A DNA stretch of 64,000 nucleotides from sequence record MH550421; one strand, 5' to 3'. The notes under the pieces are model-generated. The model had not been told where the DNA came from. It ran no database searches and worked only from the letters and a program-made list of their open reading frames with translations. The translations under genes were made by a program, and so were the position numbers. Below are positions 1 through 64,000 of the stretch, in pieces. Origin of the DNA: Enterobacteria phage T6. Each line of letters opens with the position of its first letter. Within the stretch, counting starts at the first letter, position 1.

Positions 1-353
1 CTGTTCCTTCTCCGTTTGATCGTATTAACGTTCGTCGTCTGTTTAATATGTTGAAAACGAATATCGGACGTAGTTCAAAATATCGTTTGTTCGAATTAAA
101 TAACGCGTTTACTCGTTCATCATTCCGCACAGAAACTGCCCAGTACTTACAGGGAATTAAAGCTCTTGGTGGAATTTATGAATATCGTGTAGTTTGCGAT
201 ACAACAAATAACACTCCGTCAGTAATTGATAGAAATGAGTTTGTTGCAACATTCTACATCCAACCGGCTCGTAGTATAAATTATATCCAACTTAATTTCG
301 TCGCAACTGCTACTGGTGCAGATTTTGATGAGTTAACTGGTCTTGCAGGTTAA
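1..353 (+). CDS. 18: Tail sheath protein gp18, C-terminal fragment (5' end lies upstream of window)
   Basis: Frame open from window edge to TAA at 351-353; immediately upstream of gene 19 in conserved T4 order; followed by GC-rich hairpin. Confidence 0.7.
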   Translation, partial: VPSPFDRINVRRLFNMLKTNIGRSSKYRLFELNNAFTRSSFRTETAQYLQGIKALGGIYEYRVVCDTTNNTPSVIDRNEFVATFYIQPARSINYIQLNFVATATGADFDELTGLAG

Positions 354-359
354 TTGATT

Positions 360-998
360 ATGGGGCTTCGGCCCCTATTCTCGAGGAAACAAGTGATTAT
401 TTCTAAGTTTGTTACAATAAAACCAAGAAATCATTCAAAAATGTGGTCGACAATTCTGGGATATAAAGTATCATATCATGATACAGTATCTGTTCCAATA
501 GAATTAATGCCAAAGAATAGTAATAAAATAGTTGACGCTAAATGTGATTTGTGTGGTACTAAATTTAGTAGAAGCATTCAGCTTTTAAATAGAACACCCA
601 CACATGCATGTAGAAAATGTAGCATTAAACAAGTTGCTATCAAAAATTCGGAAGTTCAATCTGGAATAAGCAGACCATGGCAAAGAGGTGATAAACATCC
701 TCGATGGACTGGTAAAAGAAAAGAGTTTGCATTATATGCTAGTAGAGTTCATTCTATAACTAAGTCAGCTAAAATAAGAAAAATCTGGTCAAAATGGCCG
801 AATGCTGATAAAATAGGAGTGTGTGGCGTAGAAGGTGCTTACCAACTCGATCATAAAGTATCTATCAAATATGGATTTGATAATTTAATTCCGCCGGAAA
901 TTATAGCAAGCGTAAAAAATTTAGAAATAATCACTTGGGAATCTAACCGAGAAAAGTCAAAAAGAAATAGCGTAGATCTTTGGGATTTACTAGAATGA
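360..998 (+). CDS. Putative HNH-family endonuclease, free-standing (possible homing endonuclease) between genes 18 and 19
   Basis: Track ORF 354..998 starts at TTG; ATG at 360 or about 441 possible. Cys motif CDLCG...CRKC, then QLDHKVS...N...N...WESNREK resembling an HNH catalytic core; position between two conserved structural genes. Confidence 0.5.
   Translation: MGLRPLFSRKQVIISKFVTIKPRNHSKMWSTILGYKVSYHDTVSVPIELMPKNSNKIVDAKCDLCGTKFSRSIQLLNRTPTHACRKCSIKQVAIKNSEVQSGISRPWQRGDKHPRWTGKRKEFALYASRVHSITKSAKIRKIWSKWPNADKIGVCGVEGAYQLDHKVSIKYGFDNLIPPEIIASVKNLEIITWESNREKSKRNSVDLWDLLE
362..376 (+). terminator. Stem-loop GGGGC-UUCG-GCCCC downstream of gene 18
   Basis: Perfect 5-bp GC stem with UUCG tetraloop directly after stop codon; weak U tract. 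Confidence 0.45.
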
Positions 999-1024
999 TT
1001 CTAAAGGCCTGTTTCGGCAGGCCA

Positions 1025-1032
1025 TATAAATA
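1025..1032 (+). promoter_or_regulatory. Candidate T4 late promoter (TATAAATA)
   Basis: Exact TATAAATA in intergenic region upstream of gene 19. Confidence 0.45.
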
Positions 1033-1083
1033 CACTATATCCTTAATTCTTTAATTCTATATGCCCTAGGTTAAACATAGGGA

Positions 1084-1091
1084 TATAAATA
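1084..1091 (+). promoter_or_regulatory. Candidate T4 late promoter (TATAAATA) for gene 19
   Basis: Exact TATAAATA about 15 nt upstream of AGAGG Shine-Dalgarno and ATG at 1106. Confidence 0.6.
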
Positions 1092-1105
1092 CTACAGAGG
1101 CTAAT

Positions 1106-1597
1106 ATGTTTGTAGATGATGTAACACGAGCGTTTGAATCTGGTGATTTTGCTCGACCTAACTTATTCCAAGTAGAAATTTCTTATCTTGGACAAAATTT
1201 TACGTTTCAATGTAAAGCCACTGCTTTACCAGCTGGTATTGTAGAAAAAATTCCAGTCGGATTCATGAACCGTAAAATTAACGTAGCAGGCGATCGTACA
1301 TTCGATGACTGGACTGTTACAGTAATGAACGATGAGGCACATGATGCTCGCCAGAAGTTTGTTGATTGGCAAAGCATTGCTGCTGGGCAAGGGAACGAAA
1401 TTACTGGTGGAAAACCAGCAGAATATAAAAAGAGCGCTGTTGTTCGCCAATATGCTCGTGACGCTAAAACTGTAACAAAAGAAGTCGAAATTAAAGGCCT
1501 GTGGCCTACTAACGTGGGTGAACTTCAATTAGATTGGGATTCAAACAATGAAATCCAAACATTTGAAGTAACTCTTGCTCTCGATTATTGGGAATAA
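1106..1597 (+). CDS. 19: Tail tube protein gp19
   Basis: 163 aa; MFVDDVTRAFESGDFARPNLFQVEISYLGQNF... matches T4 gp19 in sequence and length. Confidence 0.95.
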   Translation: MFVDDVTRAFESGDFARPNLFQVEISYLGQNFTFQCKATALPAGIVEKIPVGFMNRKINVAGDRTFDDWTVTVMNDEAHDARQKFVDWQSIAAGQGNEITGGKPAEYKKSAVVRQYARDAKTVTKEVEIKGLWPTNVGELQLDWDSNNEIQTFEVTLALDYWE

Positions 1598-1602
1598 AAT
1601 GA

Positions 1603-1620
1603 ATGGGGAGAAATCCCCAT
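1603..1620 (+). terminator. Stem-loop (7-bp stem, GAAA loop) after gene 19
   Basis: AUGGGGA-GAAA-UCCCCAU inverted repeat directly after gene 19 stop. Confidence 0.4.
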
Positions 1621-1629
1621 CCTGCTTAA

Positions 1630-3254
<1,625 letters not shown>

Positions 3255-3255
<1 letters not shown>

Positions 3256-3512
3256 TGGAAGGTTTAATTGAAGCTATTAAATCAAACGACCTCGTAGCCG
3301 CTCGTAAATTCTTTGCTGAAGCCATGGCTGCAAGAACGATTGATTTAATTAAAGAAGAAAAAATCGCTATCGCTCGTAATTTCTTAATCGAAGGTGAAGA
3401 ACCTGATGATGAGGATGATGACGAAGACGAGGATGATGAAGATAGCGATGATAAAGACGACAAAAAAGACAAAGACTCTGACGAAGATGACGAAGACGAG
3501 GATGATGAATAA
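3255..3512 (+). CDS. 67: Prohead core protein gp67 (acidic C-terminal tract)
   Basis: 85 aa, start overlaps gene 20 stop (TAATG); highly acidic D/E-rich tail; conserved position. Confidence 0.85.
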
Positions 3513-3937
3513 TGCTTCTGATCCCTGAAACTCATGAATTAGTTCTCGAGAATGTCGAAGCACTTATTCCTGAAGCACAGGGTCGCTTTGACGAATTGTC
3601 TTCTGCTTTAAATAAAGACGATATAAATACAATTGTCGAGAATATGCTTGATGATGAAACTGATTTAGCGATTGCATTAGCTTCTATTAATGAAGATATG
3701 CCGCTAAATGAATTCATCGTTAAACATGTTTCTGCTCGTGGTGAAATTACACGTACTAAAGACCGCAAGACGCGTGAACGTAATGCATTTCAAACCACCG
3801 GGCTGTCTAAAGCAAAACGTAGACAAATTGCTCGCAAAGCTACCAAAACGAAGATTGCCAACCCAGCAGGTCAATCTCGTGCTCAGCGTAAGCGTAAAAA
3901 AGCTCTTAAACGCCGTAAAGCATTAGGATTAAGCTAA
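3512..3937 (+). CDS. 68: Prohead core protein gp68
   Basis: 141 aa; TAATG overlap with gene 67; basic C-terminus; conserved position. Confidence 0.85.
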
Positions 3938-4575
3938 TGAATGAACCCCAATTACTAATTGAAACTTGGGGTCAACCTGGCGAAATTATTGATGGCGTGC
4001 CAATGCTTGAATCTCATGATGGAAAAGACCTCGGTTTAAAACCTGGTTTATACATCGAAGGAATATTCATGCAAGCGGAAGTCGTCAATAGAAATAAACG
4101 TCTTTATCCAAAACGCATATTAGAAAAAGCGGTAAAAGACTATATCAATGAGCAAGTTTTAACTAAACAAGCTCTCGGAGAATTAAATCATCCTCCACGC
4201 GCTAATGTTGACCCGATGCAAGCCGCTATCATTATAGAAGATATGTGGTGGAAAGGAAATGACGTATACGGACGAGCTCGTGTTATTGAAGGTGACCACG
4301 GTCCTGGAGATAAATTAGCAGCTAATATTCGTGCCGGATGGATTCCAGGAGTTTCTTCTCGTGGATTAGGTTCATTGACTGACACAAATAAAGGTTATCG
4401 TATCGTAAACGAAGGATTCAAATTAACTGTAGGTGTTGATGCAGTATGGGGTCCAAGTGCTCCAGATGCATGGGTAACTCCTAAGGAAATTACCGAATCA
4501 CAGACGGCGGAAGCCGATACAAGTGCCGATGACGCCTATATGGCTCTCGCAGAGGCCATGAAAAAAGCGTTATAA
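3937..4575 (+). CDS. 21: Prohead core protease gp21
   Basis: 212 aa, [18 protein letters not shown]...; length and position as T4 gp21. Confidence 0.9.
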   Translation: MNEPQLLIETWGQPGEIIDGVPMLESHDGKDLGLKPGLYIEGIFMQAEVVNRNKRLYPKRILEKAVKDYINEQVLTKQALGELNHPPRANVDPMQAAIIIEDMWWKGNDVYGRARVIEGDHGPGDKLAANIRAGWIPGVSSRGLGSLTDTNKGYRIVNEGFKLTVGVDAVWGPSAPDAWVTPKEITESQTAEADTSADDAYMALAEAMKKAL

Positions 4576-4578
4576 ATA
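4571..4578 (+). promoter_or_regulatory. Candidate late promoter for gene 22
   Basis: TATAAATA overlapping gene 21 stop, about 30 nt upstream of gene 22 ATG. Confidence 0.6.
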
Positions 4579-4605
4579 TTATTATCTAAACAACAGGACT
4601 ACAAA

Positions 4606-5415
4606 ATGCTTAAAGAACAACTGATTGCTGAAGCGCAAAAAATTGATGCTTCCGTTGCTCTTGATAGTATTTTCGAATCAGTTAATATTTCTCCGGAAGC
4701 AAAAGAAACTTTCGGCACTGTATTCGAAGCTACCGTCAAGCAGCACGCCGTTAAATTAGCTGAATCTCATATCGCTAAAATTGCTGAAAAAGCAGAAGAA
4801 GAAGTAGAAAAAAATAAAGAAGAAGCCGAAGAAAAAGCTGAGAAGAAAATCGCTGAGCAAGCTTCTAAATTCATTGACCATCTTGCAAAAGAATGGCTCG
4901 CTGAAAATAAATTAGCAGTTGATAAAGGCATCAAAGCCGAACTGTTTGAATCCATGCTTGGTGGATTAAAAGAGCTCTTTGTTGAACACAACGTTGTTGT
5001 TCCAGAAGAATCAGTTGATGTTGTAGCTGAAATGGAAGAAGAGCTGCAAGAACATAAAGAAGAATCAGCTCGTCTGTTCGAAGAACTCAATATGCGCGAC
5101 GCATATATCAATTATGTGCAGCGTGAAGTGGCATTGAGCGAAAGTACTAAAGATCTGACTGAGTCTCAAAAAGAAAAAGTCTCTGCTCTGGTCGAAGGTA
5201 TGGATTATTCAGATGCATTCTCAAGTAAATTGAGTGCAATCGTAGAAATGGTGAAGAAATCTAATAAAGATGAAAGCACTATTACTGAGAGTATAAATAC
5301 TCCTGATACTGAAGCAGCCGGACTGAATTTCGTCACTGAAGCTGTAGAAGATAAAGCTGCACCTGGTGCAGAAGATATTGTAAGTGTATATGCGAAAGTC
5401 GCATCTCGTTTCTAA
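4606..5415 (+). CDS. 22: Prohead core scaffold protein gp22
   Basis: 269 aa, glutamate-rich coiled-coil-like sequence; conserved position. Confidence 0.9.
   Translation: MLKEQLIAEAQKIDASVALDSIFESVNISPEAKETFGTVFEATVKQHAVKLAESHIAKIAEKAEEEVEKNKEEAEEKAEKKIAEQASKFIDHLAKEWLAENKLAVDKGIKAELFESMLGGLKELFVEHNVVVPEESVDVVAEMEEELQEHKEESARLFEELNMRDAYINYVQREVALSESTKDLTESQKEKVSALVEGMDYSDAFSSKLSAIVEMVKKSNKDESTITESINTPDTEAAGLNFVTEAVEDKAAPGAEDIVSVYAKVASRF
5292..5299 (+). promoter_or_regulatory. Candidate late promoter inside 3' end of gene 22 (possible gene 23 promoter)
   Basis: Exact TATAAATA about 135 nt upstream of gene 23 start. Confidence 0.35.
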
Positions 5416-5433
5416 TTTTAAAGGTTAACACAA

Positions 5434-6999
5434 ATGACTATCAAAACTAAAGCTGAACTTTTGAACAAATGGAAGCCATTACTGGAAGGTGAAGGTTTAC
5501 CGGAAATTGCTAATAGCAAACAAGCGATTATCGCTAAAATCTTTGAAAACCAGGAAAAAGATTTCCAGACAGCTCCGGAATATAAAGACGAAAAAATTGC
5601 TCAGGCATTCGGTTCTTTCTTAACAGAAGCTGAAATCGGTGGTGACCACGGTTACAATGCTACTAACATCGCTGCAGGTCAGACTTCTGGCGCAGTAACT
5701 CAGATTGGCCCAGCTGTTATGGGTATGGTACGTCGTGCTATTCCTAACCTGATTGCTTTCGATATTTGCGGTGTTCAGCCGATGAACAGCCCGACTGGCC
5801 AGGTATTCGCACTGCGCGCAGTATATGGTAAAGATCCAATCGCTTCCGGTGCTAAAGAAGCATTCCACCCAATGTATGGTCCAGATGCAATGTTCTCTGG
5901 TCAGGGTGCTGCTAAGAAATTCCCAGCTCTGGCTGCTAGCACACAAACCGTTGTAGGTGATATCTATACTCACTTCTTCCAGGAAACTGGTACTGTGTAT
6001 CTGCAAGCTTCCGCTTTAGTAACAATCGATGCTAGTGCTAACGATGCAACTAAATTAGATGCTGAAATTAAGAAACAAATGGAAGCTGGTGTACTGGTAG
6101 AAATCGCTGAAGGCATGGCTACTTCTATCGCTGAACTTCAGGAAGGTTTCAACGGTTCTACCGATAACCCATGGAATGAAATGGGCTTCCGTATCGATAA
6201 ACAAGTTATCGAAGCTAAATCTCGTCAGCTGAAAGCTGCTTACTCTATCGAATTAGCACAAGACCTCCGCGCTGTTCACGGTATGGATGCTGATGCTGAA
6301 CTGTCTGGTATTCTGGCTACAGAAATTATGCTGGAAATCAACCGCGAAGTTGTTGATTGGATTAACTACTCAGCTCAGGTTGGTAAATCTGGTATGACCC
6401 TGACTCCGGGTTCTAAAGCTGGTGTATTTGACTTCCAGGATCCAATCGATATTCGTGGTGCTCGCTGGGCAGGTGAATCCTTTAAAGCTCTGTTGTTCCA
6501 GATTGACAAAGAAGCAGTTGAAATTGCTCGTCAGACCGGTCGTGGTGAAGGTAACTTCATTATCGCTTCCCGTAACGTAGTTAACGTTCTGGCTTCAGTT
6601 GATACCGGCATTTCTTATGCTGCACAGGGTCTGGCTACCGGCTTTAACACTGATACTACCAAGTCAGTATTTGCTGGTGTTCTGGGTGGTAAATACCGCG
6701 TATATATCGACCAGTATGCTAAACAGGATTATTTCACTGTAGGTTATAAAGGTCCGAACGAAATGGATGCTGGTATTTACTACGCTCCATATGTAGCTCT
6801 GACTCCGCTGCGTGGTTCCGATCCGAAGAACTTCCAACCAGTAATGGGATTCAAAACTCGTTACGGTATCGGTATCAACCCATTTGCAGAATCCGCTGCT
6901 CAGGCTCCGGCTTCTCGCATCCAGAGCGGTATGCCTTCTATTCTGAATAGCCTTGGTAAAAACGCTTACTTTAGACGTGTATATGTTAAAGGTATCTAA
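5434..6999 (+). CDS. 23: Major capsid protein gp23
   Basis: 521 aa; MTIKTKAELLNKWKPLLEGEGLPEIANSKQAIIAKIFENQEKDFQ... near-identical to T4 gp23. Confidence 0.97.
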   Translation: MTIKTKAELLNKWKPLLEGEGLPEIANSKQAIIAKIFENQEKDFQTAPEYKDEKIAQAFGSFLTEAEIGGDHGYNATNIAAGQTSGAVTQIGPAVMGMVRRAIPNLIAFDICGVQPMNSPTGQVFALRAVYGKDPIASGAKEAFHPMYGPDAMFSGQGAAKKFPALAASTQTVVGDIYTHFFQETGTVYLQASALVTIDASANDATKLDAEIKKQMEAGVLVEIAEGMATSIAELQEGFNGSTDNPWNEMGFRIDKQVIEAKSRQLKAAYSIELAQDLRAVHGMDADAELSGILATEIMLEINREVVDWINYSAQVGKSGMTLTPGSKAGVFDFQDPIDIRGARWAGESFKALLFQIDKEAVEIARQTGRGEGNFIIASRNVVNVLASVDTGISYAAQGLATGFNTDTTKSVFAGVLGGKYRVYIDQYAKQDYFTVGYKGPNEMDAGIYYAPYVALTPLRGSDPKNFQPVMGFKTRYGIGINPFAESAAQAPASRIQSGMPSILNSLGKNAYFRRVYVKGI

Positions 7000-7025
7000 T
7001 CTCTAACAATAGAAACACAATTTTA

Positions 7026-7048
7026 GGGAACCTTCGGGTTCCCTTTTT
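7026..7048 (+). terminator. Intrinsic terminator after gene 23
   Basis: GGGAACC-UUCG-GGUUCCC hairpin followed by UUUUUCU. Confidence 0.75.
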
Positions 7049-7711
7049 CTATTTTATACGATAGCAATCAGGCATATCATCCGCATTTATCCAATTGCGA
7101 ATAGTTTTAGGACTAACTTTAAAATGCTCCGCTGCGTAATCAGGATTATCAAATTTAACGCCCTTTATACATATTGGAATAAATTTTTTAATACCACCAA
7201 GTTTTTCAGAAATAGCTTTACGATGTGAAATCGATATAGGTTTGTTTTTTCGTGGATGAACATGTGTTTTATAATATTCATTGCGCCCTTTAACTCGCTT
7301 CGCAATAGTTTCATCAGATTGCTTAACGCCTGTTTTTGCCTTTGATATTTTTCGTTTAGCTTCCACAGTCATTCCTTCTTTTGTTCGTATTGATAACATA
7401 TTACGATATGAAGGATCTTGCAAATGAACTATAACTGGATTTCCTCTGCCACCAATAGCAGCATTATAGGTATCAGTTCTCATAACGAATTCCTCATTGA
7501 CTAGTAAAGCTTCCATTTTATACATCTCCTCAGATGAGGAGAAAGAATAAAGAATTTCTTTTTTAAAGTTATGAATACCATATTTTTTGATGGATTTTTT
7601 GATGTTTACGCCAGAACCCATATAACCATCGTTTTCGTCAAGAGTAGCATGAGCTCCGATGTAAATTTTTCCATTGATGATATTAGTAATTTGATATATT
7701 AAATATTTCAT
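7049..7711 (-). CDS. segD: GIY-YIG homing endonuclease SegD-like
   Basis: MKYLIYQITNIINGKIYIGAH... GIY-YIG motif; between genes 23 and 24 as T4 segD; track start 7750, ATG at 7711 chosen to place GIY-YIG at N-terminus. Confidence 0.7.
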   Translation of the reverse strand: MKYLIYQITNIINGKIYIGAHATLDENDGYMGSGVNIKKSIKKYGIHNFKKEILYSFSSSEEMYKMEALLVNEEFVMRTDTYNAAIGGRGNPVIVHLQDPSYRNMLSIRTKEGMTVEAKRKISKAKTGVKQSDETIAKRVKGRNEYYKTHVHPRKNKPISISHRKAISEKLGGIKKFIPICIKGVKFDNPDYAAEHFKVSPKTIRNWINADDMPDCYRIK

Positions 7712-7775
7712 TTTAAACATCACTCCGTTTGTATATGAATATAATATCATATTACTTTGGTCTTGTAAATAACTT

Positions 7776-7783
7776 TATAAATA
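7776..7783 (+). promoter_or_regulatory. Candidate late promoter for gene 24
   Basis: TATAAATA about 28 nt upstream of gene 24 ATG. Confidence 0.6.
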
Positions 7784-7810
7784 GTATTATATTTCAACAA
7801 GGAAAATACA

Positions 7811-9094
7811 ATGGCTAAAATCAACGAACTTCTGCGCGAATCAACCACAACGAATAGCAACTCAATCGGTCGCCCAAATCTCGTTGCTTTGACTCGCGCT
7901 ACCACTAAATTAATATATTCTGACATTGTAGCAACGCAAAGAACTAATCAACCTGTTGCTGCTTTTTATGGTATCAAATACCTTAATCCAGATAACGAAT
8001 TTACATTTAAAACTGGTGCTACTTACGCTGGCGAAGCTGGATACGTAGACCGAGAACAAATCACAGAATTAACAGAAGAGTCTAAATTAACTCTCAATAA
8101 AGGCGATTTATTCAAATATAATAATATCGTTTATAAAGTATTAGAAAATACACCATTTGCTGATATTGAAGAAAGCGATTTAGAATTAGCTCTTCAAATT
8201 GCAATCGTTCTTTTAAAGGTTCGTCTATTTTCTGATGCTGCAGTAACAAGCAAATTTGAAAGCTCTGATAGTGAAATTGCGGATGCTAGATTCCAGATTA
8301 ATAAATGGCAAACCGCAGTTAAATCTCGTAAACTTAAAACTGGCATCACAGTTGAATTAGCACAAGATTTAGAAGCAAACGGATTCGATGCTCCTAATTT
8401 CTTGGAAGATTTGCTTGCAACTGAAATGGCGGATGAAATCAATAAAGATATTTTGCAGTCTTTGATTACAGTGTCAAAACGCTATAAAGTTACAGGAATT
8501 ACTGATACTGGATTCATTGATTTGAGTTATGCATCTGCACCTGAAGCTGGTCGTTCATTATACCGAATGGTATGCGAAATGGTTTCACATATCCAGAAAG
8601 AATCAACTTATACAGCAACGTTCTGTGTTGCTTCAGCTCGTGCCGCTGCGATTCTTGCTGCATCAGGTTGGTTAAAACATAAACCGGAAGATGATAAATA
8701 TCTTTCACAAAATGCCTACGGGTTCTTAGCTAATGGTTTACCGCTTTATTGCGATACCAACAGCCCATTAGATTATGTAATCGTTGGCGTAGTAGAAAAT
8801 ATCGGTGAAAAAGAAATTGTTGGATCAATTTTCTATGCTCCGTATACAGAAGGTCTTGACTTAGATGACCCTGAACATGTAGGTGCATTTAAAGTTGTAG
8901 TTGATCCAGAAAGTTTGCAGCCATCTATCGGTTTATTAGTTAGATATGCTTTATCTGCAAATCCTTACACTGTAGCAAAAGATGAAAAAGAAGCAAGAAT
9001 AATTGATGGTGGAGACATGGATAAAATGGCGGGTCGTTCAGATTTGTCTGTTTTATTAGGTGTTAAGCTACCAAAAATTATCATTGATGAATAA
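7811..9094 (+). CDS. 24: Capsid vertex protein gp24
   Basis: 427 aa, gp23 paralog; conserved position. Confidence 0.95.
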   Translation: MAKINELLRESTTTNSNSIGRPNLVALTRATTKLIYSDIVATQRTNQPVAAFYGIKYLNPDNEFTFKTGATYAGEAGYVDREQITELTEESKLTLNKGDLFKYNNIVYKVLENTPFADIEESDLELALQIAIVLLKVRLFSDAAVTSKFESSDSEIADARFQINKWQTAVKSRKLKTGITVELAQDLEANGFDAPNFLEDLLATEMADEINKDILQSLITVSKRYKVTGITDTGFIDLSYASAPEAGRSLYRMVCEMVSHIQKESTYTATFCVASARAAAILAASGWLKHKPEDDKYLSQNAYGFLANGLPLYCDTNSPLDYVIVGVVENIGEKEIVGSIFYAPYTEGLDLDDPEHVGAFKVVVDPESLQPSIGLLVRYALSANPYTVAKDEKEARIIDGGDMDKMAGRSDLSVLLGVKLPKIIIDE

Positions 9095-9100
9095 AACAAA

Positions 9101-9121
9101 GGGACCTTTCGGTCCCTTTTT
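9101..9121 (+). terminator. Intrinsic terminator after gene 24
   Basis: GGGACC-UUUC-GGUCCC hairpin followed by UUUUU. Confidence 0.75.
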
Positions 9122-9123
9122 AT

Positions 9124-10128
9124 TTAACTTACCAATTCAATCCAAGCCGGACGAAGTACATCTTGTACCATTTTAACTAATTCCTTCTTAATCAAAGACG
9201 GATTATCCGCTTGAGTTAGAGTAATACCTTCACGAGAAGTTTCTTCCAAAATATCTTGAACAGTTAGTCCCATCACCTTTCCAAAATCCTTTGGACCAAT
9301 TTCGCCAATTTTAGAAATAACGTTATTTACTCGGTTCAGTGTAACGTAACAAGCTAAAATTCCAACCAATTTGTTATCAGCTTCTGACAGTTCAACTTTA
9401 GCTTTAATAGGCTTATCAGACTTTTTCTTTTCACTAAATTTAGAGTTCTTGCATTTGATGGCTACACGATTGCGATTAGGCAGCCAAGAAGGATAACAAG
9501 GTTTCAATACATATCCTTCAGCGGTAAATACTTCGCCTTTTGCTTCAGCATTCCAAACGCATTTATTTGCATCAACTAATCCAGCATGGTCTACCGTAAA
9601 ATTATAATCCTGTACGACAGAATCTAAATCATTTGGCAATTTAATCAGCTCTTCAAATTTACCGCGACCTAAAAGTGGAGCCATTTTAAATTTAAACGTA
9701 TTACAGAATGATTCCATCATATAATCATCGACATAAGTTACATCACCACTTTCTGTAGTAACAATAATGTCAAATACATAAAAATCTTTATCACCATAAT
9801 CGACATTCTTCTGAATGCCAGGTCCAGCGAATTCGCCAAAGACTTGATAAGATACAACCGCTGAAGTTTCCATAATATCTTGTACTGCTTTAATGGAATC
9901 AGCGTAATTCTTCAAAATAATTTCATACCCAAAGAAATCTTCAGCAGGAAGAATAGGACCAGTGCGTTTAGCACAAGTTACTTTATCACGCTCAATAATC
10001 AATGAGAAATTTGTGCCATGAATCTTTTCACGAGCTACCCATTCGCCGCCAGTCAATCCTAAACTGTAAAGTTTTTCAATAAATTTAGAGTTGTAATGAT
10101 TTTCAAGACTGCTATACTTTTTAAACAT
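9124..10128 (-). CDS. rnlB: RNA ligase 2 (RnlB)
   Basis: 334 aa; KIHGTNFS nucleotidyltransferase lysine motif; [20 protein letters not shown]... as T4 Rnl2. Confidence 0.9.
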
Positions 10129-10137
10129 AATTAATCC

Positions 10138-10416
10138 TCAAAATGTAATTTCTAACCAATCACCATCACGCTGATCACTATTAACTTTAAAGCTGAATCC
10201 TTCTTTTCTCAGCCAATCACCAATTTCTTCAGTAATCAATTTATCACGAGCAGTACAATAATAACTAAAATATGTTTTACCTTGTTCAGCTGCTTTATTA
10301 GCAAGTTCCGAAAAATCTTTAATAAAACACTCTAGCTTAAACTGTTTGCTTTTAAGTGCTTTTTCGCGTAATTGATTAGCAAAAGATTCATTTTCATAAA
10401 GATCATACTGTTCCAT
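10138..10416 (-). CDS. Hypothetical protein (24.2-like)
   Basis: 92-aa ORF in conserved position between rnlB and hoc. Confidence 0.55.
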   Translation of the reverse strand: MEQYDLYENESFANQLREKALKSKQFKLECFIKDFSELANKAAEQGKTYFSYYCTARDKLITEEIGDWLRKEGFSFKVNSDQRDGDWLEITF

Positions 10417-10618
10417 TTTTCACCTTTTTATTAATATGTCTTTTTCTATAGACAACTTTTTCTCGAGTTTCAAATTTATTCTTAGCAGTCATAGCTCGAG
10501 CCCATAATACAGCCACTTCTTTTGCCTGTAAGTTTAATTCACGAGCAATTTCAATGAATGACTTTCCAGACTCATGAAGAGTAAACACCACAACCTCAGT
10601 TCTCATAATCAATCTCAT
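10403..10618 (-). CDS. Hypothetical protein (24.3-like)
   Basis: 71-aa ORF overlapping upstream gene by 14 nt; conserved position. Confidence 0.5.
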   Translation of the reverse strand: MRLIMRTEVVVFTLHESGKSFIEIARELNLQAKEVAVLWARAMTAKNKFETREKVVYRKRHINKKVKNGTV

Positions 10619-10680
10619 GTTATCGAGTTGGTGCCATTATATACATCATTTTCTGATTGTGTTTTACGTGCTTTCAAAAT

Positions 10681-10701
10681 GAAGAAAGGGGCCGAAGCCC
10701 C
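10681..10701 (-). terminator. Intrinsic terminator after hoc (minus strand)
   Basis: GGGGC-UUCG-GCCCC hairpin followed by UUUCUUC on minus-strand transcript. Confidence 0.6.
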
Positions 10702-10707
10702 TTATGA

Positions 10708-11839
10708 TTATGGATAGGTATAGATGATACCAGTTTCTAAAGCAGTTTTATGAATGATGTATCCATTACGTGATTCTTGAACATCAACTTCTGGATAGTC
10801 TTTCATCATCTTCTGAAGAGTGTAACGATGCAGGTAGTATTTACTATCTGGATCTTCAGTTTTCCAATCTTTACCTTCTTCAGTCATTTTTTGAATTTCA
10901 TCCATAACCCACCAACCGCACCAGATGTAAGCTGAAGTACGATGTGGAAGAGGATGAACATAAGGTAATTCACCTTCTGGTTCTGGAGCAACTTTATCAG
11001 TTACCTGAACTTGACCTTCTGCTGTAATAGTTTTGCTATCATAATCAGTAGCAGTAACGACGGCAGTCACTTCAATAGTTTGACTTCCAATAGATGAGGT
11101 ATCAACGGTATATACATTAGTTGACCCTTCTACAGGAGAAGAATCTTTCTTCCATGAATACGCAATTTGCGCTTCTTCTGGAGCATCAGTAACATTAGCA
11201 GTAAATGTAGCCGAAGCATCTTGTTGAACGTTAATAGAAGGAGGAGTCAATGTAACCTGTGGATTCATTGTCTTCTTATTAACCGTTAATGATACTTCAT
11301 TAGAAGTAACTTCCTTTTCATTGTAATTTTCTGCAGTTACTTGGGCTACGCATTTAATTCTTTTTAACTCCACTTGTAGTTGGAGTGTAATTGAATGTAG
11401 CGGAAGTTGCTTCGTCCACAGGAGAACCGTCAACGTACCACTGATATGTGGCGTTTGCGCCCGATGGCTGCGAAGCTAAAGTAGCGGTAAATTCAACAGC
11501 TGTTCCGATTACTCCAGCATCAGGGCTACCAGGAGTTACGGCTAAAGTAGTTGTTTGTGTCTTATTTTGAACTGTGATAGTTGTACTAATTTCAGCTGTT
11601 TCGGGACTACTATCGGCAACTTGATTTGTTGCAACTACTTTAATAGTCTTTTGACCGGCAGGTCCTTTTAGTACATAACTAAAAGTTGCTGACGTTTCTT
11701 CCTGTGGAACATCGTCTACAGTCCAAGCATAGGTAATAGTTCCACCTCCAGTTTCACCACTGGGTGTAGCAGTAAACTGCTTAGTTTCATCAATAACCCC
11801 TGTTGGTGTTTTAGGAGTTATATCAACTGTAAAAGCCAT
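10708..11839 (-). pseudogene. hoc: Outer capsid protein Hoc, reading frame interrupted by 1-nt insertion in a homopolymer run
   Basis: Track ORFs 11354..11839 and 10708..11433 are in different frames; joined at ...TTSGVK/RIKCVAQ... they give 376 aa, the T4 Hoc length; frameshift in T5 run near 11361-11365. Confidence 0.8.
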
Positions 11840-11848
11840 AAGTTATCC

Positions 11849-12529
11849 TTATTTTAATGTTACGAAAGAAGAATTACGTGTTTCACGAATTAGAACTGAT
11901 CCGTCGCGATTAATGTAATAAATTAAGCTAAATAAAGTTTGGTGTGCCGACGCATGTTCAAAACTAGTTGGTTGAGATTTCCAATCCGGAGTTTCAGCGA
12001 TCCATTGATAAATCCACCAAGGAACAGTGCAGAATCCTGGATTTTTTCCAATCAGCTGAAGATTCGGACTAAAGTTTTCCGGAAGAGTAAATACAGACGG
12101 CTTTTCAGATTCAATAATCTCAGCTACAGCCTGTTCGAATTTTTCTTCAACAAAAGGAGTATCTTCAATCAAAACTGAGGTATTTTCAGGAATTTTATCA
12201 GTTTCTACTACTTCAATTTTAATGTCAGATTTAATCGGAGAATCAATCAGAAGTGCTGCTTCTGGATTGACTTCTTCATCGTCATATTTTAATCCCTCTG
12301 CGGCATCAGCAGCATCAATTAAGTCTTTAATAGATAACCCATCAGTCTCTGGCATAGGTTCACTAGCGAGCTTCTGGAGGGCTTCTTCAATATCATTAAC
12401 GATATTATCAAAAGATTTATTCTTTTTGACCTTTATACCAAACTGTTCAGCATATTCAGCTAATTTAGCTTTAGCTTCTTTGTTATCATCAAGAGCCTTC
12501 AGCTCTGCAATATAATCTTTATCTATCAT
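11849..12529 (-). CDS. inh: Inhibitor of prohead protease (Inh)
   Basis: 226 aa, same length and position as T4 Inh. Confidence 0.8.
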   Translation of the reverse strand: MIDKDYIAELKALDDNKEAKAKLAEYAEQFGIKVKKNKSFDNIVNDIEEALQKLASEPMPETDGLSIKDLIDAADAAEGLKYDDEEVNPEAALLIDSPIKSDIKIEVVETDKIPENTSVLIEDTPFVEEKFEQAVAEIIESEKPSVFTLPENFSPNLQLIGKNPGFCTVPWWIYQWIAETPDWKSQPTSFEHASAHQTLFSLIYYINRDGSVLIRETRNSSFVTLK

Positions 12530-12578
12530 AATATTTCCTCAGTATAAATATAGATATATTTATTACTCGGAAAATAGT

Positions 12579-13196
12579 ATGTACCACTTTGTATATGAAA
12601 CAACAAATCTAATAAATGGTAAAAAGTATATAGGAAAGCACTCTACTGATGACTTGAATGATGGTTACCTTGGTTCCGGTAAGGCAATTCAGCAGGCTAT
12701 AAAGAAATATGGTGAAAACAATTTCTCTAGAACAATACTAAAAGAGTTTAAAACTTCCGAAGAAGCGTACATGTATGAAGAAGAAATTATAACTCCTGAA
12801 CTAATAAAAAGCAAAAATTATTATAATATGAAACCTGGCGGAATTGGTGGAATTGTTATGACTACAGAGGTTATAGCAAAGATGAAAGAATCTTCCGCTA
12901 AAAGATTTGAAAACTCACCGGGCACGGTATTAGGTAAAACTTGTTATACTAATGGAACTAAAAATATTTTTATTAAACCTGGAGAACTTGTTCCAGAAGG
13001 ATTTGTAAAAGGGATGGTTCATCCTAATAGAAAGTCCAGAAAAGGATGTAAAGTCAAACCGACTACCACAGGAACTTTTTGGGTCAATAATGGCGCAATA
13101 AATAAATTAATACAACCAGACGGTATTATTCCCGACGGATTTATTAAAGGTCGTCTCATGAAAAGAGATTCTAAAGGCAAATTTAGTAAGGCATAA
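12579..13196 (+). CDS. segE: GIY-YIG homing endonuclease SegE
   Basis: 205 aa; MYHFVYETTNLINGKKYIGKH... GIY-YIG motif; between inh and uvsW as in T4. Confidence 0.8.
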   Translation: MYHFVYETTNLINGKKYIGKHSTDDLNDGYLGSGKAIQQAIKKYGENNFSRTILKEFKTSEEAYMYEEEIITPELIKSKNYYNMKPGGIGGIVMTTEVIAKMKESSAKRFENSPGTVLGKTCYTNGTKNIFIKPGELVPEGFVKGMVHPNRKSRKGCKVKPTTTGTFWVNNGAINKLIQPDGIIPDGFIKGRLMKRDSKGKFSKA

Positions 13197-13198
13197 TT

Positions 13199-14706
13199 AT
13201 GGATATTAAAGTACATTTTCACGACTTCAGTCATGTACGCATCGATTGTGAAGAGAGCACGTTTCACGAATTAAGAGATTTCTTTTCGTTTGAGGCCGAT
13301 GGATATAGATTTAATCCTCGCTTCAGATGTGGCAACTGGGATGGACGAATCCGTCTTTTAGATTATAATCGACTTCTTCCATTCGGCTTAGTCGGGCAAA
13401 TTAAAAAGTTCTGTGATAACTTTGGCTATAAAGCCTGGATTGACCCACAAATTAACGAAAAAGAAGAATTATCAAGAAAAGATTTTGATGAATGGCTTTC
13501 TAAATTAGAAATCTATTCAGGAAATAAAAGAATTGAACCACACTGGTATCAAAAAGATGCAGTGTTCGAAGGATTAGTTAATCGTCGTAGAATTCTTAAT
13601 CTTCCAACATCTGCAGGTAAATCTTTAATTCAAGCTTTGCTTGCGCGGTATTATTTGGAAAATTATGAAGGTAAAATTCTTATCATTGTTCCAACAACTG
13701 CTCTGACAACTCAGATGGCTGATGACTTTGTTGACTATCGTTTATTCAGTCATGCAATGATAAAGAAAATCGGTGGCGGAGCATCAAAAGATGATAAATA
13801 TAAAAATGATGCACCAGTCGTTGTTGGTACATGGCAAACTGTAGTTAAACAACCGAAAGAATGGTTCTCACAGTTTGGAATGATGATGAATGATGAATGC
13901 CATCTTGCTACAGGAAAAAGTATTTCATCTATCATATCAGGATTAAATAATTGCATGTTTAAATTTGGTTTGTCTGGTTCATTACGTGATGGAAAAGCCA
14001 ATATCATGCAGTATGTTGGAATGTTTGGTGAAATATTTAAGCCAGTAACGACTTCTAAGTTAATGGAAGATGGACAAGTAACTGAGCTAAAAATTAATAG
14101 TATTTTTCTTCGCTATCCCGATGAGTTCACTACTAAATTAAAGGGAAAAACTTACCAAGAAGAAATAAAAATTATTACTGGGCTTAGTAAAAGAAATAAA
14201 TGGATCGCTAAATTAGCTATTAAGCTTGCGCAAAAAGATGAAAACGCTTTTGTCATGTTTAACATGTATCGCATGGTAAAGCTATTTTCGATTTAATTAA
14301 AAATGAATACGATAAAGTTTATTACGTATCAGGGGAAGTTGATACCGAAACCCGCAATATAATGAAAACCTTAGCTGAAAATGGTAAAGGAATAATTATA
14401 GTAGCTAGTTATGGTGTATTTTCTACTGGTATTTCAGTTAAAAATCTGCATCACGTTGTTTTAGCGCACGGTGTTAAATCAAAAATCATTGTATTACAAA
14501 CAATCGGTCGTGTATTACGTAAGCATGGTTCTAAAACAATCGCAACAGTCTGGGACCTCATAGATGACGCGGGCGTAGTTTCTAAATCAAAAACATCTTC
14601 TAAAAAATACTCGCATTTAAACTATCTTTTAAAACATGGAATTGATCGTATTCAGCGTTATGCTGATGAAAAGTTTAATTATGTGATGAAAGAGGTTAAA
14701 CTTTGA
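13199..14706 (+). pseudogene. uvsW: UvsW SF2 helicase, frame interrupted by 1-nt deletion
   Basis: Track ORFs 13199..14296 and 14362..14706 are in different frames; second frame is open from about 14263 and encodes the helicase C-terminal domain (VSGEVDTETR, QTIGRVLR); restoring one A in TTTAACATG near 14258-14263 gives a single ORF of about 502 aa. Confidence 0.8.
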
Positions 14707-15395
14707 ATTATAAATTAATATATGATAATTTAATTAATAGAGCCCAGAATCGGGCTCGCCTTAATGAATACACTGAAACACATCATATAATTCCTAGATG
14801 TATGGGTGGTACAAATGATAAGTGTAATTTAGTAGAACTAACGGCTGAAGAACATTTTATAGCCCATAAACTTTTAGCTAAAATTCATCCAAACCATTAC
14901 GGTATAATTAAAGCTGTTATATGTATGGGGATGAATTCAAATACTCATGAAAGACACGTCAATAAATCTTACGCATGGGAACGTCGTAAAATGGCAGAAC
15001 TTCAATCCGGCGAAGGTAATCCATTTTACGGAAAACACCATACGGAAGAACATAAACAATATATGTCAAAACTCATGAAAAGTCGTCCAATTACATGGGG
15101 AAATAAAATTAGTAAAACTAAAAGAATGAACCCAACGAAATGGACTGAAGAAGCTAAAAGATTACATTCAATCAATCAATCGGGTAAAAATAACGGCATG
15201 TATGGAAGGAAACATTCCGCTAAATCTATTCAGAAAATTAAAGATAACATGCCAGATAATTCAGGAGCTAATAACCCAGCTGCTAAACCTATAGAAGTAA
15301 ATGGTGTTAAGTATAAATGTATGAAAGATGCTTCTAAAGCTACTGGATTATCAATGTACAAACTAAGAATACTTAGAAAAACAGTTAATTTATAA
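14703..15395 (+). CDS. HNH homing endonuclease, Mob family (paralog of MobE)
   Basis: 230 aa; N-terminus MNYKLIYDNLINRAQ...ETHHIIPRCMGG...NLVELT..EHFIAH near-colinear with the mobE product at 42588..43229; TTG start overlapping uvsW stop. Confidence 0.75.
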   Translation: MNYKLIYDNLINRAQNRARLNEYTETHHIIPRCMGGTNDKCNLVELTAEEHFIAHKLLAKIHPNHYGIIKAVICMGMNSNTHERHVNKSYAWERRKMAELQSGEGNPFYGKHHTEEHKQYMSKLMKSRPITWGNKISKTKRMNPTKWTEEAKRLHSINQSGKNNGMYGRKHSAKSIQKIKDNMPDNSGANNPAAKPIEVNGVKYKCMKDASKATGLSMYKLRILRKTVNL

Positions 15396-15410
15396 GGGCT
15401 TCGGCCCTTT
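15395..15410 (+). terminator. Stem-loop AAGGGC-UUCG-GCCCUU upstream of uvsW.1 Shine-Dalgarno
   Basis: 6-bp stem with UUCG loop immediately followed by UGGAGAAAAAG-ATG. Confidence 0.45.
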
Positions 15411-15419
15411 GGAGAAAAA

Positions 15420-15651
15420 GATGTTACTAGAATTTAAACAATTTCTTTATGAAGCTTCTATTGATGAATTTATGGGTAAAATTGCCTCTTGTCAAACATT
15501 AGAAGGTTTAGAAGAACTTGAAGCTTATTATAAGAAAAGAGTCAAAGAAACTGAATTAAAAGATACTGATGACATCTCTGTGAGAGATGCTTTGGCAGGA
15601 AAAAGAGCTGAATTAGAAGATTCAGACGATGAAGTAGAAGAAAGCTTTTAA
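15420..15651 (+). CDS. uvsW.1: UvsW.1-like small acidic protein
   Basis: 76 aa from ATG at 15420 (MLLEFKQFLYEA...); GGAG Shine-Dalgarno; position after uvsW. Confidence 0.65.
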
Positions 15652-15706
15652 ATTAAAAAAGGCCCAACCAAAAAGGAAGGGCCAAAACTATAGACTAAAG
15701 GTCACA

Positions 15707-15874
15707 CTATAGCAAAAGTTGCGTTTCATTTAATTGTTCTTCCGAACTTTCTGAAACTGGTAGTTCTTTAATGTAATTATAGCAAGGCCCAGGATGTACA
15801 GGACCTTTGTCTGTTTCAACAACCAATGCAGAATCGATTGGAGTTTTACAGACAACACAAATCTTATCTGACAT
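15707..15874 (-). CDS. Small Cys-containing protein (uvsY.-2-like)
   Basis: 55-aa ORF below track threshold, MSDKICVVCKTPIDSALVVETDKGPVHPGPCYNY...; AGGAG Shine-Dalgarno upstream. Confidence 0.4.
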   Translation of the reverse strand: MSDKICVVCKTPIDSALVVETDKGPVHPGPCYNYIKELPVSESSEEQLNETQLLL

Positions 15875-15902
15875 GATTGTCTCCTCTGAATTATATATCT
15901 AT

Positions 15903-16127
15903 TTATACAACTCTCATATGCATATCAATGCCCATATCTTTAGAATAAAAATATTCATCAAGATATCCGGCAAATTTTCCTTTAATATAAAGGACATCTT
16001 CACCACACGGGTGGTCGGCCAGGATACGAATATCCTGACGCTTAAGATTATGCTTTTTCATTAAGAATTGAATTTCCGTTTCAAATTCTTCTTCATAATT
16101 AAAAGCATCATCAATACTATATTTCAT
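15903..16127 (-). CDS. Hypothetical protein (uvsY.-1-like)
   Basis: 74-aa ORF; start overlaps uvsY stop. Confidence 0.6.
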   Translation of the reverse strand: MKYSIDDAFNYEEEFETEIQFLMKKHNLKRQDIRILADHPCGEDVLYIKGKFAGYLDEYFYSKDMGIDMHMRVV

Positions 16128-16540
16128 TATTTTCCAGCCTCAAATGCCCGCATGTCTTGAATATGCTTAATAGCAAATCCACGTGATTTAATAGCATCAA
16201 GAGCTCCGCTACAGAAATCTAATAAAATCCCCCAATACTGTAACGAGGTATCAACCTTTAAAACATCCTTATCAGCTGATAGAACTGTCTTCATTTCTGA
16301 TTTCTCGTAACGATCCATACTAAATTCATCACCATCTCCTCGTCCCGAGTAGTAGTCTAATTTAGCTTTAAGAGCAACTTTTTTCTGTGCGTCAATTCTA
16401 AGCATTTCCTTTTTAATACTTGAATGCTTATTAAGCCATTTACTATATAACATCACATTATTAGCTGCTTCATACTGTAATTTAGTCGAATCTATAAACA
16501 CATCTTTCTTCAATTCTTCTTGAAGATCTTCTAATCTCAT
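16127..16540 (-). CDS. uvsY: Recombination mediator protein UvsY
   Basis: 137 aa; MRLEDLQEELKKDVFIDSTKLQYEAANNVMLYSKWLNK... as T4 UvsY. Confidence 0.9.
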   Translation of the reverse strand: MRLEDLQEELKKDVFIDSTKLQYEAANNVMLYSKWLNKHSSIKKEMLRIDAQKKVALKAKLDYYSGRGDGDEFSMDRYEKSEMKTVLSADKDVLKVDTSLQYWGILLDFCSGALDAIKSRGFAIKHIQDMRAFEAGK

Positions 16541-16560
16541 ATTGTTCTCTATTCAATTGT

Positions 16561-16588
16561 TATTGGATGGACTTAGATTCATTATACC
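16561..16588 (-). promoter_or_regulatory. Candidate MotA-dependent middle promoter for uvsY
   Basis: Minus strand AATGCTTCAC (MotA box TGCTT) then 12 nt then TATAAT. Confidence 0.5.
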
Positions 16589-16606
16589 ACGTTTTAACGT
16601 GAAGCA

Positions 16607-17005
16607 TTATACTCTATTACTGGAAGCCAGTTGCAGTTTTATCTGCTCAATATCATCGGGATTATCGATGACCGAAAAGCGTATTTCTACTATCAGAGTA
16701 TAATCATCATAAACGGGTATTACATTAACTGCTAATTTATCAATACGTGGCTCGTAGTTTCTTACTGCGCTTTCAATGTTACGCTCAACAGTATCAGCAG
16801 TAAGAGGAGTCATATTCTCAAAAAGTTGGTCAGATAAATCGCATCCAAATTCTGGGTCAAACGGCCTTGACCCTTTCCTGGTTGTAATAATTCCCAAAAG
16901 ACTGTTTTTAATTGACCTTAATCCAAGTGATCTGGAAACATCTTTGTTCCAATCCATTTTCATTTCCGGGTCAATGTCAGAATAAAGCTTATTAATATTT
17001 GCCAT
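16607..17005 (-). CDS. 25: Baseplate wedge protein gp25
   Basis: 132 aa, same length and position as T4 gp25. Confidence 0.9.
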   Translation of the reverse strand: MANINKLYSDIDPEMKMDWNKDVSRSLGLRSIKNSLLGIITTRKGSRPFDPEFGCDLSDQLFENMTPLTADTVERNIESAVRNYEPRIDKLAVNVIPVYDDYTLIVEIRFSVIDNPDDIEQIKLQLASSNRV

Positions 17006-17631
17006 TACAATAGCTCAAAGAATTCTTTGAGTCCTCTTATTACATGAGCGTGAGTTTTTCCACACTCTGGACACTTAATTGGAACAGCCAAATAAACAGT
17101 AGGCTTTAAAAGCATATCTTTTATAGCTACAATATCTGACTCTGTGATGATAGAGTATAAATCTTCCAATTCTTTTTCATTTAAGTCTTCAATTGGAATG
17201 CTTTCACCGTTAGCATGAATCGTTTCTATACATGATACTATCATGTGGGCTATATTTTTATCATCAAAAATTTTAGGGTAATGGAACTTAATTTTAATGT
17301 CACCCAGTGTATACCAGAGGTCTTCTGGTGCATCTATTTGTGTATGTAATAGATTTATATGGGTTGGTATTTCAGTTCCACAGGTGCACTTCCAGGAGTT
17401 TTCGTGATTAACTTCTCCAAGAGAATGCGCCCATAAATGAATCAACAGTAGTTCTGATTCTTGGCGGTTTAAATCTTTTGCATTTGTACAGTCTTTGATT
17501 AGCTTTTTAACGATCTCTTCTACTGAACCGTTCTTTTTAGCAGTAATAAGTTCTAGATATTCTTTAAGAGTAAATGCGCGGCAGTTGATTATTTTAGAAC
17601 CAACTCTCACATCAAATTTGTATTCATACAT
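17005..17631 (-). CDS. 26: Baseplate hub protein gp26
   Basis: 208 aa; conserved position; AAGGAG Shine-Dalgarno. Confidence 0.85.
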
Positions 17632-17652
17632 ATTTAGCTCCTTTATTTATCA

Positions 17653-17664
17653 TATTTATAAATA
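17653..17664. promoter_or_regulatory. Divergent overlapping late promoters (TATTTATAAATA) for genes 26 and 51
   Basis: Palindromic TATTTATAAATA contains TATAAATA on both strands between divergent genes 26 and 51. Confidence 0.6.
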
Positions 17665-17681
17665 GAATAAAAGGAGCATCT

Positions 17682-18431
17682 ATGGCAAACATTATTCGTT
17701 GTAAATTACCAGATGGTGTTCATCGTTTTAAACCATTTACGGTAGAAGATTATCGAGATTTTTTGTTAGTTCGAAACGATATAGAACATCGGTCACCACA
17801 AGAACAAAAAGAAATAATTGCTGATTTAATTGCCGATTATTTTGGAGACTATCCGAAGACTTGGCAACCATTTATATTTTTGCAGGTATTTGTAGGGTCA
17901 ATAGGTAAAACTAAAGTACCTGTCACATTTGTATGTCCAAAATGTAAAAAAGAAAAGACAGTTCCATTTGAAATATATCAAAAAGAATTAAAGGAACCTG
18001 TTTTTGATGTAGCTAATGTTAAAATTAAATTAAAGTTTCCTTCTGAGTTTTATGAAAATAAAGCAAAGATGATTACTGAAAATATTCATTCTGTTCAAGT
18101 AGATGAAATATGGTATGATTGGAAGGAAATTAGTGAATCAAGCCAAATAGAACTTGTTGATGCCATCGAGATAGAAACATTAGAAAAAATTCTCGATGCA
18201 ATGAATCCTATTAATTTAACATTGCATATGTCATGTTGTAATAAGTATGTAAAAAAATACACTGATATAGTAGATGTGTTTAAGCTATTAGTTAACCCAG
18301 ATGAAATATTTACTTTTTATCAAATCAATCACACGCTCGTAAAAAGTAATTATAGCTTAAATTCAATAATGAAAATGATTCCTGCTGAGCGCGGATTCGT
18401 ATTAAAACTGATTGAGAAGGATAAACAATAA
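17682..18431 (+). CDS. 51: Baseplate hub assembly protein gp51
   Basis: 249 aa; AAGGAG Shine-Dalgarno; conserved position. Confidence 0.85.
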
Positions 18432-19603
18432 TGAGTATGTTGCAACGCCCAGGATATCCAAATCTCAGCGTTAAATTATTTGATAGCTACGACGCTTGGA
18501 GTAATAATAGATTTGTTGAATTAGCTGCTACTATTACCACATTAACTATGCGGGATTCTCTTTATGGCCGAAATGAAGGAATGCTGCAGTTTTATGATTC
18601 TAAAAATATCCATACAAAAATGGATGGAAATGAAATAATTCAGATTTCTGTAGCTAACGCAAACGATATTAATAATGTTAAAACACGAATTTATGGATGT
18701 AAGCATTTTTCCGTGTCAGTAGATTCAAAGGGTGATAACATCATTGCTATTGAATTGGGAACTATTCATTCTATAGAAAATCTTAAATTTGGCAGACCAT
18801 TTTTCCCTGATGCAGGTGAATCTATAAAAGAAATGCTTGGTGTCATTTATCAAGATCGCACATTATTAACTCCAGCAATAAATGCTATAAATGCTTATGT
18901 TCCTGATATTCCATGGACTAGCACATTTGAAAACTATTTGTCATATGTAAGAGAAGTTGCTCTAGCTGTAGGAAGTGACAAATTTGTATTTGTATGGCAA
19001 GACATCATGGGAGTTAACATGATGGACTATGATATGATGATAAATCAAGAACCATATCCAATGATTGTCGGTGAGCCATCTTTAATAGGTCAATTTGTCC
19101 AAGAATTAAAATATCCATTAGCATATGATTTCGTTTGGTTGACTAAATCGAATCCTCACAAACGTGACCCAATGAAAAACGCTACTATCTATGCTCATTC
19201 ATTTTTAGATTCTTCATTGCCAATGATTACTACAGGAAAGGGTGAAAACTCTATTGTAGTGTCAAGGTCAGGTGCTTATTCTGAAATGACTTATAGGAAT
19301 GGATATGAAGAAGCTATTCGTCTTCAAACTATGGCACAATATGACGGTTATGCTAAATGTTCTACTGTCGGTAATTTTAACTTGACTCCTGGTGTTAAAA
19401 TTATTTTTAATGATAGTAAAAACCAATTTAAAACAGAATTTTACGTTGATGAAGTTATCCATGAATTATCCAATAATAATTCAGTAACTCATCTATATAT
19501 GTTCACTAATGCAACGAAACTGGAAACAATAGACCCAGTTAAGGTTAAAAATGAATTTAAATCTGATACTACCACTGAAGAAAGTAGTTCTTCCAATAAG
19601 TAA
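18431..19603 (+). CDS. 27: Baseplate hub protein gp27
   Basis: 390 aa; conserved position. Confidence 0.9.
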
Positions 19604-20084
19604 TAAAGAAGTTTCTATTCCTAAAATGGGTCTTAAACATTATAACATTTTAAAAGATGTTAAAGGTCCTGATGAAAATTTAAAACTTCTTATTGATTCT
19701 ATTTGTCCGAATTTATCACCGGCAGAAGTTGATTTCGTTTCTATTCATTTATTGGAATTTAATGGAAAGATTAAATCTCGTAAAGAAATAGATGGCTATA
19801 CTTATGACATTAATGATGTTTATGTGTGCCAAAGATTAGAATTTCAATACCAAGGAAATACATTTTATTTTAGACCTCCTGGAAAATTTGAACAATTTTT
19901 AACGGTGAGCGATATGTTATCTAAATGCTTGCTTAAGGTCAACGATGAAGTTAAAGAAATTAATTTTCTTGAGATGCCAGCATTCGTTTTAAAATGGGCA
20001 AATGATATTTTTACAACTTTAGCAATTCCTGGCCCTAATGGTCCAATAACTGGAATTGGCAATATTATTGGATTATTTGAATGA
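19551..20084 (+). CDS. 28: Baseplate hub distal protein gp28
   Basis: 177 aa; overlaps 3' end of gene 27. Confidence 0.8.
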
Positions 20085-21853
20085 AAAAGCCACAAGAAAT
20101 GCAAACGATGCGTAGAAAAGTTATTTCAGATAATAAACCAACACAGGAAGCGGCTAAATCCGCTTCTAACACTTTATCTGGACTTAACGATATATCTACG
20201 AAATTGGATGATGCTCAAGCTGCTTCTGAATTAATAGCTCAAACTGTCGAAGAAAAATCGAATGAAATAGTTGGAGCAATTGGTAACGTAGAAAGCGCAG
20301 TGAGTGATACTACTGCCGGTTCTGAGTTAATTGCTGAAACTGTCGAAATTGGCAACAATATTAATAAAGAAATTGGTGAATCACTCGGAAGCAAATTAGA
20401 TAAATTAACAAGTTTACTAGAGCAAAAAATTCAGACAGCTGGAATTCAACAGACTGGAACTAGTTTAGCCACAGTTGAAAGCGCTATTCCTGTTAAAGTC
20501 GTTGAGGATGATACTGCTGAATCTGTGGGTCCTTTATTACCGACTCCTGAAGCAGTTAATAATGATCCTGACGCTGATTTTTTCCCTACCCCTCAGCCAG
20601 TTGAGCCAAAGCAAGAATCACCAGAAGAAAAACAGAAAAAAGAAGCATTTAACTTAAAATTATCTCAAGCTTTAGATAAATTAACAAAGACAGTTGATTT
20701 TGGATTTAAGAAATCCATTTCAATTAGTGATAAAATATCAAGCATGTTATTTAAGTACACCATCAGTGCTGCTATTGAAGCTGCTAAAATGACTGCAATG
20801 ATATTGGCTGTTGTTGTTGGAATAGATCTGCTGATGGTTCATTTTAAATACTGGTCAGATAAATTTTCAAAAGCCTGGGATTTGTTTAATACTGACTTTA
20901 CTAAATTCTCTAGCGAAACCGGAACATGGGGTCCTTTATTGCAGAGCATCTTTGATTCTATTGATAAAATTAAACAACTTTGGGAAGCGGGAGATTGGGG
21001 TGGATTGACAGCAGCTATTGTTGAAGGACTCGGAAGTGTTCTTTTTAATTTAGGTGAACTTATTCAATTAGGTATGGCTAAATTATCTGCAGCAATTCTT
21101 CGAGTCATTCCTGGTATGAAGGATACTGCTGATGAAGTAGAAGGAAGAGCATTAGAAAATTTCCAAAATTCTACTGGAGCATCTCTCAATAAAGAAGACC
21201 AGGAAAAAGTTGCAAATTATCAAGATAAACGAATGAATGGAGACCTTGGTCCGATAGCAAAAGGATTAGATAAAATTGCTAATTGGAAAACTCGTGCATC
21301 TAATTGGATTCGTGGGGTTGATAATAAAGAAGCACTAACTACCGACGAAGAACGTGCAGCAGAAGAAGAAAAATTAAAGCAGCTTTCACCTGAAGAAAGA
21401 AAAAATGCTTTAATGAAGGCTAATGAAGCCCGTGCCGCAATGATTCGCTTTGAAAAATATGCTGATTCAGCTGATATGAGTAAAGACTCAACGGTTAAAT
21501 CAGTTGAAGCTGCCTATGAAGACCTTAAAAAACGGATGGATGACCCGGATTTAAATAATTCACCGGCAGTTAAAAAAGAACTTGCTGCTAGATTTTCTAA
21601 AATTGATGCTACTTATCAAGAGCTCAAGAAAAATCAGCCTAATGCCAAACCTGAAACTTCTGCTAAATCACCAGAAGCAAAACAAGTCCAGGTAATAGAA
21701 AAGAATAAAGCACAGCAAGCTCCTGTTCAACAAGCATCTCCTTCGATCAATAATACTAATAATGTTATTAAGAAAAATACTGTCGTTCATAATATGACAC
21801 CCGTAACGAGCACGACTGCTCCTGGTGTATTTGATGCGACTGGAGTTAATTAA
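20081..21853 (+). CDS. 29: Baseplate hub / tail length determinator gp29
   Basis: 590 aa; ATGA overlap with gene 28. Confidence 0.9.
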   Translation: MKKPQEMQTMRRKVISDNKPTQEAAKSASNTLSGLNDISTKLDDAQAASELIAQTVEEKSNEIVGAIGNVESAVSDTTAGSELIAETVEIGNNINKEIGESLGSKLDKLTSLLEQKIQTAGIQQTGTSLATVESAIPVKVVEDDTAESVGPLLPTPEAVNNDPDADFFPTPQPVEPKQESPEEKQKKEAFNLKLSQALDKLTKTVDFGFKKSISISDKISSMLFKYTISAAIEAAKMTAMILAVVVGIDLLMVHFKYWSDKFSKAWDLFNTDFTKFSSETGTWGPLLQSIFDSIDKIKQLWEAGDWGGLTAAIVEGLGSVLFNLGELIQLGMAKLSAAILRVIPGMKDTADEVEGRALENFQNSTGASLNKEDQEKVANYQDKRMNGDLGPIAKGLDKIANWKTRASNWIRGVDNKEALTTDEERAAEEEKLKQLSPEERKNALMKANEARAAMIRFEKYADSADMSKDSTVKSVEAAYEDLKKRMDDPDLNNSPAVKKELAARFSKIDATYQELKKNQPNAKPETSAKSPEAKQVQVIEKNKAQQAPVQQASPSINNTNNVIKKNTVVHNMTPVTSTTAPGVFDATGVN

Positions 21854-21861
21854 GGAATAAT

Positions 21862-22956
21862 ATGGCAATTGTTAAAGAAATAACTGCTGATTTAATTAAA
21901 AAGTCCGGCGAGAAAATTTCAGCCGGACAGAGTACTAAATCAGAAGTAGGAACTAAAACATACACAGCCCAGTTTCCAACTGGGCGTGCTAGTGGTAATG
22001 ACACTACAGGGGACTTCCAGGTAACAGATCTGTATAAGAATGGATTATTATTTACTGCATACAATATGTCATCTAGGGATTCTGGAAGTCTTAGATCGAT
22101 GAGATCTAACTACTCTTCTTCATCTTCGAGTATTTTACGTACAGCCAGAAACACTATTAGTAGTACAGTATCAAAACTATCAAATGGATTAATATCAAAT
22201 AATAATTCAGGAACAATAAGTAAAGCTCCTATCGCAAACATTCTTTTACCGAGATCTAAATCTGATGTTGATACATCATCACACAGATTTAATGATGTTC
22301 AAGAAAGCCTTATCAGTAGAGGCGGAGGTACTGCTACTGGTGTGCTAAGTAATATTGCTTCAACCGCAGTATTTGGGGCGCTGGAAAGTATAACACAAGG
22401 TATAATGGCTGATAATAATGAACAGATTTATACGACAGCCAGAAGTATGTATGGTGGTGCTGAAAATAGAACTAAAGTGTTTACATGGGATTTGACTCCA
22501 CGTTCAACAGAAGATTTAATGGCTATTATTAATATCTATCAATATTTTAACTATTTTTCTTATGGTAAAACGGGTAAATCTCAATATGCTGCTGAAATAA
22601 AGGGGTATTTAGATGATTGGTATCGTTCTACGTTAATTGAACCTTTATCTCCGGAAGACGCAGCTAAAAATAAAACACTATTTGAGAAAATGACATCGAG
22701 TTTAACTAACGTTCTAGTAGTTTCAAACCCGACAGTTTGGATGGTGAAAAACTTTGGCGCAACATCTAAATTTGATGGAAAAACGGAAATATTTGGTCCA
22801 TGTCAAATACAGAGCATTAGATTTGATAAAACACCTAATGGTAACTTTAACGGATTAGCTATTGCTCCAAACCTCCCTAGTACATTTACTCTCGAGATTA
22901 CTATGAGAGAAATTATCACGTTAAACCGTGCTTCTTTATATGCGGGGACTTTTTAA
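21862..22956 (+). CDS. 48: Baseplate tail tube cap gp48
   Basis: 364 aa; conserved position. Confidence 0.9.
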   Translation: MAIVKEITADLIKKSGEKISAGQSTKSEVGTKTYTAQFPTGRASGNDTTGDFQVTDLYKNGLLFTAYNMSSRDSGSLRSMRSNYSSSSSSILRTARNTISSTVSKLSNGLISNNNSGTISKAPIANILLPRSKSDVDTSSHRFNDVQESLISRGGGTATGVLSNIASTAVFGALESITQGIMADNNEQIYTTARSMYGGAENRTKVFTWDLTPRSTEDLMAIINIYQYFNYFSYGKTGKSQYAAEIKGYLDDWYRSTLIEPLSPEDAAKNKTLFEKMTSSLTNVLVVSNPTVWMVKNFGATSKFDGKTEIFGPCQIQSIRFDKTPNGNFNGLAIAPNLPSTFTLEITMREIITLNRASLYAGTF

Positions 22957-23921
22957 TGTATTCTTTAGAGGAATTTAATAATCAAGCAATAAACGCAGAT
23001 TTTCAACGTAATAATATGTTTAGCTGCGTTTTTGCAACAACTCCATCAACTAAAAGCTCTTCGTTGATAAGTTCAATTAGCAACTTTTCTTATAATAACT
23101 TGGGCCTAAATTCAGATTGGCTAGGATTAACTCAAGGTGATATTAATCAGGGAATTACCACGCTAATTACAGCTGGCACACAAAAACTGATAAGAAAATC
23201 AGGGGTTAGTAAATATCTTATTGGTGCCATGAGTCAACGTACAGTTCAAAGTTTATTAGGCTCATTTACAGTTGGTACATATTTAATTGACTTCTTTAAC
23301 ATGGCATATAACTCATCTGGATTGATGATATACTCTGTAAAAATGCCAGAGAATAGATTATCCTATGAAACTGACTGGAACTATAATTCTCCTAATATTC
23401 GTATAACTGGAAGAGAATTAGACCCTTTGGTTATTTCATTTAGAATGGATTCAGAAGCTTGTAACTATCGTGCAATGCAAGACTGGGTTAACTCTGTTCA
23501 AGACCCAGTAACTGGATTACGTGCTTTGCCACAAGATGTCGAGGCAGATATTCAGGTTAATCTTCATTCTCGTAATGGATTGCCTCATACTGCGGTGATG
23601 TTCACCGGATGCATTCCAGTGTCAGTGAGCGCTCCTGAGTTATCATATGATGGAGATAACCAAATAACTACATTTGATGTTACTTTTGCGTATAGAGTCA
23701 TGCAGGCTGGAGCAGTTGATAGACAAGCTGCGCTTGAATGGCTTGAATCTGCTGCTATAAATGGTATTCAAAGCGTTCTCGGAAATAGTGGAGGTGTTAC
23801 TGGACTATCTAATTCGCTTTCACGACTTAGTAGACTAGGAGGAACCGCAGGAAGCATTTCAAACATTAATACTATGACAGGAATTGTCAATTCGCAGAGT
23901 AAAATATTAGGAGCAATATAA
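22956..23921 (+). CDS. 54: Baseplate tail tube initiator gp54
   Basis: 321 aa; TAATG overlap with gene 48. Confidence 0.9.
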   Translation: MYSLEEFNNQAINADFQRNNMFSCVFATTPSTKSSSLISSISNFSYNNLGLNSDWLGLTQGDINQGITTLITAGTQKLIRKSGVSKYLIGAMSQRTVQSLLGSFTVGTYLIDFFNMAYNSSGLMIYSVKMPENRLSYETDWNYNSPNIRITGRELDPLVISFRMDSEACNYRAMQDWVNSVQDPVTGLRALPQDVEADIQVNLHSRNGLPHTAVMFTGCIPVSVSAPELSYDGDNQITTFDVTFAYRVMQAGAVDRQAALEWLESAAINGIQSVLGNSGGVTGLSNSLSRLSRLGGTAGSISNINTMTGIVNSQSKILGAI

Positions 23922-23925
23922 CAAT

Positions 23926-23943
23926 GGGGACCGAAAGGTCCCC
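23926..23943. terminator. Bidirectional stem-loop between convergent genes 54 and the alt-distal ORF
   Basis: GGGGACC-GAAA-GGUCCCC hairpin flanked by A/T runs on both sides. Confidence 0.6.
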
Positions 23944-23949
23944 ATATTT

Positions 23950-24240
23950 TTATTTACGGAATGAAATGAAAGCAGAAACTGAAGCAACTAAACTGTCTTC
24001 AATATAAACTTCAATTTTTACCGGAGCTTCTGACTCAAATTTACCTGTTACTACACCCTGAAAAATACTTTCAGTTTGTTCTGGCTTTGAAAAATTTTCA
24101 GAAGGAAAAATTCCGAACTTTTTATCTGTTCCAAAAATTTTAATAAATTCATCGTAAACTGCTTCATTAAAAGCATTATCAGCAGGAATAACGCCTTCAA
24201 CTACAAGTTCTTGACCTAAAAAGCGCAAAGAAGATTTCAT
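23950..24240 (-). CDS. Hypothetical protein (alt.-3-like)
   Basis: 96-aa ORF downstream of Alt paralogs; GAGGAA Shine-Dalgarno. Confidence 0.5.
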   Translation of the reverse strand: MKSSLRFLGQELVVEGVIPADNAFNEAVYDEFIKIFGTDKKFGIFPSENFSKPEQTESIFQGVVTGKFESEAPVKIEVYIEDSLVASVSAFISFRK

Positions 24241-24301
24241 TTTGTGTTCCTCATGTTATGTCAGTAAGACTATTATAACACAACATAAGGAACTTGTAAA
24301 C
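24241..24301 (-). promoter_or_regulatory. Candidate early promoter (GTTTACA-N17-TATAAT) with leader for the alt.-3-like gene
   Basis: Minus strand GTTTACAAGTTCCTTATGTTGTGTTATAATAGTCTTACTGACATAACATGAGGAACACAAAATG; matches T4 early promoter consensus. Confidence 0.55.
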
Positions 24302-26358
24302 TACATTTTGAACTTTTTAGACATTCCGTTGATGTTAACCAAAGAAGCTAAGATTTGAGAAACTTCGTTTTCCTCTTCTTTTGATTCTTCTACAAGGAAT
24401 TGATTAAATCCAGTCATTGGACGAACTTCACCAGTTTCCATTAGATGGTCTCCATCATATACTGATTCTTCTAATTGTTCAGAAGGAGGAACGATTGTAC
24501 CTTCGATTAGATACTTGTTATAAGCAGTTTCTTTCATAAAGTACGTACTTACTTTATTAATCTTCAGTAAAATTCCACGCGGTAGAATAACTTCAGCTTC
24601 TGATGGAAATCCTGTTAAATGACCTGGAACGATAACTTTGATTCGCTCAGCTCCTTTAATTACCATACCCACGCTAGTTTCAGCATCTTCATTAGCATAT
24701 GTAGAATGACTACCCATATGCATCAAATCTTCTGCATCAACAGAACCTTCTCCTTCGCCAGAAAATACTTCACCGGAATCATCTAGAGCCATATAGTTTT
24801 TACCATGCTCACCGAAGATATTCGGTTTAAGCGATGTAGATACGAAGTTCTTGAAATAGAACATTTTGTTTTCAATGTTATGACGCAAAGTTTTAAAGGT
24901 AACTTCTTGTCCACGATAAAGCGTAGTTCCTGGAGGAAGAACTGAACCTTTAGCGAATGCAGAATCCAACGTCTCGATGTGCTTAATGGCACGTTCCATA
25001 TATTCTTCACGGGTAGAATCTGGTTTACCCAAAAGGAACGAGTTCATTTCAACATATGAATCTGCACAATAATCTTCAATTACATCAGATTCAGCTTGAG
25101 TTAATCCTTTTGGAGTTACTTCAGTACTTGCATATTCATACGCCTGAGCAGCAGATTCATTAATCAATTTATAAATGCCATTCATTACAAATTGAATAAT
25201 AGCTGTCTTTTCATCTGGCGTGGCTTTAGAACCTTTAACTAAATCATTAATAATTTTCTTAATAACATCAAAGCTATTAGAAATATTAATGTCAGCAAGA
25301 TCGCTTAAAATTTTATCAGTTTTATAATCAAAGAATTCTTTATTCTTTAAATATTCTTGAGAACCTTGATATGTTATATCGCTCTGCAGCTTGATAGATG
25401 GATCACGTAAACGCGCATGGGCCAATGCGATATGATTTCGGAAGTTTTCTAGTTCATAATCGCTAGATTTAAAACGAGAAGCACTCCTCATACCACCGAT
25501 AGCTCCTTTGCCGAAGTTTGAACCAATCTGGATAACGCCAGAGTTCATCGGACCTTCTGCTTTATATACCGGAACTTTAGATTCAAACTCTTGATATTTC
25601 TTGGCAGCGAAGCTATCACCCTGAAGTGAAGCATCAACAGTAGAATATTGAGCTTGTGCTGCTAATCGACGACTAATTTTAGTTTTCTGAATAACAGCTT
25701 GGTCCGTGCGCTTATCATTTTCTAAAGCAATAGAAGCAGCAACAGCGACAGCTTTAGGAACAGCATTACCTGTTTTAACGTCTACATAAACATCACCAAC
25801 CTTTGATTCAACTTTTGTGAATAACTCAGTTGAAATAGGAGGTACACCTGGAATGTCTTCTAAATTGGCATTTTTACGGTAAACCATAATATATGCGTAC
25901 TTTTTATCATAATCCCAGATTTCCTTTAAAAGAACATATCGACCTGCTCCTTTAATACGTACTAAACGGTCAGCAATAACTTGCATTTGACGAGCAGCGC
26001 CATTTGTTTTACTTTTTAGTACGCGGAATAAGCATGCGTCGATTTTATACTGTTTCATTGTTTGAAGAGCAGTATCAAAAACAGCATTAATGACGCCAAT
26101 TGGATTTCCACCCAAGTTTTTAAGCTTGACTAACGATAATTTCTCGTTGACACCTATCATTACGATATGCATCATTTTATCGCCTGGCTTAACGTTTTTA
26201 TTTGTATCACCGCCAGAGGTGTATGTACAAAATCTAAATCCAGGAAGCACACTTTCTTCGCCGGCTTGAATAGCAAAAATTTGTGGTATTTTATGCTTAG
26301 GATTTAAGTTAACAACCGGCGCCGAAGCGCCGTCAAATAATTCTGTAATAAGTTCCAT
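24301..26358 (-). CDS. Alt-family mono-ADP-ribosyltransferase paralog
   Basis: 685 aa; N-terminal about 230 aa colinear with the adjacent Alt (MELITELFD..., KIDAC..., RYVLLKE.WDYDKKYAYI); C-terminal R/S/E-x-E motifs (YRGQ, FVSTSL, SEAEVILPRG). Confidence 0.75.
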   Translation of the reverse strand: MELITELFDGASAPVVNLNPKHKIPQIFAIQAGEESVLPGFRFCTYTSGGDTNKNVKPGDKMMHIVMIGVNEKLSLVKLKNLGGNPIGVINAVFDTALQTMKQYKIDACLFRVLKSKTNGAARQMQVIADRLVRIKGAGRYVLLKEIWDYDKKYAYIMVYRKNANLEDIPGVPPISTELFTKVESKVGDVYVDVKTGNAVPKAVAVAASIALENDKRTDQAVIQKTKISRRLAAQAQYSTVDASLQGDSFAAKKYQEFESKVPVYKAEGPMNSGVIQIGSNFGKGAIGGMRSASRFKSSDYELENFRNHIALAHARLRDPSIKLQSDITYQGSQEYLKNKEFFDYKTDKILSDLADINISNSFDVIKKIINDLVKGSKATPDEKTAIIQFVMNGIYKLINESAAQAYEYASTEVTPKGLTQAESDVIEDYCADSYVEMNSFLLGKPDSTREEYMERAIKHIETLDSAFAKGSVLPPGTTLYRGQEVTFKTLRHNIENKMFYFKNFVSTSLKPNIFGEHGKNYMALDDSGEVFSGEGEGSVDAEDLMHMGSHSTYANEDAETSVGMVIKGAERIKVIVPGHLTGFPSEAEVILPRGILLKINKVSTYFMKETAYNKYLIEGTIVPPSEQLEESVYDGDHLMETGEVRPMTGFNQFLVEESKEEENEVSQILASLVNINGMSKKFKM

Positions 26359-26361
26359 GAT

Positions 26362-28455
26362 TTATCCTTGAACGAACTTGTAAGGCATGTTTGTAATATC
26401 TATGCAAGACGCAATAATTCCAAGAGATGATTCTACTTTCTGTTTAACATTTGATGAAACAAATGATGCAAAGTCAACTCTGTCTTCTATTTCAATATCA
26501 CCTGTCATTGCAACTACTTCACCGGTTTCCATTAAACAGTCTCCGTCATAGATTACCGATTCGGTGAGTTCTTCTGTGGTCATAACTTCAGCTTGAATGA
26601 GTTTTGTATTGTTAGATGTTGTTCCATCATTATTAGAAGCATCAGTTATTTTATTAACTTTGACCATTAATCCGCGCGGTAGAATAACTTCAGCTTCTGT
26701 TGCTATTCCGAGACTTCCTGGATATACAACATTAACTTTATGAGCTCCATCAATTGCCCATCCTATTTGAACTTTAACGTATTCAGGATTTTCTTTATAC
26801 GCTCTTATTTCGTTTGGATTAATAGTTATTCCTTCTTCATTTTTATCAACTGTTAATTCATTGCGAGCTTCTGGTTCTAAAAGACCAATACCAGCATGTG
26901 TAATTCCAAAACGTCCAAAAATGATAGGAGTTAAAGAAGTAGATACAAAATTTCTGAAATAGAATACTTTATTTTTAACTAGCGCTTCGTATATAGGAGC
27001 AGTCATACTTTGAGCACGATAAACTGTAATGCCTTCCGGTATGCGGTCACCATTTTCAAAAGCTGAATCTAAATTATTTATAGCAGATTCAATTTCTTTT
27101 TCACTCATTACATCATATCGTTCTGGATTGTAACGACCTAAAAGAAGATTATTAATGTCTGTATATCCTGAACCACAATACTCTCTAATACCGCGCTTTT
27201 GCGATGGAGTATATTTAGAACCATCACGGGCAATAGTAATATCAATCATTGGGCCTGCACCAATTCCAGAAAAACTATAAATCATTCGTTTGAGGAATTT
27301 AGTTTTTGCTGCATTCCAGGCATTTTTAGTTATTTCTCCCCAGACTTCATCTGGTTGCCCTTTACGAGTTTTATTATGTTTATCAAGCCAATTATCTTTA
27401 TATTCTTCAAAGAATTGATTGACAGCTGCTGCGTATTTCTCTAAACATTTTATTGAAGTAGTTGGTTCATTTTTGATCGCATTAAGAATTACATCTTTAA
27501 TTTTTTCGGAAACTTCATTAACCTCACTTTTTGAAAAGAATTTATAGTCATAGTGAAGTTCATTCGCAGTTCCTTCGGCAATAATTTTTGCTGCCTTAGT
27601 TTTAGAAGCTAATGAATTAATTCCAAGCTTCATTTCTTCTGCTTCGGGAATTAAAGGAGCAGTAGCAGGTTTATTGAAATTAGCTGCGGTAGATTCATAC
27701 TTCTGGAATAATTCACTTTCAAATCTAGAAGATTCCAATGACTGACTTTGTGCAATTGCTCTACGGGAAATTTTAACTTTAACGATTACAGCTTGGTCAG
27801 AACGTTTATCATTTTCTTGTGCAATAGATGCTGCAATTGCCTCATTTTTAGTTACTTGAGCTCCAGTATCTTTATTGATATAAACATCACCGACCTTCGA
27901 TTCAACCTTAGTAAAGAGCTCGGTACTAATTTCCGGAACTCCTGGAATGTCTTCTAGTGATACATTTTTGCGATGTATAAGAATATATGCATACTTTTTA
28001 TCATAATCCCAGAGTTCCTTAAGAAGGACGTATCTTCCACCTGAACGACTACGGATAAGTCTATCAGCAATAACTTGAATTTGTCGAGCTTGGCCAGCAG
28101 TTTTAGACTTAAGAATACGAAGCATGCAGGCATCAATTTTATACTGACGCATTGTTTGCATTGCAACAGTAAAAACTGAATTGATATAATTAATTGGGCT
28201 TGGTCCAAGACCTTTTAATTTAGCAATTGAACCTTTAGCAGTTAATGTAAAAGGAACAATATGCATCATTTTATCGCCCATTTTTAAATCGCGATTAGTA
28301 TCACCTCCGGATGTATAGGTACATAAACGAAAGCCTGGTTGTTCAATTGCATCATCAACATGAACTGAAAAAATTTGCGGTATTTTCTTCTTTGGATTTA
28401 AGTTTGTAATTGGAAGAGTAGTATCTTCGTCAAATAATTCTGTAATGAGTTCCAT
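26362..28455 (-). CDS. alt: Alt ADP-ribosyltransferase (packaged internal head protein)
   Basis: 697 aa from second Met; MELITELFDEDTTLPITNLNPKKKIPQIF...; ART motifs YRAQ, FVSTSL, TEAEVILPRG; directly downstream of gene 30. Confidence 0.85.
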   Translation of the reverse strand: MELITELFDEDTTLPITNLNPKKKIPQIFSVHVDDAIEQPGFRLCTYTSGGDTNRDLKMGDKMMHIVPFTLTAKGSIAKLKGLGPSPINYINSVFTVAMQTMRQYKIDACMLRILKSKTAGQARQIQVIADRLIRSRSGGRYVLLKELWDYDKKYAYILIHRKNVSLEDIPGVPEISTELFTKVESKVGDVYINKDTGAQVTKNEAIAASIAQENDKRSDQAVIVKVKISRRAIAQSQSLESSRFESELFQKYESTAANFNKPATAPLIPEAEEMKLGINSLASKTKAAKIIAEGTANELHYDYKFFSKSEVNEVSEKIKDVILNAIKNEPTTSIKCLEKYAAAVNQFFEEYKDNWLDKHNKTRKGQPDEVWGEITKNAWNAAKTKFLKRMIYSFSGIGAGPMIDITIARDGSKYTPSQKRGIREYCGSGYTDINNLLLGRYNPERYDVMSEKEIESAINNLDSAFENGDRIPEGITVYRAQSMTAPIYEALVKNKVFYFRNFVSTSLTPIIFGRFGITHAGIGLLEPEARNELTVDKNEEGITINPNEIRAYKENPEYVKVQIGWAIDGAHKVNVVYPGSLGIATEAEVILPRGLMVKVNKITDASNNDGTTSNNTKLIQAEVMTTEELTESVIYDGDCLMETGEVVAMTGDIEIEDRVDFASFVSSNVKQKVESSLGIIASCIDITNMPYKFVQG

Positions 28456-28478
28456 CATATCCTCTCTAGTGTTTATTC

Positions 28479-28486
28479 TATTTATA
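28479..28486 (-). promoter_or_regulatory. Candidate late promoter for alt
   Basis: TATAAATA on minus strand about 20 nt upstream of alt start. Confidence 0.55.
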
Positions 28487-28492
28487 AAATTA

Positions 28493-28508
28493 AAGGCCCG
28501 AAGGCCTT
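28493..28508 (-). terminator. Stem-loop AAGGCC-CGAA-GGCCUU upstream of alt late promoter
   Basis: 6-bp stem overlapping stop of upstream 62-aa ORF, followed by A/U-rich tract. Confidence 0.45.
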
Positions 28509-28696
28509 TAATAATCTAGTGGTAAGAGAGTACGGTATATTTCAAACTTTGGACCTTTTTCATAGGCATCAAATGTTTCTGTAAATTTATTATAAGCATA
28601 TGCATCTACAAATTCGAGAACGACTTGTGATACAGAAGTAGAAACATCTCCACCTTCTTTTTGAGCTACGACAACTGTTTCTAAGTAAGCTTTCAT
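28508..28696 (-). CDS. Hypothetical small protein between gene 30 and alt
   Basis: 62-aa ORF, start overlaps gene 30 stop. Confidence 0.45.
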   Translation of the reverse strand: MKAYLETVVVAQKEGGDVSTSVSQVVLEFVDAYAYNKFTETFDAYEKGPKFEIYRTLLPLDY

Positions 28697-30156
28697 AGAC
28701 CAGTTACCTCATGAAAATCACCAAATACATCTTCGAATGTATTAGCTTTAGTTTTATCTTCACGCAAACGAATCGCAATTGGAAGAAATAATTTAACGTA
28801 ATCAGTGCGGCCATCAGATTTTAACCAACCGTTGCATTCGCACTCTAGAATTTTTCCAATATAATAATTTTGGTTTTCCATAATGCGAGTACGGTCAAGT
28901 TCATGTGATTTTACGCCGGCTTTATCTTTTAAGCCTGAACCAGCATTTACCTTAATTTTTCCACACTCTGACTCAAGAATAAATCCACCTGCTTTAGTAG
29001 GGTCTTTACGGTGAGGATAAATTCCTACAATTTTTAAATCAACATCAATTACTTCTTTAAATTTATAGAGATTTTTCGAACGAGCATTTTCCCATAATCC
29101 ATCGATATTTTTGAGAATAATACCTTCAAGACCTTGGTCAATATACTTTTTATAAATTACCTTAGCTTCATCTAGGTTATTTACTACCTGGTTTTCAATT
29201 AAAATTACTTTATCATAGCCTGATGTCATTTGTTCTAATTTAGAAAAACGTACATCATATTTCAAGCGAAATGCTGGAAGACCGTATACTTCTACCAACG
29301 GGACATAATCCCAGACCTGAAACTTCATGCATTGTGCTTCTTTTTCAGAAATGGTTCCCTTTAAAGATTTATTGGCGATGCCATTAGATGCAGTACGTGA
29401 TTCAGCTACTTCTGTGAAGTCTTTAACTTTACTGTTTTCAGGATGAGCATCAAAAAGAAAATCTAGGCCTTCTGGCTCCTTTTTAACTTGCTCATGGTAT
29501 ACCAATTCGCCATCAATTAACACGCCTTCTGGATGAATCTGGCGAGCTTCAGCGGTCATTTTGATTAACTCTTCTTTAAGAAGATCTAATCCTAGATATT
29601 CATTACCAGCTCGTGATAAAAGACGAACATCATCTAATTCATCACCTCTGACTTCAGCAAAGCACCGAGCCCCATCAGCTTTTAACTGGGCAAAGGCTGG
29701 AAATTTAATATTCTTATTAATGCCTTTTTCATCATAAGAACTTGCAAGCATTTGAGGTTGTTCAGGAATTAAACCTGGCCAAACTTTGTTTGCAATAGAT
29801 ACCGAAGCACCGCATTCAAGGTCTCGCATCATCACTCGACGCAAAACTTCAACATCATCTTTTTTACCATCGGTGATGTATCCAGTTAATTCCTCAATTG
29901 CCGCATTTCCAGTCAATTTCCGAGTAGCTAACGTGAATTCAATGAAGTCAAGCATATCAGTAAGAGTCAACATTCCAAAACTCTGGGTAGCAATACCAGG
30001 TTTAGGCCATTTCTTGATATAATACTGTAACCCACGAGAATAAGTCAGACGATATACCCGTTTAAGCAATTCATTATCTTTATTCTTTTCAAGAATTGCT
30101 TGTTTTTGTTTAGTTGAACCAATAGATGCTATTTCGTTCAGAATTTTAAGAATCAT
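28693..30156 (-). CDS. 30: ATP-dependent DNA ligase gp30
   Basis: 487 aa; MILKILNEIASIGSTKQKQAILEKNKDNELLKRVYRLTYSRGLQYY...; adenylation motif KADGAR. Confidence 0.95.
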   Translation of the reverse strand: MILKILNEIASIGSTKQKQAILEKNKDNELLKRVYRLTYSRGLQYYIKKWPKPGIATQSFGMLTLTDMLDFIEFTLATRKLTGNAAIEELTGYITDGKKDDVEVLRRVMMRDLECGASVSIANKVWPGLIPEQPQMLASSYDEKGINKNIKFPAFAQLKADGARCFAEVRGDELDDVRLLSRAGNEYLGLDLLKEELIKMTAEARQIHPEGVLIDGELVYHEQVKKEPEGLDFLFDAHPENSKVKDFTEVAESRTASNGIANKSLKGTISEKEAQCMKFQVWDYVPLVEVYGLPAFRLKYDVRFSKLEQMTSGYDKVILIENQVVNNLDEAKVIYKKYIDQGLEGIILKNIDGLWENARSKNLYKFKEVIDVDLKIVGIYPHRKDPTKAGGFILESECGKIKVNAGSGLKDKAGVKSHELDRTRIMENQNYYIGKILECECNGWLKSDGRTDYVKLFLPIAIRLREDKTKANTFEDVFGDFHEVTGL

Positions 30157-30422
30157 TATTCATCCTTTAGAGTTTGGTTTACAGCTCTATTATAAATCAA
30201 TTCATCATTAAGCTCAGTCAAAGACCTGTGGTACGTGGTTCTAACTTTATTTCCTTGCATCCAGTGCTTGACGTAAATGAAACCTTGCTCTACACATTTT
30301 TTAAAAATTCGTTCGTCTTTTTGAGCTCGGAATTCTGGATTGCATCTAAAAAATTGATTTACGTGACCGTAATCACGTGTAGTATTACCTTCATTTTCAT
30401 AAATAGTGTGAACGACAAACAT
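30156..30422 (-). CDS. Hypothetical protein (30.1-like)
   Basis: 88-aa ORF, start overlaps next gene stop. Confidence 0.5.
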   Translation of the reverse strand: MFVVHTIYENEGNTTRDYGHVNQFFRCNPEFRAQKDERIFKKCVEQGFIYVKHWMQGNKVRTTYHRSLTELNDELIYNRAVNQTLKDE

Positions 30423-31267
30423 TAGAATGCTCCTTGGAAAATATTATCACCACAAGTAGGTCTATTATACAAATACTCTATGCCACCGGGTTTAATATAG
30501 TTCCATGTCTGAAACGGATGCGTCTGATATGGATGATATGGATGATATAGATTATAAGGATTAAATCCAGGAGTTCTCCAGGTAGTGTTCCAAGGAAAAG
30601 AATCGTTTTTAATCATCTTTTCAATTACATCTTTTATAGCTTTTTCACTATCAAAACTTTCTTTATTTTCCTTTGGTGAAAAAAGCTTATTCTCTACATC
30701 ATTCCATGTATAAACTCGCTGAGCAGTTTTTGGAATATTGTCACGCTCCCCTCGAGCCATCCAATAAACAGGAACACTTAATATTTCACTCGCATGATCG
30801 CAGTGGTGAGCGAGATCGTCGATATAACAAATTACGTTATATTTCTCTTTTGCCTTTTTGAACAACTCTTCTTTTGAAGAATCGTGACCACACATCATTA
30901 CTTCTGAGAAGGCACCAGGAAAAAGAGCATTCAAATTAAATTGACGATTCAACAGAGCGTCAATAGAATCACCCAATGCTGTAACAGCTACAAAATTATA
31001 ATATTCTTTTAATTTGTTAATTACACACAGAGCATCTTTGTATGGAGACAAGTAACGAATAAAATCTGAACGATTGTATTTTTCAATTAACTTGACGCCA
31101 AGTTCTTCATCACAATTAAAGAGTTTACCTGGAGAAATAAATTTCTCATCTTGGATCATTTTTAAAATATGTTCTAACGGAAGATTATATTTCTGAGCAA
31201 AATAAGGAAGGCCTGATTGCCAGCTTAAACATACTCCATCAATATCAGTTAAAATAGTAGGCTTCAT
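30422..31267 (-). CDS. HAD-superfamily phosphatase-like protein (30.2-like)
   Basis: 281 aa; N-terminal ILTDIDGV (DxDx[TV] motif I), later VAVTA and ICYIDD motifs. Confidence 0.5.
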   Translation of the reverse strand: MKPTILTDIDGVCLSWQSGLPYFAQKYNLPLEHILKMIQDEKFISPGKLFNCDEELGVKLIEKYNRSDFIRYLSPYKDALCVINKLKEYYNFVAVTALGDSIDALLNRQFNLNALFPGAFSEVMMCGHDSSKEELFKKAKEKYNVICYIDDLAHHCDHASEILSVPVYWMARGERDNIPKTAQRVYTWNDVENKLFSPKENKESFDSEKAIKDVIEKMIKNDSFPWNTTWRTPGFNPYNLYHPYHPYQTHPFQTWNYIKPGGIEYLYNRPTCGDNIFQGAF

Positions 31268-31722
31268 AGAGAGTCTCTTAATAGGTTTAACACATCAATA
31301 AATTCAGCTTCGGTTAGTATTGTATCATCTTTTGTTAGACCACTAGCCATGCTGTGCTTCAAAACTTTTCCTTTCGAGGCTTGTAATGCATCACGAAAGC
31401 CCTTGTTTTGGATCGCTGCTTCAAAATATGCATTTGTGTATAATTCTTTCCACGCCGGGGAATATCTTGAAAATGGAACTCCAAGCCAGAAGAGGGTCCC
31501 ACGGTCCTGAGCTCTAGCATAAGACCTTCCAGCTTGTTGAGCGGCAAGCCCGGATAACCCAAATATACGACGTTGTTGTTCAACATTTTTCACCTTGCAC
31601 CCTTGAAGGAATCCTTCTAGACCTCCAAATTGAATACCATCCATAACGAAAGGCCAATGGGCGAAATTACTTAATGCACATGATGGCCACCTAAAATTAC
31701 TTCTAATCTCTAACTCAGACAT
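31264..31722 (-). CDS. NADAR/YbiA-like (DUF1768) protein (30.3-like)
   Basis: About 152 aa from ATG at 31722; LSNFAHWPFVMDG and LEGFLQGCKV resemble E. coli YbiA FSNFAAWPIKVDG / SEHYFQAQKF by eye. Confidence 0.5.
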   Translation of the reverse strand: MSELEIRSNFRWPSCALSNFAHWPFVMDGIQFGGLEGFLQGCKVKNVEQQRRIFGLSGLAAQQAGRSYARAQDRGTLFWLGVPFSRYSPAWKELYTNAYFEAAIQNKGFRDALQASKGKVLKHSMASGLTKDDTILTEAEFIDVLNLLRDSL

Positions 31723-31921
31723 TTTCAATGCTTATAATTTCAACATCAGCCCAATGACCATAGCAAGGAAGACGAAATTCAACTGGCCAGTTAGGGTCCT
31801 TTTCTAATATAATAGACTTAACTTGTGGTTCTTCGTGTTCATCAGTATATGGATTTTTATCTGTTACTTTATATGTGACCTTAATGTACTGAATTCCAAA
31901 AATCTTATTAATTATATTCAT
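31715..31921 (-). CDS. Hypothetical small protein
   Basis: 68-aa ORF in 30.x cluster. Confidence 0.45.
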   Translation of the reverse strand: MNIINKIFGIQYIKVTYKVTDKNPYTDEHEEPQVKSIILEKDPNWPVEFRLPCYGHWADVEIISIENV

Positions 31922-32115
31922 ACTAATTCCTTTAATCCGTAAATAGGAGATAATTCATCACCCATACGAAGGTCTTCATTTCCATCTACCCAGGAAACAA
32001 TATAAGCCTCTTTTACTTGAACATCTCCCAATTTAAATGCGGGTAAAACCTTAGAAATTAATCCAGGTATACCAACTCCCTTTAATTCAACAGTTTGGCC
32101 TAAAAAGAATTTCAT
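31918..32115 (-). CDS. Hypothetical small protein
   Basis: 65-aa ORF; overlapping stop/start with neighbours. Confidence 0.45.
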   Translation of the reverse strand: MKFFLGQTVELKGVGIPGLISKVLPAFKLGDVQVKEAYIVSWVDGNEDLRMGDELSPIYGLKELV

Positions 32116-32402
32116 TAAAACCTCATCTGAAAGCCGTGTGATTTAACATTACCACCGCCAATATCAGAAATGTTAATTTCACGCGCAATTGAAGGGTCAA
32201 TGTCAATTTCGCGATTGAGTTTAGTGATAGCTAAAGTATCGCGCCCATTTACAGTACGAAACTCTAAAGGACAAACCACATCAACGTAGTTTTTAATCGA
32301 TTCGCTAGTAGGTTGCAAATGTGCAGGAAGGTCTTTAGGTGCCTTTGAGAAAACCACTTCACAAAAATTTTTGCGGGTATCAAAATAAGTAGTCATAAAC
32401 AT
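32115..32402 (-). CDS. Hypothetical protein
   Basis: Track ORF 32115..32453; start moved to ATG at 32402 (MFMTTY...) with GAGGA Shine-Dalgarno, leaving hairpin 32419-32434 intergenic. Confidence 0.45.
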   Translation of the reverse strand: MFMTTYFDTRKNFCEVVFSKAPKDLPAHLQPTSESIKNYVDVVCPLEFRTVNGRDTLAITKLNREIDIDPSIAREINISDIGGGNVKSHGFQMRF

Positions 32403-32442
32403 AATATTTTCCTCAGTAAGGGGCCGAAACCCCTCATTTATT

Positions 32443-32808
32443 TTAAATATCAAATTCGTTAAGAACTACATCAAAGATTGCTTCCAAGTGCTCAGGTTTA
32501 GCTCTGTTACTCAGAATATGACGAATCCAAGTTTTAACTAAGAGTTTACGATTAGCACCATTCCAGCAAGGATGAGTCCCTAAATCGCGTTCACGAAAAT
32601 CATCATCCAGAGCGATTTTAAAGTTGGAACCTTCCATTGTGATTGAAACCGTGATACCGTTTTCAAATCGCATATAAACGTAGTTAGGAGTCATATACTG
32701 TTCAATTTCGCATACTGATCCATTTTGATGTTTCCAAAGGCAGATGGTATCAATAGAACCTGCAATACCATTAGAAACATATTTACGTTCAAAGTTGATG
32801 TAGTTCAT
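32443..32808 (-). CDS. Hypothetical protein
   Basis: Track start 32820 is TTG; ATG at 32808 (MNYINFERKY...) with GGAG Shine-Dalgarno. Confidence 0.5.
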   Translation of the reverse strand: MNYINFERKYVSNGIAGSIDTICLWKHQNGSVCEIEQYMTPNYVYMRFENGITVSITMEGSNFKIALDDDFRERDLGTHPCWNGANRKLLVKTWIRHILSNRAKPEHLEAIFDVVLNEFDI

Positions 32809-32833
32809 TTTATTCTCCAAGATGTTTAATTGC

Positions 32834-32874
32834 GGTACAGGTATATAATATCATGTCCTGTACCAAAGTAAACA
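32834..32874 (-). promoter_or_regulatory. Candidate early promoter (GTTTACT-N17-TATTAT) with -10 enclosed by inverted repeat
   Basis: Arms GGTACAGG / CCTGTACC flank the -10; upstream of ORF 32443..32808. Confidence 0.45.
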
Positions 32875-32875
32875 A

Positions 32876-33208
32876 TTATTTTACTACTTTCCAATACTGC
32901 ATGTCAAGTTTACCAACTTTTTTCATCTTCTCAATTAAGCGTTCGGCACGTTGGCGAGCTATAACATAACACCATTCACCTAATTCATTTTGTTCAATTT
33001 TTCCAACGATTACTGTATTCAATTCATAAATCCAACCAGTAAAGAAATTATGAACTTGAATTGTAAAGGTGAAATCTGTTCCCATACCTTCTGTTGTTTC
33101 TACTTCAATAATATCACCTTCAACTGCCATTAAGAACCACATAGTTTCATTATATTTACCATTGAAGCATTTAGTTTTAACTGCAGCGTTCAGATTAATC
33201 GTTTTCAT
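32876..33208 (-). CDS. Hypothetical protein
   Basis: 110-aa ORF with AAGGAG Shine-Dalgarno. Confidence 0.5.
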   Translation of the reverse strand: MKTINLNAAVKTKCFNGKYNETMWFLMAVEGDIIEVETTEGMGTDFTFTIQVHNFFTGWIYELNTVIVGKIEQNELGEWCYVIARQRAERLIEKMKKVGKLDMQYWKVVK

Positions 33209-33232
33209 TTTATTCTCCTTTGTTTGTGTAAG

Positions 33233-33265
33233 ATAATACTATCACAAAGGAACCGTACTGTAAAC
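33233..33265 (-). promoter_or_regulatory. Candidate early promoter (GTTTACAG -35)
   Basis: Minus strand GTTTACA then about 17-19 nt then TATTAT upstream of ORF 32876..33208. Confidence 0.4.
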
Positions 33266-33297
33266 AAAACTTTATGCAATCTTTGGAAAATAAAAAA

Positions 33298-33315
33298 GGA
33301 CTCCCGAAGGAGTCC
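33298..33315 (-). terminator. Intrinsic terminator (minus strand)
   Basis: GGACUCC-UUCG-GGAGUCC hairpin followed by UUUUUUAUUUU on minus transcript. Confidence 0.6.
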
Positions 33316-33320
33316 TCAAC

Positions 33321-33497
33321 TTATGCTTTCTGCTTACCAAAACGAGAAGCATCATCTCGAAGAACCGCACGTGCTCGGCGCATGATCTTCTCAACAGTTT
33401 GATTGATACGAGAGTTCGACCCACGCTTGTAGCCAGCGCGTTTAGAATCACCAACTTTCTTTTCAACTGCTTTCTTTGCTTTAGCTTGTTTTGCCAT
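33321..33497 (-). CDS. Small highly basic protein (30.9-like position)
   Basis: About 58 aa from ATG at 33497 (MAKQAKAKKAVEKKVGDSKRAGYKRG...); track ORF starts earlier at 33539. Confidence 0.4.
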   Translation of the reverse strand: MAKQAKAKKAVEKKVGDSKRAGYKRGSNSRINQTVEKIMRRARAVLRDDASRFGKQKA

Positions 33498-33785
33498 TAT
33501 AAATTCTCTTTTAAATGAAAATGCAGGACTTATTGGCATTGCCTGCGCAAGCCCTCAAGGGGAACATAGGTTTTTGGATATTTAACGACCAGGATAACCA
33601 TAAACCCGTCATCATACCACCAAGACTTACACAGATAACACTTTTCTGACGCATGATAGTAACATTCAAGAGGTACACCGTAAAACTGCCGGGGTCTTAA
33701 AACTATAATGATTCGCAAATCATTAATCAGACAGTTCGACGGCTCCTCGATTTAGCTCACACTAAGGCAGTGAATCTCCAATAAA

Positions 33786-34034
33786 TTACTTCAATGTTAC
33801 CACAAAGTGACGAACTGCTTTTCGTGCAGCAGAAGCCAGAGGCTTAGCATACTTAAGTTCATCTTTTTCCTGAAGCTCAGCAGCTAATGCAGTTTGAGCA
33901 GGATTCAGATGTTTGAAATAACGCAGGATTTCAAGAGCTTCGGCTTCAACATCAATAGATGCGCCATAGTTTTCGTGACCATTATTCCATGCGTTTCGTT
34001 GCAGTTCAAGAGCGTGTTGTAATTGTTTAATCAT
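33786..34034 (-). CDS. rIII: Lysis inhibition accessory protein RIII
   Basis: 82 aa, immediately upstream of gene 31 region as in T4; MIKQLQHALELQRNAWNNGHENYG... Confidence 0.7.
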   Translation of the reverse strand: MIKQLQHALELQRNAWNNGHENYGASIDVEAEALEILRYFKHLNPAQTALAAELQEKDELKYAKPLASAARKAVRHFVVTLK

Positions 34035-34160
34035 TTAAAAATTCTCGTTAGAGATTAAAACTCGGTAGTCACGTTCTTCTGAATTTCATCTTCTTTCGAC
34101 AGATCTCTCAGTTGTAGACTACCACATAGAATTGAAACTCAATTCATATTATTATTTATA

Positions 34161-34496
34161 TCACTTATAAAGACACGGAATAGCTTTATAGTGACAGGTA
34201 ACGAATTTTTGTTTAATTTCTTTTGGCTGCTTAAGACCCAGAGCTACAAAAGGATGCGGAACATTTCGAATTTGACCAACTGGAAGAGAAGTCAAATCGC
34301 CAACTTCGCAGAAACCTTCAGGAACATCAGGACCAACAGAGTGAACTACACACAGTTCAGGAACTTCACCTTGGACACGTTTACCAATAATAAGTCCTGA
34401 TTCTGTAACTTCTTCATCACCAGCTTGTGCAGGTTCAGAAACTAAAATAACATATTCACCGACAGCACGAATTGGTAGCTGTTGTACTTCAGACAT
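34161..34496 (-). CDS. 31: Co-chaperonin gp31 (GroES analogue)
   Basis: 111 aa; [57 protein letters not shown]... as T4 gp31. Confidence 0.95.
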
Positions 34497-34526
34497 CGTT
34501 TTTCCTTTTTGTTAACAGATGAATTA

Positions 34527-34553
34527 ATAATAACAAATAATTCTTAAAGCATT
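34527..34553 (-). promoter_or_regulatory. Candidate MotA-dependent middle promoter for gene 31
   Basis: Minus strand AAATGCTTTAA (MotA box) then about 13 nt then TATTAT, upstream of gene 31 ATG. Confidence 0.4.
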
Positions 34554-34861
34554 TATTTACCAATAAATTGAAGCAAATGCTCAACTTTCATACCATTAAC
34601 GGAAATCAATTTGTCAATAGAAAAACCTCGCCATGCACCAAGCTCAACATCAAATACTGGAATCATGTCAGTAGATTCTTTCCGAGTAGATTCAGTCAAT
34701 TTACCGGTTTGCATGGTTGGCATAAAGTCTGCATCACGAGTACCTTTCATAATACGAATAGTACCATCAGACTTTTCAAAAACTACGTTTGAAACACCCA
34801 TGGACAATTTAGTTTTCAAAATTTCACGAATTGCTACTTTTTGTTCAGTCGTCAGTTTCAT
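34553..34861 (-). CDS. Hypothetical protein (31.1-like)
   Basis: 102-aa ORF; conserved position. Confidence 0.55.
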   Translation of the reverse strand: MKLTTEQKVAIREILKTKLSMGVSNVVFEKSDGTIRIMKGTRDADFMPTMQTGKLTESTRKESTDMIPVFDVELGAWRGFSIDKLISVNGMKVEHLLQFIGK

Positions 34862-35098
34862 TTATTTACCTATTACAGTTTTAATATGAGTTGTTCCACG
34901 TTCTTTAAGGGTGGAAAGTAATTTTTGGCATTTTTCTAAATCAGATTTCCAACTATACGGTCTATCAATACTAGTCCAATCAGTTTTATAATACTGTTTC
35001 CATTTAGAGAAAAAATATTTCTTATACTCTACAGCAAATGAGATGTTCTCGTTAGAATAAGAACTAATTGCTGTGAGCTTTACCAAACGAAATTTCAT
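34862..35098 (-). CDS. Hypothetical protein (31.2-like)
   Basis: 78-aa ORF; start overlaps cd stop. Confidence 0.5.
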   Translation of the reverse strand: MKFRLVKLTAISSYSNENISFAVEYKKYFFSKWKQYYKTDWTSIDRPYSWKSDLEKCQKLLSTLKERGTTHIKTVIGK

Positions 35099-35679
35099 TA
35101 TTCACCACAGAATTCGTTGATATTTTCCCAGTTTAACTTATTCAAGTTTTTCTTAGGAACATTAAACACTTCAATACCTGCATTTCGCAGAATATCATCC
35201 CAACCAGGTTTATTTTTATCGTATGTTTCGCAATAAACCAGTTTTTTAATTCCAGATTGAGCTATCGCTTTTGCGCAATCTGGACATGGAGAAAGTGTTA
35301 CATACATAGTAGCACCTTCAATAGAAGAACCATTTCGTGCAGCAAACAAAATTGCATTTAGTTCAGCATGAATTTCATTTTTAGATGACCATTCCGAGTG
35401 AGCACTACGATGTTCTTTCGCCAAGACAAAGCGATCAGTTGAACCAAATGATACGCATTCAGACTTATGACCTTGAATGATAGTATGTTTAGGCTTATTC
35501 AACAACCAACCTTGCTCAGCAGCATAATCACAACAGTTCACACCCCCTGCCGGAGAACCATTATATCCAGTAGAAATAATACGTCCATTCTTTTCAATTA
35601 CTGCTCCTACCTTCCAGGAGCAACATTTTGATTCCTGCGATACTAAATATGCAATTTGAAGTACTGTACTCGCTTTCAT
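35098..35679 (-). CDS. cd: dCMP deaminase
   Basis: 193 aa; zinc-binding HAELNAI...PCPDCAKAI motifs. Confidence 0.95.
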   Translation of the reverse strand: MKASTVLQIAYLVSQESKCCSWKVGAVIEKNGRIISTGYNGSPAGGVNCCDYAAEQGWLLNKPKHTIIQGHKSECVSFGSTDRFVLAKEHRSAHSEWSSKNEIHAELNAILFAARNGSSIEGATMYVTLSPCPDCAKAIAQSGIKKLVYCETYDKNKPGWDDILRNAGIEVFNVPKKNLNKLNWENINEFCGE

Positions 35680-36014
35680 TTCATAATCACCAGATAAGCA
35701 GATTTAGCGGTTTCAACACGATAAATTTCGTGACGAAGTTTAGTTATACTTTTAATAACAGAACTAATTATATTCTGCCCATCTTTAAAGCGGTTTTTCT
35801 TATCAATAAAAACTGCGCCAGTCATCTTTTTGTGAAGCTCAACTGGATACTTCGTCACAATAATAGCATCATACACAGAAGGATGAATACTATTCACTAG
35901 AGTATCATTCATTAAAGTTATTCTAATGAACTTTGCTGTTTCAGAATCAAGCGCTCTATGATCGCCAGTATCATTTTCAAGACAATTATCAATTATATCA
36001 GTTAAATTCATCAT
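35676..36014 (-). CDS. Hypothetical protein (cd.1-like)
   Basis: 112-aa ORF, overlapping stop/start. Confidence 0.5.
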   Translation of the reverse strand: MMNLTDIIDNCLENDTGDHRALDSETAKFIRITLMNDTLVNSIHPSVYDAIIVTKYPVELHKKMTGAVFIDKKNRFKDGQNIISSVIKSITKLRHEIYRVETAKSAYLVIMK

Positions 36015-36247
36015 AGTACGCCATACACCCTTTGTGCTTCAACTAATCCATCAAAATCCAGTTTAAGATGCGATATTTGATCGCCATCACCTGGATTCAC
36101 AATTACTAATACTGAACGAGGAGTTTCAGTAATAACACGAACCGATGTTTCAGGAAATCGTTCAGAAACCTTATTTACTAATTCCTGTGCAAATAGTTTA
36201 ACTTTTTCTTGGAATTCTTTAACAGTAATTGGTTTTTCACTTAGCAT
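36011..36247 (-). CDS. Hypothetical protein (cd.2-like)
   Basis: 78-aa ORF. Confidence 0.5.
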   Translation of the reverse strand: MLSEKPITVKEFQEKVKLFAQELVNKVSERFPETSVRVITETPRSVLVIVNPGDGDQISHLKLDFDGLVEAQRVYGVL

Positions 36248-36768
36248 GTTGATCCCAGCTCCTTACTTTCAACGTTTTTAACTAATTTGACAGAAACTAA
36301 TTCAGCATCTTGAGTAATCATTACCGGACCTTCTTCATACTCTTCAAGATATTCTAGAGCTTTCTTTTTAGCTTCTTCCTTCGTATCAGTTTGAGCATAG
36401 ATATAAAACATACAACCAGTAATACCTACTACTTTCCACTTAATTTCTTTATCAGTTTTAATTTCAAATTTACTGACAGAATCATCTTTTTGAACTTCTT
36501 CGAAAAAAGAATATTCTAACATATAAGCAATTGAAAATAACGGGCTAACTTTATAGGATTCGCCCATTACATCAACAGCTTTATACCAGCAGTCATCAAT
36601 TTCGCGTTTAATGCTAATAACATTCTTTGCAGGGTCAATTTTTACTTTAAATGAATTTTCCCCAATAAACTGGGCAATTCGTTTATTAGCCCCGCAAGTT
36701 TCATTAAAAATATCTTTATAGCCAGTTTTAAAGCGATAAACCTTATCTTCTTCAAACCATTCGCTCAT
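36241..36768 (-). CDS. Hypothetical protein (cd.3-like)
   Basis: 175-aa ORF. Confidence 0.5.
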   Translation of the reverse strand: MSEWFEEDKVYRFKTGYKDIFNETCGANKRIAQFIGENSFKVKIDPAKNVISIKREIDDCWYKAVDVMGESYKVSPLFSIAYMLEYSFFEEVQKDDSVSKFEIKTDKEIKWKVVGITGCMFYIYAQTDTKEEAKKKALEYLEEYEEGPVMITQDAELVSVKLVKNVESKELGSTC

Positions 36769-36789
36769 TTCAATTTCCTCATTTGTTTT

Positions 36790-36828
36790 GGTAGAGCTAT
36801 AATATCACAACTCTACCGTAAAGTAAAC
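36790..36828 (-). promoter_or_regulatory. Candidate early promoter (GTTTACT-N17-TATTAT) with -10 enclosed by inverted repeat
   Basis: Arms GGTAGAG / CTCTACC flank the -10; upstream of ORF 36241..36768. Confidence 0.45.
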
Positions 36829-36830
36829 CA

Positions 36831-37106
36831 TTAAATCGCTTTGAATTCCGCAGTTTGAGATTCAAAGCGAATGTCGCCTTTGATAACTAGCTCAGCATCA
36901 AGACCGAATACAACAATGATATGCGCGGAACCTGGATACAACGTAATGGCAATAGAATCCACCTGGTCTGGAAGCAAAGTGTTCAATACATGAGTCACTT
37001 GAGCGTGGATTCGAAGCTCAGCTGCATTATCAAGTTTTTCAAACATATTATTAGCGATAATTTGGCTAAACACTACTTCTACGATTTTAGAGTAAGTCGG
37101 AAACAT
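36831..37106 (-). CDS. Hypothetical protein (cd.4-like)
   Basis: 91-aa track ORF; my hand reading of this stretch disagrees with the track by 1 nt, track coordinates kept. Confidence 0.45.
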   Translation of the reverse strand: MFPTYSKIVEVVFSQIIANNMFEKLDNAAELRIHAQVTHVLNTLLPDQVDSIAITLYPGSAHIIVVFGLDAELVIKGDIRFESQTAEFKAI

Positions 37107-37170
37107 ATTTACCTCACATAATTTTCTTCAAGCCAATTAATAATATCCCAAGTTTCATGGTGCCAAGCCA

Positions 37171-38374
<1,204 letters not shown>

Positions 38375-38378
<4 letters not shown>

Positions 38379-38605
38379 TTATTTTTCTCAACTAATGATT
38401 GAATATAATCATGCAGGTCTTTAGATGCTTTACCCCACTTATTTTGATATTCATTTTTGAGATTAGCACGTGATTGAGCTAATAAAACATCATTAGTTGG
38501 AGGTAAAGATTCCAACCGCTGAATCTGGCGTCCATAAATCATTGCAGCCATCTCGGATTCATAAATCAATCCTTTGAGATGCTCAAATTGATGCCATGAA
38601 ATCAT
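38375..38605 (-). CDS. Hypothetical protein
   Basis: 76-aa ORF. Confidence 0.45.
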
Positions 38606-38901
38606 TTACATTTATCCTCTTTTAACTCTTGACGATAATAACATATCATAGTTTTCTGGTCATGTACATATCGTTTTACATCATTAAGCCAAATACGAAA
38701 TTCCTGAGAATCTTCAAATGGCATACCGACCCAAGCTTTACCATCAATAACTTTAACTTGCCAAGATAGTTTAGCTTCATCATATGACTTTATCTGTACA
38801 GGCCAATTAGGATGAACTGTTTCTTTCTTTACTTCTAGAGGCTTTGTCGAACAACCAACTAGAAGACCAATAGATAATATTACTGCTGATAGTTTAATCA
38901 T
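38602..38901 (-). CDS. Outer-membrane spanin (lipoprotein, Rz1 equivalent)
   Basis: 99 aa; signal peptide with lipobox LLVGC; adjacent to and overlapping the i-spanin candidate. Confidence 0.6.
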   Translation of the reverse strand: MIKLSAVILSIGLLVGCSTKPLEVKKETVHPNWPVQIKSYDEAKLSWQVKVIDGKAWVGMPFEDSQEFRIWLNDVKRYVHDQKTMICYYRQELKEDKCK

Positions 38902-39251
38902 TTAGAAAGGTCCTGGATGTCTTCTGCGAACTTGTTGAAGGAGTTGTTGATTTGTTTTTCAACCAATCCTGGCTTATGAGCCACCACATCCGCCTTCTTT
39001 GCGTCTTTGCGCAGTTTTTCATTTTCACGCTCAATAGCAGCAATTGCCTCACGATTTTTATTATTCATCGCATCAATATAATTATACTGAATTCGCAAAT
39101 TATTTAATGCTAAAGCGTTTTCATTGGCTGTTTTTGTAATTTCAGTAACTGATGTTTCTAATCTTTCTACCTTATTTTTTAAAATAATAGATGTTCCGCC
39201 CAATGCTATTACAATTAATAGCAAACCTGCTGTCGTATTACTTAATTGCAT
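38898..39251 (-). CDS. Inner-membrane spanin (Rz equivalent)
   Basis: 117 aa; N-terminal hydrophobic helix GLLLIVIALGGTSIIL then long predicted coiled coil. Confidence 0.6.
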   Translation of the reverse strand: MQLSNTTAGLLLIVIALGGTSIILKNKVERLETSVTEITKTANENALALNNLRIQYNYIDAMNNKNREAIAAIERENEKLRKDAKKADVVAHKPGLVEKQINNSFNKFAEDIQDLSK

Positions 39252-39748
39252 AAAGTTTTAATAACCTCTATAATATCGTCTTGAGAAAGACCGTTAATTA
39301 AAATATGATGTTCAGCTGGAGATTTAGAAATTTTAAAGCATGCCTCAACATCTTCTGCCATATCTGATGCACTACGATTTGGATTACTAATTCCAAGACG
39401 ATGCTTTCCAGTCAAAGGATTAACGATGATATAGCATTTACAACTATTGATATGAACATTAGGTTGAGTCTGATTAATAAATACATCACAATCATATTTC
39501 GCAAGCTGATTTTCTAAAAAGACTTTCATCTCTTCAACCGCATCAGGAAGCATATCACGGGCTTGCTCAAGACGACGATTTCGATATTCTTTAATGGTCG
39601 TTTTCCGCTTGACTTGCTTAGCTAAATCTTTCTTAAGATCGGTGATATATCCAACTCGACGGTTTCCTTTGAATACAGAAATCCCATCTGTAGTATCACC
39701 GTATGCTTCAACGACCATTTCAGTAGTAATAAGCTGCAAATCCATCAT
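39242..39748 (-). CDS. alc: Alc, inhibitor of host transcription
   Basis: 168-aa ORF at conserved position between spanins and rnlA. Confidence 0.75.
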   Translation of the reverse strand: MMDLQLITTEMVVEAYGDTTDGISVFKGNRRVGYITDLKKDLAKQVKRKTTIKEYRNRRLEQARDMLPDAVEEMKVFLENQLAKYDCDVFINQTQPNVHINSCKCYIIVNPLTGKHRLGISNPNRSASDMAEDVEACFKISKSPAEHHILINGLSQDDIIEVIKTLCN

Positions 39749-39809
39749 AAAGTCCTCATGTTATGTCAGTAAGACTACTGTAACACAACAAGAGGGACTT
39801 GTAAACAGC
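39749..39809 (-). promoter_or_regulatory. Candidate early promoter with leader for alc (paralogous to element at 24241..24301)
   Basis: Minus strand GTTTACAAGTCCCTCTTGTTGTGTTACAGTAGTCTTACTGACATAACATGAGGACTTTATG; about 90 percent identical to the alt.-3 upstream element. Confidence 0.5.
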
Positions 39810-41397
<1,588 letters not shown>

Positions 41398-41404
41398 AAT
41401 AAAA

Positions 41405-41420
41405 TGGGCCTTGCGGCCCA
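41405..41420 (-). promoter_or_regulatory. Hairpin between Shine-Dalgarno and start codon of denA (split ribosome-binding site)
   Basis: UGGGCC-GCAA-GGCCCA hairpin lies between AAGGAG (41421-41426) and ATG (41397); folding would shorten the SD-AUG spacing from about 23 nt to about 7 nt. Confidence 0.45.
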
Positions 41421-41424
41421 CTCC

Positions 41425-42591
41425 TTAAAAGTATTTTTTAAAACTCATCATAACTTTATCATCAACATCATTATCAATCTGTGCAACAAGGTAAGATGAC
41501 AATTCTACTTCTTGTGGCGCAGATTGAACATTATCAGAATTAAGATATTCACGAATCCAAGGATATGGATGTTTAACCGGAGCATCGGTAATTGGGCATG
41601 GAAGACCACACTGTTTCATACGAGATACAGTTAAGTAATCAATAAAGCTCCACATGCTATTTGTATTTAATCCAGGAACATCGCCATCTTTAAATAAATG
41701 AACTGCCCAATCTTTTTCTTGGCGGTTAACTTCCATGAAAATATCAACTGCTTCTTGTTCACACTCTTGAGCAATTTTAACCCATTCATCGCCATCAGTG
41801 CCAAGTTGAAGTTGACGAATAATATATTGAGTGCCTTTAAGGTGAAGCTGTTCATCACGTGCAATGAACTTCATAATCTTAGCATTACCTTCCATAATTT
41901 CCATGTTCTTATGGAAGTTAAAGGTACAAGCAAAAGATACATAAAAACGAATAGCTTCCAATGCGTTGATTACATGGAGGCAGAGATAAAGAGATTTCAT
42001 CAGATCTCGTTTAGCTCTTTGCTCAACGTCTTTATCGGCCAGAATTAGACCTTGGTCTTTATAATATTTAACCATGTCTTTGGCATTTTCCCAGGCACGG
42101 GTTTTAAGCAAGACATCATCATAATATTTACCAATGGATTCAGCACGTTTCATAATAGCTTCGTCCAACAGAATTTCATCAAATACTTTAGATGGGTCTG
42201 CGAACAGGTTACGCATAATATGAGTATAAGAACGTGAGTGAATTGTTTCACTAAAAGTCCATGTAGCAACCCATGTATCAAGACTTGGGTCTGAAATTAA
42301 TGACATAAGTACAGCAGATGGCGCACGACCCTGAATGCTATCCAAAAGTGATTGATACTTCAGGTTATTAGTAAAAATATTTTGCTGATACTGAGGAAGC
42401 TTATTAAACTGTGCAGCATCCATCATTAAGTTTACTTCTTCAGGACGCCAAAAAAATGATAAAGATTTCTCAATAAGTTCTTCAAATACTCTATGTCGTT
42501 GAATATCATATCGAGCTAAACCCAATCCAGAACCAAAAAACATCGGCTCAGTCAAAATATTAACAGGGGATGTATTAAAAACTGTACTCAT
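41425..42591 (-). CDS. nrdB: Ribonucleotide reductase small subunit NrdB (no intron)
   Basis: 388 aa continuous ORF; MSTVFNTSPVNILTEPMFFGSGLGLARYDIQRHRVFEELIEK... Confidence 0.95.
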   Translation of the reverse strand: MSTVFNTSPVNILTEPMFFGSGLGLARYDIQRHRVFEELIEKSLSFFWRPEEVNLMMDAAQFNKLPQYQQNIFTNNLKYQSLLDSIQGRAPSAVLMSLISDPSLDTWVATWTFSETIHSRSYTHIMRNLFADPSKVFDEILLDEAIMKRAESIGKYYDDVLLKTRAWENAKDMVKYYKDQGLILADKDVEQRAKRDLMKSLYLCLHVINALEAIRFYVSFACTFNFHKNMEIMEGNAKIMKFIARDEQLHLKGTQYIIRQLQLGTDGDEWVKIAQECEQEAVDIFMEVNRQEKDWAVHLFKDGDVPGLNTNSMWSFIDYLTVSRMKQCGLPCPITDAPVKHPYPWIREYLNSDNVQSAPQEVELSSYLVAQIDNDVDDKVMMSFKKYF

Positions 42592-43229
42592 TTAGAATCC
42601 TTAAATTTACATTTATCATAATGCCATCTTAAAGCATTGCCTTTATTAACTTTCTTGCCACAATGCGGACAAGGCGGATACTCTGTACCTTGCTTAGTTC
42701 TCAAAGAAATCAAATCACGGGTTTCTTTAGTATGAGGAACATCTCTTGTCGGAGAGATTGTACCATACATCGGATTAAGCACGCCGACTTTAGCAGCAGC
42801 TATATTCTTTTTAGCTTCTTCGGTTTTAGGTTTTCTCATGCGAGCTAAATGCTCTTTGGTAAATTTCCTTCCTTTAAGGGCTCTACTTATCTTTTCTCTG
42901 GTTTCCATAGAAACTTCACGTCCTGTAGCAGCTTCAGATAAACGTCGTCTACCTAATTCGTACAGTTGAGAAGAAATTTTATATGAGCGATTTTTACCAG
43001 TCAAGCACATTAAACCAAAAGCTTTCTTTAATCCTGGAGTGTCATATATTTTACATAAAAGCCAATGAGCTATAAAATGCTCTCTACCTGTTAATTCAAC
43101 TAAATTTTCTTTATCATCAGAACCTCCCATACATCTAGGGATTATATGATGAGTCTCTTTATATTCGGATAAAGGTTCCCGAGCCTGAGCTCGGGAAATT
43201 AGGTCATTATAGATTTTTTGATAATTCAT
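42588..43229 (-). CDS. mobE: HNH homing endonuclease MobE
   Basis: 213 aa; ETHHIIPRCMGG...NLVELT..EHFIAH; located between nrdA and nrdB with overlapping start/stop codons. Confidence 0.8.
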   Translation of the reverse strand: MNYQKIYNDLISRAQAREPLSEYKETHHIIPRCMGGSDDKENLVELTGREHFIAHWLLCKIYDTPGLKKAFGLMCLTGKNRSYKISSQLYELGRRRLSEAATGREVSMETREKISRALKGRKFTKEHLARMRKPKTEEAKKNIAAAKVGVLNPMYGTISPTRDVPHTKETRDLISLRTKQGTEYPPCPHCGKKVNKGNALRWHYDKCKFKDSK

Positions 43230-45493
43230 TACAATTTACACGCTGCACAATCGTCGGCTTTAGGAGTTTCTATTTCATAATCATCAGTACCAGAACCATC
43301 ACGGGTATTATGATAATAGAAATTTTTAATGCCATAATACCATCCGTATAGCATGTCATCAATCATTATTGACATTGGAACCTTTCCCTTTGGAAAAATC
43401 TGCGGGTCATAGTATGTATTCGCTGAAGCTGATTGACATACCCATTTCAGCATAATAGCTACTTGCGTAAGATAAGGTTTATTACCTTTCTTAGCTAATT
43501 TCCATGTATAATCATAGAGGTCTATGTTATGCTCAATATTGGGCACGACTTGATTAAAGGAGCCCTCTTTTGATTCTTTAACAGAGACTGGTCCACGTGG
43601 AGGCTCGATACCGTTTGTACTGTTAGAAACTTGGGAAGATGACTCACATGGCATAAGTGCTGATAATGTGCTATTACGGATGCCAAAGAGCTTAAGGTCT
43701 TCCCGCAGCGACGACCAGTCACAAACGTATTTTGGAGCTGCGATTTGGTCAATCTTTTTATTGTACCAGTCGATAGGTAATTCGCCTCGAGACCAACGAG
43801 TGTCTGAATAATATTCGCAAGGTCCTTTTTCTTTGGCGAGCTTAATGGATGCTTTAATGAGTCCATACTGTAATCTCTCAAATAGTTCATGTGTTAAATC
43901 GTTAGCATCTTCATAAGAAGCAAAGTTACTTGCCAGCCAAGCTGCATAGTTAGTAACACCTACACCAAGGTTACGACGCTTTTTAGCTTTTTCTGCTTCA
44001 GGAACTGGATATCCTTGGTAATCCAAAAGATTATCAAGAGCACGAACTTGAACTTCTGCCAATTCATTAATTTTATCTTGGTCTTGCCAGTCAAAATTAT
44101 CCAACACAAATGCAGATAACGTACACAATCCAATTTCAGCATCAGGGCTATTCACATCATTTGTTGGAATAGCAATTTCACAACACAAGTTACTCTGACG
44201 AATAGGTGCCTTTTCACGAATAAACGGAGTATAGTTATTAGTATTATCAATGAACTGTACATAAATCCTTGCTGTTCCTGAACGTTCAGTCATGAGCAAT
44301 TCAAATAGTTCACGGGCTTTAATACGCTTTTTACGAATATTAGGGTCTTTTTCTGCTGCTTCGTATAATTCACGGAAACGGTCTTGGTCTTTAAAATAAG
44401 AATAATAAAGCTCTCCACCCATTTCATGCGGACTGAACAAAGTAATGTAATCGTTCTTTCCGAATCGTTCCATCATCAAATCATTCAGTTGAACACCATA
44501 ATCCATATGACGAATGCGGTTTTCTTCTACGCCTTTGTTATTTTTCAAAACGAGAAGATTTTCAACTTCCAAATGCCAAATAGGATAATAAGCAGTAGCA
44601 GCGCCGCCACGAATTCCACCCTGTGAACATGATTTAACTGCAGTCTGAAAATGTTTCCAAAAAGGAATAACACCAGTATGGCGTACTTCACCCATGCCAA
44701 TCTTAGAACCTTCAGCACGAATCATACCAACGTTAATACCAATTCCAGCGCGTTTAGAGATATATTCAACAATTGAAGCGGAAGCCTTATTGATAGACTT
44801 CAGCGAATCACCTGCCTCAATAACAACGCATGAACTGAACTGTCGAGTCGGAGTACGACAACCAGCCATAATAGGAGTTGGCAGTGAAATCTGTCGAGTA
44901 GATACTGCTTCATAAAAACGGATAACATGTTTTAATCTATCAACAGGTTCATCTTGATGCAGTGCCATTCCAATAGTCATAAATGCAAACTGTGGAGTTT
45001 CATAAATTTGACCAGTGGTTTTATCTTTAACTAAATATTTTTCTTTTAATTGCATCGCCCCGGAATAAGTAAATTCCATATCCCGCTCGTGCTTAATTTT
45101 TGATTCTAAAAATGTAATTTCTTCTGCTGAATATTTTGACAACAATTCAGGGTCATATTTACCTTCATTTACACAGTAAGAAATATGGTCAATAAATGAA
45201 CGTGGTTCATACTGCCCATAAACATGCTTACGAAGAGCGAACATTAAACAGCGTGCAGCTACGTATTGATAATCCGGCTCTTCAACCGAAATAGAATTCG
45301 CAGCGGCCTTAATGACAATAGTCTGAATATCATCAGTTGTCATTCCATCACGGAGATAAGATTTAATATTTTCATATAATTCATAAGGATCTACTGATGT
45401 TCCTTCAGCTGCCCAAGATAAAACTTTAATAATTTTTTGCGGGTCAAAGCTCTGAGAAACACCACTACTTTTGATAACATTAATTAATTGCAT
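43229..45493 (-). CDS. nrdA: Ribonucleotide reductase large subunit NrdA
   Basis: 754 aa; [31 protein letters not shown]...; class Ia RNR motifs. Confidence 0.97.
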   Translation of the reverse strand: MQLINVIKSSGVSQSFDPQKIIKVLSWAAEGTSVDPYELYENIKSYLRDGMTTDDIQTIVIKAAANSISVEEPDYQYVAARCLMFALRKHVYGQYEPRSFIDHISYCVNEGKYDPELLSKYSAEEITFLESKIKHERDMEFTYSGAMQLKEKYLVKDKTTGQIYETPQFAFMTIGMALHQDEPVDRLKHVIRFYEAVSTRQISLPTPIMAGCRTPTRQFSSCVVIEAGDSLKSINKASASIVEYISKRAGIGINVGMIRAEGSKIGMGEVRHTGVIPFWKHFQTAVKSCSQGGIRGGAATAYYPIWHLEVENLLVLKNNKGVEENRIRHMDYGVQLNDLMMERFGKNDYITLFSPHEMGGELYYSYFKDQDRFRELYEAAEKDPNIRKKRIKARELFELLMTERSGTARIYVQFIDNTNNYTPFIREKAPIRQSNLCCEIAIPTNDVNSPDAEIGLCTLSAFVLDNFDWQDQDKINELAEVQVRALDNLLDYQGYPVPEAEKAKKRRNLGVGVTNYAAWLASNFASYEDANDLTHELFERLQYGLIKASIKLAKEKGPCEYYSDTRWSRGELPIDWYNKKIDQIAAPKYVCDWSSLREDLKLFGIRNSTLSALMPCESSSQVSNSTNGIEPPRGPVSVKESKEGSFNQVVPNIEHNIDLYDYTWKLAKKGNKPYLTQVAIMLKWVCQSASANTYYDPQIFPKGKVPMSIMIDDMLYGWYYGIKNFYYHNTRDGSGTDDYEIETPKADDCAACKL

Positions 45494-45810
45494 AAGTCCT
45501 CAACTTGAAAATCGTCTTTAAACAGTCGGTTAACTATATGAGCTATTATATCACCATGACACGGCTTTGGTTTACATGTGCATCCTAGCCTCATTCCACG
45601 TAAAGGCTCTAAATGTGCTTTAGTTATTTCTCCGGATTTAATTCGACGTATAAAATCTTTTTTGAATAATTCAATGGCAGCCTCCCGGCTGCCAGCATCT
45701 TTACCGACGTAATTTCCCCAAAATGTACCGCGGTGAATATTAACATCAAAGTCGGATTTATATTTATTCACTACCCGACATAGACGGCCCGCGCGGTGAT
45801 AATTCGGCAT
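45484..45810 (-). CDS. Hypothetical protein (nrdA.1-like)
   Basis: 108-aa ORF overlapping nrdA start by 10 nt. Confidence 0.5.
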
Positions 45811-46027
45811 ATTGTTTTTCCGTTAAAACAGTAATATCGTAGTAACAGTCAGAAGAAGTTTTAACTGTGGAAATTTTATTATCAAAATACTCACGAGTCA
45901 TTTTATGAGTATAATATTTTTTGCCATAAATGATAATAGGCTGATTTGGTCCTGGAACTTCTAACTCACTTGGGTTAGGAAGTGTAAAAAGAACTACACC
46001 AGAAGTATCTTTAAATCGTAAAATCAT
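45764..46027 (-). CDS. Hypothetical protein (nrdA.2-like)
   Basis: 87 aa from ATG at 46027 (track start 46039 is TTG); overlaps next ORF by 47 nt. Confidence 0.45.
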
Positions 46028-46050
46028 ATATCCTCGCAATTAAATTGAAA

Positions 46051-46362
46051 TTACACCGCCATCTTTCCTTTAATTGGCGGGTGAGATACATAGTTGTTAA
46101 GAACAAAATTATGCGGCTTTGCGAATTGACTCAACCAAAATACCTGCGATTCTGTGTTCCATTCATCAAATTCATCTGGAAATTTTAATTGTAATTCGCA
46201 TAAATCCATAGGTTCACGACGTAAAATTTCTTTACATTGTTCTACGTGATTCATATAGATATGAGTATTACCACCAGAAAATATCAAATCTCCTGGAATA
46301 AGATTACACATCTTAGCTGCAATATGAACTAACGCAGCGTATGATGCAATATTAAATGGTAG
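46051..46362 (-). CDS. td: Thymidylate synthase, exon 2
   Basis: Exon begins CUACCAUUUAAUAUUGCAUC directly after intron terminal AUG; encodes 103 aa ...LPFNIASYAALVHIAAKMCNL... to stop. Confidence 0.9.
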   Translation of the reverse strand, partial: LPFNIASYAALVHIAAKMCNLIPGDLIFSGGNTHIYMNHVEQCKEILRREPMDLCELQLKFPDEFDEWNTESQVFWLSQFAKPHNFVLNNYVSHPPIKGKMAV

Positions 46363-47378
46363 CATTATGTTCAGATAAGGTCGTTAATCTTACCCCGGAA
46401 TTATATCCAGCTGCATGTCACCATGCAGATCAGACTATATCTCCAACTTGTTAAAGCAAGTTGTCTATCGTTTCGAGTCACTTGACCCTACTCCCCAAAG
46501 GGATAGTCGTTAGGCATTTATGTAGAACCAATTCCATTTATCAGATTTTACACGATAAGTAACTAATCCAGACGAAATTTTAAAATGTCTAGCTGCATCT
46601 GCTGCACAATCAAAAATAACCCCATCACATGAAATCTTTTTAATATTACTAGGCTTTTTACCTTTCATCTTTTCTGATATTTTAGATTTAGTTATGTCTG
46701 AATGCTTATGATTAAAGAATGAATTATTTTCACCTGAACGATTTCTGCATTTACTACAAGTATAAGCAGAAGTTTGTATGCGAACACCGCACTTACAAAA
46801 CTTATGGGTTTCTGGATTCCAACGCCCGTTTTTACTTCCGGGTTTACTGTAAAGAGCTTTCCGACCATCAGGTCCAAGTTTAAGCATCTTAGCTTTAACA
46901 GTTTCAGAACGTTTCTTAATAATTTCTTCTTTTAATGGATGCGTAGAACATGTATCACCAAACGTTGCATCAGCAATATTGTATCCATTAATTTTAGAAT
47001 TAAGCTCTTTAATCCAAAAATTTTCTCGTTCAATAATCAAATCTTTCTCATATGGAATTTCTTCCAAAATAGAACATTCAAACACATTACCATGTTTGTT
47101 AAAAGACCTCTGAAGTTTTATAGAAGAATGGCATCCTTTTTCTAAATCTTTAAAATGCCTCTTCCATCTCTTTTCAAAATCTTTAGCACTTCCTACATAT
47201 ACTTTATTGTTTAAAGTATTTTTAATCTGATAAATTCCGCTTTTCATAAATACCTCTTTAAATATAGAAGTATTTATTAAAGGGCAGTCCTACAATTTAG
47301 CACGGGATTGTCTACTAGAGAGGTTCCCCGTTTAGATAGATTACAAGTATAAGTCACCTTATACTCAGGCCTCAATTA
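46363..47378 (-). mobile_element. Group I self-splicing intron in td (1016 nt) carrying the I-TevI ORF
   Basis: 5' exon ends ...UUGGGU, intron starts UAAUUGAGGCCUGAGUAUAAGGUGACUUAUACUUGUAAUCUAUCUAAACGGGGAACC and ends ...CUGAACAUAAUG; 1016 nt as in T4 td. Confidence 0.9.
46510..47247 (-). CDS. I-TevI: Intron-encoded GIY-YIG homing endonuclease I-TevI
   Basis: 245 aa; MKSGIYQIKNTLNNKVYVGSAKDFEKRWKRHF...; inside the td intron. Confidence 0.95.
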   Translation of the reverse strand: MKSGIYQIKNTLNNKVYVGSAKDFEKRWKRHFKDLEKGCHSSIKLQRSFNKHGNVFECSILEEIPYEKDLIIERENFWIKELNSKINGYNIADATFGDTCSTHPLKEEIIKKRSETVKAKMLKLGPDGRKALYSKPGSKNGRWNPETHKFCKCGVRIQTSAYTCSKCRNRSGENNSFFNHKHSDITKSKISEKMKGKKPSNIKKISCDGVIFDCAADAARHFKISSGLVTYRVKSDKWNWFYINA

Positions 47379-47927
47379 ACCCAAGAAAACATCTACTGAT
47401 CGTTGATACCACTGCAAATCCAAATAGCCGTTACGCACATTAAACTGATAGAACATATGACAAGGCGGTAATGCCATATATTTAAGTTCAGCTGGATTCC
47501 ATGCAGAAACAATTTGACGCCTATCATTTGGCAATTTTTTAATACGATCAACAACTTCTATAATTTGGTCTACACCGCCAAAATCGCGCCATTGTTTTCC
47601 ATAAATTGGACCAAGTTCACCGCTATGGTATCCTAAATCTTTTGCTTGATTTTCGTAATTTTCATCCCAGACTGTTTTGCCTTGGATTAACGAATCATGC
47701 TGAATTAATCGTAAATCATTGACATTTGTGCTTCCTGATAAAAACCATATTAGCTCAGCAATGCAAGCTTTCCAGGCGAGCTTCTTAGTTGTTACCGCAG
47801 GAAAACCTTTAGTTAAATCCCAACGTAATTTAGTACCGAACAAAGCAATTGTTCCTGTGCCTGTTCGGTCATCGGTTTCGTAGCCATTTTCAAAAATGTC
47901 TTTAATTAAATCTTGGTATTGTTTCAT
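47379..47927 (-). CDS. td: Thymidylate synthase, exon 1
   Basis: 183 codons MKQYQDLIKDIFENGYETDDRTGTGTIALFG...; exon 1 + exon 2 = 286 aa. Confidence 0.9.
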
Positions 47928-47971
47928 TTAGTACCTTATATAAATTATAATACATTTTATGAAGCTAATAA

Positions 47972-48319
47972 TTAATACGGTTTAGCATCAAATTTTCTCT
48001 CAATTTCAGGAGTGAAATATAATTCTTTACCGCGTTTGGAAAAGCGACCAATAATATGATAATTATTCTCATCAAACGTAATATTACCAATATCCATAGC
48101 TTTCAACCAAATATCGATATTTCTATCCAGCTTTATGTCAAAATTCCAATACGGAGAACTATTACCGAAAATACTGCAAGCAGATTCAGTGAAACAACTG
48201 CTATAAATCTTGTCTTTAGGAACTACTAATTGATAGACACCTTTAATAAACTGAGGACCCTGCCATTTAGGTTGTTTCGCGTCTTTTTCTAATAGAATAG
48301 GGTAATAATTAAAATTCAT
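47972..48319 (-). CDS. Hypothetical protein between frd and td
   Basis: About 115 aa from ATG at 48319 (track start 48331 is GTG); no recognisable motif. Confidence 0.45.
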   Translation of the reverse strand: MNFNYYPILLEKDAKQPKWQGPQFIKGVYQLVVPKDKIYSSCFTESACSIFGNSSPYWNFDIKLDRNIDIWLKAMDIGNITFDENNYHIIGRFSKRGKELYFTPEIERKFDAKPY

Positions 48320-48339
48320 ATTTTCCGCCACGCGTTATT

Positions 48340-49162
<823 letters not shown>

Positions 49163-49178
<16 letters not shown>

Positions 49179-49522
49179 TGAAAAGAGTCATGAGCATATC
49201 CGCTAGCGTCAATCATTTTAACTAAAGTTACCATTCCTCTGTTAACTGCTTGCGCGATTTCATCAAAAACTTCATCAATATCACCATAAAGATCGCTAAA
49301 AAGTTCTAACACGTTCTTCTGAACTTTTAATTTACAGCCAACAATTTCGCCTACAGTAAATTCGTTTCCGCCAAATCCAGCGTAAAATGTAATTACACCC
49401 ATTAACTGGCTTTCACGGGAATCTATGTCGTGTGATAAATTAATATAAGCCGTCCCAGGCGCGGTTTTAAGTTGGCAACGAATACTTACTCGAGCAATTC
49501 CAGCTACACGAATGTCAGACAT
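49163..49522 (-). CDS. Hypothetical protein (frd.2-like)
   Basis: 119-aa ORF. Confidence 0.5.
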
Positions 49523-49532
49523 ATTATTTTCC

Positions 49533-49775
49533 TCAGACAGACTTTTTCACAATTTTCCAATCAGCTTTAAACTGATCAACATCAGAATGATAAATCCAGA
49601 ATCCTGCGCTTTCTCCGTCTTCATAAAGAGGACATCCATCGCATTCATCTTCCCATCCCATATCACGTAAAAGATGTTCAGCTTTTTCAACAAGTTCAGA
49701 ATCTTTACCGATGATATTAAAATACCATTTACCTCTAACTTCCGAATCTTTAATGCTCTGACGTTGTAATCTCAT
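49533..49775 (-). CDS. Hypothetical protein (frd.3-like)
   Basis: 80-aa ORF with GGAG Shine-Dalgarno. Confidence 0.5.
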   Translation of the reverse strand: MRLQRQSIKDSEVRGKWYFNIIGKDSELVEKAEHLLRDMGWEDECDGCPLYEDGESAGFWIYHSDVDQFKADWKIVKKSV

Positions 49776-49878
49776 TTTATTCTCCTTAGCAAGCTTTAAT
49801 CAAAAGATATAAACAAACCAACATAACTGCTGCCATAATATAAGGTGCGAACATTTTCTTTTCTCCATTAGTTTTGAT

Positions 49879-49914
49879 AGGGTAATAGTATCACACTACT
49901 ACCCTGTTGTAAAC
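49879..49914 (-). promoter_or_regulatory. Candidate early promoter (GTTTACA-N17-TACTAT) with -10 enclosed by inverted repeat
   Basis: Arms AGGGTA / TACCCT flank the -10; located in 138-nt intergenic region. Confidence 0.45.
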
Positions 49915-50300
49915 TACTTTTTGAAAGTTTTTCGCAAAAGTTCAATGATTTCATCTACATTGTTTTCATCTACAATGCAGTGAATTTTTGTTACACCAGA
50001 AACCTTGTCTTTAACTTCATCCTCTTCAGAAGTCGGTTCTTTATATTCGCGGAAACAATAAAACTCTTCTTCACTAAGTTCAAAATAATCATCACCCATA
50101 CCATCATCATTATAGATTTCACCATTAGCACAAATGATTTCGGTTACATAATCAAATCCATCTAAACTTGATATTGATTTAACTTCAAACCAACCACCAT
50201 TTTCTTGAATGATGCCGACCATATTAGCATTTGATGAACTAATATCAATGAAAGATTTAATACGGTGTGGATTTAACTCGTATTTTTTGCCGATTTCCAT
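49914..50300 (-). CDS. Hypothetical protein
   Basis: Track ORF 49914..50357; ATG at 50300 (MEIGKKYELN...) has GAGGA Shine-Dalgarno and leaves hairpin 50323-50340 intergenic. Confidence 0.45.
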   Translation of the reverse strand: MEIGKKYELNPHRIKSFIDISSSNANMVGIIQENGGWFEVKSISSLDGFDYVTEIICANGEIYNDDGMGDDYFELSEEEFYCFREYKEPTSEEDEVKDKVSGVTKIHCIVDENNVDEIIELLRKTFKK

Positions 50301-50346
50301 TTTGATTTTCCTCATTTTTAATAGGGGCTTAATAGCCCCTTGATAA

Positions 50347-50574
50347 TTATTGTTCAATCAGTCCCATGTAAAATTCTGCGTCTTCAGCATCCATACCGTC
50401 GCAGTATTCATTAGCCATAAAGCGGGTGAGGTCTTCAAGAGGACCTTCAATAACGATTTGAATACTCCAAAACTTAGAATCTTGTACGCTTGTGATACTA
50501 AGTTCAGGATAACGATTACGAATAATTTCTTCAATATATTCAAAATCAACGATGTCAATATCAACTTTAGCCAT
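50347..50574 (-). CDS. Hypothetical small protein
   Basis: Track ORF 50347..50637; likely start ATG at 50574 ([10 protein letters not shown]...) with AAGAGGAAAA Shine-Dalgarno. Confidence 0.45.
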
Positions 50575-50617
50575 ATTATTTTCCTCTTTAATTATCAACA
50601 GTATTGCCGATAGTTGT

Positions 50618-50647
50618 ATAGTACCATGGAAGAACAAGGATGTAAAC
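50618..50647 (-). promoter_or_regulatory. Candidate early promoter (GTTTACA-N17-TACTAT)
   Basis: Minus strand GTTTACA then 17 nt then TACTAT, just downstream of gene 32 terminator. Confidence 0.4.
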
Positions 50648-50677
50648 AGTTTTGTGAAAAAATTTTGAAATAAAAAA

Positions 50678-50695
50678 GGGGACCTCTAGGGTCCC
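50678..50695 (-). terminator. Intrinsic terminator after gene 32
   Basis: GGGGACC-UAGA-GGUCCCC hairpin followed by UUUUUUA on minus transcript. Confidence 0.7.
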
Positions 50696-50718
50696 CAATT
50701 AATTAGTAATATAATCTA

Positions 50719-51627
50719 TTAAAGATCATTCAAAAGGTCATCCAGGTCCGTGTCATCAGCACTAGATGAACTACCAGAGCTTGAGCTCATAAAATCATCT
50801 TCAGTTTTTGTATTGAAGTCATCAACATTGAATGCATCCAAATCATCAGCAACTTTATCAGCTTTCTTAGCAGCAGTCGCTGCGGCACCACCCATTGCAG
50901 CAGTTCCCATAACTTGACTGAACTTAGTGCTCAGTTCTTCAAACGATTTGAATTTATCTTTAGAAGTCATTTCAGAAAGATCAACCATTTGTTCGAACAG
51001 TTCTTTCTGGAAAGATTCATCGTCAATGTTTGGAATCGCAGATTGATTCAGGAATTTAGATTCGTCGTAGTTACTAAATCCAGAAACTTGTTTAACTTTC
51101 AGTACAAAGTTAGCACCTTCCCACGGGCAAGTTACATCAACCGGGGTTTCACCCATTTCGACATCAACTGCAATCATTGCATTGATTTTATCCCAGATTT
51201 TCTTACCGAAACGGTATTTAAATACTTTACCTTCGTTTTCTGGAGCAGCTGGGTCTTTTACAACAAGAATATTAGCCCAGTAAGAAGTTTTACGTTTAAC
51301 AAGACTGTACTCTTTATTGTCAGTGTTGTACAGATCATTTTTACTGATGTACTGACATACTGGGCAAGAATCGTAATCACCATGGGTAGATGAACATGTT
51401 TCAATATACCATTTACCATTTTTCTTGAAACCGTGATTTACAAGAATTGCGAATGGTGCTTGTTCATCATTTTTAGACGGAAGAAAACGAATTACTGCTT
51501 GACCGTTACCCGCATTATCGAGTTTCAGTTTCCACTCGCCTTTATCTTCAGAAGAAAAACCACCTTTATTTCCAGCCAGTTTAGCCATTTGCGCAGCGAG
51601 TTCAGCAGTAGATTTACGTTTAAACAT
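50719..51627 (-). CDS. 32: Single-stranded DNA-binding protein gp32
   Basis: 301 aa; [50 protein letters not shown]...; zinc site and acidic C-terminus. Confidence 0.97.
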
Positions 51628-51702
51628 TTTTATTTCCTTTTTAATTTAATTAACAGTTGGTGCTATGACGATGTATGACCTCATAGCTGGTCAGTGAGAT
51701 AA
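51628..51702 (-). promoter_or_regulatory. Gene 32 translational operator (pseudoknot plus A/U-rich unstructured region)
   Basis: Leader contains GCUGACCAGCUAUGAGGUCAUACAUCGUCAUAGCAC followed by AUUAAAUUAAAAAGGAAAUAAAAAUG, matching the described T4 gene 32 autoregulatory site. Confidence 0.7.
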
Positions 51703-52365
51703 TTATAAGCTATTTATAGGAAGCAATTGATACTTGCAAGATTTCACAGATTCAATGAAAACATTTTTAGCTTTCGGAGAATCAATATTTAAAATTTTTC
51801 TATAAGCCTTTAACTTTATAGAATAATTATTCCAGACTAAATTATCAGTCTGTTCATCATGTTTATCAATTATATTTAAAAATGAATCAAGCAAGATAAA
51901 CGTCTCAAACGAAATTATGTTCGATTGCAGAAGTTTAAAAATATAACTTGACTGAACCTTTGGATTATATTCAAAGATTTCTTTAAAAGCAGAAACTTCA
52001 ACTTTTTTACTAAAATAATAAATATTGCGAATATCTTCTTCAAACTTAAATTTAATTTGCTTTAAGCGTCCGATATATTCACGATAAAACACAAGTGCAT
52101 CAGCGTCAGAGATGTCACCAATCCAAGCATCTTGGTTAGCAACAAGATTGCTTATAAAGATTAAAGCAAGTTCCTTTAATTTATATTTTTCTGATAACTT
52201 CTGGAAAAAATACTTATCCCTTCGCTTTTGATAAGCGGCATCAGACACCCGCATGCACCAATTATACTTAATAACATCATACTTTCCATTCATATGTTGT
52301 TTTATCATTAAGTATAATTTATAAACTGATTTACCATCAATGTATCTTTCACCACCAGCAGGCAT
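51703..52365 (-). CDS. 59: Helicase loader gp59
   Basis: 220-aa ORF; conserved position between 33 and 32. Confidence 0.85.
   Translation of the reverse strand: MPAGGERYIDGKSVYKLYLMIKQHMNGKYDVIKYNWCMRVSDAAYQKRRDKYFFQKLSEKYKLKELALIFISNLVANQDAWIGDISDADALVFYREYIGRLKQIKFKFEEDIRNIYYFSKKVEVSAFKEIFEYNPKVQSSYIFKLLQSNIISFETFILLDSFLNIIDKHDEQTDNLVWNNYSIKLKAYRKILNIDSPKAKNVFIESVKSCKYQLLPINSL
51711..51718 (-). promoter_or_regulatory. Candidate late promoter for gene 32
   Basis: TATAAATA on minus strand within 3' end of gene 59. Confidence 0.5.
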
Positions 52366-52377
52366 GGCGGAGTTTAA

Positions 52378-52716
52378 TCATAGCAGAAAATCTAATGTAT
52401 TAGTTTTTTCACAACGAACAACAGAAGGACGTAAAAGATTTTCGTCAATAGCTTCTGACTGAATTTTTTCAATTATACCCGAAGGAATAAATTTAGCAAA
52501 TTGAGTTTCAGGAATAGAATTTTCTTCTAAGAATGCTGTTGTAGCTTCAAGATAACTCATTCCAAACTCTTCTACCATTTTTTCAATAATAAATCCATTT
52601 TCTTGACGATCAAGAAGCTTTGCTATTTCATCCTTTTCTTTCTTGATTGAAAGTTCTTTTTCTGAAAGACCGGTCTCATCGACCGGACGAATGTCATTTA
52701 GAGAAAACTGTGTCAT
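52378..52716 (-). CDS. 33: Late transcription co-activator gp33
   Basis: 112 aa from ATG at 52716 (MTQFSLNDIRPVDETGLSEKEL...); track start is TTG. Confidence 0.85.
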   Translation of the reverse strand: MTQFSLNDIRPVDETGLSEKELSIKKEKDEIAKLLDRQENGFIIEKMVEEFGMSYLEATTAFLEENSIPETQFAKFIPSGIIEKIQSEAIDENLLRPSVVRCEKTNTLDFLL

Positions 52717-52963
52717 AAAGTTCAACTACCTCTTCAGTTTCAGCTTCAAACACATCACGGTTATCTTTATGATACAAAGCTAATAGACGATTAAACATCT
52801 TACCATCAACGCCAAGTTCATCTTTAGCACGAATTCGAATATCTTTAATCAGTTCATTATAACCGGAAATTTTCAGTTTATGATCAGATGCTTCTTTAAT
52901 AAATTTAGCCAAGTCTTCGCCATGGATAGCTTCATCAAATTCAACCATTTCTTTTTTAGCCAT
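52694..52963 (-). CDS. dsbA: Double-stranded DNA-binding protein DsbA
   Basis: 89 aa; conserved position, overlaps gene 33 start. Confidence 0.8.
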   Translation of the reverse strand: MAKKEMVEFDEAIHGEDLAKFIKEASDHKLKISGYNELIKDIRIRAKDELGVDGKMFNRLLALYHKDNRDVFEAETEEVVELYDTVFSK

Positions 52964-52971
52964 TATTCACC

Positions 52972-53889
52972 TCAAAATTCATTAATGCTATTAGTTAATT
53001 TAGAAAGACCCGCTTTTACAAAATATGAATAAATTTTGCCACGCGGTGGTAATTTATATGAATTATAGTAATTCACAATGTTTGAAGCAATATTATCAGG
53101 AATATAATCAAAATCAATTAGAACTAAATTTTCTTTATAACGATTATATTCAGATTCAGTGAGAAGCACCTTAGCTTGCTCACGGTCATTAGCAATAGCT
53201 TCAACGATTGAAGTTTTCATTGAAGGAGTTCGTTCACCTTCAACTCTGGTAAACCAAAAGTCAGATCGTACTTTAACTGAAGCAACGTTATCCTTTTTGT
53301 CGCCTTTAAGGATTTTAGTCATACAGTCAATTTCAGCAGAACCGCTTTTAATTTTAACCCATTTCTTATGCATCGGAGACCATTGCTTAACATTTGGATA
53401 TTTGTGAAGCTGTGTAAAGTCACCATCAGATGAAATGATCAAAATCTTATGTCCTTCTAAAGAGAACTTTTTAACAAGAACAGCAATATGGTCATCTGCT
53501 TCATACTTATCAATATCCATAACAATATATGGCATATAAGCTTTCAATTCATCTATAACTTTATGGCTGGATTCAAAATAACCTTCCCAGTCCCAAGTAG
53601 ATTCTTCTCGTGCTTTTCCACGGTTTTTCTTGTAATAATAAGCGAAATCACGACGCCAGTATCCAGATTTCGCGTTATCAATACACAGTACAATTTTAGT
53701 GTATCCAAGCGTTTTTGCTTTTTTGACATTAAACTTAATTGAGTTCAATATCAAATGACGAACCATCGATAAATTAATTTTTTCTTTATCTGGGAAGTTT
53801 ACCAGAGCAGTTGAAAGAGCAATTTGACTAAAGTCAATAAAGCAAATTCCTTCTTTGTAATCTTCATCCAGCATCATTTCTAAATCCAT
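52972..53889 (-). CDS. rnh: RNase H (5'-3' exonuclease, FEN-1 family)
   Basis: 305 aa from ATG at 53889 (MDLEMMLDEDYKEGICFIDFSQ...); track start is TTG. Confidence 0.9.
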   Translation of the reverse strand: MDLEMMLDEDYKEGICFIDFSQIALSTALVNFPDKEKINLSMVRHLILNSIKFNVKKAKTLGYTKIVLCIDNAKSGYWRRDFAYYYKKNRGKAREESTWDWEGYFESSHKVIDELKAYMPYIVMDIDKYEADDHIAVLVKKFSLEGHKILIISSDGDFTQLHKYPNVKQWSPMHKKWVKIKSGSAEIDCMTKILKGDKKDNVASVKVRSDFWFTRVEGERTPSMKTSIVEAIANDREQAKVLLTESEYNRYKENLVLIDFDYIPDNIASNIVNYYNSYKLPPRGKIYSYFVKAGLSKLTNSINEF

Positions 53890-53951
53890 ATGAACCTCGT
53901 TCAATTAGTGAGATTTCTATTATATACTATCTAAATCTTAAAGTAAACAGG

Positions 53952-53959
53952 TATAAATA
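53952..53959 (+). promoter_or_regulatory. Candidate late promoter for gene 34
   Basis: TATAAATA 35 nt upstream of gene 34 ATG. Confidence 0.65.
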
Positions 53960-53993
53960 CTTATTATTGAAAACACAATAGGAGCCCGGGAGA

Positions 53994-56900
53994 ATGGCCG
54001 AGATTAAAAGAAAGTTCAGAGCAGAAGATGGTCTGGACGCAGGTGGCGATAAAATAATCAACGTAGCTTTAGCTGATCGTACCGTAGGAACTGACGGTGT
54101 TAACGTTGATTACTTAATTCAAGAAAACACAGTTCAGCAATATGATCCAACTCGTGGATATTTAAAAGATTTTGTAATCATTTATAATAATCGTTTTTGG
54201 GCAGCAACGGATAATATTCCAAAACCTGCTGGAAATTTTAATAGAATTCGTTGGAAAGCATTACGTACTGATGCCGTATATACAACCGTATCATCTGGAC
54301 CATATCAATTAAAATCCGGAGAAGCAATTTCAGTAGATACATCAGTTGGCAATGACATTGAGTTTACTTTACCACCTTCTCCGCTTGATGGAGAAACCGT
54401 AATAATTCAAGATATCGGTGGAAAACCTGGCATAAATCAGGTTAAAATAAATTCTTCAAATCAGAGTATTGTCAATTTTAGAGGTGAACAGGTACGTTCA
54501 GTTTTAATGACTCATCCAAAGTCACAGATGGTATTCATTTTTAATAATCGTTTGTGGCAAATGTATATTGCTGATTATAGCAGAGAAGCTGCGATTGTTA
54601 CTCCATCGACTGCATATCAAGCACAATCTAATGATTTTATCGTACGTAGATTTACTTCTGCCGAACCGATTAATGTTAAACTTCCAAGATTTGCCAATCA
54701 TGGAGATATCATTAATTTCGTTGATTTAGATAAATTAAATCCACTTTATCATACAATTGTTACGACATATGATGAAACGACGTCAGTGCAAGAAGTTGGA
54801 ACTCATTCCATTGAAGGCCGTACATCGATTGACGGTTTCTTGATGTTTGATGATAATGAGAAATTGTGGAGATTGTTTGACGGGGATAGTAAAGCACGTT
54901 TACGCATTATAACAACTAATTCTAATATTCGTCCAAATGAAGAAGTTATGGTATTTGGTGCGAATAACGGAACAACTCAGACAATTGAGCTTCAGCTTCC
55001 GACTGATATTTCTGTTGGTGATACTGTTAAAATTTCCATGAATTACATGAGAAAAGGACAAACAGTTAAAATCAAAGCTGCCGGTGAAGATAAAATTGCT
55101 TCTTCAGTTCAATTGCTGCAATTCCCAAAACGTTCAGAATATCCGCCTGAAGCTGAATGGGTAACAGTTCAAGAATTAGTTTTTAACGGTGAAACTAATT
55201 ATGTTCCAGTTTTACAACTTGCTTATATAGAAGATTCTGATGGAAAATACTGGGTTGTACAGCAAAACGTTCCAACTGTAGAAAGAGTAGACTCTTTAAA
55301 TGCTTCTACTAGAGCAAGATTAGGCGTAATTGCTTTAGCTACGCAAGCTCAAGCAAATGCTGATTTAGAAAATTCTCCACAAAAAGAATTGGCAATTACT
55401 CCAGAAACGTTAGCTAATCGTACTGCTACAGAAACTCGCAGAGGTATTGCAAGAATAGCAACTACTGCTCAAGTGAATCAGAACACCACATTCTCTTTTG
55501 CAGATGACCTTATCATCACTCCTAAAAAGCTGAATGAAAGAACTGCTACAGAAACTCGCAGAGGCGTTGCTGAAATTGCTACGCAGCAGGAAACTAATAC
55601 AGGTACTGATGATACTACAATCATCACTCCTAAAAAGCTTCAAGCCCGTCAAGGTTCTGAATCATTATCTGGTATTGTAACTTTTGTATCTACCGCAGGT
55701 GCTACTCCAGCTTCTAGTCGTGAATTAAATGGTACGAATGTTTATAATAAAAACACTAATAATTTAGTTGTTTCACCTAAAGCTTTGGATCAGTATAAAG
55801 CTACTCCAACGCAACAAGGCGCAGTAATTTTAGCAGTTGAAAGTGAAGTAATTGCTGGACAAAGCCAAGAAGGATGGGCAAATGCGGTTGTAACGCCAGA
55901 AACGTTACATAAAAAGACATCAACTGATGGAAGAATTGGTTTAATTGAAATTGCTACGCAAAGTGAAGTTAATACAGGAACTGACTATACTCGTGCAGTC
56001 ACTCCTAAAACTTTAAATGACCGTAGAGCAACTGAAAGTTTAAGTGGTATAGCTGAAATTGCTACGCAAGTTGAATTCGACGCAGGCGTCGACGATACTC
56101 GTATCTCTACACCATTAAAAATTAAAACCAGATTTAATAGTACTGATCGTACTTCTGTTGTTGCTCTATCTGGATTAGTTGAATCAGGAACTCTCTGGGA
56201 CCATTATACCCTTAATATTCTTGAAGCAAATGAGACACAGCGTGGTACACTTCGTGTAGCTACACAAGTTGAAGCTGCTGCAGGAACATTAGATAATGTT
56301 TTAATAACTCCTAAAAAGCTTTTAGGTACTAAATCTACTGAAGCGCAAGAAGGTGTTATTAAAGTTGCAACTCAGTCTGAAACTGTGACTGGAACGTCAG
56401 CAAATACTGCTGTATCTCCAAAAAATTTAAAATGGATTGTGCAGAGTGAACCTACTTGGGCAGCAACTACTGCGATAAGGGGCTTTGTTAAAACTTCTTC
56501 TGGTTCATTAACGTTTGTTGGTAATGATACGGTAGGTTCAACACAGCCATTAGAATCATATGAGAAAAATGGTTATGCAGTATCACCATATGAATTAAAT
56601 CGCGTATTAGCAAATTACTTGCCATTAAAAGCAAAAGCTGTAGATAGTAATTTATTAGATGGTCTAGATTCGCTCCAGTTCATTCGTAGGGACATTGCAC
56701 AAACAGTTAATGGTTCACTAACCTTAACCCAACAAACGAATCTGAGTGCCCCTCTTGTATCATCTAGTACAGCTACATTCGGTGGATCAGTTTCAGCAAA
56801 TAGTACATTAACTATTTCTAATACTGGAACGGCAACTCAATTGATTTTTGAGAAAGGACCTCAAACTGGAACAAACCCGGCTCAAACGATAACTGTCAGA

Positions 56901-57863
56901 GTGTGGGGAAATCAATTTAGTGGGGAATCAGACACAACACGTTCTACCGTATTTGAAGTTAGTGATGAAACGTCTAGTCATTTTTATTCTCAGCGTAATA
57001 AAGCTGGAAATATAACATTTAATATCAACGGTACAGTAACACCGATAAATGTTAATGCTTCAGGAACATTGAATGCAAATGGTGTAGCAACATTTGGTAA
57101 TTCAGTCACTGCAACTGGTGAAATTATTTCTCGAAGCGCAAATGCTTTCCGTGCTATTAACGGAAATTATGGTTTCATTGTTCGCAATGATGGATCAGTA
57201 ACGAATTTTATGCTTACTGCATCGGGTGATCAAACTGGCGGATTTAATGGATTACGTCCTTTAGCTATTAATAATGCATCTGGTCAAGTAACAATTGGCG
57301 AAAGCTTAATCATTGCCAAAGGTGCTACTATAAATTCAGGTGGTTTGACTGTTAACTCGAGAATTCGTTCTCAAGGTACTAAAACTTCTGATTTATACAC
57401 TCGCGCACCAACATCTGATACAGTAGGATTCTGGTCAATTGATATTAACGATTCAGCCACTTATAATCAATTCCCTGGTTATTTTAAAATGGTTGAAAAA
57501 ACTAATGAAGTGACTGGACTTCCATATTTAGAACGTGGTGAAGAAGTTAAATCTCCTGGTACGCTGACTCAGTTTGGTAACACACTTGATTCGCTTTACC
57601 AAGATTGGATTACTTATCCAACAACTCCAGAAGCGCGTACCACTCGCTGGACGCGTACATGGCAGAAAACTAAAAATTCTTGGTCAAGTTTTGTTCAGGT
57701 ATTTGATGGAGGTAACCCTCCTCAACCTTCGGATATAGGAGCAATCCCATCTGATAATGGAATAATAGGTAATCTTACTATTCGTGATTTCTTGCGAATT
57801 GGTAATGTTCGCATTATTCCTGACCCAGTGAATAAAACTGTTAAATTTGAATGGGTTGAATAA
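53994..57863 (+). CDS. 34: Long tail fiber proximal subunit gp34
   Basis: 1289 aa, same length as T4 gp34; internal TPKKL/ATETRRG repeat units. Confidence 0.95.
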   Translation: MAEIKRKFRAEDGLDAGGDKIINVALADRTVGTDGVNVDYLIQENTVQQYDPTRGYLKDFVIIYNNRFWAATDNIPKPAGNFNRIRWKALRTDAVYTTVSSGPYQLKSGEAISVDTSVGNDIEFTLPPSPLDGETVIIQDIGGKPGINQVKINSSNQSIVNFRGEQVRSVLMTHPKSQMVFIFNNRLWQMYIADYSREAAIVTPSTAYQAQSNDFIVRRFTSAEPINVKLPRFANHGDIINFVDLDKLNPLYHTIVTTYDETTSVQEVGTHSIEGRTSIDGFLMFDDNEKLWRLFDGDSKARLRIITTNSNIRPNEEVMVFGANNGTTQTIELQLPTDISVGDTVKISMNYMRKGQTVKIKAAGEDKIASSVQLLQFPKRSEYPPEAEWVTVQELVFNGETNYVPVLQLAYIEDSDGKYWVVQQNVPTVERVDSLNASTRARLGVIALATQAQANADLENSPQKELAITPETLANRTATETRRGIARIATTAQVNQNTTFSFADDLIITPKKLNERTATETRRGVAEIATQQETNTGTDDTTIITPKKLQARQGSESLSGIVTFVSTAGATPASSRELNGTNVYNKNTNNLVVSPKALDQYKATPTQQGAVILAVESEVIAGQSQEGWANAVVTPETLHKKTSTDGRIGLIEIATQSEVNTGTDYTRAVTPKTLNDRRATESLSGIAEIATQVEFDAGVDDTRISTPLKIKTRFNSTDRTSVVALSGLVESGTLWDHYTLNILEANETQRGTLRVATQVEAAAGTLDNVLITPKKLLGTKSTEAQEGVIKVATQSETVTGTSANTAVSPKNLKWIVQSEPTWAATTAIRGFVKTSSGSLTFVGNDTVGSTQPLESYEKNGYAVSPYELNRVLANYLPLKAKAVDSNLLDGLDSLQFIRRDIAQTVNGSLTLTQQTNLSAPLVSSSTATFGGSVSANSTLTISNTGTATQLIFEKGPQTGTNPAQTITVRVWGNQFSGESDTTRSTVFEVSDETSSHFYSQRNKAGNITFNINGTVTPINVNASGTLNANGVATFGNSVTATGEIISRSANAFRAINGNYGFIVRNDGSVTNFMLTASGDQTGGFNGLRPLAINNASGQVTIGESLIIAKGATINSGGLTVNSRIRSQGTKTSDLYTRAPTSDTVGFWSIDINDSATYNQFPGYFKMVEKTNEVTGLPYLERGEEVKSPGTLTQFGNTLDSLYQDWITYPTTPEARTTRWTRTWQKTKNSWSSFVQVFDGGNPPQPSDIGAIPSDNGIIGNLTIRDFLRIGNVRIIPDPVNKTVKFEWVE

Positions 57864-57871
57864 GAGGTATT

Positions 57872-58987
57872 ATGGAAAAATTTATGGCAGAGTTTGGACA
57901 AGGATATGTCCAAACGCCATTTTTATCGGAAAGCAATTCAGTAAGATATAAAATAAGTATAGCGGGTTCTTGCCCGCTTTCTACAGCAGGTCCATATGTT
58001 AAATTTCAGGATAATCCCGTCGGAAGTCAAACATTTAGTGCAGGTCTTCATTTAAGAGTTTTTGATCCTTCTACGGGAGCATTAGTTGATAGTAAGTCAT
58101 ATGCTTTTTCTGCTTCAAACAATACAACATCTGCCGCTTTTGTCAGTTTCATGAATTCTTTGTCAAACAATAGACTTGTTGCTATATTAACTAATGGAAA
58201 GGTTAATTTTCCTCCTGAAGTGGTATCTTGGCTAAGGAAAGCAGGAACTTCAGTTTTTCCATCAGATTCAGTATTGTCAAGATTTGATGTATCATATGCT
58301 GCTTTTTACACTTCTTCTAAAAGAGCTATCGCATTAGAGCATGTTAAACTAAGTAATAGAAAAAGCACAGATGACTATCAAACTATGTTAGATGTTGTAT
58401 TTGATAGTTTAGAAGACGTCGGAGCTACAGGATTTCCTAAAAGAACATACGAAAGCGTTGAGCAATTTATGTCGGCAGTCGGTGGAACTAATAACGAAAT
58501 TGCGCGATTGCCAACTTCAGCTGCTATAAGTAAACTTTCTGACTACAATTTAATTCCTGGTGATGTTCTTTATCTTAAAGCACAACTATATGCTGATGCT
58601 GATTTACTTGATCTTGGAACTACAAATATATCTATTCGTTTTTATGATGCATCAAATGGATATATTTCCTCGACCCAAGCTGAGTTTACTGGGCAAGCTG
58701 GGTCTTGGGAATTAAAAGAAGATTATGTAGTTGTTCCTGAAAATGCAGTAGGATTTACGATATATGCACAAAGAACTGCTCAAGCAGGTCAAGGCGGCAT
58801 GAGAAATTTAAGTTTTTCTGAAGTATCAAGAAATGGCGGAATTTCGAAACCTGCTGAATTTGGTGTCAATGGTATTCGTGTTAATTATATCGGTGAATCC
58901 TCTTCACCTCCAGATATAATGGTACTTCCTACACAGGCATCGTCTAAAACTGGTAAAGTGTTTGGACAGGAATTTAGAGAAGTTTAA
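57872..58987 (+). CDS. 35: Long tail fiber hinge connector gp35
   Basis: 371 aa; conserved position. Confidence 0.9.
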   Translation: MEKFMAEFGQGYVQTPFLSESNSVRYKISIAGSCPLSTAGPYVKFQDNPVGSQTFSAGLHLRVFDPSTGALVDSKSYAFSASNNTTSAAFVSFMNSLSNNRLVAILTNGKVNFPPEVVSWLRKAGTSVFPSDSVLSRFDVSYAAFYTSSKRAIALEHVKLSNRKSTDDYQTMLDVVFDSLEDVGATGFPKRTYESVEQFMSAVGGTNNEIARLPTSAAISKLSDYNLIPGDVLYLKAQLYADADLLDLGTTNISIRFYDASNGYISSTQAEFTGQAGSWELKEDYVVVPENAVGFTIYAQRTAQAGQGGMRNLSFSEVSRNGGISKPAEFGVNGIRVNYIGESSSPPDIMVLPTQASSKTGKVFGQEFREV

Positions 58988-58991
58988 ACTG

Positions 58992-59020
58992 AGGGAGCCT
59001 TCGGGTTCCTTTTTTTCTTT
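58992..59020 (+). terminator. Intrinsic terminator after gene 35
   Basis: GGAGCC-UUCG-GGUUCC hairpin followed by UUUUUUUCUUU. Confidence 0.75.
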
Positions 59021-59027
59021 ATAAATA
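59020..59027 (+). promoter_or_regulatory. Candidate late promoter for genes 36-37
   Basis: TATAAATA directly after terminator T-tract, 24 nt upstream of gene 36. Confidence 0.6.
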
Positions 59028-59050
59028 ATATTAAAATAAAGGGGCATACA

Positions 59051-59701
59051 ATGGCTGATTTAAAAGTAGGTTCAACTGTAGGTGGATCTGTCATTTGGCA
59101 TCAAGGAAATTTTCCGTTGAATTCAGCCGGTGACGATGTACTCTACAAATCATTTAAAATATATTCAGAATATAATAAACCACAGGCAGCTGATAATGAT
59201 TTCGTTTCTAAATCTACTGGTGGTACTTACACAGGCCCAGTTACTATTAATTATGGTGTAAATAGTTATCTTCAATTAAGTAATAATGAAACCCCCATCC
59301 GAATTCGTTCTGGTGGCGGCACTGGTAATACTCTTGTAGTTGGTGGCTCTTCTGGCGGTATTAGTTTTAGACCAGCAGGTAGTGAAATCACTACTGGACA
59401 AATTACTATTACGCCAGAAGGTTTGACAACATTTACCAAAGCTGTAACGGCTCCATCTGTAACTGTTACATCTACTCCTTCCGCAGCATCTGATGTTACT
59501 CGTAAAGATTATGTTGATGGAGCAATAAATACTGTTACAGCAAATGCAAACTCTAGGGTATTACGCTCTGGAGACACTATGACAGGAAATTTAACTGCGC
59601 CAAACCTTTTTTCACAGAATCCTGCATCTCAACCTTCACACGTTCCACGATTTGACCAAATCGTAATTAAGGATTCTGTTCAAGATTTCGGCTATTATTA
59701 A
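59051..59701 (+). CDS. 36: Long tail fiber distal connector gp36
   Basis: 216 aa; conserved position. Confidence 0.9.
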
Positions 59702-59709
59702 GAGGACTT

Positions 59710-62694
59710 ATGGCTACTTTAAAACAAATACAATTTAAAAGAAGCAAAACCGCAGGTCAACGTCCTGCTGCTTCAGTATTAGCCGAAGGTGAATTGGCTA
59801 TAAACTTAAAAGATAAAACAATTTTCACAAAAGATGACTCAGGTAGTGTTATAGAATTAGGTTTAAAATATGGAGGAACAATTGATGGTTCTTTAACTGT
59901 TAATGGAAGCATAATTGGAAATTTAACAGGTAACGCTGCAACCGCAACGAAATTAAAAACAGCACGAAAGATTAATGGTATATCTTTTGATGGGTCAAAG
60001 GACATTACCCTAACTCCATCTGACATAAATGTAAATAGTACAACATTTATAAAAAATAATGGTGAATTACCTACTGATGCTAATTTAGATACGTATGGGC
60101 CCATTGAAGAATATCTTGGTGTTTGGTCGAAATCTACTTCAACAAATGCGCAACCAGCAAATAAATTCCCAGAAGAAAATGCCGTAGGTGTACTAGAAGT
60201 ATTTGTGGCCGGCCAATTTGCTGGCACTCAGCGTTATACTGTAAGATCTGGTAACGTCTATATTCGTTCCTTATCTGCTAAATGGAATGGTGTAGATGGT
60301 CCGTGGGGTGTGTGGCGTAATGTTCAAGCGTCAACTCGTCCACTTTCACAAACGATTGACCTTGATAGCTTGGGAGAATTAGAACATTGTGGCTTATGGC
60401 GAAACAGTTCAAGCGCAATCGCATCATTTGATCGCCATTATCCAGAAGAAGGATCATCCGCACAAGGATTTTTAGAAATATTTGAAGGTGGTTTATACAC
60501 GAGAACGCAGCGATATACTACCCGCATGGGTATGGTTTATACTCGTTGTCTCGCTGCTGCATGGGATGCTAGTGCACCTAAGTGGGAGGAATGGAAGCAG
60601 GTTGGTCATGGCACACCAGCGACTTTCTATGACGGAGATCTGAATGATTTTAAAACTCCTGGGTTATATAATATTTTAGGCACTGATGCCGTTATTAACT
60701 GTCCTACCGGTGAAGGTTTGCCGACTGTTATTGTTGGTTTGCTGGAAGTTAAACAGCGTGCTTCTGGCGGTGCTATTTTCCAAAAATTTACTACTGCCGG
60801 AACGGGTGCAACTACTCGCGATCGTATTTTTGAGCGTGCATATACTGGTAGTGCGTGGGGGGCATGGAACGAAGTATATACATCTTATTCTCTGCCAATT
60901 ACTTTGGGTATGGGTGGTATTAAAGCTCAATTAACGGAGTTAGATTGGCAAACCTTTGATTTTGTCCCTGGTAGTATGTTTAGCGTTCCTTTGAACAAAA
61001 TAAAGAACATGCCAGCAAATATGAATTGGGGTACGATTGACGGAAACTTGGTTATGTTTTCTGTCGGTCCTAGCGAACACACTAGCACAGGGCGTACTGT
61101 TCAGGTTTGGCGTGGTACTGTATCCCAGACAAACTACCGTTATTTTGTCGTTCGTGTGTTCGGTAATTCTGGAAATAGAACTTGCACAGTCCGCCGTGTT
61201 GTTCTTGAAGATGGTCGCCACACATGGACAGCTCAACAAGATTTTAATGGTGCTGTTAACTTCGGTGCTCCTACCAATTTTAACTCTACTGTTAACCTTA
61301 ATAACACTACCACATTTAAAACAGAAGTTAAATTCCGCTCGTTGAATGCATTCCGTATGTATGGCGGAAAATTTGGTACATTTTTACGTAATGATGGAGA
61401 GAGTCTTTATATTCTTTCCACCGACGAAGATGATCAAGATGGAAACTTTAATACAAATAGACCTTTCCGTTATGAATTAAGAACTGGTGATGTTACTTTA
61501 GGTGGTACTAGTGGTGCTAACGTTTTAAAATTAAAACGCGATTCTCTCACCGCATTTTTTGGTGGTGATATTAATATAAAAGGCTTGATGACTTTTGATG
61601 CCGGACGTTTAGGATCACGAGATTATTTTAAATTTAACCATTGGGGTGATAGTAATAATGCGCGCGATAACATTATTCAGTTAGAAGACAGCAAAGGCGT
61701 TCATTTTTCCACTGAACGCACTTTAGCGACAGGTGCAATTAAGACTAAATTTTTTGGTGAAGTTGAATCCGAAGGTAGATTGATTATTAAACGTCCGGGT
61801 GATTCTATTGTATTATCAACAACTGCTAGTAATTCTTTGCATATTCGTGGTGACATAGACGGGACTGGTAACTGGTATATTGGTAAGGGTGGTGCTGATA
61901 ATGGATTAGCGTTCTATAGTTATGCTACTAATGCTGGTGTATACATTACAAACGCAGGAGATATCACGCTAAGTCCAAAAGGCGTCGAAATGGCTCATGT
62001 CAATAACGTTCGATTATATGTTCATGGTGAACGTTGGACTGCTAGTCAACCAGGTGATTGGGGTAGTCAGTGGCAAGTAGAAGCTCCATTATTCGTTGAT
62101 CATGGTTATGTTGGTCAAGATAGTTATTATCCTATTCTTAAAGCAAGAAGCGTTATAACCAATCAAGGATATAGCACCGCTGTTGACTTTGGTATGCGTC
62201 GTATTCCATCACAGTGGGGGCAAGCAATCATTCGCGTCGGATCCACGGAGGCTTCTCCTGATGCTGGACACCCACAAGCTATATTTGAATTCCATCATGA
62301 TGGATTCTTTTATACACCAGGAAATGGTAGCTTTAGCGATGTGTATATTCGTTCTGACTCCCGTCTCAAGATTAATAAAGAAGAATTAGAATATGGAGCG
62401 GTCGAAAAAGTTTGCCGACTGAAAGTTTATATTTACGATAAAGTTAAGTCTATTAAAGACCGTAGTGTTATTAAACGTGAAGTTGGTATTATTGCTCAGG
62501 ACCTTGAAAAGGAATTACCGGAAGCTGTATCTAAAGTTGAAGTTGATGGATCTGATGTTCTGACAATTTCTAACTCTGCTGTGAATGCTCTTTTAATTAA
62601 GGCTATCCAAGAAATGAGCGAAGAAATTAAAGAATTAAAAACGCCTTTCTTCACTAAAATTGCTCGCAAAATTAGTAATTATTTTAAATTCTAA
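59710..62694 (+). CDS. 37: Long tail fiber distal subunit gp37 with C-terminal intramolecular chaperone domain
   Basis: 994 aa; conserved N-terminus [40 protein letters not shown]-terminal about 113 aa begin with SDSRLK signature of self-cleaving chaperone domains. Confidence 0.95.
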
Positions 62695-62699
62695 CAACA

Positions 62700-62714
62700 A
62701 GGGGCTTTGCCCCT
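62700..62714 (+). terminator. Stem-loop after gene 37 / upstream of gene 38 Shine-Dalgarno
   Basis: AGGGGC-UUU-GCCCCU followed by UUGGAGAAAAUU-ATG. Confidence 0.45.
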
Positions 62715-62726
62715 TTGGAGAAAATT

Positions 62727-63512
62727 ATGGCAGTAGTTGGTGTTCCCGGTTGGATTGGAAGTTCATCCGTAAATGAAACAGGACAACGATGGATGAGTCA
62801 AGCGGCTGGTCAATTAAGATTGGGTGTTCCTTGCTGGATGAGCCAATTCGCCGGACGCTCAAGAGAGATTATTCATACTGTAAGTGCTAATCATAATTTT
62901 AATGGTCAGTGGTTCCGTGATAGATGCTTTGAAGCTGGCGGTGCACCCATTGTATTCAATATTGTTGGTGATATCGTTTCTTATTCTAAAGATGTGCCAC
63001 TTTTCTTTATGTATGGGGATACGCCTAATGAATATGTTGTTCTTAATATTCATGGTGGTGTTCATATGTGGGGTCGTGGTGGTAATGGCGGTAGCAATAG
63101 TCCTGGCTCAGCTGGGGGTCATTGTATTCAAAACGATATTGGTGGGAGACTAAGAATTAATAATGGCGGAGCTATTGCAGGCGGTGGCGGCGGTGGCGGC
63201 GGCGGATATTATTCTCCTTTTCCACAAATGAGATTGACCTTTGGCGGCGGGGGCGGTCGTCCTTTTGGTGCGCCAGGCGGATCTATTAATATGCAATCAG
63301 GCGCGACTGGTGGTACTATTTCTTCACCTGGCTCAGGATCCGTGAATGGTATCTATAATGGTGGAAACGGTGGTGAAGTAGGTTCCGCGGGAGGTAGATG
63401 CAATATTCGCGGTCAAGGATCTGAATATGATGGCGGTGCTGCTGGTTATGCTGTCATAGGGTCCGCTCCAACATGGCAAAATGTTGGAGCAATATATGGT
63501 CCAAGAGTATAA
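62727..63512 (+). CDS. 38: T2-type gp38 tail fiber adhesin with glycine-rich motifs
   Basis: 261 aa from ATG at 62727 ([43 protein letters not shown]...); poly-Gly tracts separating variable segments. Confidence 0.85.
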
Positions 63513-63542
63513 TGTGAATAAATACCCTTAAAAGGAGGGTCT

Positions 63543-64000
63543 ATGGCAGCACCTAGAATATCATTTTCGCCCTCTGATATTCTGTTGGGTGTTCTAGATC
63601 GCTTGTTCAAAGATAATGCTACCGGGAAAGTTCTTGCTTCCCGGGTAGCTGTCGTAATTCTTTTGTTTATAATGGCGATTGTATGGTATAGGGGAGATAG
63701 TTTCTTTGAGTACTATAAGCAATCAAAGTATGAAACATACAGTGAAATTATTGAAAAGGAAAGAAATGCACGCTTTGAATCTGTCGCCCTGGAACAACTC
63801 CAGATAGTTCATATATCATCTGAGGCAGACTTTAGTGCGGTGTATTCTTTCCGCCCTAAAAACTTAAACTATTTTGTTGATATTATAGCATATGAAGGAA
63901 GATTACCTTCAACAATAACTGAAAAATCACTTGGAGGATATCCTGTTGATAAAACTATGGATGAATACACAGTTCATTTAAATGGACGTCATTATTATTC
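63543..64000 (+). CDS. t: Holin T, N-terminal fragment (3' end beyond window)
   Basis: MAAPRISFSPSDILLGVLDRLFKDNATGKVLASRVAVVILLFIMAIVWYRGDSFFEYYKQSKYETY... matches T4 holin; AAGGAGG Shine-Dalgarno; ORF runs off window end. Confidence 0.9.
   Translation, partial: MAAPRISFSPSDILLGVLDRLFKDNATGKVLASRVAVVILLFIMAIVWYRGDSFFEYYKQSKYETYSEIIEKERNARFESVALEQLQIVHISSEADFSAVYSFRPKNLNYFVDIIAYEGRLPSTITEKSLGGYPVDKTMDEYTVHLNGRHYY

Follow-up and report, generated by a model that had tools for sequence, protein, structure and literature searches.

The window analysed here is a stretch of 64,000 nucleotides from Enterobacteria phage T6, in which each position equals the T6 position (NC_054907 / AP018814) minus 95,996; over 801 bases surrounding the cassette the identity with T6 is 100%. 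On its minus strand, positions 24301 to 24238 hold a compact early-promoter and leader cassette, copy 1, whose upstream neighbour is the second of two Alt paralogues and whose downstream neighbour is alt.-3. Genes 54 and 48 lie on the plus strand and face this alt/alt.-3 unit. The features of the region are:

28479-28486, minus strand: late-promoter motif TATAAATA, 21 nt upstream of the first alt gene (motif search)
26362-28458, minus strand: first alt gene
24301-26358, minus strand: second Alt-like ADP-ribosyltransferase paralogue, whose mRNA would run on through the cassette (ORF and Pfam)
24295-24301, minus strand: -35 element GTTTACA of the T-even early (sigma-70) type, with TTTACA at 24300-24295 (promoter scan)
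24273-24293, minus strand: hairpin 5' arm GUUCCUUAUGUUGUGUUAUAA, made of the promoter spacer and most of the -10 box (MFE structure)
24272-24280, minus strand: extended -10 element TGTTATAAT, with TATAAT at 24277-24272 (promoter scan)
24265, minus strand: predicted transcription start, an A 7 nt past the -10 box (standard -10-to-start spacing)
24246-24267, minus strand: hairpin 3' arm UUACUGACAUAACAUGAGGAAC, which includes the Shine-Dalgarno (SD) GAGGA at 24252-24248 (MFE structure)
23950-24240, minus strand: alt.-3 homologue, 96 aa, served by copy 1 (Pfam DUF5498, E = 5e-64; T4 annotation)
23924-23945, both strands: bidirectional intrinsic terminator with a 9-bp GC-rich stem, 3' of alt.-3 and gene 54, at the end of the unit (terminator scan)

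The two tandem Alt-like ADP-ribosyltransferase genes of T6 are both full length (685 aa at 24301-26358 and 698 aa at 26362-28458, both on the minus strand) and carry repeat families D1, D5 and D12; in the T4 record the second Alt-like gene survives merely as the fragments alt.-1 and alt.-2.

From 24301 the minus strand reads GTTTACA AGTTCCTTATGTTGTGT TATAAT AGTCTTACTGACATAACATGAGGAAC ACAAA ATG, preceded by AAAAAGTTCAAAATG. The G at 24301 is shared, being both the first base of GTTTACA and the last base of the TAG stop of the Alt paralogue, and the leader closes with GAGGA-N7-ATG, its ATG occupying 24240-24238. In the promoter scan TTTACA-17-TATAAT is an 11/12 sigma-70 match with a TG-extended -10 and the top site of the region; the GTTTACA-N17-TATAAT that the initial annotation reported upstream of an alt.-3-like gene is present on the minus strand exactly as quoted.

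What happens to the SD in an RNA that arrives from upstream? The initial annotation described a 12-nt complementarity between the spacer and the segment covering the SD. The two segments, 24293-24282 (GTTCCTTATGTT) and 24257-24246 (AACATGAGGAAC), do pair at 12 of 12 positions (11 Watson-Crick, one G-U), but the stem is really longer, at 21 pairs: in the ViennaRNA structure 24293-24273 pairs with 24267-24246, with one bulge and a 5-nt loop, enclosing most of the -10 box and the expected start site. All folding energies given here are equilibrium predictions. The 81-nt read-through segment folds at -24.1 kcal/mol compared with -10.9 +/- 2.7 for 200 dinucleotide shuffles (z = -4.98, no shuffle equal), and the hairpin is retained in a 140-nt context. 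The duplex between spacer and leader reaches -23.5 kcal/mol against -6.9 +/- 2.3 for 2000 spacer shuffles, again with none equal.

The 5' arm is found only in RNA arriving from upstream. A transcript from the cassette's own promoter would lack it because the predicted start at 24265 falls within the 3' arm, and the leader that begins 7 nt past the -10 box folds at only -2.2 kcal/mol, no better than shuffles (z = +0.4). Folding the read-through and promoter-initiated leaders, which the initial annotation had proposed as a check, thus gives -24.1 versus -2.2 kcal/mol for copy 1. Its two further suppositions hold as well. Promoter-initiated RNA was expected to leave the SD free, and with the 5' arm encoded ahead of the predicted start the predicted cost of opening GAGGA is 1.8 kcal/mol. 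Read-through RNA was expected to hide it, and with the 3' arm over GAGGA the cost rises to 13.7 kcal/mol (partition functions); there GAGGA is fully paired, with a mean unpaired probability of 0.001. The structural steps of that earlier reading are all supported, and on them we infer the transcription start, the existence of the read-through RNA, the translational effect and the biological purpose.

The second copy upstream of alc and its relatives

The initial annotation also called the cassette duplicated, and the repeat search bears this out: as repeat family D7, 24248-24301 matches 39753-39806 with 91% identity over 54 nt. The likeness runs from the -35 element to GAGGA, and the flanks are unrelated. 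Copy 2 serves alc:

39810-40934, minus strand: rnlA (gene 63, RNA ligase 1), whose stop codon ends 9 nt ahead of the copy 2 5' arm
39746-39806, minus strand: copy 2, GTTTACA-N17-TACAGT, upstream of alc, with the SD GAGGA at 39757-39753 and the ATG at 39748-39746 (repeat search and folding)
39242-39748, minus strand: alc, host transcription inhibitor (Pfam ALC), served by copy 2

Its promoter, TTTACA-17-TACAGT, is a 9/12 match in the promoter scan. The hairpin pairs 39800-39776 with 39771-39750 at -22.1 kcal/mol (z = -2.96) and has two imperfections, a C bulge and a U.U mismatch. Opening the region from the SD to AUG+6 would cost 12.4 kcal/mol in read-through RNA versus 3.7 in the promoter-initiated leader, which folds at -4.8 kcal/mol, no better than shuffles. 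T4 also has both cassettes, and there they differ by 1 nt in 53, which points to conversion between the loci.

Is the pairing of the arms maintained beyond T-even phages so closely related? The alc upstream regions were compared in 14 phages, covering 13 groups besides Tequatrovirus (12 named genera and Acinetobacter phage Ac42); each genus was represented by one or two phages, taken from the GenBank set. IMG/VR scans for the cassette returned only close Tequatrovirus relatives and two unrelated promoters. In Tequatrovirus and eight further groups, nine Tevenvirinae genera in all, the spacer arm directly following TTTACA matches the SD region of its own cassette, and its sequence differs in each. 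The arms form 7-15 pairs in Tequatro-, Dhaka-, Gelderland-, Karam-, Roskilde-, Kanagawa-, Marfa- and Bragavirus and in Klebsiella phage Shark_ER15. Besides those of T6, the arms at alc are:

Dhakavirus: 5' arm TCTCCTCAT, 3' arm ATGAGGAGA
Gelderlandvirus: 5' arm TCTCCGTTT, 3' arm AAACGGAGA
Karamvirus: 5' arm TCTCCATTTGGTT, 3' arm AACCAAATGGAGA
Klebsiella phage Shark_ER15: 5' arm TCCTCATCAG, 3' arm CTGATGAGGA
Bragavirus: 5' arm CCCTCTCGTTTTT, 3' arm AAAAATGAGAGG
Kanagawavirus: 5' arm TCCCATTTTGTT, 3' arm AACAAAATGGAGA
Marfavirus: 5' arm CCTCGTTTGTT, 3' arm AACAAACGAGG
Roskildevirus: 5' arm TTCTCCA, 3' arm TGGAGAA

A column-based co-variation test, RNAalifold on a MAFFT alignment, returned no pairs because, from one genus to the next, the arms shift by 1-3 nt with respect to the -35 element and the ATG. 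A comparison of cognate and non-cognate duplexes and a pair table anchored on the SD were used in its place. Spacer and leader of the same genus form duplexes with a mean of -15.9 kcal/mol versus -8.7 for spacer and leader of different genera, and none of 100,000 permutations reached the cognate mean. In the pair table, several helix positions carry three to four standard pair types; the SD core lies within the helix in all 12 sequences, and the 3' arm covers it in 10/10 alc-type cassettes from nine genera. Judged from sequence comparison, the arm pairing at alc is under selection, since the arms differ among nine genera and yet match their own partner. RNA is the natural level at which it would act because the SD always forms one of the arms. 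Chance complementarity as an account of the hairpin is ruled out by the shuffle and permutation tests.

Not every genus has this arrangement at alc. Mosigvirus carries a different cassette, an early promoter with a small hairpin inside the spacer and without SD pairing, Gaprivervirus RZ has no promoter at the alc position, and in Acinetobacter phage Ac42 and two Aeromonas phages the region is differently organised. In these Aeromonas phages (50AhydR13PP and avDM5) the TCCAT that pairs with the alc SD, ATGGAG, stands just past the -10 box, outside the spacer, and the predicted start would fall within or beside this 5' arm; this may be the same gate on the SD, differently positioned. A further observation concerns the alc leaders of the nine genera, in which the first ~15 nt of the predicted transcript keep CTTAC/CTAC-AC-TAAC (CTTACTGACATAAC in T4 and T6; window 39771-39758). 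This motif sits in the hairpin loop or upper stem, the arms around it vary, and it may be a start-site or leader signal.

At alt.-3 the comparison takes another turn. In Dhaka-, Mosig-, Gapriver-, Marfa-, Karam- and Kanagawavirus the equivalent position also holds an early promoter, without SD pairing; its spacer folds on itself into a small hairpin, for example CCACAaggaTGTGG or GCACaaggaaGTGC. Upstream of alt.-3 or alc, this second promoter type is conserved as a hairpin of 4-6 pairs wholly within the 17-nt spacer, with the stems CCACA/TGTGG, GCAC/GTGC, CACA/TGTG or ACGT/ACGT according to genus and a loop that is usually AAGGA or TGGA(A), itself SD-like. A deeply conserved regulatory hairpin at alt.-3 is ruled out by the different promoter type that these six genera have there.

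Mosigvirus has the intra-spacer type at both loci and Tequatrovirus the alc type at both. The alt.-3 copy is probably the derived one because the alt.-3 of the six other genera lacks the SD-masking hairpin. In Tequatrovirus it most likely came from alc by conversion, over a tract limited by the -35 and SD motifs that both loci share. On the simplest history, the ancestral alc cassette was of the SD-masking type, the Tequatrovirus lineage gained a copy of it at alt.-3, and in Mosigvirus the replacement went the other way. The local sequence fits around the new copy in different ways. The alt.-3 context reads GGAAC where alc has GGACTT; T4 alt.-3 retains the alc-type arm GTCCC, leaving a C.A mismatch with GGAAC, and the T6 arm GTTCC matches the local GGAAC, which restores a perfect helix. 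The hairpin is dispensable in evolution, being absent from Mosigvirus alc and from the alt.-3 of six genera.

Known cassettes and gates

The T6 cassette recalls the promoter-early stem-loop (PeSL) cassettes of T4-like phages. As described by Arbiol et al. 2010 (PMC2839356) and Comeau et al. 2014 (PMC4122927), these begin where the upstream gene stops, in A-rich sequence, and continue with a strong early promoter of the sigma-70 type (TTTACW-N17-TAYWAT in the T4/PST pair) that has a stem-loop within or over it, followed by an SD and an ATG. Five positional subclasses are distinguished, of which the commonest place the stem-loop 'between -35 and -10' or 'overlapping the -10 box'. PeSLs are repeated in the genome, are exchanged between loci and mediate gene shuffling, and these authors take the stem-loop to be a transcription terminator or attenuator and a recombination site. 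T6 shares the sigma-70-like early promoter (11/12 in copy 1, 9/12 in copy 2); its copy 1 comes directly after a TAG stop in an A/T-rich stretch, has a 21-pair stem overlapping the -10 box and ends with SD and start codon; the cassette is repeated (91%) and its types have been swapped between alc and alt.-3 across genera. At the level of sequence it agrees with a PeSL on every point. The difference lies in the placing of the arms. These authors draw the PST/T4 stem-loop just upstream of the promoter, whereas in T6 the 5' arm is the spacer and the 3' arm the SD. Neither PMC4122927 nor the part of PMC2839356 that was searched describes an SD in the 3' arm of the stem-loop or sequestration of the SD.

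Masking of this kind is known from another set of T4 genes. In e, soc, 49, I-TevI/II/III and segB the ribosome-binding site is hidden on long transcripts and the promoter lies in the hairpin (PMC3014915, PMC2988022); the promoters embedded in this way are late ones (gp55, TATAAATA) and 'they are all late genes' (PMC2988022). The T6 cassette has the same build, as its SD is predicted to be buried in a stable helix on long transcripts and its promoter overlies the 5' arm, which the predicted own transcript lacks. It differs in that the promoter within the hairpin is of the sigma-70 early type and serves early genes, and the motif search found no TATAAATA late-promoter motif at the cassette site. 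The T6 gate would thus pass early RNA and block later RNA because its internal promoter is of the early type, making the cassette, on this model, the converse of the gates that restrict e, soc, 49 and I-TevI to late expression. The initial annotation had seen here the logic of T4 lysozyme early versus late mRNA. The architecture does correspond, but the timing is reversed: the early promoter sits in the hairpin and the later read-through RNAs would be masked.

With a Rho-independent terminator the cassette shares a stable, GC-containing hairpin that stands where the upstream gene ends; it differs in having no U-run and in its 5-nt loop on a 21-pair stem (20-30 nt loops in other genera). An intrinsic terminator is ruled out, as the tails ACACAAAAUG and UUAUGAUGG hold no U-run and the terminator scan calls neither site. 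A known RNA family is ruled out as well, Rfam giving 0 matches at the gathering score over the whole window. The literature searched describes no SD-masking hairpin at alc or alt.-3 and no SD masking embedded in an early promoter; older subscription literature could contain either. Masking by an early promoter at alc and alt.-3 is a variant absent from the PeSL and late-gate descriptions found, and we would class the cassette as an early-promoter cassette of the PeSL type with a stem that would act as an anti-SD gate.

Are such stems confined to these two genes? In the window, the complementarity between spacer and leader is significant at five of the seven GTTTAC-type promoters just 5' of an ORF (p <= 0.0065 each). 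The stems reach the SD at alt.-3, alc and gene 30.8, and cover the start-site region only at gene 30.7 and at the Pe133295 homologue (36828). The cassette of the gene 30.8 homologue, at 33265-33206 on the minus strand, has the architecture of the alc and alt.-3 cassettes in unrelated sequence; its spacer TTCCTTTGTG pairs with the SD region CACAAACAAAGGAG at -11.3 kcal/mol (p = 0.0065). At 36828-36770 (T4 Pe133295 homologue) and 32873-32810 (gene 30.7), both on the minus strand, 9-pair stems join the spacer and the first bases past the -10 box (GGTAGAGTT/AGCTCTACC and GGTACAGG/CCTGTACC, respectively). The SD lies outside both, so the masking model leaves these two unexplained. SD masking cannot be the sole role of such stems because the stems at 36828 and 32873 are equally significant. 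It is one form of a broader tendency to lay stems across early promoters, which leaves room for a role in transcription, in RNA fate or in DNA, whether rival or additional.

Read-through, timing and the proposed gate

Where would the masked RNA come from? At alt.-3, the late-promoter motif TATAAATA at 28486-28479 is the likely source of late read-through RNA. The terminator scan found no minus-strand terminator-like site in 24200-28700, and read-through RNA should exist since no terminator separates the late promoter of alt from the cassette. At alc, MotA-box-like motifs were found upstream of rnlA. In the T4 time series (PMC9697503, supplementary files 4 and 6), alt.-3 and alc are classed as early RNA and early protein, alt as late, and rnlA as early RNA and late protein; the 'early protein' class in T4 omics is compatible with some late translation, the absence of which is unproven. 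An early gene right behind a late gene, without a terminator between them, is the arrangement that the masking model requires.

On balance, it seems rather likely that a PeSL-type early-promoter/leader cassette, whose spacer doubles as an anti-Shine-Dalgarno, gates the translation of alt.-3 and alc. RNA entering the cassette from upstream (late alt mRNA at alt.-3, nrd-denA-rnlA middle or late mRNA at alc) would pair its spacer-encoded 5' arm with the SD-containing 3' arm, and the resulting 21-pair hairpin of copy 1 would bar 30S subunits from the SD. The cassette's own sigma-70 promoter would start transcription ~7 nt past the -10 box, within the 3' arm, and yield RNA without the 5' arm and with the SD free. 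Translation of alt.-3 and alc would in this way be tied to the immediate-early promoter alone and would end when early promoters are shut off, despite later read-through.

The same stem could instead act on transcription or on the upstream mRNA. As a PeSL-type insulator it would weaken or end read-through transcription, or else stabilise the 3' end of the upstream message or mark where that message is processed, and the inclusion of the SD would be incidental. We regard this as possible but unlikely. The published PeSL model proposes a terminator or attenuator role, and one RB49 stem-loop cut lacZ in a transcriptional fusion as strongly as rrnB T1 (both from PMC2839356). It is also favoured by the five of seven early cassettes with significant spacer-leader stems, two of which (36828 and 32873) do not touch the SD, and by the alt.-3 promoters of six other genera, whose co-varying stem lies within the spacer only. 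However, neither hairpin is followed by a U-run and the terminator scan is blank at both sites; the 3' arm lies on the SD core in 10/10 alc-type cassettes, although a stabiliser could use any leader sequence; and in either case the own promoter must still make the alt.-3 and alc RNAs. Might the hairpin couple translation rather than prevent it? Hairpin-mediated translational coupling is well established in other operons and in RNA phages, which counts in favour of a scheme whereby the hairpin stops independent initiation and ribosomes ending the upstream gene melt the 5' arm. The output of alt.-3 or alc from read-through RNA would then rise and fall with translation of the upstream gene. In every genus the upstream stop codon ends merely 6-11 nt ahead of the 5' arm, and in several it overlaps the -35 element. 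A terminating ribosome, however, should reach only about 5 nt past the stop codon, so that no more than one or two of the 14-21 pairs, at the start of the helix, would be melted and the residual helix would still cover the SD ~45 nt downstream. With the stop at or beyond this reach, upstream translation should leave the helix essentially intact, and the classing of T4 alt.-3 as early and alt as late also speaks against coupling, which we consider quite improbable.

An explanation in DNA looks very unlikely to us. On this view the inverted repeat on either side of the -10 box would work as a cruciform or hairpin for promoter opening or shut-off, as a recombination hot spot, or as a quasi-palindrome kept by templated repair, and RNA structure would have no role. 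It is true that the cassettes move or convert between loci (the T4 copies 1 nt apart in 53, the Tequatrovirus and Mosigvirus types) and that PeSLs are documented as recombination sites (PMC2839356). Yet recombination requires similarity between copies and not complementarity inside one, arms separated by ~25-30 nt, with the -10 box in the loop between them, make a poor cruciform, and the SD, at which the 3' arm invariably ends, is meaningful in RNA only.

If the anti-SD gate is real, what would it mean? T4 is a textbook case of temporal gene control, and the masking logic combined with an early promoter predicts early-only translation of alt.-3 and alc. The 'promoter inside the hairpin' device would then work in the opposite direction too, in an early version. 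An immediate-early gene would be translationally independent of later transcription through it, which would explain how early alt.-3 can stand directly behind late alt without a terminator. The PeSL stem-loop would gain a concrete, testable function, and a cassette moving between loci would bring its promoter and translational insulation along. Extended Alt.-3 variants allow T4 to escape the CmdTAC defence system (PMC11618068). Dosage and timing of both products should be biologically relevant because Alc stops host transcription and extended Alt.-3 evades CmdTAC.

A far broader reading, which we hold to be a long shot, would see in inverted repeats on both sides of the -10 box a feature built into T-even early promoters in general, and the cis-element behind their rapid shut-off and insulation. 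The repeat could, for example, be extruded by read-through or replication or be recognised by a structure-specific factor, and the SD-covering subset (alc, alt.-3 and 30.8) would add a translational lock. Such repeats in five of seven early cassettes of the window support it, as does a review that describes the mechanism of early-promoter shut-off as incompletely understood (PMC3014915).

Two minor observations concern other promoters of this kind. The T6 cassette at 36828 (minus strand) matches the T4 Pe133295 region over 63 nt only, and the T6 ORF that follows it (175 aa) has no DNA-level match to T4 cd.2; this appears to be a gene replacement with the promoter cassette at its edge, in line with the PeSL shuffling model. 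In the environmental phage IMGVR_UViG_3300021197_001376, on the minus strand from ~656, an unrelated promoter shares the start region TAGTCTTACT, and its spacer arm TAAGTAAGA is complementary to the first transcribed bases TCTTACTTA.

Follow-up and report, generated by a model that had tools for sequence, protein, structure and literature searches.

The window analyzed here is a stretch of 64,000 nucleotides from Enterobacteria phage T6 (sequence record MH550421). A position in the window equals the position in the T6 genome (AP018814/NC_054907) minus 95996; a 6-kb piece around the first two of the sites described below matches this genome with 100% identity. When the annotations of T6, T4, and PST are combined, all genes in the region of the three sites are found on the minus strand, and in three intergenic gaps a promoter sequence is present whose −10 element is bracketed by an inverted repeat. 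Site 1 (32834..32873, minus strand) lies in the gap between the genes 30.8 and 30.7 and consists of the −35 element GTTTAC (32873–32868), the 5′ arm GGTACAGG (32864–32857), the −10 element TATTAT (32850–32845), and the 3′ arm CCTGTACC (32841–32834), with a loop of 15 nt between the arms; the Shine–Dalgarno (SD) sequence GGAG (32818–32815) and the ATG of 30.7 (at 32808) follow. Site 2 (36790..36828, minus strand) is the ortholog of the T4 early promoter Pe133295 and is located directly 3′ of cd.3. It comprises GTTTAC (36828–36823), the 5′ arm GGTAGAG (36817–36811), TATTAT (36804–36799), and the 3′ arm CTCTACC (36796–36790) with a loop of 14 nt, and the downstream gene starts with the ATG at 36768. 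Site 3 (49879..49914, minus strand) occupies the gap between frd.2 and frd.1, with GTTTAC at 49914–49909, the 5′ arm AGGGTA at 49905–49900, the −10 element TACTAT at 49890–49885, the 3′ arm TACCCT at 49884–49879, and a loop of 15 nt. At all three sites the stop codon of the upstream gene abuts or overlaps the −35 element; at site 3 the stop codon TAG of frd.2 overlaps the G of GTTTAC. Near-identical sequence is present in T4 at sites 1, 2, and 3.

A preliminary description of this DNA had reported three such modules on the minus strand, each with a perfect inverted repeat whose arms differ from site to site. Reading of the sequence confirmed the coordinates, the perfect Watson–Crick pairing of the arms at all three sites, and the differences between them. 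Two details have to be qualified. The distance given as exactly 17 nt after GTTTAC(A/T) is correct for sites 2 and 3 (GTTTAC-N18) but is 16 nt at site 1 (GTTTAC-N17), and the −10 element lies in the loop as long as only Watson–Crick pairs are counted, whereas at sites 2 and 3 the stem takes in the −10 element when the sequence is considered as RNA with G·U pairs. The conserved "loop core" of that description corresponds to the extended −10 (TGn) and the −10 element of the T4 early-promoter consensus, which reads GTTTAC(N14)gtggTAttaT (Miller et al. 2003, as quoted in the annotation of the site-2 ortholog of another phage).

Judged by their sequence, the three sites are T4-type early promoters. 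Each of them has GTTTAC preceded by an A/T-rich region and, after a spacer of about 17 nt, TAnnnT preceded by TGn, and the motif GTTTAC-N16-19-TAYTAT is matched four times in the window where 0.13 matches are expected. The early-type assignment had been made before from the letters of the DNA, and it agrees with the annotation of site 2 in T4 under the name Pe133295 and with independent annotators who call its ortholog a T4 early promoter. In T4, position 133295 coincides with the central A of the 3′ arm (CTCT-A-CC), which is equivalent to position 36792 of the window. If the number in the promoter name denotes the start site, transcription would begin with the A at 36792 within the 3′ arm, and the start site thus appears to be inside this arm. 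With such a start the RNA made from the promoter itself would be unable to form the hairpin; the 5′ untranslated regions of the promoters' own transcripts have a minimum free energy of 0.0 at all three sites. A literature search for mapped transcription start sites or 3′ ends in T4 and T6 located no such paper.

Variation of the sites in related phages

Protein-anchored searches for the loci yielded 6–14 relatives per site. At site 1 the arms are constant while the loop and the flanks diverge, and in more distant relatives the arms extend to 11–12 bp (TTTGGTACAGGT/ACCTGTACCAAA). At site 3 the pair AGGGTA/TACCCT is replaced in relatives by GGGTTAT/ATAACCC and by GGTCTAT/ATAGACC, that is, both sides have changed and the pairing is kept. 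Single changes in orthologs are of the G·U type, namely A to G in one ortholog and C to T in three. Besides the old T4 entry X03007.1, another 418 phage records contain a match to the hairpin of site 2. According to the T4 GenBank record the 14-nt loop of this site (T4 133300–133313, L002 7301–7314; window 36797–36810) had earlier been reported as its inverted complement. A natural invertible switch was considered and is improbable, as X03007.1 is the one entry of the phage records searched that the inverted form matches over its full length; the other hits to the inverted loop are the reverse complement of the normal hairpin. The inverted loop in X03007.1 probably arose as an artefact of sequencing through the hairpin.

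The genes next to the promoters vary as well. A gene of 175 aa which is homologous to PST ORF213 (36241–36768, minus strand) is present in T6 and PST but not in T4. The insertion lies between cd.2 and the promoter of site 2, and the sequence ceases to be identical to that of T4 at the SD. At site 3 the neighbors of the cassette vary from phage to phage, and in some phages an inserted gene has displaced it. Seven relatives have another coding sequence behind frd.2 and no promoter between the two, and in two of these relatives a promoter/hairpin cassette of the site-3 type reappears 3′ of the extra gene. Directly after site 3 and before frd.1 we noted an open reading frame of 22 codons (49786–49854, minus strand) with a strong GGAG ribosome binding site, coding for the hydrophobic peptide MFAPYIMAAVMLVCLYLLIKAC. 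The records of T6, T4, and PST have no coding sequence annotated in the gap between site 3 and frd.1 that holds it, and in some relatives it is absent and the promoter directly precedes frd.1.

Complementarity specific to each promoter

Within the window, inverted repeats accompany these promoters more often than random sites. When the same search box is used throughout, 6.3% of random window positions have a hexamer that is bracketed by a perfect repeat of at least 6 bp; for repeats of at least 7 bp the figure is 2.2%, and for those of at least 8 bp it is 0.8%. Among the strict GTTTAC-N17/18-TAnnnT sites of the window, six of eight, all on the minus strand, are bracketed by a repeat of at least 6 bp (binomial P ∼1.5e-6).

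A larger set was taken from the whole assembled genome of T4 and comprises 39 early-type promoters that have an SD and a start codon downstream. When the upstream half of each promoter is joined to the downstream half of the same promoter, the RNA folding energy averages −13.18 kcal/mol, as compared to −7.86 kcal/mol with swapped partners, and the mean of the own pairs was reached by none of 5000 permutations. The swap control leaves composition and consensus unchanged, and hence the complementarity is a property of the individual promoter. A strong promoter-spanning hairpin is present at about 21 of the 39 T4 promoters.

The offset of the 5′ arm varies between the cassettes, and covariation analysis in fixed columns (RNAalifold, pair counting) was therefore dropped in favor of the swap and cross-partner controls. 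The cross-partner control is based on a metagenome scan which is blind to the arms: only GTTTAC, TGATACTAT, and ATCAA were fixed, and both arms were left free. Within the 53 distinct cores obtained, 13 carry in their own spacer a perfect 6/6 reverse complement of the six bases after the −10 element. With the spacers of foreign cores the same match is found in 0.38% (P ∼3e-20). Six different complementary arm pairs occur in these cores, and most of the cores without an arm match have CTCC or TTCCTC in the spacer, that is, an anti-Shine–Dalgarno arm. A scan of IMG/VR with GTTTAC-N14-15-TGATAYTAT was used as a source of extra sequence only; among the matches listed, most are chance occurrences in unrelated contigs. 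Selection on arm complementarity, which had been suggested on the basis of the three sites, is supported by the folding of own against swapped halves in T4, by the six arm pairs, and by the compensatory changes in the relatives.

Folding of the read-through RNA

In the RNA that reads through from the upstream gene both arms are present. Compared to shuffled sequences, the fold of site 1 has z = −2.5. At sites 2 and 3 the stem has 12 bp, includes the −10 hexamer, and contains three and two G·U pairs, respectively (z = −4.5 and z = −3.2 against shuffles). Outer helices of 3–6 bp are found beyond internal loops, and the GUUU of the −35 element pairs with a downstream AAAC. The SD is unpaired with a probability of 0.68–0.81 in the read-through RNA of the three sites and of ∼0.7–0.8 in both types of transcript. 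Thus, a hairpin which sequesters the ribosome binding site was rejected for the three sites, as the SD is accessible in the read-through RNA as well as in the promoter's own RNA. An intrinsic terminator was likewise rejected, as the stem is not followed by a T/U-run (the sequences behind it are GCAATTAA, AAAACAAA, and ATCAAAAC) and as the terminator scan called none of the three. An Rfam scan at the gathering threshold matched no family anywhere in the window. The window also contains a thymidylate synthase which is annotated as two pieces with a homing endonuclease gene in between (46051–47927, minus strand) and which has the td intron arrangement known from T4, yet the Rfam scan is blank here, too.

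Folding of the other early-type promoters indicates that the spacer arm is used in two ways: its partner is either the stretch right after the −10 element or a stretch which includes the SD of the next gene. The first class comprises the three sites described above and the T4 promoters 73939, 73572, 70359, 66498, 65799, 57990, 20612, and 7215. To the second class belong the window promoters 33265, 24301, and 39806 and the T4 promoters 166807, 62797, 53943, 8218, and more. At the promoter 33265 (33236..33265, minus strand) the spacer sequence TTCCTTTGT pairs with the SD-containing sequence ACAAAGGAG in the read-through RNA only, and the probability that the SD is unpaired is 0.00 in this RNA versus 0.91 in the promoter's own transcript; a canonical terminator is located just upstream (33317–33296, minus strand). 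The promoter 24301 (24272..24301, minus strand) has a hairpin of ∼19 bp which reaches from the spacer to the SD (GAGGAAC; fold z = −4.3), with unpaired probabilities of 0.00 in the read-through RNA versus 0.14 in the own transcript. Upstream of rnlA, the promoter 39806 (39777..39806, minus strand) is a paralog of the 24301 cassette, and its SD is occluded in the read-through RNA as well (0.03 versus 0.75). A further early-type promoter (53919..53948, minus strand) has the weak bracketing repeat AGATTT/AAATCT, and its RNA fold is not significant (z = +0.5).

The promoters of a third group lack both kinds of hairpin and have a canonical terminator in front of them. As a contrast case within the window (50618..50696) we describe an early-type promoter without bracketing repeat (50647–50618, minus strand), which follows the intrinsic terminator GGGGACC-CTAGA-GGTCCCC with its T-run (50696–50678, minus strand). 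One terminator of the pair 33296–33317 and 50678–50696 has a UUCG tetraloop (GAGGACTCC-TTCG-GGAGTCCTT), and similar UUCG-loop terminators are present upstream of several T4 early promoters. A canonical terminator at most 90 nt upstream is found for 8 of the 39 early-type promoters of T4. Only one of these eight has a strong promoter-spanning hairpin, as opposed to 20 of the 31 promoters without a terminator (Fisher p = 0.015; Mann–Whitney p = 0.03), and since the comparison includes just eight promoters with a terminator and a threshold that was set post hoc, this anticorrelation is supportive rather than decisive.

The two strands of the DNA do not behave in the same way. In T4 the gain of own over swapped partners is −5.40 for the sense strand and −3.57 for the antisense strand (paired Wilcoxon p = 0.002). 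In addition, we counted wobble pairs in those parts of the helices which are outside of the fixed promoter bases, with G·T and A·C equally allowed as placeholders. In helices with at least eight Watson–Crick pairs there are 31 G·T versus 7 A·C (p = 1e-4) and in helices with at least seven pairs 42 versus 22 (p = 0.017); with at least six pairs, where chance helices are dominant, the difference of 55 versus 44 is not significant, all counts including related sequences and the class in which the SD is paired. Bases that are constant in the promoter, namely TGn and the T residues of the −10 element, account for part of the sense-strand excess of G·U pairs. The excess of G·U pairs, the anticorrelation with terminators, and the apparent start within the 3′ arm lead us to favor a hairpin that acts in the sense-strand read-through RNA. 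G·T pairs fit a single-stranded hairpin of the non-template DNA strand, too, and the strand bias falls short of a strict proof for RNA.

Possible role at transcript boundaries

The three sites are T6 members of a published kind of cassette termed PeSL (promoter-early stem–loop), which the preliminary description had not recognized, and the finding as such is sound and largely known. A PeSL is an intergenic arrangement in which a strong early promoter with AT-rich sequence upstream is combined with a stem–loop and with the SD and start codon of the next gene (Arbiol et al. 2010, PMC2839356; Comeau et al. 2014, PMC4122927). PeSLs are repeated many times per genome and adjoin indels and gene swaps (PMC2839356; PMC4122927). 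In T6, too, the gap that separates the stop codon of one gene from the SD and start codon of the following gene holds a stem–loop in or beside an early promoter, there are many copies (8 strict sites in the window and 39 in T4), and rearrangements are adjacent, namely the extra gene at site 2 and the exchanged neighbor at site 3. The PeSLs of phi1 and RB49 mostly have their stem–loop between −35 and −10 or over the −10 element, and G–T pairs are drawn in the stems; one phi1 stem–loop (PeSL211/210) reduced lacZ expression like rrnB T1, and PeSLs mediate gene shuffling (Arbiol et al. 2010, PMC2839356). However, the stems of phi1 and RB49 are G/C-rich (GGGG...CCCC), whereas those of T6 and T4 have 6–8 bp (12 bp with G·U pairs) and no U-tract. 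The terminator role, which has been published for a G/C-rich phi1 stem–loop only, may thus not be transferable to the T6 and T4 stems.

For PST and T4 the PeSL promoter has been given as TTTACW-N17-TAYWAT (Comeau et al. 2014, PMC4122927), and with respect to the promoter a figure legend of the same paper places the PST stem–loops "just upstream". This wording suits the terminator–promoter pairs 50696–50618 and 33317–33236 of the window, not a geometry in which the −10 element is bracketed. Elements of the internal-protein (IP) loci of T-even phages (Repoila et al. 1994), as summarized in PMC2839356, are analogs of PeSLs on T4 early promoters with weaker, AT-rich stem–loops of variable size. 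In our scan the T4 promoters 65413, 65799, 66498, 73572, and 73939 from the region of ipI, ipII, and ipIII have the same architecture; in that summary, however, the elements are described for the IP loci only. The passages searched in two T4 reviews contain no mention of hairpins that span a promoter. What our analysis adds is modest: the evidence for the sense-strand read-through RNA, the division into boundary and SD-occluding hairpins, and the apparent trade-off with terminators.

With a probability of about 0.6 we suggest that the hairpin is a transcript-boundary element in the read-through RNA, a reading that is based on the free SD and on the lack of a U-tract at the three sites. Part of the spacer (about −27 to −20) is complementary to the sequence that directly follows the −10 element, up to about the start site. 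An RNA polymerase starting from the promoter itself would begin in or just past the 3′ arm and would give an unstructured, A-rich leader. The read-through RNA from the upstream gene would hold both arms and would form a stem–loop immediately after that gene, which would then be the boundary element of the upstream message. Its biochemical role we can only infer: it might be a 3′ barrier by which the upstream cistron is stabilized once the leader has been cleaved or transcription has terminated within it, it might be a weak attenuator, or it might fold away the ribosome-free spacer. The hairpin would stand in for the canonical terminator that is found before other early promoters, and the cassette would be the T-even form of the PeSL and also a portable recombination module.

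Such an element would have features in common with intrinsic terminators and with stabilizing stem–loops at 3′ ends, since it is located directly after the stop codon and since it and canonical terminators tend to be mutually exclusive before T4 early promoters. It differs from intrinsic terminators in that the T/U-run is missing at the three sites, in its AT-richer stems, and in that the terminator scan does not call it. In the T4 genes e, soc, and I-TevI, a hairpin hides the ribosome binding site in a long transcript, and a promoter inside the hairpin gives rise to a short transcript which can be translated. These classical cases use late or middle promoters. For mobE, a hairpin at the ribosome binding site is cited in a passage of a T4 review. 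The early promoters resemble these cases in that the promoter is inside the hairpin and only the read-through RNA folds, and at 33265, 24301, and 39806 the SD is occluded; at the three sites with bracketed −10 elements, in contrast, the SD is outside of the stem and accessible.

The early RNase III sites of bacteriophage T7 separate the cistrons of a polycistronic early RNA. In the same way the hairpins of T6 could be processing sites for an endonuclease, with RNase III attacking the stem itself or with the stem as a guide for RNase E or RegB. The extended folds with their 12 bp and outer helices, in which GUUU of the −35 element is paired with AAAC, would be compatible with this role. In addition, a GGAG ribosome binding site is followed by A-rich sequence at sites 1 and 3, which is the type of target given for RegB/S1 in a passage of a T4 review. 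However, RegB cuts the SD and not the hairpin, so that its action merges into the model of a 3′ barrier. Typical substrates of RNase III consist of about two helical turns, that is, ∼20 bp of mostly continuous double-stranded RNA, and the stems of 12 bp and outer helices of 3–6 bp with internal loops between them are shorter and more interrupted. No Rfam family is matched, and cleavage data for these sites were not located in the literature. Among the possibilities named in the preliminary description we favor a hairpin in the read-through transcripts, and we regard its use as a processing site as unlikely; for RNase III in particular, stems of at most 12 bp with short, interrupted extensions lend no support to such a use.

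Alternatively, the repeats could act at the level of DNA as a cruciform, as a hairpin of the non-template strand, or as the target of a structure-specific protein, and influence the firing or shut-off of the promoter or recombination. In fact the repeats are perfect as DNA at the three sites. The virion RNA polymerase of phage N4 recognizes promoters with DNA hairpins which have stems of 5–7 bp and loops of 3 nt. The T6 sites also combine an inverted repeat with a phage early promoter, but they are ordinary promoters of the sigma-70 type with a loop of 14–15 nt. Extrusion of a cruciform is unlikely for a weak DNA hairpin with a center of this size. As DNA the hairpins of the three sites amount to −5 to −7 kcal/mol for each single strand, which is unfavorable for extrusion, and G·T wobbles are tolerated on the sense strand only. 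The cruciform that had been proposed is therefore not sustained, and a palindrome for a sequence-specific binding protein is disfavored by the arm sequences, which differ from site to site. In addition, promoters that follow a terminator mostly have no repeat, and this is hard to explain if the repeat served a promoter function. The passages of the two T4 reviews state that the mechanism by which early promoters are shut off is not understood, which would leave room for a DNA structure, and the authors of the PeSL study speculate on a DNA-binding recombination protein (PMC2839356). Taken together, action at the DNA level appears improbable, and a non-template-strand DNA hairpin, formed by the same arms and contributing to the shut-off of early promoters, is a far-fetched idea for which we see very little chance.

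It could further be argued that the hairpin has no function of its own and that the promoters are recombination-prone modules with which the repeats hitch-hike or in which they arise by template switching at quasi-palindromes. The cassettes are in fact found at the boundaries of indels and between different neighbors, and the loop of site 2 was once reported as inverted. On the contrary, the complementarity is kept as the arms change (six arm pairs and the compensatory changes), the arms of site 1 are more conserved than their flanks, and the inverted loop occurs only in X03007.1 among the phage records searched. We consequently give little credit to repeats without function. That the repeats are chance matches or side effects of the promoter consensus, from which the inner G·U pairing of TGTG with TATA does follow, is refuted by the background (6.3% against six of eight), by the swapped partners, which retain the consensus yet lose ∼5 kcal/mol, and by the cross-partner control (0.38% against 25%).

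If the hairpins are boundary elements, this would explain how dozens of small early cassettes of T-even phages can be arranged head to tail with very strong promoters of their own and without canonical terminators between them, and how cassettes can be exchanged between phages without disturbing their neighbors. The complementarity of the arms would then offer a handle on the distinction between immediate-early and delayed-early RNA and on the stability of early mRNA, both of which are incompletely understood according to the reviews. It could also be of use for annotation, namely in calling early promoters and in predicting which genes depend on a promoter of their own. A more general rule is conceivable, though we hold it to be somewhat doubtful: in T-even genomes every early promoter which can receive upstream transcription would have the spacer arm of a hairpin that forms in read-through RNA only, that either marks a boundary or occludes the ribosome binding site, and that is interchangeable with a canonical terminator. 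If this rule were true, each early cassette would be expressed mainly from its own promoter, would be insulated from its neighbors, and would be freely portable.

Two further arrangements were observed among the early-type promoters. At the T4 promoters 167086, 50973, and 2458 (minus strand) a small hairpin is contained wholly within the spacer; 50973 and 2458 share the sequence CCACAAGGATGTGG, and 167086 has the variant CCACAAGGACCGTGG. This third geometry matches the PeSL subclass with a stem–loop "between −35 and −10". In the window, the stretches 24250–24301 and 39755–39806 (minus strand) are near-identical over ∼50 nt which comprise promoter, leader, and SD, and their T4 equivalents are found at 136336 and 123093. 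These dispersed direct repeats at the rnlA promoter and the promoter 24301 could be substrates for recombination.

Follow-up and report, generated by a model that had tools for sequence, protein, structure and literature searches.

Several genes of bacteriophage T4 (e, soc, 49 and I-TevI) carry a promoter embedded in a hairpin that masks the Shine-Dalgarno (SD) site, with an effect of about 100-fold in the case of e (PMC3014915). The SD site is paired in RNA derived from upstream, and RNA from the embedded promoter, which is the late promoter TATAAATA, is made without the 5′ strand and can be translated, so that translation is tied to one promoter class. A review of T4 translational control from 2010 covers e, soc, 49, I-TevI, I-TevII/III, mobE and segB, and includes neither alc nor alt.-3 nor any case with an early promoter (PMC3014915).

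A second group of related elements, the PeSL (promoter-early stem-loop) cassettes, has been described in RB49/phi1, PST/T4 and nt-1/KVP40 (Arbiol et al., 2010, PMC2839356; Comeau et al., 2014, PMC4122927). According to the passages of these papers covered here, they consist of an early promoter, a stem-loop, an SD site and a start codon. The stem overlaps the promoter, often lying between −35 and −10 or over −10, highly similar copies are repeated within a genome, and the cassettes, which are regarded as mobile, are associated with insertions, deletions or exchanges of adjacent ORFs or of the cassettes themselves. The stems, which are drawn upstream of the promoter in PST/T4, are read in these passages as G/C-rich terminators or attenuators and as recombination substrates, and one of them terminated as well as rrnB T1; SD masking is not proposed there. 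For T4 early promoters, which are located directly before early genes, the passages covered of Hinton (2010; PMC2988021) and Nolan et al. (2006; PMC1524935) give the recognition elements only, i.e. GTTTAC at −35, a 17-nt spacer, TGn and TAnnnT at −10, and do not mention complementarity of the spacer to the leader or the SD site. Our literature search found no SD masking by an early-promoter spacer, and nothing relevant on the alc/gene 63 early promoter or on dyad symmetry at T4 early promoters; T4 work from before 2000 and the 2003 genome review were outside its scope, so that an older description is possible.

The cassette found upstream of alc and alt.-3 in phage T6 shares with the T4 e, soc, 49 and I-TevI hairpins an SD site that is predicted to be paired in upstream-derived RNA and an embedded promoter whose RNA is predicted to lack the 5′ strand. 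By analogy, translation would be tied to one promoter class here as well. The cassette differs in having an early promoter of the sigma-70 type (TTTACA-N17-TAnnnT), in using the spacer of this promoter as 5′ arm, and in its predicted timing, which is reversed, early RNA being translated and read-through RNA masked. Unlike the PeSL stems as drawn in PST/T4, the T6 stem extends across the −10 box and the predicted start site, and the SD site forms its 3′ arm. From sequence, predicted folding, covariation and expression classes, an early-promoter version of the T4 e/soc/49/I-TevI device appears to be the best-supported interpretation of the alc/alt.-3 element.

Two copies of an early-promoter cassette in T6

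The window analysed is a stretch of 64,000 nt of T6 DNA (MH550421), 100% identical to AP018814.1 (Enterobacteria phage T6), with window positions equal to record positions minus 95996. Both sites are carried by the minus strand; early and middle genes of T4 are transcribed in this direction. Copy A fills the 61-nt gap between the stop codon of rnlA (RNA ligase 1, gene 63) and alc, whose product in T4 turns off transcription of the host. Copy B is situated between the stop codon of an alt-like gene of 685 aa and an ORF homologous to T4 alt.-3. Coordinates are given in Table 1.

Table 1. Features of the two cassette copies and of a third element of the same architecture in the T6 window
Feature	Position	Strand	Remarks
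rnlA stop codon	39812..39810	-	upstream border of copy A
Copy A outer helix, 5′ strand TAAGCTGT	39805..39812	-	spans rnlA stop codon; predicted to pair with alc codons 4–6
Copy A −35 TTTACA	39800..39805	-	T4-type early promoter, 4 nt past rnlA stop (39810..39812)
Copy A 5′ arm AAGTCCCTCTTGTTGTGT	39783..39800	-	last −35 base and 17-nt spacer; holds anti-SD CCCTC
Copy A −10 TACAGT (T4: TATAGT)	39777..39782	-	preceded by TGT (extended −10); in hairpin loop
Copy A predicted transcription start, A of CTTAC	39770	-	7 nt past −10; from promoter geometry
Copy A 3′ arm ACATAACATGAGGACTT	39750..39766	-	includes SD GAGGA 39753..39757 and upstream AUG 39757..39759
Copy A upstream ORF (4 codons), UGA	39745..39747	-	
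alc start codons ATGATG	39743..39748	-	first ATG 39748; annotated ATG 39745
Copy A outer helix, 3′ strand GCAGCTTA	39730..39737	-	within alc
alt-like gene, TAG stop	24303..24301	-	upstream border of copy B
Copy B −35 TTTACA	24295..24300	-	abuts TAG stop 24301..24303 of alt-like gene
Copy B 5′ arm GTTCCTTATGTTGTGT	24278..24293	-	inside promoter spacer
Copy B −10 TATAAT	24272..24277	-	preceded by TGT; in loop; predicted start A24265
Copy B 3′ arm ACATAACATGAGGAAC	24246..24261	-	SD GAGGA 24248..24252, upstream AUG 24252..24254
alt.-3 homologue, 96 aa	23950..24240	-	start ATG 24238..24240
Third element, other sequence, same architecture	33203..33264	-	before homologue of T4 30.8

The cassette is 54 nt long and combines a T4-type early promoter with a leader and an SD site. 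Each copy shows, in this order, TTTACA, a 17-nt spacer, a −10 box preceded by TG, the 24-nt leader AGTCTTACTGACATAACATGAGGA, which is the same in both, GAGGA, and an ATG 7–9 nt further on. Over the common core GTTTACA...CATGAGGA (39806..39753 versus 24301..24248), 49 of 54 positions are identical (90.7%). The initial annotation had described a promoter-leader cassette present twice at about 90% identity, and this is borne out; the coordinate ranges that it gave for the two copies are 3 nt out of register and should read 39746..39806 and 24241..24301, where 50 of 61 positions agree.

No other 61-mer of the window lies within 24 mismatches of either copy, and Rfam returned no family at gathering score for the whole window. 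Matches to the cassette were found at 997 places in 499 Tequatrovirus records, with two per record, and no third place in the T6 record, among the matches listed. All eight loci returned by an exact-pattern scan of IMG/VR belong to Tequatrovirus.

Both copies fit the T4-type early promoter, with GTTTACA at −35, a spacer of 17 nt and, as −10 box, TACAGT in copy A or TATAAT in copy B (TATAGT at both sites in T4), and TG precedes the −10 box in each (GTGT-TACAGT and GTGT-TATAAT). A consensus promoter scan returned copy A as TTTACA-17-TACAGT with the TG ahead of the −10, and the site of copy B is annotated as ‘predicted early promoter’ in Yersinia phage fPS-65. The sequence further upstream of the −35 box, where T4-type early promoters have an A-rich UP-like region near −40 to −44, is the 3′ end of the preceding gene and is not clearly A-rich. 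The T6 cassette likewise fits the consensus TTTACW-N17-TAYWAT given for PeSL promoters of PST/T4 (PMC4122927).

A predicted hairpin with an embedded promoter covers the SD site

Pairing had previously been ascribed to arms of 5 nt. The quoted arms are present (AGTCC/GGACT in copy A, GTTCC/GGAAC in copy B), and the complementary arms measure 16–18 nt. In copy B the spacer pairs with the leader through the SD site as a perfect 16-bp helix. Copy A forms the same helix with about 15 bp, one bulged C and one U·U mismatch. Because the 1-nt bulge keeps the outer pairs and the register slips, the arm changes of copy A do not represent column-for-column compensation. The duplex of 5′ arm and leader amounts to −18.1 kcal/mol in copy A, which was matched by 0–1 of 300–500 spacer shuffles, and to −23.5 kcal/mol in copy B (0 of 500).

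The −10 box lies in the hairpin loop of both copies together with the transcription start site, whose position we infer. RNA initiated at the cassette's own promoter should therefore lack the 5′ arm, and since this arm lies upstream of the start site, pairing would be possible only in read-through RNA coming from rnlA or alt. The location of the upstream arm in the promoter spacer had been overlooked in the initial annotation, and with it the restriction of pairing to read-through RNA on which the proposed mechanism turns.

Read-through RNA is predicted to fold with −29.2 kcal/mol at alc and −24.1 kcal/mol at alt.-3 (z = −4.0 and −4.9, respectively), and none of 200 shuffles was as stable. For RNAs starting 1 nt past the −10 box, from which the 5′ arm is gone, structure did not differ from that of the shuffles (z about 0). 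In read-through RNA of 300 nt the SD site pairs with the 5′ arm at a predicted probability of 0.89–1.0 in copy A and of 1.0 in copy B. The predicted cost of opening the region from the SD site through the AUG is 10.6 kcal/mol in read-through versus 3.9 kcal/mol in own-promoter RNA for alc, 14.8 versus 3.8 kcal/mol for alt.-3, and 6.6 versus 0.1 kcal/mol for 30.8, the homologue of which follows the third element. This element reads TTTACA-N17-TAGTAT, and CCTTTG in its spacer pairs with the SD region CAAAGG(AG). In own-promoter alt.-3 RNA the SD site is predicted to pair with codons 3–5 (probability about 0.95), which would take only about 3–4 kcal/mol to open.

The alc read-through RNA adds a predicted outer helix, in which the region of the rnlA stop codon pairs with the beginning of alc. 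Between T4 (AAGTTGT/ACAACTT) and T6 (AAGCTGT/GCAGCTT) this helix shows one change on both sides (T-A versus C-G), and L025 and L006 have C·A at that pair.

A reading of the stem as an intrinsic terminator was rejected on the basis of its sequence. No T-run follows the 3′ arm in 11 SD-pairing lineages, and the terminator scan returned no terminator-like site.

The stem also has to be considered as an inverted repeat in DNA, where a hairpin or cruciform at the −10 box might modulate the early promoter, for example during its shut-off, or present a target to a structure-specific protein. Over 23 elements the sense strand folds with −19.7 and the antisense strand with −20.0 kcal/mol, and sense is better in 10 of them; G·U pairs outside Tequatrovirus do not demonstrate a selected sense RNA because both strands fold equally well. 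This equality outside Tequatrovirus, and stems that are almost purely Watson-Crick, would suit a function in DNA, and so would the centring of the repeat on the −10 box at 13 of 33 early-promoter candidates (see below). The incomplete understanding of how T4 early promoters are shut off, as expressed in PMC3014915 and PMC2988021, was counted in its favour as well. Against it, the Tequatrovirus copies contain 1–3 G·U pairs, which are A·C on the other strand and make the sense strand more stable by 4–10 kcal/mol, and at alc the 3′ arm follows the SD site, which would be meaningless in DNA. Loops of 12–20 nt moreover disfavour cruciform extrusion. An action in DNA is thus decidedly improbable.

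Both copies do contain, as had been noted, an upstream AUG that reads to a UGA overlapping the main AUG (39759..39757 and 24254..24252). If this ORF (AUG-AGG-...-UGA) were translated, it might govern the main start by termination-reinitiation. Among 23 elements, comprising 21 alc lineages, T6 alc and T6 alt.-3, an upstream AUG is found in 15 and the layout with overlapping UGA (AUGA) in 7. A conserved upstream ORF was rejected, the AUG being absent in 8 elements and having another frame or a non-overlapping stop in 8 more. The AUG is itself a piece of the SD context (AUGAGGA), there is no separate SD site for it, and the overlap arises automatically wherever the main ORF starts with ATGA. We give this mechanism hardly any chance of being correct.

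Covariation of the arms upstream of alc

Homologues of Alc were found in 1136 phage records, and the regions upstream of alc were compared from 12 other genera and 44 IMG/VR loci. Ten of these genera retain the arrangement of rnlA stop codon, about 60 nt and alc. In most lineages there is TTTACA directly followed by the anti-SD arm, then the −10 box, a YTAC motif at the position of the predicted start, and a 3′ arm that ends in the SD site. The arms are perfectly complementary within a lineage and different between lineages, as in TCTCCGTTTAGTT/AACTAAACGGAGA, TCCTCATCAG/CTGATGAGGA, AACCTCTCATTTT/AAAATGAGAGGTT and TCCTCATTTCGT/ACGAAATGAGGA.

In an alignment-free comparison of 20 lineage representatives, spacers paired with their own leader at −16.2 kcal/mol versus −9.1 kcal/mol with foreign leaders. 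The own leader was the best partner in 13 of the 20 lineages, and the observed mean was reached by none of 20000 permutations. When 22 elements were aligned by MAFFT, blind to structure, one helix of 17 bp had 76.8% of cells paired versus 36–51% for slid partners; both sides had changed in 11 of 17 pairs, and no shuffle out of 500 reached the covariation score. These pair counts come from a fixed-helix count on the MAFFT alignment, the covariance-model alignment A5 having been left out on account of reverse-strand palindromic matches. RNAalifold predicted no pairs on the MAFFT alignment of the 22 elements, because the register of the stem varies slightly between elements. Direct compensation is seen between L012 (A-U) and L064 (G-C), with A·C as an intermediate in L031, and between CAT/ATG in L017 and CGT/ACG in L045. 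A covariance model built only from alc elements outside Tequatrovirus recovered the alt.-3 copy with 30.1 bits, the alc copy with 20.7 bits and the 30.8 element with 29.9 bits (E = 4e-4).

The covariation at the alc locus does show, as far as sequence comparison can, that the promoter-in-hairpin layout is under selection there. Selection of the hairpin had been claimed before on the covariation between the two T6 loci. The claim itself stands through the covariation of alc across T4-like lineages; the reason given for it fails in most relatives, as set out below.

SD pairing is not universal. It is absent from the Mosigvirus-like L016/L046 and from L061/L062, which have a spacer hairpin only, and from Acj9 and L060, which have none. 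In L042, L048 and PSTCR6 a stem around the −10 box ends before the SD site, and L034, L035 and L063 have no SD stem and carry, as an alternative solution, a terminator-like GGGG-TGTACAAG-CCCC with a T-run over the −35 box, before alc. Imperfect pairs are tolerated, namely the U·U and the bulge in T6 alc and a C·A at T4 alt.-3.

Pairing of the SD site might also serve to shield the GGA(G) of read-through RNA from RegB, so that the long transcript and the genes past alc would be spared. The T4 endoribonuclease RegB cleaves GGAG/GGAU of early SD sites that have A-rich sequence behind them, and secondary structure readily inhibits it (PMC3014915). Sites of the type GGAGAAAAC occur in many alc leaders, and regB itself lies behind one such hairpin. 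However, alc and alt.-3 of T6 and T4 have GAGGA rather than GGAG, and the proposed protection would be incidental to this structure and no exclusive alternative. As an explanation of the element it is very improbable.

The alt.-3 cassette as a probable secondary copy

The initial annotation had taken the covariation between the two loci as an argument for selection. In T4, the upstream arm of alt.-3 is AAGTCCCTCGTG as at alc, and the SD-side arm is GGAAC instead of GGACT (3′ arm GAGGAAC), which leaves a C·A mismatch. Of 497 Tequatrovirus records compared with a 42-nt probe for the T6-type upstream arm, 41 (including T2 and T6) matched it exactly and 395 fell into the 90–95% identity band, which is where the T4 type with its three differences falls. 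By the refuting condition set in the initial annotation itself, the two-locus covariation hence breaks down in T4 and, judging by these matches, in about 80% of the Tequatrovirus records, and the C·A mismatch is probably present at alt.-3 in most of the genus. The three substitutions specific to T6 are all pairing-compatible transitions (C·A to U-A, C-G to U·G, G·U to A-U), and the predicted gain from the T6-type arm is about 1 kcal/mol (−24.1 versus −23.0 kcal/mol at alt.-3).

In six other genera, the alt.-3 promoter belongs to a different cassette without an SD-masking stem. It consists of TTTACA and a short hairpin wholly within the spacer, of the type CAC-AAGGA-GTG. For this reason copy B is no independent witness to the structure. 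The best reading of these sequences is that the alc cassette is ancestral and the Tequatrovirus alt.-3 cassette a secondary copy, which would have been transferred by recombination or gene conversion and held at 91–98% identity; the two copies of T4 are identical at 53 of 54 positions (98%), those of T6 at 91%. The differences in cassette type, at alt.-3 between Tequatrovirus and the six genera and at alc in Mosigvirus-like phages, fit such an exchange. T4 and T6 also differ upstream of alt.-3, with alt.-1/-2 in the former and a full alt-like gene in the latter, and the junction lies outside the cassette. In IMG/VR, the Alt.-3 protein as query brought up 5 close relatives only. The likeness of the two copies is accordingly weak evidence for structural selection, and paralogous similar copies in general are poor evidence of covariation where gene conversion homogenises them.

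Further sites and expression timing

Positions 1–76 kb of T4 and the T6 window were scanned for early-promoter-like sites followed by an SD site and an ORF. At 13 of 33 candidates, the complementarity between spacer and leader beats at least 297 of 300 spacer shuffles, where about 0.3 would be expected by chance. The SD site is covered by 7 of these 13 stems, i.e. those before motB.2, nrdC.8, regB, denV, 30.8, alc and alt.-3. It is untouched by the other 6, which were found across T4 and T6, and this may point to a wider role of the stem.

Such a role has been ascribed to the stems of PeSL cassettes, and a stem that attenuates or terminates upstream transcription, shields the upstream mRNA at its 3′ end or offers homology for recombination is a serious rival, which we nevertheless rate as unlikely. 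SD involvement would then be a by-product of the short intergenic space of about 60 nt. Apart from the significant stems that stop short of the SD site, this view is favoured by the published cassettes described above and by signs that cassettes have moved: the alc type is found at alt.-3 of Tequatrovirus, and the spacer-hairpin type, which other genera have at alt.-3, occurs at alc of Mosigvirus-like phages. The near-identity of the T4 copies points the same way. However, the stems are A/U-rich and end without a T-run, and recombination homology leaves complementary arms unexplained. At alc, furthermore, the 3′ arm covers the SD site in most lineages and the arm sequence otherwise varies, which points to gene-specific selection for SD pairing.

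According to time-resolved omics of T4 (PMC9697503, supplement), all seven genes with an SD hairpin have early RNA and early protein. The protein of the immediate upstream gene belongs to a later class in 4 of 5 classed cases (dexA, vs.3, ipII and rnlA, middle or late), and that of nrdC.9, the upstream neighbour in the remaining case, is early. At T4 alt.-3 the protein of the neighbour alt.-2 was undetected, and alt, two genes further up, is in the late class. For rnlA the protein is late and the RNA early, and for alt the RNA is middle and the protein late (PMC9697503, supplement). Hinton's table lists no middle promoter at rnlA, where a candidate is seen by sequence only.

Translational coupling would be a further way of using the hairpin, if ribosomes finishing at the rnlA or alt stop codon melted it and the downstream gene were read in step on read-through RNA. 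The closeness of the upstream stop, 0–8 nt before the −35 box, is in keeping with this, and the 5′ arm starts 9–14 nt past the first base of the stop codon in the lineages compared. The ribosome footprint usually extends some 12 nt past the first base of the A site. By that footprint, a terminating ribosome reaches at most about 0–3 of the 13–18 pairs, and given the distance of the arm from the stop codon it is unlikely to open more than about 3. The late class of RnlA and Alt versus the early class of Alc and Alt.-3 in T4 also argues against tight coupling, which we consider improbable.

Discussion

We favour the view that translation of alc and alt.-3 depends on their own early promoter, read-through RNA being masked by the promoter-nested hairpin, and on the strength of layout, modelled folds, covariation and expression classes we think it somewhat more probable than all other readings taken together. 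RNA entering from the upstream gene, from rnlA into alc or from alt into alt.-3, would carry both arms and fold, and ribosomes would initiate poorly on it. RNA from the own promoter, made without the 5′ arm, would have an open SD site. In this way, alc and alt.-3 would be insulated from transcripts of a neighbour gene whose protein accumulates later. Both the presence of read-through RNA and its amount are presumed here, as is the consequence for translation.

Several observations were counted against masking. The RNA of T4 rnlA is classed as ‘early’, and Hinton's table has no mapped middle promoter at rnlA. Also counted were the exceptions to SD pairing, the tolerated mismatches, the equal folding of sense and antisense strands, the 6 of 13 stems that lie off the SD site and the weak pairing predicted for the SD site in own-promoter alt.-3 RNA.

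On this view, the element would connect the classic late-gene hairpins (those of e, soc, 49 and I-TevI) with the PeSL cassettes and assign a definite function to a PeSL-type stem, with the promoter spacer doubling as a regulatory RNA arm. For the annotation and engineering of T4-like therapeutic phages this would mean that the expression logic of a relocated gene depends on whether the 60 nt in front of it are moved along.

It is possible, although we regard it as rather doubtful, that promoter-nested SD masking forms a conserved layer of control in T4-like phages, by which certain early genes would be translatable only from their own early promoter. If so, the candidates in T4 and T6 are alc, regB, denV, motB.2, nrdC.8, 30.8 and alt.-3. 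Masking would then supply part of the sharp and incompletely explained stop in early protein synthesis, as early promoters are turned off after a few minutes and read-through continues, and the ‘early’ timing of Alc, RegB, DenV and others in T4-like phages would be imposed in translation too, not by the promoter alone.

Early promoters paired with the Shine-Dalgarno sequence

Beyond the promoters of alc and alt.-3, pairing between the promoter spacer and the Shine-Dalgarno (SD) sequence of the gene behind it was found at five more early promoters in T4 (AF158101) and in the window, namely those of motB.2, nrdC.8, regB, denV and the 30.8 homologue. The architecture of these sites is that of the alc cassette and their sequence is different. 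All five genes are classed as early for both RNA and protein in the time-resolved T4 omics data (PMC9697503 supplement). At other early promoters the first transcribed bases are complementary to the spacer, giving a stem over the −10 element that ends short of the SD; the stem sequences differ from site to site (e.g. GGTAGAG/CTCTACC, GGTACAGG/CCTGTACC and AGGGTA/TACCCT).

Two more families of repeated cassettes were noted. The first, an early promoter-leader cassette, occurs at least three times in T4/T6, and the second is marked by a hairpin in the spacer. The latter type is that of the alt.-3 promoter in other genera and of the alc promoter in Mosigvirus-like phages. Upstream of rnlA, the sequence also contains a candidate promoter resembling MotA-dependent middle promoters; among the T4 middle promoters tabulated as mapped in PMC2988021, none belongs to rnlA.

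Promoter features in the window and in T4
Feature	Gene or motif	Genome	Position	Strand
SD-pairing early promoter	before motB.2	T4 AF158101	8217	
SD-pairing early promoter	nrdC.8	T4 AF158101	53942	
SD-pairing early promoter	regB	T4 AF158101	62796	
SD-pairing early promoter	denV	T4 AF158101	65412	
SD-pairing early promoter	30.8 homologue	window	33264	
Leader-only stems (first base of −35)		window	36827, 32872, 49913, 7769	−
Leader-only stems	dmd (20611); ipII (65798); ipI (73938)	T4	20611; 57989; 65798; 73938	
Second cassette family	TTCTTCCATGG-TACTAT-ACAACTATC, after gene 32	window	50646..50572	−
Second cassette family	TTCTTCCATGG-TACTAT-ACAACTATC	T4	27079, 70695	
Third cassette family	CCACAAGGATGTGG-TATAAT	T4	2457, 50972	
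Candidate middle promoter	ATGCTTCCA-N12-TACTAT, upstream of rnlA	window	about 40990..40962	−

Surroundings and further occurrences of the cassette

Upstream of the alt.-3 cassette, T6 appears to carry two alt-like genes in tandem, one at 24301..26358 (−) and an ORF ending near 26380 (−), whose C-terminus is Alt-like. In T4, the short alt.-1 and alt.-2 come after alt and are annotated as remnants of an alt duplication, and the final codons before the cassette (KKFKM*) are common to T4 alt.-2 and the T6 gene at 24301..26358. A 54-nt match to the T-even cassette (94%) in a 32-kb Staphylococcus phage record (SAJK-IND; MG010123.1, 31824..31877) most likely reflects a contaminated or chimeric assembly.

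Leaders and alternative designs upstream of alc

In the alc leaders of many lineages (loci L012–L066), an AUG lies directly 5′ of the SD, in the motif AAUG(A/G)GGA; it recurs in 15 of 23 elements (21 alc lineages plus T6 alc and alt.-3). Despite this recurrence the upstream ORF it creates is not conserved, and the motif may simply be a component of the stem.

Some lineages have other designs in this region. Three loci (L034, L035 and L063; about 540–600) show a G4/C4 hairpin with a T-run, which looks like a terminator and holds the −35 element (TGTACA) inside its loop. In a fourth (L066; about 540–600), the hairpin AGTCCTCA...TGAGGACT, followed by T6 (six T residues), lies entirely downstream of the −10 element, so that the promoter's own transcript would mask the SD too.
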